IMG/VR virus record: IMGVR_UViG_2703718811_000001
Coordinates: 1 to 6,126 of that record
From: a virus
Taxonomy: Duplodnaviria; Heunggongvirae; Uroviricota; Caudoviricetes
Length of the DNA stretch: 6,126 bases
Direction: 5' to 3' (one strand)
In this document: in pieces, positions 1 to 6,126 of the stretch
Layout: every line of letters begins with the position of its first letter
How positions within the stretch are numbered: the first letter of the stretch is position 1
The notes under the pieces: model-generated
Database searches by the model: none
Told to the model about the DNA's origin: nothing
Seen by the model: the letters and a program-made list of their open reading frames with translations, nothing else
Program-made: the position numbers and the translations under genes

Positions 1-104
1 GCAGAAGCAGAAAAAGCTTATTATGCTTCCATCGGAAACAATGATCTGGCAGCCTGAGTTCACAGATAAAACTCTCTCCAGGAAAATCGGGGCGGTTCAA
101 ACTG
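1..104. repeat. Left copy of a 104-bp terminal inverted repeat; pairs with 6020-6123 (102/104 identical, mismatches at 73 and 100)
   Basis: The reverse complement of 6064-6123 equals 1-60 exactly. Alignment continues to position 104, then diverges. The repeat carries the last 14 codons and 3' flank of the outward-facing ORF at 60-335. Confidence 0.85.
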
Positions 105-335
105 CTCAGCGGCTTTTTCCACCCACGGCCTGATATTGCTGTACGGCGGGTTATTCCAGATTGCACCGTGGCTTATCCACTCAGAATTTAGCGCGTCGTC
201 GGCCTCAGTTAACCAGTGAGCGCACAGAGCATTTTTGTCGCTCGCTGCCGAATCCAGCCAGAATCCAAACTCAATACGCTCCTGTTCGGCAAAGTTACCT
301 CTGCCGAAGTTGAGTATTTTTGCTGTATTTGTCAT
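60..335 (-). CDS. Truncated DNA N6-adenine methyltransferase-like protein (phage Dam family N-terminal part, 91 aa); C-terminal 14 aa come from the terminal repeat
   Basis: ORF with SD AGGAG 6 nt upstream of the ATG at 333-335. The protein contains EFGFWLDSAAS, NALC and WNNPPYS (an NPPY catalytic motif), typical of small phage N6-adenine methyltransferases. It stops at about 91 aa, roughly half the length I recall for such enzymes, directly after entering the repeat. Confidence 0.5.
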   Translation of the reverse strand: MTNTAKILNFGRGNFAEQERIEFGFWLDSAASDKNALCAHWLTEADDALNSEWISHGAIWNNPPYSNIRPWVEKAAEQFEPPRFSWREFYL

Positions 336-338
336 AAT
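310..338 (+). promoter_or_regulatory. pO-like promoter for oop RNA (-35 TTGAGT 310-315, -10 CATAAT 333-338, 17-bp spacer)
   Basis: Sigma70-like hexamers sit at the correct distance upstream of the oop-like transcript start near 346. Confidence 0.45.
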
Positions 339-345
339 GACTCCT

Positions 346-421
346 GTGGATTGATCCAGTAATTCCCTCAGAATTGCATATCAATTTGCTTAGAGTCCCC
401 GGCGGCCACCGGGGATTTTTT
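346..421 (+). ncRNA. oop: OOP-like antisense RNA overlapping the 3' end of cII, ending in an intrinsic terminator (stem 397-402/409-414, T-run 416-421)
   Basis: The sequence GTGGATTGATCCAGTAAT...CCCCGGCGGCCACCGGGGATTTTTT closely resembles lambda oop RNA as recalled (GUUGAUAGAUCCAGUAAU...GCCGCCGGGCGUUUUUU). It lies antisense to the cII 3' end and finishes with a GC stem followed by a T-run. Confidence 0.7.
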
Positions 422-664
422 CTTTGTGATTCCATCAAGCGCATACTTAAAAGCCCTACTAATCGGACTGATGTCTGATGCCATTCCGAAAGCACACAAG
501 ACCGAAGCAATAAATCTCCAGTCCGTTCTGCTTATCTTCGATTCATGACAGCCAATCATCTTTGCCAGACCGCGCTGGGTAAGCGTTGACAGGTTGATGA
601 GTAAATCAGTTTCAGCGCGATCAATTTCTCGCTGTGATAGTTTGCTGTAACTTGTTTGTTCCAT
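368..664 (-). CDS. cII: cII-like transcriptional activator (98 aa), diverged from lambda CII
   Basis: Position matches lambda (downstream of cro and nutR). The C-terminus KKKSPVAAGDSKQIDMQF resembles lambda CII KKRPAATERSEQIQMEF, and a central SKISR helix-turn-helix-like segment matches lambda SQISR. Length is 98 aa against 97 in lambda. Confidence 0.85.
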   Translation of the reverse strand: MEQTSYSKLSQREIDRAETDLLINLSTLTQRGLAKMIGCHESKISRTDWRFIASVLCAFGMASDISPISRAFKYALDGITKKKSPVAAGDSKQIDMQF

Positions 665-674
665 TTCTTAAGAT
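642..674 (+). promoter_or_regulatory. pRE-like promoter: CII-binding direct repeat TTGC-N6-TTGT (642-655) inside the first cII codons, putative -10 TAAGAT (669-674)
   Basis: The TTGC(N6)TTGC-type repeat overlaps the 5' end of cII on the opposite strand, as in lambda pRE. It would drive antisense-cro and cI transcription. Confidence 0.45.
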
Positions 675-749
675 TTCCAATAGTGAATAGCTAGTTGAAA
701 GGTATGCGTGGAAACGCATATGGCCTTAGTTGGTCAGATATATTGGGAC

Positions 750-795
750 TCGCTTTGTCAGCGACGTAGGACGAATGTCCATTGTGAAAAGAGCG
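750..795 (-). promoter_or_regulatory. nutR: boxA-like CGCTCTTTT (787-795) and boxB hairpin TCGCTGACAAAGCGA (750-764)
   Basis: On the minus strand, between the cro stop and cII, lies CGCTCTTTT followed by a 5-bp stem and GACAA loop. The boxB matches the P22-type GCGCUGACAAAGCGC rather than lambda GCCCUGAAAAAGGGC. The 22-nt boxA-boxB spacer is longer than in lambda. Confidence 0.6.
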
Positions 796-802
796 GTGTT
801 AC

Positions 803-1003
803 TTATGCAGTTGTTTTTTTGTTACTTGGGAAGGGCTTTATTTCTTCCGCATAAACGCTTCCATCAGCGTTTATAGTTAAAAAAATCTTTCGGCCTGCAT
901 GAATGGCCTTGTTAATCGCGCTTTGATATACGCCGAGATCTTTAGCCGTCTTGGTTTGCCCAAAGCGTATTGCATAATCTTTCAGGGTTATGCGTTGTTC
1001 CAT
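803..1003 (-). CDS. cro: Cro repressor (66 aa), near-identical to lambda Cro
   Basis: [66 protein letters not shown] differs from lambda Cro as recalled at two positions (M12I, V55I). SD AAGGAGG precedes the start. Confidence 0.97.
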
Positions 1004-1026
1004 ACAACCTCCTTAGTACAGGCAAT

Positions 1027-1055
1027 CATTATCACCGCTAGAGGTATAATAGTCA
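1027..1055 (-). promoter_or_regulatory. PR promoter (-35 TTGACT, -10 GATAAT on the minus strand) driving cro-cII
   Basis: The reverse complement of 1027-1055 reads TTGACTATTATACCTCTAGCGGTGATAAT, matching lambda PR architecture. Confidence 0.85.
1030..1046. promoter_or_regulatory. Operator OR1 (TATCACCGCTAGAGGTA), one substitution from lambda OR1
   Basis: 17-bp CI/Cro operator; lambda OR1 as recalled is TATCACCGCCAGAGGTA, so position 10 is C to T here. Confidence 0.85.
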
Positions 1056-1070
1056 ACACGCACGGTGTTA
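1054..1070. promoter_or_regulatory. Operator OR2 (CAACACGCACGGTGTTA), identical to lambda OR2
   Basis: 17-bp operator, reverse complement TAACACCGTGCGTGTTG. Confidence 0.9.
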
Positions 1071-1097
1071 GATATTTATCCCTTGCGGTGATAGATT
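1069..1097 (+). promoter_or_regulatory. PRM promoter (-35 TAGATA 1069-1074, -10 TAGATT 1092-1097); leaderless cI mRNA
   Basis: Hexamers match lambda PRM with 17-bp spacing. The cI ATG at 1104 lies 7 nt after the -10, consistent with a leaderless transcript. Confidence 0.85.
1077..1093. promoter_or_regulatory. Operator OR3 (TATCCCTTGCGGTGATA), identical to lambda OR3
   Basis: 17-bp operator, reverse complement TATCACCGCAAGGGATA. Confidence 0.9.
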
Positions 1098-1100
1098 TAA

Positions 1101-1817
<717 letters not shown>

Positions 1818-1826
1818 GGAGGATAG

Positions 1827-2168
1827 ATGGCGTTCACTGACCTTGAATATCAAGCGGTCAAAAAAGAAGTTCACCAATTCATTGAAAGCATAAGGCCGCC
1901 TGAACATATCCGCAATGAACTGGATATTGTTTATAGCATCAATGACCAAACGATAGATATCGGCGAACAGCGCCCCGTGTGGCAGGGCAACCCAGGTGAA
2001 ACAAACATCCTGCCATCAGCAAGAATCAAGTACATACGTTCTCTGGATAGATGGAAAATCTATTGGATGCGGAAGGATATGAAATGGCATCAGTACAGTA
2101 CTGAACTTTCGCTGACTGATGCGCTTGAGCTTGTGCGTGCTGACCCGGATTGCTGCTTCTTCGGATGA
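1827..2168 (+). CDS. Hypothetical protein (113 aa), first gene of the cluster in the rex position
   Basis: SD GAGGAGG lies 4 nt upstream of the ATG, 9 nt after the cI stop, so it is co-transcribed with cI from PRM/pRE. No recognisable motif. It is not RexA (279 aa in lambda). Confidence 0.7.
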   Translation: MAFTDLEYQAVKKEVHQFIESIRPPEHIRNELDIVYSINDQTIDIGEQRPVWQGNPGETNILPSARIKYIRSLDRWKIYWMRKDMKWHQYSTELSLTDALELVRADPDCCFFG

Positions 2169-2169
2169 G

Positions 2170-2188
2170 TGAAGAGACGTTTGGATGA
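2170..2188 (+). repeat. Direct repeat copy 2: duplicate of the cI 3' terminus (TGAAGAGACGTTTGGATGA), would encode EETFG-stop
   Basis: 18/19 identical to 1799-1817, placed immediately after the stop of the 113-aa ORF. Confidence 0.85.
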
Positions 2189-2238
2189 TGGATGGTCGCA
2201 GAGATGCTCGTAGAGCATACAGCGATGCAGGAGAATTT

Positions 2239-2673
2239 ATGGCACTTAATTTAGAAAGAATATCTTTTATAACCCCATTTGATAGCAGCGAAGAACCCAA
2301 CCAACCGACGCTTAATTTTACATGCAATGAATTTCCTGCGCGGCTATCAATTGATTTCAGGGTTGGTATGATCGGGTTGAAACCAAATTCAAGATATAAT
2401 TTGGGTATTATGGTAATCCCCGCGCACCTAATTATAAAAAAAGGTGAGGAAATTCAATTCCCTGACGGCTCTTCGGAATCAGTTTCACTTTTCATCGATA
2501 CGAAAGATAGCCATTTTGAAACAGGGGTTGGCGGACAGGTAATAGTAACATTGAAAGAAATTAGGGTCCCAGCTAAAGGGCTATATAGTGTTATAGGGAT
2601 ATTGCAAGATAATGAAGACCCTAAAAATGAACTTCATAAAAATGAATCATTTTTCACCGTAGAGCTATTATGA
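2239..2673 (+). CDS. Hypothetical soluble protein (144 aa from the ATG at 2239; in-frame alternative start at 2185 gives 162 aa)
   Basis: SD AGGAGA at 2229-2234 precedes the ATG at 2239, whereas the ATGs at 2185/2188 have no SD and lie inside the duplicated cI terminus. No transmembrane segment. The stop overlaps the next gene's start as ATGA at 2670-2673. Confidence 0.65.
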   Translation: MALNLERISFITPFDSSEEPNQPTLNFTCNEFPARLSIDFRVGMIGLKPNSRYNLGIMVIPAHLIIKKGEEIQFPDGSSESVSLFIDTKDSHFETGVGGQVIVTLKEIRVPAKGLYSVIGILQDNEDPKNELHKNESFFTVELL

Positions 2674-3290
2674 GTGACGACAGTAATTTAAATAATCATG
2701 GAAAGCAAGACACCAACATATCTGAAAGCCGGAGGTTGAAGGTTGTTGGCGGTTCCGATTTTGAGGCTGAATTTGATAATTCTCCCACCAAGGTGCAAAA
2801 TAATTACATAAAACCGCCACAAACGGAGGAAGAAGTGGGAACGATCAGCAGAGAGGAACTTGATGCTCGCTTAGCTGCTAATAAAGCAGAGATGGAGTCT
2901 ATTGCTTCTTCCATTAGGGCTGACATGGCTCTATCTCGTGAAAGCGTTAATGTCCAATTTGCATCACTTAATGCAGCCATAAGCTCTCTATCGTCCAAGA
3001 TCGATGGAAAGATGGATAGCGCTGCTGGCGATATAAAAGCAATTAATGGGAGATTCGAAGGAATTCAAGGACAAATAACAGGGGTTAATACCGCAATTAG
3101 TGGTGTTCAGTCGGGTATTTCTATACGATTAGCCATTTTTAGTGTCATTATCGCTGTAATAGTTGCTATTCCCGGGCTGGTATCAGCTTTAAAGTCAGAC
3201 CACGCACCTTTGCAACAGCCTTCCACTTTGCAAGCGCCGCCACAAAATACCCAGCCAACAGACAACAAAAAAATCACTCCCCAGCATTAA
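2670..3290 (+). CDS. Tail-anchored membrane protein (206 aa): polar N-terminus, long coiled-coil-like region, one C-terminal transmembrane helix, Pro/Gln-rich tail
   Basis: Translationally coupled to the upstream gene. Heptad-like Ala/Ser/Ile/Leu-rich region (ELDARLAANKAEMESIASSIRADMALSRE...), a 21-residue hydrophobic stretch LAIFSVIIAVIVAIPGLVSAL near the C-terminus, then APLQQPSTLQAPPQNTQPTDNKK. It is not RexB (four transmembrane segments in lambda). Confidence 0.75.
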   Translation: MSDDSNLNNHGKQDTNISESRRLKVVGGSDFEAEFDNSPTKVQNNYIKPPQTEEEVGTISREELDARLAANKAEMESIASSIRADMALSRESVNVQFASLNAAISSLSSKIDGKMDSAAGDIKAINGRFEGIQGQITGVNTAISGVQSGISIRLAIFSVIIAVIVAIPGLVSALKSDHAPLQQPSTLQAPPQNTQPTDNKKITPQH

Positions 3291-3298
3291 CGCATTAA

Positions 3299-3320
3299 CC
3301 CGGCCTCAGCGCCGGGTTTT
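3299..3320 (+). terminator. Intrinsic terminator ending the cI-cluster operon (stem CCCGGC/GCCGGG, T-run)
   Basis: CCCGGCCTCAGCGCCGGGTTTT sits 9 nt after the stop at 3290. Confidence 0.7.
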
Positions 3321-3475
3321 CTTTGCCTCACGTTCGCCCACCTAAAAACACATAACCAATTGTATTTATTTGAAAATAAATAGATACAACTCACTAAACA
3401 TCGCAATTCTGATCTCTCGCCCTCCAAAGCAATACCCCAATTCAAAAAATAAATTCATATAAAAAACATACAGAT

Positions 3476-3492
3476 AACCATCTGCGGTGATG
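3476..3492. promoter_or_regulatory. Operator OL3 (reverse complement CATCACCGCAGATGGTT; one mismatch to lambda OL3)
   Basis: 17-bp operator adjacent to OL2 and OL1. The flanking AT-rich sequence 3380-3475 matches the lambda pL upstream region as recalled. Confidence 0.8.
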
Positions 3493-3495
3493 AAT

Positions 3496-3512
3496 TATCT
3501 CTAGCGGTGTTG
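3496..3512. promoter_or_regulatory. Operator OL2 (TATCTCTAGCGGTGTTG; lambda has TATCTCTGGCGGTGTTG)
   Basis: 17-bp operator overlapping the pL -35, with one G to A substitution. Confidence 0.85.
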
Positions 3513-3538
3513 ACATAAATACCACTGGCGGTGATACT
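3510..3538 (+). promoter_or_regulatory. pL promoter (-35 TTGACA 3510-3515, -10 GATACT 3533-3538)
   Basis: Matches lambda pL TTGACATAAATACCACTGGCGGTGATACT with 17-bp spacing. Confidence 0.9.
3520..3536. promoter_or_regulatory. Operator OL1 (TACCACTGGCGGTGATA), identical to lambda OL1
   Basis: 17-bp operator between the pL -35 and -10. Confidence 0.9.
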
Positions 3539-3606
3539 AAACACATCAGCAGGACGCACTACTCACCAGGGCGGTGAATATACAACGATTCGAATATGAA
3601 TCTACG

Positions 3607-3621
3607 GCGCTGACAAAGCGC
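3607..3621 (+). promoter_or_regulatory. nutL boxB hairpin (GCGCTGACAAAGCGC), P22 type; no canonical boxA seen upstream
   Basis: 5-bp GC stem with GACAA loop in the pL leader about 130 nt before N, the same boxB type as nutR at 750-764. Lambda identity ends near 3558, just after the pL start. Confidence 0.65.
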
Positions 3622-3749
3622 AATAACCAAAGTGAACTTTGGGGTGAATGCAGAAGCTAACCTTCTCGGCGGAGGCGCTTTGCAATGATTACGCGACCGG
3701 AGTTAGTCGCCCGGCTGTATTCACCACCAAAGTTCATCAGGAGGTCTAT

Positions 3750-4133
3750 ATGACACGCAGAACTCAGTTCAAAGGCAATTCACGTTCTCGTCGTCGTGAG
3801 CGTTTAAAGGCAAAGGCATTAGCTAACGGCGTACTGGCCCGCGAAGAAGCAATAAGTTCAGAAGTATTACACCGCCCTACTCTAAGCAGAGCGCAGATTC
3901 AGGCTAAAGGTACTCACGAAACGCCTGAGCGCATAGAAGACGCTAAGCCAATTAAGTTCATGGCACAGGACGTGATCTGGCAACAGAAAGAATACAGACG
4001 CAATCTGGAGCGAGCGGCCATTGTGTACGCGAATGAGTTTGGACATAAGCAACCAGAAACTGGTGTATGTCTTCCAAACGTAGCCATTTACGCGGCAGGC
4101 TACCGGAAATCAAAACAACTGACGGCGAGGTGA
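3750..4133 (+). CDS. N: N-type transcription antiterminator (127 aa) with arginine-rich motif, P22 gene 24 / Stx-phage class
   Basis: Strong SD AGGAGG 5 nt before the ATG at 3750. N-terminal arginine-rich motif GNSRSRRRERLKAKA resembles the P22 N motif GNAKTRRHERRRKLA, and the C-terminus LPNVAIYAAGYRKSKQLTAR resembles the P22 N C-terminus as recalled. It is the first gene after pL/nutL, and its boxB type matches. Confidence 0.85.
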   Translation: MTRRTQFKGNSRSRRRERLKAKALANGVLAREEAISSEVLHRPTLSRAQIQAKGTHETPERIEDAKPIKFMAQDVIWQQKEYRRNLERAAIVYANEFGHKQPETGVCLPNVAIYAAGYRKSKQLTAR

Positions 4134-4183
4134 CTTGTGTTGGTCGCCAGAAAATGAAATTAGGCAGCAAACCACTTATTTGA
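4121..4183 (+). pseudogene. Out-of-frame relic of a lambda-type N C-terminus (DGEVTCVGRQKMKLGSKPLI-stop) overlapping the N stop
   Basis: The -1 frame across the N stop encodes GE-VTCVGRQKMKLGSKPLI, which resembles the lambda N C-terminus GERGITCSGRQKIKGKSIPLI as recalled, and ends at TGA 4181-4183. Confidence 0.4.
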
Positions 4184-4191
4184 GGTGAGAT

Positions 4192-4662
4192 ATGACAAAA
4201 TCATGGAGCGTACCTTTTCCTGAATCAGAAACTGAACATGATGGAATGCCTGTTTTCTGGAGATTCCAGGCGACAGTTGAAGAAGATGGGATAAAAATAT
4301 TCGCACTTCAATATATAGCTTTTCATCAGACAGAGCATTATGCATGGTTGGTTCCTGCGCATTGGATTGTTAATTTTAAACCAGCACCAAATCAGTGGTT
4401 ACAGGAATGGAAACAAAGGAGAAATAGATATGCAATTAAGAAAGTAGCAAAAAATGCAGAAAGATCTTTTGCATTCCCAACGAAGAAACTTGCTATTGAA
4501 AGTTTATTGCGCCGGAAGAAATACCATTTAATGAGAATCAAACAAGATTTGGCTGTTGTATCAACTCTTGTTGATGGGATGAAGAATATTGATACATCAA
4601 CACCAGATATTGAATATAACTTTGGACACAACCAAGAAACAGAAAACTGGGTATTTTATTAG
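4192..4662 (+). CDS. Hypothetical protein (156 aa) in the position of ral/sieB
   Basis: SD GAGGTGAG precedes the ATG at 4192. Basic, Trp-rich, no transmembrane segment. No resemblance to lambda Ral (66 aa). Confidence 0.7.
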   Translation: MTKSWSVPFPESETEHDGMPVFWRFQATVEEDGIKIFALQYIAFHQTEHYAWLVPAHWIVNFKPAPNQWLQEWKQRRNRYAIKKVAKNAERSFAFPTKKLAIESLLRRKKYHLMRIKQDLAVVSTLVDGMKNIDTSTPDIEYNFGHNQETENWVFY

Positions 4663-4676
4663 TACGAATAAGCACT

Positions 4677-4704
4677 GTGTATTCATTCCAACGAGTGAAT
4701 ACAC
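4677..4704 (+). other. Hairpin (9-bp stem GTGTATTCA/TGAATACAC, 10-nt loop) in the intergenic region; possible RNA processing or attenuation structure
   Basis: Perfect inverted repeat seen in the sequence, with no T-run after it. Confidence 0.4.
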
Positions 4705-4766
4705 GGAGCAATGTCGCTCGTAACTAAACAGGAGCCGACTTGTTCTGATTGTTGGAAATCTTCTTT

Positions 4767-4792
4767 GCCCTCCAATGTGAGGGCGATTTTTT
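4767..4792 (+). terminator. Intrinsic terminator (stem GCCCTC/GAGGGC, T-run 4787-4792), tL2-like position
   Basis: GCCCTCCAATGTGAGGGCGATTTTTT between the 156-aa ORF and the next gene. Read-through would require N antitermination. Confidence 0.65.
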
Positions 4793-4812
4793 ATCTATGA
4801 GGATATGAATAG

Positions 4813-5181
4813 ATGTCAAACATCAAAAAATACATCATTGATTACGACTGGAAAGCATCAATAGAAATTGAAATCGACCATGACCTAATGACAGAGGAAA
4901 AACTTCACCAGATTAATAATTTCTGGTCAGACTCTGAATACCGACTCAATAAACACGGCGCTGTATTAAATGCTGTATTAATCATGCTGGCGCAACATGC
5001 TCTGCTTATAGCAATTTCAAAAGACCTAAATGCATATGGTGTTGTTTGTGAGTTCGACTGGAATGATGGAAATGGTCAGGAAGGATGGCCTCCAATGGAT
5101 GGTAGCGAAGGAATAAGAATTACCGATATCGATACATCAGGAATATTTGATTCAGATGATATGACTATCAAGGCCGACTAA
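4813..5181 (+). CDS. Hypothetical acidic protein (122 aa), Ea10-like by position and size
   Basis: It lies between N and cIII, where lambda has ea10, which I recall as also 122 codons. The sequence itself is not recognised. SD GAGGA lies upstream. Confidence 0.6.
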   Translation: MSNIKKYIIDYDWKASIEIEIDHDLMTEEKLHQINNFWSDSEYRLNKHGAVLNAVLIMLAQHALLIAISKDLNAYGVVCEFDWNDGNGQEGWPPMDGSEGIRITDIDTSGIFDSDDMTIKAD

Positions 5182-5256
5182 GTGCGGCTTTACCGCATAC
5201 CAATAATGTTTCACTCGAGGCGTTTTCGTTATGCAATCAAATATAAGGAGTTACCC

Positions 5257-5391
5257 ATGATGCACTTTCAGCTCGCGGGTAGCGGCGTCATGTCCGCTTT
5301 CTACCCGCACGAATCTGAATTATCACGACGAGTTAAACAATTAATCAGAGCAGCAAAGAAACAACTGGAGGCGTTATGCGCAATGAAATAG
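5257..5391 (+). CDS. cIII: cIII-like protein (44 aa; FtsH inhibitor family)
   Basis: SD AAGGAG 6 nt before the ATG at 5257. The segment QLAGSGVMSAFYPHESELSRRVKQLIRAAKKQLEAL resembles the lambda CIII core AIAGWPVAGCPSESLLERITRKLRDGWKRLIDIL. The long ORF-track start at 5182 lacks an SD. Confidence 0.7.
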   Translation: MMHFQLAGSGVMSAFYPHESELSRRVKQLIRAAKKQLEALCAMK

Positions 5392-5528
5392 CCATCAATC
5401 ACCAGATGCTTCGTGCGGCACAAAACAAAGCAGTAATAGCTCGATTTATTGGTGATTCCAAAATGTGGCTTGAAGCAAATAAAGCGATGAAATCAGCTAT
5501 CAACCTTCCGTGGTATCGCAGGAAATGA
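5376..5528 (+). CDS. kil: Kil-like small protein (50 aa), overlapping the cIII 3' end
   Basis: SD GGAGG precedes the ATG at 5376. It overlaps the cIII-like gene by 16 bp, as kil overlaps cIII in lambda. The motif ARFIGDSKMW resembles lambda Kil (ATFIGDEKMF) as recalled from memory. It falls below the ORF-track length cutoff. Confidence 0.5.
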   Translation: MRNEIAINHQMLRAAQNKAVIARFIGDSKMWLEANKAMKSAINLPWYRRK

Positions 5529-5632
5529 GTTTTACAGATAACTGGTCAGACGAAGAATTCATTCGTCAGATGAAAGAAATGCTCAATCAGCACAAAGAAC
5601 AGGAGAAAGATGATGATTCTGACTCTGAATGA
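5525..5632 (+). CDS. Possible small acidic ORF (35 aa), ATGA-coupled to the kil-like gene
   Basis: ATG at 5525-5527 overlaps the upstream TGA at 5526-5528. No strong SD, and it overlaps the next gene by 23 bp. Confidence 0.25.
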   Translation: MSFTDNWSDEEFIRQMKEMLNQHKEQEKDDDSDSE

Positions 5633-5921
5633 TAAGCGTGAAATATCGCAAATCATCGCAAGTTTTACCGATGATGATTACGAACGAATCAACAGTGAAG
5701 TTGATCGCCTCTGCAAACGTTGCGACCCAATAAGCGAAATGCTTCGCTCATATAAACCAGATGAACACACTAAGGACGCTATCGACTGGCTGGAAGATGA
5801 TGACTGTAACTATCAGGAAAAAGCCGCTGAATGGTTCTGGGATGCAATAACCGAAAGAGTTAAGGCTGAATATGCCTTCGCAATATTCAAACGCAGACAT
5901 ATTTATGGAGAAGCTGCATGA
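5610..5921 (+). CDS. Hypothetical acidic protein (103 aa)
   Basis: SD AGGAG at 5601-5605 precedes the ATG at 5610. It occupies the region where lambda has gam, but the sequence is unrelated to Gam as recalled. Confidence 0.65.
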   Translation: MMILTLNDKREISQIIASFTDDDYERINSEVDRLCKRCDPISEMLRSYKPDEHTKDAIDWLEDDDCNYQEKAAEWFWDAITERVKAEYAFAIFKRRHIYGEAA

Positions 5922-6064
5922 GCAATATCGTTGAATTCGTTAAACAGCAGGAGCAGTTATTCTGCGGAGCATTGACTGAACAGACGGTGACATGGGCTAA
6001 GGAAAGCCAGTTTGCAATTCAGTATGAACCGCCCCGATTTTCCTGGAGAGTGTTTTATCTGTGA
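5918..6064 (+). CDS. Short ORF (48 aa) whose last 14 codons and 3' flank form the right terminal inverted repeat
   Basis: ATG overlaps the upstream stop (ATGA at 5918-5921), with SD GGAG 7 nt upstream. It ends YEPPRFSWRVFYL, nearly the same as the C-terminus of the ORF at 60-335 (FEPPRFSWREFYL). Confidence 0.4.
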   Translation: MSNIVEFVKQQEQLFCGALTEQTVTWAKESQFAIQYEPPRFSWRVFYL

Positions 6065-6123
6065 ACTCAGGCTGCCAGATCATTGTTTCCGATGGAAGCA
6101 TAATAAGCTTTTTCTGCTTCTGC
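6020..6123. repeat. Right copy of the 104-bp terminal inverted repeat (pairs with 1-104)
   Basis: Reverse-complement identity with 1-104 at 102/104 positions. Confidence 0.85.
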
Positions 6124-6126
6124 CGG

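Follow-up and report, generated by a model that had tools for sequence, protein, structure and literature searches.

Elements of the IS629/IS1203 group of the IS3 family end in inverted repeats of ~25 bp with TG...CA termini, produce OrfA and OrfB through a programmed -1 frameshift, and duplicate 3 bp, occasionally 4 bp, of their target. Transposition in the IS3 family follows a copy-out-paste-in route through a circle with an IRL–IRR junction. The full-length relative of the element described here shares with the IS629/IS1203/IS3411 group of E. coli and Shigella the length of 1310 bp, the 25-bp TG...CA repeats, the pair OrfA (HTH) and OrfB (rve/DDE), the programmed frameshift, the 3-bp target duplications, the presence of many copies, and a preference for prophages. 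In O157:H7, 62% of the IS629 copies sit in prophages (PMC3271280), and multicopy IS elements break short-read assemblies (PMC4558774).

The window, i.e. the whole stretch of 6126 bp analysed here, carries an inverted repeat at its ends. Positions 1–104 are reverse-complementary to 6020–6123 at 102 of 104 positions (98%), as the first-pass annotation had stated, and chance is excluded as the origin of an inverted match of this size. Judged by their sequence, the arms of the repeat are right ends of an IS3-family element of the IS629/IS1203 group. The arrangement very probably reflects two opposite insertions of IS629/IS1203-type elements in a decayed prophage with lambda-type immunity, combined with a break of the short-read contig.

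Identity of the repeat and the contig boundary

Read inward, each arm encodes the last 18 codons of the OrfB transposase, AEAEKAYYASIGNNDLAA followed by a stop, identical to the end of OrfB in the complete element of L002, and the arms terminate in ...GGGGCGGTTCA and TGAACCGCCCC..., thus presenting the TG...CA ends. The complete L002 element is 1310 bp long, with 25-bp TG...CA terminal repeats in which IRL and IRR agree at 21 of 25 positions; the left end of the IS starts with TGAACCGCCCCGGAAATCC.... Its OrfA corresponds to PF01527 and its OrfB to PF00665 (rve); a programmed frameshift with the AL1L pseudoknot is annotated as well. This two-ORF organisation with a frameshift is seen in the full-length L002 copy, the window having only the last 18 OrfB codons. 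The copy in L005, which comes from O157:H7 and is annotated as 'IS3-like element IS1203 family', is also 1310 bp long and is 95.7% identical to that of L002. The matching element is named IS629 in GenBank phage records, and thousands of records label the IS end an IS3 family transposase. The variant present in the window has the IRR ...GGAAAATCGGGG..., as compared with ...GGAAAACCGGGG... in the O157 copy, the window showing only the last 99–102 nt of each copy. Other copies are flanked by target duplications GTA (L002), AGG (L005), and ATC (L067). A 107-nt IS end was found in 4074 of the 5426 complete E. coli genomes, at up to 49 places in one genome (median 3); OkiPb01678, the closest relative, has it at 9 chromosomal and 7 plasmid places.

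The truly repeated unit is the IS terminus alone (TGAACC...), at 1–99 and 6025–6126, so that the IS part of the arms amounts to 99 nt on the left and 102 nt on the right. Positions 100–104 and 6020–6024 are target DNA of two different phage genes, and the agreement of 4 out of 5 bases by which the repeat extends past the IS ends is a chance match between two target sites. A target-site preference, CAGT[A/T] preceding TGAACC, was considered as the source of these additional 4–5 nt and rejected, as none of 63 unbiased flanks starts with [A/T]ACTG; the top BLAST matches sharing the flank had been ranked by coverage and were thus biased toward matching flanks. One of the two mismatches (73 vs 6051) falls within the IS sequence, and therefore the arms derive from two distinct IS copies.

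The window is the entire draft contig LOIL01000110.1 (6126 bp, assembly GCA_001607685.1), which bears out the earlier proposal of a repeat-terminated assembly contig; the repeat coincides with the window ends since the assembly stopped at an IS present in many copies. In an unbiased sample of 63 occurrences from elsewhere, the same IS end is located 61–126 nt from the contig end in 51 cases, i.e. within about one k-mer, and in contigs L030 and L034 it is present, inverted, at both ends. As in other repeat-terminated short-read contigs, both sides of the window run ~100 nt into a multicopy repeat and stop there. The overhangs of example contigs assembled by SPAdes with k = 77 are shorter than the 99 and 102 nt seen here, with otherwise no substantive difference, and the longer overhangs presumably reflect a different assembler or k-mer size. 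The length of ~100 nt would be set by the k-mer length of the assembler, although the two overhangs are unequal and so do not fit neatly to one k-mer size.

Two interrupted phage genes

Apart from a 2.8-kb deletion, positions 101–6025 match a prophage in NZ_AP042495.1 that is free of the IS, at 99.97–100% identity. The features of the window are listed in Table 1.

Table 1. Positions and properties of the features identified in the window.
Feature	Position	Strand	Evidence and remarks
IS copy A, right (3') end	1–99	+	98/99 vs end of the complete L002 IS; single SNP at 73
OrfB codons of copy A	1–54	+	AEAEKAYYASIGNNDLAA; stop at 55–57; translation
IRR of copy A, 25-bp terminal inverted repeat	75–99	+	Ends in GGTTCA
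Minus-strand ORF	60–335	-	91 aa, ends in ...QFEPPRFSWREFYL and a stop; O'(21 aa)-'Dam'(58 aa)-IS read-through (12 aa)
Orphan base A	100		Neither IS nor reference Dam base (C in L001, L005)
Dam (N-6-adenine methyltransferase), internal fragment	101–276	-	~Codons 27–84, including the NPPY motif
2.8-kb deletion junction	272–276		Imperfect microhomology CAATA/CATTA, only TA exact
Start of gene O, ~20–21 codons	277–335	-	MTNTAKILNFGRGNFAEQER; identical to L001 O N-terminus; collinear from L001 6986
Lambda-type immunity and early-left region	368–5921		Pfam, PHROGs, reference annotation; 99.97% identical to L001
cII	368–664	-	
cro	803–1003	-	
cI	1104–1817	+	
Three genes at the rex position	1827–3290	+	
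N	3648–4133	+	
cIII	5257–5391	+	
kil	5376–5528	+	
Small ORFs without assigned function	Within 368–5921		
RecT-family recombinase, first 35 codons	5918–6024	+	IS-interrupted; IS read-through extends the ORF to 6064
GTA, inner copy of the 3-bp target-site duplication	6022–6024		Matched by GTA in L070
IS copy B, right (3') end	6025–6126	-	Inverted vs copy A; 102/102 vs end of the L002 IS
IRR of copy B	6025–6049		Last OrfB codons on the minus strand

On the right side the IS interrupts a gene that corresponds to L001 12632–13534, annotated as a RecT family recombinase, with PF03837 identified on the full-length protein. A second assembly (L004) has this recT::IS junction as well, and contig L070 begins with the left end of the IS, followed by GTA and then by recT from the same position, collinear down to int. 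GTA thus flanks the IS on both sides, and a simple insertion into recT is shown at the level of the lineage, not of this strain. The recT::IS junction was found as one contiguous piece in none of the 5426 complete genomes, and a search of IMG/VR with the junctions of the window gave no matches.

The left side is more complex. The fragment 101–276 is identical at 176 of 176 positions to L001 4001–4176, within an annotated Dam gene of 175 aa, and it matches PF05869 (E=5e-21) at profile positions 24–83 of 169 only, as compared with 1–167 for the reference Dam; it does not, therefore, encode an intact Dam spanning the ~169 positions of the profile. Through a deletion separate from the IS, this fragment now continues the reading frame opened by the initial 21 codons of O. 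Measured against the gene order of L001, the lost DNA comprises ninB, the DUF7301 gene, ren, and P, together with the 5' end of Dam and the greater part of O. The claim of the first-pass annotation that the repeat explains the truncation of Dam thus holds for the 3' end, where the IS lies, and fails for the 5' end, which was lost in the separate 2.8-kb deletion. The orphan A at position 100 could be a strain SNP, a leftover flank of an earlier IS after an IS-adjacent deletion, or a sign of an imprecise junction. Because this base mismatches the reference target, the left junction may represent an IS-adjacent deletion or a rearrangement, and not a fresh insertion. The far side of the Dam-side IS was found in neither IMG/VR nor the JGI metagenomes, and among the 5426 complete genomes neither the IS::Dam junction as one contiguous piece nor the O'-'Dam deletion junction was found. 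The left IS–Dam junction was seen in this contig alone.

The plus-strand ORF 5918–6064 (48 aa) ends in ...QYEPPRFSWRVFYL and a stop, resembling in this respect the minus-strand ORF 60–335. Both outward-facing ORFs are present as described earlier; the 59 bp that had been taken for their 3' flank encode, reading inward, the C-terminal 18 residues of OrfB and its stop. Nor do the 14 shared codons represent the 3' end of one full-length source gene: the reading frames of RecT and of the O'-'Dam chimera, both interrupted phage genes and unrelated to each other, run on into the terminal repeat of the IS, antisense to the transposase, and the tail EPPRFSWR(E/V)FYL before the stop is shared because both enter the IS in the same frame. 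The chimeric ORF 60–335 is almost certainly non-functional.

Origin of the inverted arrangement

In the reading that we consider very probable, one IS copy would have inserted into recT and the other into dam, in opposite orientations, and a 2.8-kb deletion, separately from the IS insertion, would have joined dam to the start of O. The interrupted genes would then read into the IS terminal repeat until a stop, both entering in the same frame. Since this IS is multicopy in such strains and a short-read assembler cannot cross it, the contig would stop ~100 nt inside the IS on each side, with the unique 5.9-kb segment emitted as a contig of its own. In this strain, each end would be followed by a full-length IS copy and then by further prophage DNA. 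The suggestion that the same sequence had been joined twice, independently, agrees with these ends being two IS insertions.

A strict assembly artefact, with at least one IS–phage junction absent from the genome owing to a chimeric contig or to assembler-generated terminal overlaps, is highly improbable. Although the repeat coincides with both ends of a complete draft contig and no second instance of the left junction was found in the complete genomes or IMG/VR, both junctions fall, to the base, on the canonical IS terminus (TGAACC.../...GGTTCA), a SNP within the IS separates the arms, so that neither was copied from the other, and the right junction appears again in an independent assembly, with its far side and a matching GTA in a third contig. 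Tn10 and Tn5 also consist of a unique segment bracketed by inverted copies of one IS, and two inverted copies around a 5.9-kb cargo have the geometry expected if the IS pair mobilised cI, cro, cII, N, and the genes at the rex position as a composite transposon. However, unlike in Tn10 and Tn5, the cargo in the window lies in a native prophage, with an interior collinear with an ordinary prophage and in its native position, at least one of the IS copies is flanked by a duplication of its own, and there is no sign that the unit moves. GTA is found on both sides of the right IS alone, with the prophage continuing normally beyond it, and therefore this copy was inserted in situ, not carried with a cargo. 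A composite transposon would have its duplication around the whole IS-cargo-IS unit and would occur in unrelated contexts; no record was found of the IS-bounded unit in another context, and the outer ends would here both be IRL, as opposed to the IRL–IRR circle junction of the IS3 family. Taken together, these features leave a composite transposon with almost no credibility.

Inversion of the segment by RecA-type recombination is possible in principle; the homology would then be provided by the two inverted IS copies of ~1.3 kb, not by 104 bp. With ~99% identity over the visible 99 nt, the copies form an adequate RecA substrate, and the odd base 100, along with the lack of a far side for the left IS, leaves room for a rearrangement. 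A short-read contig would, however, be identical for either orientation, and L070 shows the un-inverted arrangement at recT. That the segment has been flipped relative to the rest of the prophage, or flips at some frequency, is regarded as unlikely. The window encodes no site-specific recombinase, and neither an invertase nor any other dedicated inversion system was found among its interior ORFs, all of which are lambdoid early genes. It differs from programmed invertible segments (Hin/Gin/Cin, shufflon) in that its repeats are IS ends and no recombinase domain is present. Replicative intramolecular transposition as a source of the inverted copies was set aside in view of the circle route of IS3 elements and the normal direct duplication of the recT copy.

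Prophage decay and possible excision scars

The window shows a remnant prophage shaped by IS629-type elements, defective yet immunity-conferring, in which the functions of O, P, ren, ninB, Dam, and RecT are lost and the repressor/immunity region is kept. As in the IS629-associated decay of STEC prophages, genes for recombination and replication are inactivated, the nin and recombination regions contain IS copies, and a deletion is joined at microhomology. Unlike IS/IEE-associated deletions in STEC, the 2.8-kb deletion from O to Dam has no IS at its junction, and a link to excision is hypothetical. The endpoints of the O deletions in the window and in L004, which are independent derivatives, lie within 1–2 nt of each other, with different partners and 2–3 nt of microhomology. 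A common endpoint in O with variable partners is expected if an ancestral IS629-type copy at TAC in O was excised together with variable lengths of adjacent DNA, and the orphan base 100 would then be a second footprint, left by an IS-adjacent deletion. A search with a synthetic IS/O' junction for such an ancestral IS at the O breakpoint returned no records at 80% coverage or more and no IMG/VR contigs. We regard it as doubtful, though conceivable, that the decay of this prophage records IS-excision-associated (IEE-type) deletions.

Overall, the locus is ordinary, combining known biology with an assembly boundary. It carries a caution: inverted repeats at contig ends, accompanied by apparently 'conserved' C-terminal peptides on outward-facing ORFs, indicate a multicopy IS at an assembly break, and neither a new recombination module nor a shared gene. 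If the decay did proceed by IEE-type excision, natural isolates would keep readable scars of a process documented so far mainly in the laboratory.

Identity of the terminal repeat

The inverted repeat reported by the first-pass annotation (positions 1–104 and 6020–6123) was recovered by a repeat finder as 104 nt with 98% complementarity, a match far beyond chance. The two outward-reading ORFs are also present in the ORF list, one on the minus strand (60–335, 91 aa, ending in ...AAEQFEPPRFSWREFYL and a stop) and the other on the plus strand (5918–6064, 48 aa, ending in ...FAIQYEPPRFSWRVFYL and a stop). Translation inward from position 1 gives AEAEKAYYASIGNNDLAA and a stop, followed by 42 nt with the end GGGGCGGTTCA. 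The 107-nt right-arm query has matches in 4074 of 5426 complete E. coli genomes (median 3, maximum 49 places per genome), and among the matches listed all are covered by the annotation 'IS3 family transposase'.

The complete IS copy in L002, a locus of NZ_CM149872.1, has 25-bp TG...CA terminal repeats agreeing at 21/25 positions, is flanked on both sides by a GTA duplication, and encodes the transposase frames OrfA (108 aa, PF01527) and OrfB (295 aa, PF00665 rve, its final 18 residues identical to those of the window), with a programmed frameshift annotated. The right arm (6025–6126) matches this copy at 102/102 positions and the left arm (1–99) at 98/99, with a SNP at position 73, and therefore the two arms come from different IS copies. 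The L002-type element is 95.7% identical to an O157:H7 copy whose RefSeq name is 'IS3-like element IS1203 family', and the matching element is named IS629 in GenBank phage records. Both arms are thus right terminal inverted repeat (IRR) ends of IS629/IS1203-group elements, in two copies that are mutually inverted.

The IS terminus lies at position 99 on the left arm and 6025 on the right. The five bases beyond it are target DNA of two different genes (AACTG vs TACTG, outward from the IS), and the repeat measures 104 nt instead of 99 because these bases match by coincidence at four positions. A target-site preference behind the extra matches was rejected, since 0/63 flanks start with (A/T)ACTG among occurrences of the same IS end sampled from species-representative genomes with flank sequence disregarded.

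Interrupted genes and the recT insertion

Window 101–6025 matches L001, an IS-free prophage in NZ_AP042495.1, as two blocks (Table). The prophage order is ninE, Dam, ninB, DUF7301, ren, P, O, cII, cro, cI, DUF3024, two hypotheticals, N, ..., cIII, kil, hypothetical, RecT, ..., xis, int. The O–Dam join is a 2.8-kb deletion with imperfect microhomology (CAATA/CATTA). The right-hand ORF comprises the initial 35 codons of a RecT-family recombinase (full-length protein PF03837) and an IS run-on. The shared C-terminal codons, previously taken as the 3' end of a common source gene, are instead RecT and O–Dam ORFs reading into the IS; their tails agree because both genes enter it in the same frame (CAG-TxT-GAA...), a one-in-three coincidence. 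Attribution of the Dam truncation to the repeat holds for the 3' end, where the IS lies, and fails for the 5' end, which was lost in the O–Dam deletion.

Table. Coordinates of the window, its ORFs and related IS copies
Feature	Position	Detail
Block 1	window 101-276	L001 4001-4176, 100%
Block 2	window 272-6025	L001 6986-12739, 99.97%
Left-hand ORF, part 1	initial 21 codons of replication protein O	MTNTAKILNFGRGNFAEQER
Left-hand ORF, part 2	Dam codons ~27-84	PF05869 profile positions 24-83 of 169, NPPY included
Left-hand ORF, part 3	IS read-through	12 codons
Complete IS copy	L002 2506-3815 (NZ_CM149872.1)	1310 bp
IS facing Dam, L068	adjoins ninF	
IS facing Dam, L067	just past ninE	ATC duplication, same IS variant
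IS facing Dam, L005	within ninE	AGG duplication
IS facing Dam, L069	~Dam codon 154	
IS facing Dam, window	Dam codon 84	

At the position of lambda rexA/rexB, between cI and OL/PL, three other genes occupy window 1827–3290, encoding a DUF3024 protein (113 aa, full-length match to the PADLOC defence-candidate model PDC-S43, E=7e-42) and two proteins with functions unassigned (162 and 206 aa; phrog_5893, phrog_5820), the 206-aa one with a hydrophobic stretch close to its C-terminus.

A gapped pattern for the sequence expected beyond the recT insertion matched one IMG/VR contig (L070). This contig opens with the left end of the IS, followed by GTA and by recT resumed at the interruption point (...TCCAGGATTTCCGGGGCGGTTCA/GTA/TTTCCAGAAAAATG...), and is collinear with the reference to the integrase gene (99.975% over 4008 nt); the window side reads ...TTCAGTA/TGAACC.... 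Read together, the two sequences give a canonical 3-bp duplication (GTA), which implies, for this lineage, that the recT copy inserted in situ.

Dam-side junction and the endpoint in O

Position 100, an A between the IS terminus and Dam DNA, is neither an IS nor a reference Dam base (C in L001 and in the O157:H7 locus L005). Across genomes, IS629/IS1203-group copies point the same end at Dam from five distances (Table); those of the nin region in the same orientation (L068, L067, L005, L069) belong to unrelated STEC and commensal prophages. The flank of the nearby same-orientation IS starts with A in both L005 and L067. The left junction could represent a deletion out from an older insertion with one flank base retained; a strain SNP is equally possible, and a single base is insufficient evidence for the deletion. 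The far side of the Dam copy was not found in IMG/VR or JGI metagenomes. In L068 and L069 the other IS side adjoins truncated lysis genes, implying that the late regulatory region has undergone large IS-associated deletions.

The O-side deletion endpoint is common, within 1–2 nt (L001 6989–6991), to the window (272–276) and to L004 (1945–1947), a second assembly in which the recT junction recurs; the endpoint's partner is Dam in the former and P in the latter, with 2–3 nt microhomology. Each keeps DNA absent from the other, so neither is derivable from the other. The left side of L004 (1–1947) is unlike that of the window: it holds ren and an O'-'P fusion, and a truncated Q gene is joined there, by a second deletion, to a fragment of DUF7301. 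The same prophage lineage is therefore decaying by several independent routes. The fixed endpoint with variable partners and short microhomology resembles the adjacent deletions described in IS629 excision dependent on IS-excision enhancer (IEE)-type activity, which span a few nt to >40 kb (PMC9943667). No IS was found at the endpoint (synthetic IS/O' junction, 0 records at ≥80% coverage and 0 IMG/VR contigs). An excision scar with adjacent deletion appears rather improbable; the endpoint may alternatively be a deletion hotspot.

Contig ends and alternative explanations

The 91-aa chimeric protein is recorded on one contig only, LOIL01000110.1 of GCA_001607685.1 (6126 bp), the reverse complement of the window. 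The window is therefore the whole contig, and the repeat, as first described, sits exactly at its ends. Among the sampled occurrences of this IS end, 51/63 lie 61–126 nt from a contig end, in clusters at ~62, ~75 and ~126 nt. Two Phytobacter sp. V69 contigs (L030, 6489 bp; L034, 2420 bp) are like the window in carrying it inverted at both termini, and L004 stops 77 nt inside the IS. Breakage of short-read assemblies by multicopy IS is well documented (PMC4558774). Strain OkiPb01678, the closest complete relative of the window interior, has IS-end matches at 9 chromosomal and 7 plasmid places. Contig ends in MAGs labelled Thermodesulfobacteriota, Oscillibacter and Alphaproteobacteria (contigs L019, L033, L044, L049, L059, L063) also match this enterobacterial IS end exactly, most likely through contamination or mis-binned E. 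coli-derived contigs.

That the IS–phage junctions themselves are purely artefactual is unlikely, as each join coincides precisely with the IS terminus, a SNP distinguishes the two arms, and independent assemblies reproduce the right junction. In situ insertion of the recT copy argues against delivery of the segment by a composite transposon, which is contradicted as well by the segment's native prophage context and by duplication at the level of a single IS. Inversion by recombination between two 1.3-kb IS copies is possible in principle, the orientation not being readable from the contig, and 0 recombinases are encoded in the window (ORF list, Pfam, PHROGs).

In O157:H7, 62% of IS629 copies are located in prophages (PMC3271280). 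The observation is real and its biology ordinary: textbook IS629/IS1203 behaviour in E. coli prophages, the remainder being a standard assembly boundary.

Follow-up and report, generated by a model that had tools for sequence, protein, structure and literature searches.

What is the short open reading frame (ORF) of 91 amino acids (aa) that lies directly downstream of cII in this DNA, where the sequence-only reading had placed a truncated methyltransferase gene standing in for the lambda replication gene O? The DNA analysed here (the window) is 6,126 bases long and is the entire contig LOIL01000110.1 of the draft assembly GCA_001607685.1, rather than an excerpt from it; the contig has been recorded in two samples. 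We put the probability at about 93% that the ORF is a chimeric pseudogene (O'-'dam', interrupted by an insertion sequence, IS) in a defective lambdoid prophage of Escherichia coli, made by two independent events.

According to the ORF and Pfam calls, the gene content of the window is that of a lambdoid immunity region. The cII gene (368-664, minus strand) matches Pfam Phage_CII (E = 4e-32), and cro (803-1003, minus strand) matches Pfam Cro (E = 8e-34); on the plus strand there are a gene for a cI-type repressor (1104-1817; Pfam HTH_3 and Peptidase_S24), N (3750-4133), and cIII/kil (about 5258-5528). Judged by these genes, the prophage remnant probably retains the immunity functions of cI, cro, cII, N, cIII and kil. 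Its intact counterpart is a prophage of E. coli OkiPb01678 (NZ_AP042495.1), which adjoins yecN/cmoA/cmoB, and with which window 275-6025 is colinear, with one mismatch in 5,751 bp. An identity of 99.98% to this prophage suggests that the source host, too, was E. coli. The sole mismatch, T vs C, is at window 5441, in the kil ORF (5376-5528); as this is the only difference over 5,751 bases, the prophage of the source strain is nearly identical to that of OkiPb01678, an Okinawan bovine isolate.

The 91-aa ORF (60-335, minus strand) starts with ATG and comprises residues 1-20 of O, residues 27-84 of Dam and a 13-residue tail derived from an IS; this make-up, what each part is and where the breakpoints lie are matters of direct observation. 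The motifs that suggested a methyltransferase (FGFWLDSAAS at aa 23-32, NALC at 35-38 and WNNPPYS at 60-66) all lie in its middle part. A profile search confirmed the family, i.e., the ORF matches Pfam PF05869 (Dam) with E = 5.3e-21 and a score of 75.5 bits, vs a gathering cut-off of 28.1 bits. The match is truncated at both ends and covers positions 24-83 of the 169 in the profile, with ORF residues 21-79; the intact relative, a protein of 175 aa, covers profile positions 1-167. The full domain has about 169 positions in about 175 aa; the ORF holds a fragment of such a gene and does not count as a protein of the family. The catalytic (D/N)PPY motif is present, as NNPPYS at ORF residues 61-66. 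In all, 58 of the 175 residues of Dam are left, and the ORF has neither the conserved N-terminal segment (DKDCWQTP) nor the C-terminal region of about 90 residues. With about two thirds of the Dam domain missing, the 91-aa product is probably inactive as a methyltransferase, despite the NPPY.

The internal dam fragment occupies window 101-276 (minus strand); of the 175 codons it has 27-84 in full, preceded by the third base of codon 26 and followed by the first base of codon 85. These 176 nt are 100% identical to dam of OkiPb01678 (locus L003, 6001-6176), the product of which is WP_000153270.1, and the identity includes the codons for NPPY; the identity to dam/ORF32 of the Stx1 phage BP-4795 is 96%. 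In comparison with a dam gene in its usual place, the copy in the window lacks 26 codons at its N-terminal end, where a deletion has removed them, and 91 at its C-terminal end, where an IS cuts them off; it also adjoins cII, whereas dam in the nin region is situated between ninB and ninE.

The beginning of the ORF has a different source. Residues 1-20 (MTNTAKILNFGRGNFAEQER) are the N-terminus of a lambda-type O, and the corresponding DNA at 275-335 (minus strand; the first 20 codons plus 1 nt) is colinear with the O start of loci L003 and L004 and identical, together with the sequence upstream of it, to O of the intact relative. Thus, the ORF uses the ribosome-binding site and the start codon of O. 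A Pfam search of the 91 aa gave no match to PF04492 (Phage_rep_O); that domain corresponds to residues 22-115 of intact O, and lies wholly inside the deleted interval. The N-terminal 75 aa had been taken as methyltransferase-like, which holds for aa 21-78/79 and fails for aa 1-20. A methyltransferase gene in place of O is therefore not what the locus contains, as the first 20 codons of O still head the ORF and are accompanied by what we take to be the promoter and terminator of oop.

An oop-like antisense unit is found beside the junction by consensus scan (310-421, plus strand). It has a promoter-like site, TTGAGT-17-CATAAT, at 310-338 (plus strand) within the 61-nt remnant of O, followed by a strong hairpin at 392-419 with a T-run next to it. 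Presumably, these correspond to lambda pO and oop, in which case oop has been retained beside the O remnant. In an Rfam scan of the window, no family, oop included, reached its gathering score.

Where O and dam meet can be located to the base. In DNA searches the region splits at window 272-276: to the right, the matches are annotated as cII plus replication protein, with identities of up to 99.8%, and to the left as phage N-6-adenine-methyltransferase, with identities of up to 100%. In OkiPb01678 the gene order, as annotated in RefSeq, is cI, cro, cII, O, P, ren, DUF7301, ninB, dam, ninE; the order is the same in the Stx1 phage BP-4795, which has extra genes between ren and ninB. Base-by-base comparison with OkiPb01678 revealed that the match colinear with O extends down to window 275 and the match colinear with dam extends up to 276, so that the two overlap by 2 bp, TA. 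The comparator has 2,814 bp that are missing from the window, i.e., O codons 21-300, P, ren, the DUF7301 gene, ninB and dam codons 1-26, and codon 20 of O is joined in frame to codon 27 of dam.

With this block went the means of replication. The Phage_rep_O domain, the ori iterons and the C-terminal, P-binding part of O are all deleted; three lambda-type ori iterons are present in the part of the comparator that is missing here (L003, 8617-8700; 0.03 expected by chance), and none was found within the 6,126 bases of the window. Beyond the first 20 codons of O, the ORF and Pfam calls gave no O or P replication gene in the window. The sequence-only reading was thus correct in finding no replication module here, and the origin is missing as well. 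Because O, P and ori have been lost, the prophage remnant would be unable to replicate after induction.

The other end of the ORF is of yet another origin. After Q84 of Dam, the ORF reads F, then EPPRFSWREFYL and a stop, out of the inverted repeat of an IS; the stop codon (60-62) falls within the terminal repeat arm (1-99), as had been noted from the sequence alone. In each of the two arms, the coding sequence for the final 18-19 residues of a transposase (AEAEKAYYASIGNNDLAA*) precedes a stretch of 42 nt that has GGGGCGGTTCA at its end. The left arm (1-99, plus strand) is the right end of one IS copy, copy A, with the last 18 transposase codons, a stop at 55-57 and the inverted repeat ending in GGGGCGGTTCA at 99; the right arm (6025-6126, minus strand) is the right end of copy B, and is the same end inverted. 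Because one base differs between them (73 vs 6051), the arms belong to two separate IS copies, both of which point their right end at the phage segment, in opposite orientations.

The arm sequence is 99% identical to the ends of IS3-family transposase genes in E. coli. Of 5,426 complete E. coli genomes, about 4,000 have it, often many times over, under the annotation IS3-family or IS1203-family transposase. A full copy (locus L007, 791-2099) has 1,309 bp, the ends TGAACCGCCCC...GGGGCGGTTCA and a frameshifted transposase with HTH_Tnp_1 and rve domains; over its last 99 bases it does not differ from the right arm of the window. The features expected of the IS3 family, i.e., terminal inverted repeats with TG...CA ends and a transposase with a C-terminal rve domain, encoded up to about 45 bp from the end, are all present: the arms end in GGTTCA, the transposase stop is situated 42 nt before the end, and the inverted repeats of the full copy match. 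The element resembles IS629/IS1203 in its ends, its length of about 1.31 kb, its two-ORF transposase with programmed frameshift and its rve domain, and close relatives are named "IS3-like element IS1203 family transposase" in RefSeq. However, its ends are about 94-97% identical to those of copies labelled IS1203, vs 99-100% to copies labelled only "IS3 family transposase". A contig that ends inside a multicopy IS at both ends is an outcome of short-read assembly. Thus, the terminal inverted repeat of the contig is due to two IS insertions and breakage of the assembly about 100 bp into a multicopy IS, and does not consist of rearranged phage DNA. The contig stops 99-102 bp into each of the two copies, so that their far sides lie outside the window.

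Copy B has cut a second gene, that of a RecT-family recombinase. The first 36 of its 300 codons are found at 5918-6025 (plus strand) and are 100% identical to recT of OkiPb01678, the intact product of which matches Pfam RecT. The resulting 48-aa ORF (5918-6064) consists of RecT residues 1-36 and EPPRFSWRVFYL, which is read from the IS. The dam and recT ORFs therefore have in common a 12-residue tail from the IS, with one substitution between them; because two genes that are not related have both acquired this accidental tail, these C-termini are meaningless. A related IS3-family element interrupts the homologous recT of E. coli M15 (NZ_CP185789.1; locus L005, 3419-5634) at another codon and in the same orientation, and the end of that element is about 94-95% identical to the IS of the window, i.e., recT in this type of prophage has been struck by IS629-like elements more than once.

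The following events account for the locus. An illegitimate deletion of 2,814 bp at the 2-bp TA microhomology fused codon 20 of O in frame to codon 27 of dam; lost in it were the remainder of O, ori iterons included, the genes P, ren, DUF7301 and ninB, and the beginning of dam. An IS3-family element resembling IS629/IS1203 was inserted at codon 85 of dam, so that translation from the O start runs 12 codons into the IS and stops there. Across the immunity region, recT was cut at codon 36 by another copy of this IS, oriented the other way. The draft assembly broke within both IS copies, giving the contig its apparent terminal inverted repeats. The deletion and the IS insertion are two independent lesions, 176 bp apart. 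At the DNA level, the OkiPb01678 comparator accounts for every base except one, window 100, which is A on the plus strand and belongs neither to the IS end nor to intact dam, where the comparator has C. The parental allele may have had a single nucleotide polymorphism at this point (Cys85, TGC to TTC), or the base may have been added during the insertion.

In the sequence-only reading, the ORF had been called a fusion or pseudogene, which is borne out by the joining of O codons 1-20 to a dam fragment cut by an IS; the fusion had also been attributed to the same rearrangement as the repeats, and this part has to be given up. A single rearrangement (e.g. an inversion or duplication of phage DNA) that produced both the repeats and the truncated methyltransferase might be suspected from the end of the ORF inside a repeat and from the two arms being inverted copies, but the arms are the end of a ubiquitous IS3-family element rather than phage DNA, the fusion results from a separate 2,814-bp deletion with its own microhomology, the junction of which is 176 bp from the IS end, and the DNA between the IS ends is colinear with the intact prophage save for that one deletion. 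Even if an inversion of the whole segment between the two IS copies did occur, it would leave the fusion unexplained, and a common origin is therefore extremely improbable. Two narrower variants were also considered. Deletion adjacent to the IS was rejected as the cause of the fusion, due to the distance of 176 bp, and replicative intramolecular inversion as the source of the inverted IS copies is not supported, given that the order of the intact prophage is preserved between the copies and that each copy has the same one of its two ends facing inward.

It could also be asked whether the join of O to dam exists at all, or whether pieces of prophage were wrongly joined in the draft assembly. 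The junction has been found in one draft contig and nowhere else that was searched. Against an artefact, the two sides of the junction share only 2 bp, far less than the overlap or k-mer length of an assembler; they consist of unique, perfectly matching phage sequence; the contig with the join was recorded in 2 samples; and an independent deletion of the same block of genes in another phage (see below) indicates that such deletions occur. Misassembly is thus very unlikely. There is hardly any room for the idea that the short ORF is a functional gene under selection, be it a mosaic mini-methyltransferase or a regulatory peptide derived from O. The deletion is in frame, and the ribosome-binding site and start codon of O have been kept, as has the NPPY motif; but an in-frame join is expected by chance in 1 of 3 cases, 58 of 175 Dam residues remain, with the N-terminal DKDCWQTP and the C-terminal 90 residues gone, and the last 12 residues come from chance reading into an inverted repeat of the IS and recur, with one substitution, on the cut recT ORF. 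Furthermore, the 91-aa form does not recur in any collection that was searched, and it was not seen conserved in diverged lineages.

The chimeric pseudogene appears to be confined to its source. The exact 30-mer across the junction is absent from the GTDB species representatives and from the JGI metagenome contigs, and in a megablast search of 5,426 complete E. coli genomes with a 121-nt junction query, no record covered 80% or more of the query. The exact 91-aa protein is on record from contig LOIL01000110.1 only. Thus, the join of O to dam is private to this assembly. Escherichia phage EC.P3 (PQ657771.1) was considered as a possible sharer of the join, as a single BLAST piece spans it, but its breakpoint is different at the level of single bases. 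In EC.P3, as in the window, the block from O to ninB is missing and dam sequence follows immediately after cII; however, the EC.P3 breakpoint consists of the cII stop, GGG and dam codon 2, with no O remnant, oop or IS, and its flanks are about 90% identical to those of the window. The deletion in EC.P3 is an independent event. The record of EC.P3 is a circular one of 33 kb, labelled as complete; at its breakpoint (locus L001, 1240-1280) dam is left without a start codon, and cII is not followed by a replication module of the lambda type.

In terms of annotation, the ORF at 60-335 should be entered as an IS-interrupted pseudogene (O'-'dam' fusion) and not as a methyltransferase, and the terminal inverted repeats of the contig should not be regarded as a biological structure of the phage. 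Beyond annotation the significance is small. In the genomes of enterohaemorrhagic E. coli (EHEC), small structural polymorphisms and the decay of prophages are mainly due to IS629/IS1203, and the disabling of lambdoid prophages by deletion and by insertions of the IS629 type is a familiar process, both in EHEC and in other E. coli. The fusion with its truncation by an IS is an event of this already known kind, i.e., ordinary prophage decay; what the locus provides is a base-resolved example, in which a microhomology deletion of the replication module is combined with IS629-type insertions.

A gene for a DUF3024 protein (1827-2168, plus strand) lies directly after cI, in the position of rexAB. 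The protein matches, over its full length, the PADLOC candidate defence family PDC-S43 (E = 7e-42). Downstream of it are two ORFs, at 2185-2673 and 2670-3290 (162 and 206 aa), with no significant family match; the 206-aa ORF has a sub-threshold Pfam match only, and a hydrophobic segment close to its C-terminus. The DUF3024 gene and the two ORFs that follow it may be an exclusion or defence cassette of the prophage, co-expressed with the repressor. It is a much larger step, and a very doubtful one, to propose that the whole 5.9-kb block bracketed by the IS copies (cI/cro/cII/N/cIII/kil and the DUF3024 gene) is a composite immunity and defence cassette, either in its behaviour or because it has been retained, and not random debris. 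If that were true, the loss of O, P and ori would be a selected step of domestication, leaving a remnant that cannot be induced to replicate.

Some smaller features of the IS joins can be added. Both joins between IS and target read CAGT-N-TGAACC (window 95-104 and 6020-6030), with CAGT on the native target sequence: the join in dam is GAGCAGT-T-TGAACC and that in recT is TTCAGT-A-TGAACC, so that the inverted repeat looks 5 nt longer than the IS. Repeat detection accordingly gives arms of 104 nt, in which 4 of the 5 bases beyond the IS agree. That CAGT occurs at both joins could point to a preferred target of this IS, or could be a coincidence, the odds of which are about 1 in 256 at a fixed offset. 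The repeat also gives rise to a pair of mirror ORFs, at 23-133 (plus strand) and 5997-6101 (minus strand), of 36 and 34 aa (MLPSETMIWQPEFTDKTLSRKIGAV), which lie mostly in the IS arms and reach shortly into phage DNA; these are by-products of the repeat, not genes.

Follow-up and report, generated by a model that had tools for sequence, protein, structure and literature searches.

RexAB, Stk and BstA were all discovered in the stretch between cI and N of lambdoid prophages. Of the RexAB pair, which excludes T4 rII and other phages by depolarizing the membrane, RexB is a protein with four transmembrane segments (TM) and RexA is a DNA-binding protein of 279 aa. Every lysogen expresses the genes carried in this slot, and they often determine by which phages the strain can be infected. 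The position behind cI is described as a hotspot for cargo genes (Degnan 2007, cited in PMC8585504). A slot of this type lies in the window, i.e. the whole 6,126-nt stretch of caudoviral DNA analyzed here, and its features are as follows:

1104-1817, + strand: cI repressor, lambda-type, 237 aa (Peptidase_S24, E=7e-29; HTH_3, E=3e-11), first gene of the cargo operon
1799-1817, + strand: left copy of a 19-nt direct repeat, identical with the cI 3' end (TGAAGAGACGTTTGGGTGA); from repeat analysis and a three-way alignment with 933W and HK542
1818-2168, + strand: cassette 1, with a GGAGG ribosome-binding site (RBS) at 1818-1822 and ORF1 at 1827-2168 (113 aa), a soluble α-β5-α DUF3024/PDC-S43 protein
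2170-2188, + strand: right copy of the repeat (TGAAGAGACGTTTGGATGA), a relic of a cI terminus at the junction of cassettes 1 and 2; from repeat analysis and alignment
2229-2673, + strand: gene A of cassette 2, with an AGGAG RBS at 2229-2233 and ORF2 at 2239-2673 (144 aa), a soluble all-β (Ig-like sandwich) partner of class A
2670-2843, + strand: N-terminal head of ORF3 (aa 1-58), which varies between partner classes; class-A motif LKVVGGSDFEAEFDNS
2844-3125, + strand: conserved coiled-coil stalk of ORF3 (aa 59-152), SREEL..NKAE.. followed by I-x-G heptads; from invariant columns and a/d occupancy
3129-3191, + strand: single TM of ORF3 (about aa 154-174; KD19 maximum of 2.71 at aa 156-174)
3192-3290, + strand: P/Q-rich C-terminal tail of ORF3 (about 30 aa) and stop codon, predicted to be periplasmic; from alignment
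3297-3326, + strand: intrinsic terminator closing the cI operon, the conserved right border of the cargo slot
3510-3538, + strand: pL promoter (TTGACA-17-GATACT, 10/12 matches) and oL operators (operator repeat), the start of the N operon, outside the cargo

The cargo (1827-3290) is placed between cI, with the oR operators at 1030-1093 (repeat analysis), and the terminator and pL, which is the location of rexAB in lambda; downstream pL is followed by N (N_peptide Pfam match at 3648-4133), again as in lambda. The initial annotation had put three genes (1827-2168, 2239-2673 and 2670-3290) into the rexAB slot of a cargo hotspot, with rexAB itself missing and a terminator behind the third gene, and all of this is borne out. 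The genes run from a lambda-type cI to a strong terminator, neither RexA nor RexB is matched by ORF1-3 at E<=1 in Pfam and PADLOC, and the stem at 3297-3318, followed by UUUUCUUU, folds at -17 kcal/mol (z = -3.2), with none of the shuffled sequences folding equally well (0/200). Slots with other cargo end in the same 33-34 nt of the terminator. Cargos of the slot bounded by the cI end and this terminator include stk, which matches the PADLOC models PD-T4-6 and mad6, as well as PDC-M24A/B and P63C, and in lambda the occupant is rexAB (PMC8585504, PMC3564112). From the cI start to 3297 no terminator-like site was found on the + strand, and an Rfam search of the window found no RNA family. In the lysogen, transcription from the cI promoters would run through both cassettes and end at this one terminator.

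The three genes had also been taken for one cluster, a reading that has to be given up because ORF1 has its own flanking repeats and is combined with other downstream cargos, and because ORF2 and ORF3 often occur without it. In HK542 the sequence of the right repeat copy is the true cI end, and in 933W the gene L0084 is flanked by both copies, just as ORF1 is in the window. Positions 1827-2207 are 99% identical to 933W, and positions 2170-3320 are 99% identical to HK542/HK244. On the evidence of these alignments the region is composed of two independently mobile accessory (moron) cassettes, ORF1 and ORF2+ORF3. At least 27 complete E. coli genomes have the pair immediately after cI with no ORF1 in between, and ORF1 is likewise lacking in HK542/HK244, in all non-E. 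coli loci examined and in six IMG/VR loci, with 11 IMG/VR loci containing it. Conversely, about 90 Stx phage records contain ORF1 without the pair, the ORF1 DNA of the window being 99% identical to theirs and to 933W L0084, and elsewhere DUF3024 genes are found upstream of stk, MqsA-like or P63C cargo (four other downstream cargos in all). A single three-component system, which is the literal form of the earlier reading, could account for the unchanged recurrence of the trio behind two types of cI (6 complete E. coli genomes with the lambda-type cI and 12 with another, 18 altogether, and 11 IMG/VR contigs). However, the separate occurrence of its parts and the separate repeats around ORF1 make it very improbable, and the near-identity of its DNA (99-100%) indicates that the recurring trio goes back to a single recent recombinant. 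The relics of cI ends at the cassette borders provide a concrete view of cargo transfer between phages of different immunity.

None of the three proteins had initially been recognized, which does not hold for ORF1: Pfam and PADLOC profiles place it in DUF3024/PDC-S43, and it is the equivalent of 933W L0084. It matches Pfam DUF3024 (PF11225) with 108.7 bits (cut-off 24.9; profile positions 2-112 of 112) and PADLOC PDC-S43 with E=7.2e-42 (positions 1-115 of 115), hence both at full length, and also phrog_3467; the AF2 model has a pLDDT of 86 and there is no hydrophobic segment (KD19 maximum of 0.63). ORF1 probably acts by itself, as a small soluble DUF3024 protein. Both labels come without an assigned function, and PDC-S43 is a computational defence candidate, not a validated system. 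Literature searches found nothing on DUF3024, PDC-S43 solely as a PADLOC listing, and nothing useful on L0084/HK24404. As the DUF3024 gene adjoins cI in most 933W-type Shiga-toxin phages, the function of ORF1 bears on the biology of Stx prophages.

In the second cassette, ORF2 has no hydrophobic segment (KD19 maximum of 1.01). RefSeq/PGAP starts this gene at 2185, giving 162 aa, but the 144-aa call is better because in 8/8 homologues of other genera the first residue is the methionine equivalent to 2239 and the 5' extension corresponds to the relic of the cI terminus. ORF3 (2670-3290, 206 aa) overlaps the stop codon of ORF2 by ATGA at 2670-2673, in keeping with the translational coupling proposed for the two genes. 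Its earlier description as a tail-anchored coiled-coil membrane protein likewise agrees with the KD profile, in which one hydrophobic segment lies near the C-terminus, and with the a/d heptad pattern, which continues into this segment. ORF3 alone of the three proteins has such a segment, and with a single one it is not a multi-pass protein of the RexB type. The tail motif QPIIIQVP, present in most family members, is degenerate in the ORF3 of the window (QPSTLQAP). ORF2 and ORF3 had already been deposited as hypothetical proteins of HK542/HK244, to which they are 99% identical (HK542_035 pair; HK24404/05). Homologues of the genes are found in several Enterobacterales genera, with dN/dS of 0.08-0.12 where dS is measurable, and with saturated dS and dN of 0.12-0.54 elsewhere. 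All three are, to judge from these substitution rates, real genes under purifying selection.

Searches with ORF1-3 found no homology to a validated defence system or to RexAB in Pfam and PADLOC and nothing above cut-off in NCBIfam, and their matches to PDB chains are at chance level (AvrPto, E=0.07; RuvBL2, E=0.2; a tail fibre and SmhB, E>0.4). No PADLOC model matched ORF2 or ORF3, the sole hit to LmuB (E=0.016) being coiled-coil noise, and no toxin, antitoxin or DNA-binding domain was found in either protein with Pfam, NCBIfam and PADLOC. For ORF3, matches to SlaB and MakE/MakA in NCBIfam fall well short of the cut-off and are due to coiled-coil and hydrophobic composition. An assignment to the CCDC90-like family (PF07798) was rejected at 12.6 bits against a cut-off of 33.5, with individually checked relatives also below it, and Baculo_PEP_C (PF04513) at 19.6 against 38 bits, in the heptad region only; neither XhlA nor DUF883 was matched. 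Sub-threshold matches to the C-terminal part of PF07798 were seen for 18 of 61 ORF3 relatives. No experimental literature on the three proteins was found, a literature search on DUF1640 together with phage gave nothing useful, and the DefensePredictor supplements do not list accessions of these proteins; a 'bully phage' preprint concerns Cro and is irrelevant here.

ORF3 matches phrog_5820 (E=1e-76) and belongs to a family of tail-anchored coiled-coil proteins with about 100 or more clusters, whose size is uncertain beyond that number as the weak tail of the profile search consists of generic coiled coil (YadA stalk etc.). One TM in the C-terminal half is present in 118 of 143 relatives, with a median tail of 31 aa, and the ORF3 of the window shows the family core, namely SREEL..NKAE.., the heptads, the single C-terminal TM and the short tail. 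The pairing of a soluble partner with a single-pass membrane protein, noted initially for this locus, is a conserved unit: in 55/55 loci with a readable upstream region the ORF3 homologue is preceded by an ORF of 70 aa or more whose end reaches it or falls just short of it. In a survey of other prophages, about 16 of 20 contexts had the pair immediately behind the repressor gene of the prophage. These repressors are of six types or more, in Citrobacter, Cedecea, Salmonella, Leclercia, Yersinia, Pectobacterium and E. coli, whereas some copies of the pair lie in moron sites among tail genes, far from any repressor. A scan of genome contigs gave only two loci, and the family was met solely in prophage or phage contexts.

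The partners form at least four classes (A, B1, B2 and C) with no similarity across classes. ORF2 is a class-A partner, and no relation to it is detectable by BLASTP or HMM for the partners of classes B1/B2 (92-101 aa) and C; a 149-aa partner from Salmonella and a 172-aa partner from Xenorhabdus have a C-terminal motif alone in common with it, and their relation is therefore unproven. The head of ORF3 varies together with the partner: heads are similar within a class and never across classes (E from 1e-3 to 5e-18 among class-A loci), and that of the window matches class-A loci alone, whereas the ORF3 cores are 37-85% identical across classes, and the core of the window is 69% identical to that of a class-C locus and only 43% to that of a class-A locus. 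The module thus looks like a conserved membrane stalk that bears an exchangeable cytoplasmic head, which fits the idea of a sensor coupled to an effector. With its hotspot location, many repressors, purifying selection and a specificity part that seems to be swapped on a conserved membrane part, the pair bears apparent hallmarks of conflict systems.

Taken together, ORF2 and ORF3 probably constitute a new phage-exclusion module with no characterized relative, and they are a good candidate rather than a demonstrated system. ORF3 would be a tail-anchored inner-membrane protein, probably oligomeric, with a cytoplasmic coiled-coil stalk leading straight into the TM helix. Its variable head would be matched to a small cytoplasmic partner, in this case the predicted Ig-like β-sandwich ORF2. 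It is the co-variation of head and partner that suggests an interaction of the two proteins, in which ORF2 would bind the head and serve as the specificity or sensor part, and the conserved stalk, TM and tail would form the membrane effector. The likeliest output would be exclusion of a superinfecting phage, either by triggered membrane damage (abortive infection, as in RexAB) or by interference at the inner membrane. Two cassettes, one of them a two-protein module with exclusion as its likeliest output, is the best explanation of the locus, and we give it about an even chance of being right. The broader proposal, that the pair represents an undescribed modular exclusion family of Enterobacterales with a tail-anchored effector, interchangeable heads and at least four unrelated sensor classes, is possible and is put forward tentatively.

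Other outputs are conceivable for the same architecture. P22 SieA, T4 Imm and lactococcal Sie2009 block DNA entry at the inner membrane, and Sie factors account for many of the prophage membrane proteins known from sites next to the repressor. ORF3, with ORF2 as a helper, could likewise be a constitutive superinfection-exclusion protein rather than part of a triggered abortive-infection system, as it is predicted to be an inner-membrane protein from a lysogen-expressed operon beside the repressor and most family members conserve the short, presumably extracytoplasmic, tail motif. Yet about 150 of the 206 residues and all class-specific parts (head and partner) are predicted to be cytoplasmic, which fits intracellular sensing better, and the allele in the window has a degenerate tail motif although the gene is under purifying selection; we regard constitutive exclusion as unlikely.

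The tight co-variation of partner and ORF3 head also resembles that of cognate toxin/antitoxin pairs, and the pair might be an addiction module or a lysis-lysogeny modulator that serves the prophage itself. Placement in the cI operon would match that of 434 Hex, which protects the repressor from RecA (PMC3564112), and of RexA, which biases toward lytic growth according to a preprint (bioRxiv 10.1101/2021.04.19.439022). Possibly the window is a remnant defective in replication in which the cI operon has been retained with its cargo, and such a role could explain this retention. Against it, copies of the pair also reside in tail-region moron sites remote from repressors, the upstream repressors of the others are of at least six unrelated types, which argues against a repressor-specific role, and the domain searches gave neither a DNA-binding nor a known toxin domain, so that this function appears quite unlikely. 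Lambda-family lysogens further express non-defence morons, such as bor and lom. Lysogenic conversion unrelated to phage, e.g. envelope stress tolerance or host interaction, might be considered in view of the resemblance of ORF3 to tail-anchored coiled-coil membrane proteins with no assigned role, including the sub-threshold CCDC90-like matches of its relatives. It is most improbable, as the family was seen only in prophage or phage contexts, mostly in a slot that elsewhere holds known exclusion genes, and rapid modular swapping of heads is typical of conflict systems.

If the proposed exclusion module is active, the tail-anchored coiled coil would be an effector architecture new to abortive infection and exclusion, and the family would offer a tractable model of sensor exchange. 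Prophages could then retarget one membrane effector to different invaders through cassette exchange at a repressor-adjacent hotspot.

In comparison with known loci, the window shares with HK542 and HK244 the lambda immunity, the terminator and the 99% identical pair, but there the pair directly follows cI, whereas in the window the DUF3024 cassette sits between them. The HK542/HK244 ORFs are annotated merely as hypothetical. With the cI operon of 933W (L0084-L0083-stk-L0081) it shares the first gene after cI, ORF1 being L0084 with its RBS and both cI-end relics, but L0083, the Stk kinase (PD-T4-6-like) and L0081 are replaced by the HK542 pair. CCDC90-like proteins (PF07798, formerly DUF1640), XhlA and ElaB/YqjD have the arrangement predicted for ORF3, i.e. 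a coiled-coil stalk between a cytoplasmic head and a C-terminal TM, although the CCDC90-like matches of ORF3 do not extend beyond the coiled coil and TM and may be a matter of composition, not homology. Mycobacteriophage Sbash gp30/gp31, from a phage of another host phylum, is reportedly a prophage-expressed pair of a soluble and a membrane protein near the immunity cassette, with a proposed RexAB-like role. Lambda RexA/RexB itself occupies the same slot, after cI and before the terminator and pL, with a presumably common read-through from the cI promoters, and has the same overall logic of a soluble protein combined with an inner-membrane protein. The proteins of the window are, however, unrelated to it in sequence, ORF3 being a predicted single-pass tail-anchored coiled coil and ORF2 a 144-aa Ig-like sandwich, and the gene order differs in that the membrane protein is encoded behind a small soluble one, with translational coupling of the two genes.

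The window is the immunity region of a lambdoid prophage with lambda immunity, in which three cargo ORFs and a terminator lie between cI and pL:

368-664, minus strand: cII
803-1003, minus strand: cro
1104-1817, plus strand: cI, nearly identical to lambda cI (Pfam Peptidase_S24 and HTH_3)
1827-2168, plus strand: ORF1, 113 aa, with GGAGG at 1818-1822
2239-2673, plus strand: ORF2, 144-aa soluble protein, with AGGAG at 2229-2233
2670-3290, plus strand: ORF3, 206-aa membrane protein, its start overlapping the ORF2 stop by ATGA
3297-3318, plus strand: terminator hairpin
3510-3538, plus strand: pL
3648-4133, plus strand: N (Pfam N_peptide match)

In a repeat analysis of the window the operator repeats and the nutR/nutL pair keep their lambda positions, and positions 101-6025 are copied exactly in intact prophages of E. 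coli OkiPb01678 and OkiPb01712. The longest N ORF, which PGAP annotates, encodes 161 aa; as the arginine-rich motif (MTRRTQFKGNSRSRRRERLKAK) begins at Met35, N itself is probably shorter, at about 127 aa. Two more pL-operon genes of unassigned function lie downstream of N: one for a 156-aa protein (4192-4662; phrog_1636, the counterpart of 933W L0079), the other for a DUF2528 protein (4813-5181; "ssb/Ea10-like" in the 933W annotation).

The two ends of the window (1-104 and 6020-6123) are inverted repeats with 98% complementarity, and the last ~100 nt match the end of an IS3-family element present in more than 4000 E. coli genomes. The window is therefore a piece of prophage set between IS ends in opposite orientation, and is either a remnant with IS copies at its flanks or a contig that broke at such copies. 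Two genes are cut short by these ends, one for a phage N6-adenine methyltransferase (60-335, minus strand) and the ORF that precedes recT (5918-6064). The otherwise identical intact prophage of OkiPb01678 has ~2.8 kb (L003 3253-6082) that the window lacks at 335-368, between the start of the methyltransferase gene and the stop of cII; the genes lost are O, P, ren, a DUF7301 gene and ninB. Unless an assembly join accounts for this gap, replication of the element would be defective.

All the elements that the initial annotation listed behind cI are found in the sequence. The three ORFs are real genes: homologues are spread over the Enterobacterales, dN/dS is 0.08-0.12 wherever dS can be measured, and dN is low where dS is saturated. 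PGAP starts ORF2 at 2185, which gives 162 aa; 8/8 homologues from other genera start at the Met that corresponds to 2239, and a three-way alignment identifies the 18 extra codons as a relic of the cI terminus, which makes the 144-aa call, as annotated initially, preferable. The terminator hairpin, with its U-tract, folds at -17 kcal/mol (z = -3.2), which 0/200 shuffles equal. The KD19 profile shows a single hydrophobic segment in ORF3 (aa 156-174; KD19 = 2.71), entered from a/d heptads and followed by 30 residues, consistent with the tail-anchored coiled-coil architecture described earlier, and none in ORF1 or ORF2.

The proposal that the slot between the cI 3' end and the terminator before pL, which holds rexAB in lambda, is a cargo hotspot is borne out by other E. 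coli strains, where an identical cI 3' end and terminator bracket different cargo:

Nissle 1917 (L063 1758-3064): a 185-aa protein and a DUF1828 protein, matching PADLOC PDC-M24A/B
L064 1711-2622: a P63C-domain protein, overlapping the cI stop
L065 1785-2165: a 126-aa hypothetical protein
933W set: includes Stk, which matches the PADLOC PD-T4-6 and mad6 models

A passage of PMC8585504, citing Degnan 2007, presents the cI-N region, in which rexAB and bstA lie, as a hotspot of mosaic diversity. In PMC3564112, 933W Stk is reported to abort infection by HK97, and the PRM transcript to encode 434 Hex.

The cargo in the window consists of two cassettes, ORF1 and ORF2-ORF3, and not of one three-gene cluster as first described. 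In megablast, 1827-2207 is 99% identical to 933W L0084 and ~90 other Stx-phage records, while 2170-3320 is 99% identical to phages HK542 and HK244 only. The ORF2-ORF3 pair directly follows cI in HK542; the 933W order is L0084, L0083, the Stk kinase and L0081. In the three-way alignment, the 19 nt that end a lambda-type cI occur on either side of ORF1 in the window (1799-1817 and 2170-2188, 95% identical) and likewise in 933W; the right-hand copy is the true cI end of HK542. Recombination within these cI-end relics explains the present arrangement. Among complete E. coli genomes, 6 carry all three ORFs behind a lambda-type cI and 12 behind another cI, and at least 27 have cI, ORF2 and ORF3 without ORF1; in an IMG/VR locus with all three ORFs behind another cI (L022), that cI is 933W-type. 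ORF1 is likewise present in 11 and absent from 6 of 17 near-identical IMG/VR loci. A DUF3024 gene, the ORF1 family, also comes first before other cargo: a 153-aa protein, Pkinase and 47-aa set in Erwinia, a 135-aa protein, MqsA-like and 127-aa set behind a repressor in Kluyvera, and a P63C protein in Yersinia ruckeri. Its cI-end flanks, its association with other cargo and the loci lacking it show that ORF1 behaves as a self-contained unit. Separately, a second kind of prophage cargo site, beside dinI and near tail genes, holds a DUF3024-Stk set in Erwinia (L017 3071-6130) and an ORF3-family pair in Yersinia (L007 5016-7935), so that two different hotspots are common to both cassettes.

ORF2 (phrog_5893) has only 12 homologue clusters. 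For ORF3 (phrog_5820) a word-indexed search finds 28, and an exhaustive profile search 289 at E<=1e-3, 100 at E<=1e-10 and 30 at E<=1e-30, the weakest matches being generic coiled coils, e.g. YadA stalks. The ORF3 alignment has four parts: an N-terminal region that varies, a conserved core made up of SREEL-A-L-ANKAE... and then I-x-G-type heptads, whose number differs by whole 7-residue units, one TM helix, and a short tail with a QPIIIQVP motif that is degenerate in the window allele. Two Pfam candidates for ORF3 were rejected, CCDC90-like (12.6 bits against a threshold of 33.5) and Baculo_PEP_C (19.6 against 38); CCDC90-like similarity recurs in 18/61 relatives over the coiled coil and TM only, and is sub-threshold in those individually checked.

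At 55/55 loci with a readable upstream region, an ORF of at least 70 aa, the partner, ends at or just before the ORF3 homologue. The pair directly follows a prophage repressor in E. coli (lambda-type, 933W-type and 215-aa S24 type), Citrobacter, Cedecea, Salmonella, Leclercia, Yersinia, Pectobacterium, C. koseri and several IMG/VR contigs. The repressors concerned comprise cI proteins of the S24 type, which differ in length, and small HTH proteins resembling RacR. By our count ~16 of 20 distinct contexts are repressor-adjacent; a minority of copies occupy moron sites in the tail region, beside DinI in Yersinia, behind the tape-measure gene in Xenorhabdus, or adjoining a Big_2 tail gene. The partners fall into four classes, between which no similarity was found:

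Class A: 143-144 aa, ORF2-like beta-sandwich
Class B1: 92-97 aa, without similarity to the other classes
Class B2: 98-101 aa, without similarity to the other classes
Class C: 112-135 aa, two CxxC pairs

The ORF3 head (aa 1-58) shows similarity only among loci of one partner class: all class-A pairs score E between 1e-3 and 5e-18, and none of the cross-class pairs compared is significant. The core (coiled coil, TM and tail) is 37-85% identical across all classes, that of the window ORF3 being 69% identical to a class-C locus, 66% to a class-B1 locus and 43% to a Citrobacter class-A locus. Partner and head thus travel together and are joined to a stalk, TM and tail that stay conserved. No other evidence for joint action of ORF2 and ORF3 is as strong as this co-variation, which suggests that ORF2 binds the ORF3 head; along with the ever-present partner and the ATGA overlap of partner stop and ORF3 start, seen in classes A and C, it favors the soluble-membrane pairing proposed initially. 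In one IMG/VR prophage (L054 1292-3980) a 160-aa predicted membrane protein stands between cI and a class-B2 pair, analogous to the DUF3024 gene interposed in the window.

In the simplest reading ORF3 would be N-in and tail-anchored, with ~150 cytoplasmic residues (head and coiled coil), a TM helix that prolongs the heptads, and a tail of ~30 aa in the periplasm. The heptads weakly match the tail needle, YadA stalk and Baculo_PEP_C, and this likeness to trimeric stalks makes an ORF3 oligomer with bundled TM helices plausible. ORF2 bound to the head would be the specificity element and the conserved membrane part the effector, with phage exclusion resulting from triggered membrane damage, on a RexAB-like logic, or from interference at the membrane.

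Constitutive superinfection exclusion is a rival explanation; in the form of a purely periplasmic block of DNA entry it is disfavored relative to intracellular sensing, as all the variable parts would be cytoplasmic. A true three-gene system would accord with the loci that carry all three ORFs, but the genomes with ORF2 and ORF3 and no ORF1 stand against it. The pair might alternatively have a TA-like addiction or switch-modulating role, or serve non-phage lysogenic conversion. On present comparisons we regard it as a candidate for exclusion cargo that is expressed in the lysogen and has one soluble and one membrane component.

The three proteins are not unrecognizable, as the initial annotation had them: ORF1 is a DUF3024/PDC-S43 protein, the product of 933W L0084, and thus an already listed defence candidate, and ORF2 and ORF3 are in databases as hypothetical proteins of HK542 and HK244. 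What is new is the comparative evidence for ORF2 and ORF3 as a modular, repressor-adjacent two-protein family with swappable heads. The earlier interpretation thus stands for the rexAB slot and the soluble-membrane logic, and falls for the three-gene unit and the lack of recognizable relatives. As it also stated, rexAB is absent behind cI: ORF1-3 match neither the RexA nor the RexB family in Pfam or PADLOC at E<=1, and the region is therefore not RexAB, which it resembles in position and in pairing a soluble with a membrane protein.

Follow-up and report, generated by a model that had tools for sequence, protein, structure and literature searches.

A cassette-borne gene behind N in lambdoid Stx phages encodes a basic protein of a divergent phage family that may bind nucleic acids early in lytic growth

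In phage lambda, the antiterminator gene N is followed by sieB, orf28 and ral. In the prophage DNA analyzed here, the same place is taken by a single open reading frame (ORF) of 156 aa, and the locus thus raises the question what this ORF encodes and whether its product is directed against the host, against a superinfecting phage or toward the phage's own nucleic acids. A preliminary description had proposed anti-restriction, exclusion or host takeover, a functional suggestion which, as we read it, was drawn from gene position only. The window, by which we mean the whole stretch of 6,126 nucleotides that was analyzed (positions 1 to 6,126 of IMG/VR record IMGVR_UViG_2703718811_000001), comprises the immunity and early-left region of a lambdoid prophage, reversed in orientation compared to the lambda map (Table 1). 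Behind the ea10-like gene, cIII and kil are the next genes. An Rfam scan of the window returned no RNA family.

Table 1. Features of the window and, in the last line, methyltransferase genes near distant relatives of the ORF in other loci.
Feature	Position	Strand	Basis or remark
cII	368-664	-	window gene list
cro	803-1003	-	window gene list
lambda-type cI	1104-1817	+	window gene list
rexAB slot, three ORFs	1827-2168, 2185-2673, 2670-3290		
terminator of the cI operon	3300-3315		follows the rexAB slot, upstream of pL
pL-type promoter	3510-3538	+	promoter scan; TTGACA, 17 nt, GATACT
nutL	~3555-3620	+	boxA-like CGCACTACTCA and boxB-like hairpin GCGCTGACAAAGCGC (3605-3619)
antiterminator N, 933W/H-19B type, 127 aa	3750-4133	+	Pfam N_peptide E = 2.1e-15; phrog_271; 933W annotation
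spacer between N and ORF	4134-4191	+	carries Shine-Dalgarno GAGGTGA (4182-4188)
ORF under study, 156 aa	4192-4662	+	phrog_1636
14-bp hairpin, CAAC loop	4675-4706	+	fold and repeat finder; identical 3' of lambda ral
intrinsic terminator	4765-4792	+	first predicted after pL; homologous to lambda ~33952-33925, upstream of ea10
ea10-like gene (DUF2528)	4813-5181	+	Pfam DUF2528 E = 3.5e-46; lambda ea10 annotation; downstream flank of the slot
cytosine methyltransferase genes, other loci	L008 8692-9576; L010 4374-6305; L011 9640-10569; L013 3965-4681		

The pL region and the pR/pRM region have operator-like sequence in common (repeats D4 and I2). The nutL of the window aligns with the annotated nutL of 933W as well as with the window's own cro-cII (nutR) region, and the repeat finder pairs it with 751-769 as inverted repeat I4. 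The regulatory sequences form a mosaic (1030-1093, 3507-3620 and 751-769), in which cI, cro, pL and operators of the lambda type are joined to nutL, nutR and N of the 933W/H-19B type, and the boxB-like hairpin GCGCTGACAAAGCGC is unlike boxB of lambda. With an upstream ATG at 3648 taken as the start, the frame of N would encode 161 aa, and this long form is found in RefSeq for E. coli strain OkiPb01678; the 933W record places the start at the ATG at 3750 (127 aa), with an AGGAGG Shine-Dalgarno sequence.

Positions 101-6025 of the window are 100% identical to the intact prophage of strain OkiPb01678. Compared to that prophage, about 2.8 kb with the genes ninB, DUF7301, ren, P and O are absent between the start of the Dam gene and cII (window ~335-368; L007 6253-9082). 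Since this deletion leaves no replication genes, the fragment is a defective remnant. Its ends (1-104 and 6020-6123) form a 104-nt inverted repeat with 98% complementarity. Each arm cuts a phage ORF short, leaving a Dam-like methyltransferase fragment on one side (60-335, minus strand) and an ORF at 5918-6064 (plus strand) on the other, and both truncated ORFs share the terminal residues EPPRFSWRxFYL. Multi-copy sequence that matches the arms occurs across E. coli genomes, and in some strains an IS3-family transposase is annotated under the match; from these matches, the fragment looks like it is bounded by two inverted IS3-family ends. The three genes in the rexAB slot encode a DUF3024 protein with a match to PDC-S43, a candidate defense family of PADLOC (E = 7e-42), a 162-aa protein (phrog_5893) and a 206-aa protein with a hydrophobic C-terminal segment (phrog_5820), and all three are likely prophage-expressed candidate defense genes. 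The last codons of cI (1799-1817) and those of the DUF3024 gene (2170-2188) lie within the two copies of a 19-nt direct repeat with 95% identity; judged by its position, the repeat looks like the scar or homology patch by which the DUF3024 cassette entered behind cI.

Before its function is discussed, the ORF itself has to be established. It might have arisen by chance in AT-rich DNA, or the real gene might lie on the opposite strand: the stretch has a GC content of 35.9%, and its minus strand holds several overlapping ORFs of 45-79 aa. However, the ORF begins with ATG and ends with TAG, both as first described, and is preceded by a strong Shine-Dalgarno sequence with 3 nt (4189-4191) to the ATG and 5 nt from the GAGGT core, while the stop codon of N lies 58 nt upstream. 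If compared to its orthologues from Pectobacterium, Cronobacter and Brenneria (57-63% identity), the differences accumulate in third codon positions (81-105) rather than in second positions (25-34), and dN amounts to 0.20-0.34 while dS is saturated. Such asymmetry between codon positions, with dN well below dS in the plus-strand frame, speaks against a chance ORF, as do the full-length orthologues across the Enterobacterales (55-85% identity), the 87 family members from a profile search and the very confident structure model that are described below. In addition, 33 protein clusters match the product at E <= 1e-3. The chance-ORF reading is therefore refuted, and ORF 4192-4662 is a genuine coding gene under purifying selection.

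As to its identity, the product is 100% identical to L0079 of phage 933W (ST933Wp19, NP_049479) and, across all 156 residues, 99.4% identical to gp45 of HK97 and to an unnamed ORF of H-19B; the counterpart in phi24B is vb_24B_11c. At the DNA level, positions 4100-4810 share 99.3% identity with 933W and many Stx1 and Stx2 phages. The profile of phrog_1636, a family of unknown function, matches residues 1-156 of 156 (E = 2.7e-112), and in agreement with this family the ORF lies in a temperate phage's early-left operon, in the same orientation as N, recombination genes and int. By these matches the gene is the same as 933W L0079 and HK97 gp45, and is thus already catalogued and not new. It is found in most sequenced 933W-related Stx1 and Stx2 phages in addition to HK97, on 260 IMG/VR contigs and in 598 of 5426 complete E. 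coli genomes (~11%), with up to four copies per genome and the annotation "hypothetical" in every case; its homologues L0079 and gp45 have been annotated in this way for decades. The statement of the preliminary description that the protein has no recognizable similarity consequently holds for characterized proteins, and it fails overall, given the identity to L0079 and the near-identity to gp45. Homology to a characterized protein of unrelated function was looked for as well and none was found. Likewise, literature searches on L0079, HK97 gp45 and vb_24B_11c, including the supplements of one accessory-gene screen, yielded no report on the protein. In 933W and HK97, the gene occupies the same place directly after N and is followed by the same hairpin and terminator. 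In contrast to the homologues in 933W, HK97, phi24B and H-19B, however, the gene in the window stands behind a cI/cro/pL immunity region of the lambda type and is part of a prophage remnant flanked by IS ends.

The position of the gene can be defined exactly by alignment to lambda. Window positions 4672-4830 are 97.5% identical over 159 nt to lambda 34045-33887, the intergenic region between ral and ea10, both stems included, with the 5' foot of the hairpin as the exact point at which homology to lambda restarts. Since homology resumes exactly there, 4134-4671, i.e., the spacer plus the ORF, is by alignment a precise replacement of lambda sieB-orf28-ral, which bears out the N-proximal ral/sieB slot proposed at first and gives it exact borders. 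The hairpin reported at 4677-4704 is real and slightly longer, with 14 bp and a 4-nt loop; it is also recovered as inverted repeat I11, and the 153-nt region that contains it folds with z = -4.75. Similarly, the intrinsic terminator placed at 4767-4792 has a stem of eight pairs, five of them G-C, at 4765-4786, followed by TTTTTT to 4792. The same scan predicts this terminator both in the window and in lambda, where we take it to be tL2a of Luk and Szybalski. By this alignment, hairpin and terminator are parts of the conserved ral-ea10 backbone of lambda and not features of the ORF. While the hairpin follows ral by about 45 nt in lambda, it follows the ORF by 13 nt in the window, where it marks the recombination junction.

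Across 80 loci from IMG/VR, the ORF is almost invariably accompanied by both the 58-nt spacer and the hairpin/terminator, while at least three unrelated N alleles are found upstream and the downstream gene is variable as well. Spacer, ORF and the sequence up to the hairpin are, from this comparison, a small mosaic cassette, with a conserved place as first gene after N in E. coli phages. The GC content of the ORF is 35.9% compared to 43.1% for the window, and such a low value is typical of swapped accessory cassettes. The Cronobacter orthologue lies between N and cIII as well; in Pectobacterium and Brenneria prophages, the orthologue stands at the distal end of this operon, immediately ahead of xis-int. 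Since many lambdoid phages, lambda included, lack the gene, it is dispensable.

With regard to expression, a consensus scan found no plus-strand promoter between pL and the ORF, and pL is the only one upstream of it. From pL to 4765, the sole terminator-like match of the scan is a weak 5-bp stem inside N; the spacer between N and the ORF contains neither promoter nor terminator nor significant structure (fold z = 0.08). With no predicted promoter or terminator separating the ORF from N and pL, the ORF is probably co-made with N. It would then stay off in a repressed lysogen and share the first phage messages after infection or induction with N, and its transcription before the first intrinsic terminator would put the product among the earliest phage proteins. 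The content of the immediate-early transcripts of lambda serves as the comparison here, and we only infer a corresponding timing for the ORF, since promoter and terminator scans by simple consensus are blind to weak promoters and to Rho-dependent termination. The simple terminator scan also did not recover tL1 of lambda. In E. coli 14EC001, N is interrupted by an IS3-family element immediately ahead of an orthologue of the ORF (L095 10368-11581), and an insertion at this place would uncouple the orthologue from pL.

The protein has a calculated mass of 18.6 kDa, a pI of 9.07 and a GRAVY of -0.59. No transmembrane segment is predicted (maximum Kyte-Doolittle mean over 19 residues, 0.56), and 16 of the 47 residues at positions 74-120 are K or R. 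From its composition, the product is a soluble, basic and cytoplasmic protein. Scans of Pfam and NCBIfam assigned it to no family, the PADLOC-DB profiles gave only a noise-level match (Cas1_II, E = 0.018, 12 bits), and the best sequence matches in the PDB, E = 0.13 for the single protein and E = 0.49 for the family profile, are noise as well. A profile search of 1.84 billion representative proteins, however, retrieved 87 relatives, which are mostly stand-alone proteins of 130-160 aa with ~20-25% identity; two long matches from this search, P0059 and P0081, consist of low-complexity repeats and were discarded as spurious. Throughout, the relatives fall into PHROG families of unknown function, and a Pfam scan of 74 family members found no family in common. 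Basic character is retained: among the 64 relatives with less than 40% identity, K/R is kept in at least 60% of the sequences at ten positions, and the median pI is 8.97. At ~20% identity, Y/W23, R24, G33, E46 (95%), T47 (91%), K87 and A101 are near-invariant across the family.

Structure prediction, which had been suggested as a check, delivered a confident AlphaFold model from the 74-sequence alignment (pLDDT 96.1, pTM 0.83), superseding an earlier run with 22 close homologues only (pLDDT 62). In the model, three long antiparallel strands (19-30, 33-46 and 50-55) are accompanied by two short helices, and there is one further, short strand (83-86) as well as a helix of 33 residues (98-130). 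Comparison of the model with solved structures, including solved anti-defense proteins and AP2, ribbon-helix-helix and chromo-like DNA or chromatin binders, gave no significant match; the predicted alpha/beta fold thus appears to be without a relative among solved structures. In BFVD, in contrast, 14 uncharacterized viral proteins share the fold (E <= 1e-3), with proteins from phages of the Schitoviridae and Ackermannviridae among them. Both are virulent families, and fold relatives in such phages argue for a role in lytic growth. Taken together, the family is phage-only, very divergent and not confined to temperate phages.

These results bear on the suggestion that the protein acts in superinfection exclusion. 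It might be a SieB-like exclusion or abortive-infection protein, expressed by the prophage to protect the lysogen; after all, the slot is that of lambda sieB, and the immunity region is rich in candidate defense genes such as the DUF3024 gene. SieB of lambda and P22 likewise lies next to N, and it is a hydrophobic protein with its own promoter. The ORF product differs in these respects, being soluble, with no transmembrane segment, and having no predicted promoter of its own between the ORF and pL, which is repressed in a lysogen. Moreover, it has no sequence relationship to SieB (hhalign probability 0.7%) and no PADLOC match above noise, and it has fold relatives in virulent phages. Exclusion of the sieB type is consequently disfavored; we regard it as very unlikely, and protection of the lysogen as less likely than a function in host takeover or counter-defense.

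The conserved residues allow another interpretation, namely that the protein is a sponge or an enzyme for a small nucleotide-like molecule, such as an immune signal, and does not act on nucleic-acid polymers. This would suit a small, stand-alone, early phage protein, and the near-invariant Y/W23, R24, E46, T47 and K87 resemble a pocket more than a generic DNA-binding surface. We consider this interpretation unlikely.

The neighborhoods of the relatives were inspected for further hints. The relatives are encoded in early-left operons, co-oriented with recombination genes and int, and one sequence relative is located in an early small-gene cluster of Pantoea phage LIET2. Among the neighbors are RecT, YqaJ/RecE, SSB, RdgC, HNH proteins and cytosine methyltransferases, while a search across six distant contexts found no conserved neighbor or partner gene. 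In four unrelated contexts, phage or prophage, a distant family member has a gene for a DNA cytosine methyltransferase a few genes away (Table 1); this proximity may be due to chance, such genes being common in early operons.

Neighbors of this kind point to the main rival of a host-directed function, a role in the phage's own DNA transactions. The protein could bind phage DNA or RNA as an accessory factor in replication, recombination or transcription and have no anti-host role. Its conserved basic face fits such an activity, and in the window the ORF adjoins a gene historically called ssb/ea10. However, the absence of a fixed neighbor or partner gene argues against this rival, and so do the dispensability of the gene and its low GC content compared to the window, as seen in swapped accessory cassettes. 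We thus regard it as a possible, though doubtful, explanation.

The methyltransferases could equally be cited for an analogue of Ral, which would alleviate type I or other restriction-modification. Ral of lambda occupies exactly this slot between N and ea10, on the same strand, and is transcribed from pL, and early production together with N, as proposed for the ORF, would agree with such a function. On the other hand, the two proteins are not related in sequence (hhalign probability 0.1%), and with 156 aa the ORF product has more than twice the length of Ral (66 aa). Furthermore, the predicted structure matches no solved anti-restriction fold, and the protein is absent from the checked sequences of one accessory-gene screen for counter-defense. 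In our judgment, anti-restriction of this kind is improbable.

Because the gene is dispensable, shuffled between contexts, probably early, extends beyond temperate phages and has a cytoplasmic and basic product, we favor the reading that it encodes an early lytic protein binding a polyanion, with a lean toward a host-directed function. We assign a probability of roughly 0.4 to this interpretation, which is built on sequence comparison. The target of the product would be a polyanion, probably DNA or RNA, and its binding early in lytic development would serve either host takeover or counter-defense. An early lytic, host-directed role seems plausible to us in the light of the combined analysis. 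However, the conserved basic residues are compatible with nucleic-acid binding and do not prove it, and the near-invariant pair E46-T47 might just as well belong to a ligand-binding or catalytic site. The lack of homology to characterized proteins and the lack of a conserved partner gene that would indicate a pathway also weigh against the polyanion-binding interpretation.

One might speculate further that L0079/gp45 is the founder of an unrecognized and structurally novel family, which is co-made with N and reaches from lambdoid Stx phages to N4-like phages and Ackermannviridae, and whose members disable a host function or host immunity by binding nucleic acids or a nucleotide ligand. This broader proposal is tentative, and we would rather doubt than expect it.

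On present evidence, L0079/gp45 is one among many conserved phage ORFs of unknown function. Nevertheless, it is prevalent in Stx phages, and its position is probably transcribed together with N at the very start of induction. A confident model without a solved relative and a family with members in virulent phages of distant hosts make it a reasonable target for study. If the broader proposal were true, the first protein made after N in induced Stx phages would be a new type of host-takeover or counter-defense factor.
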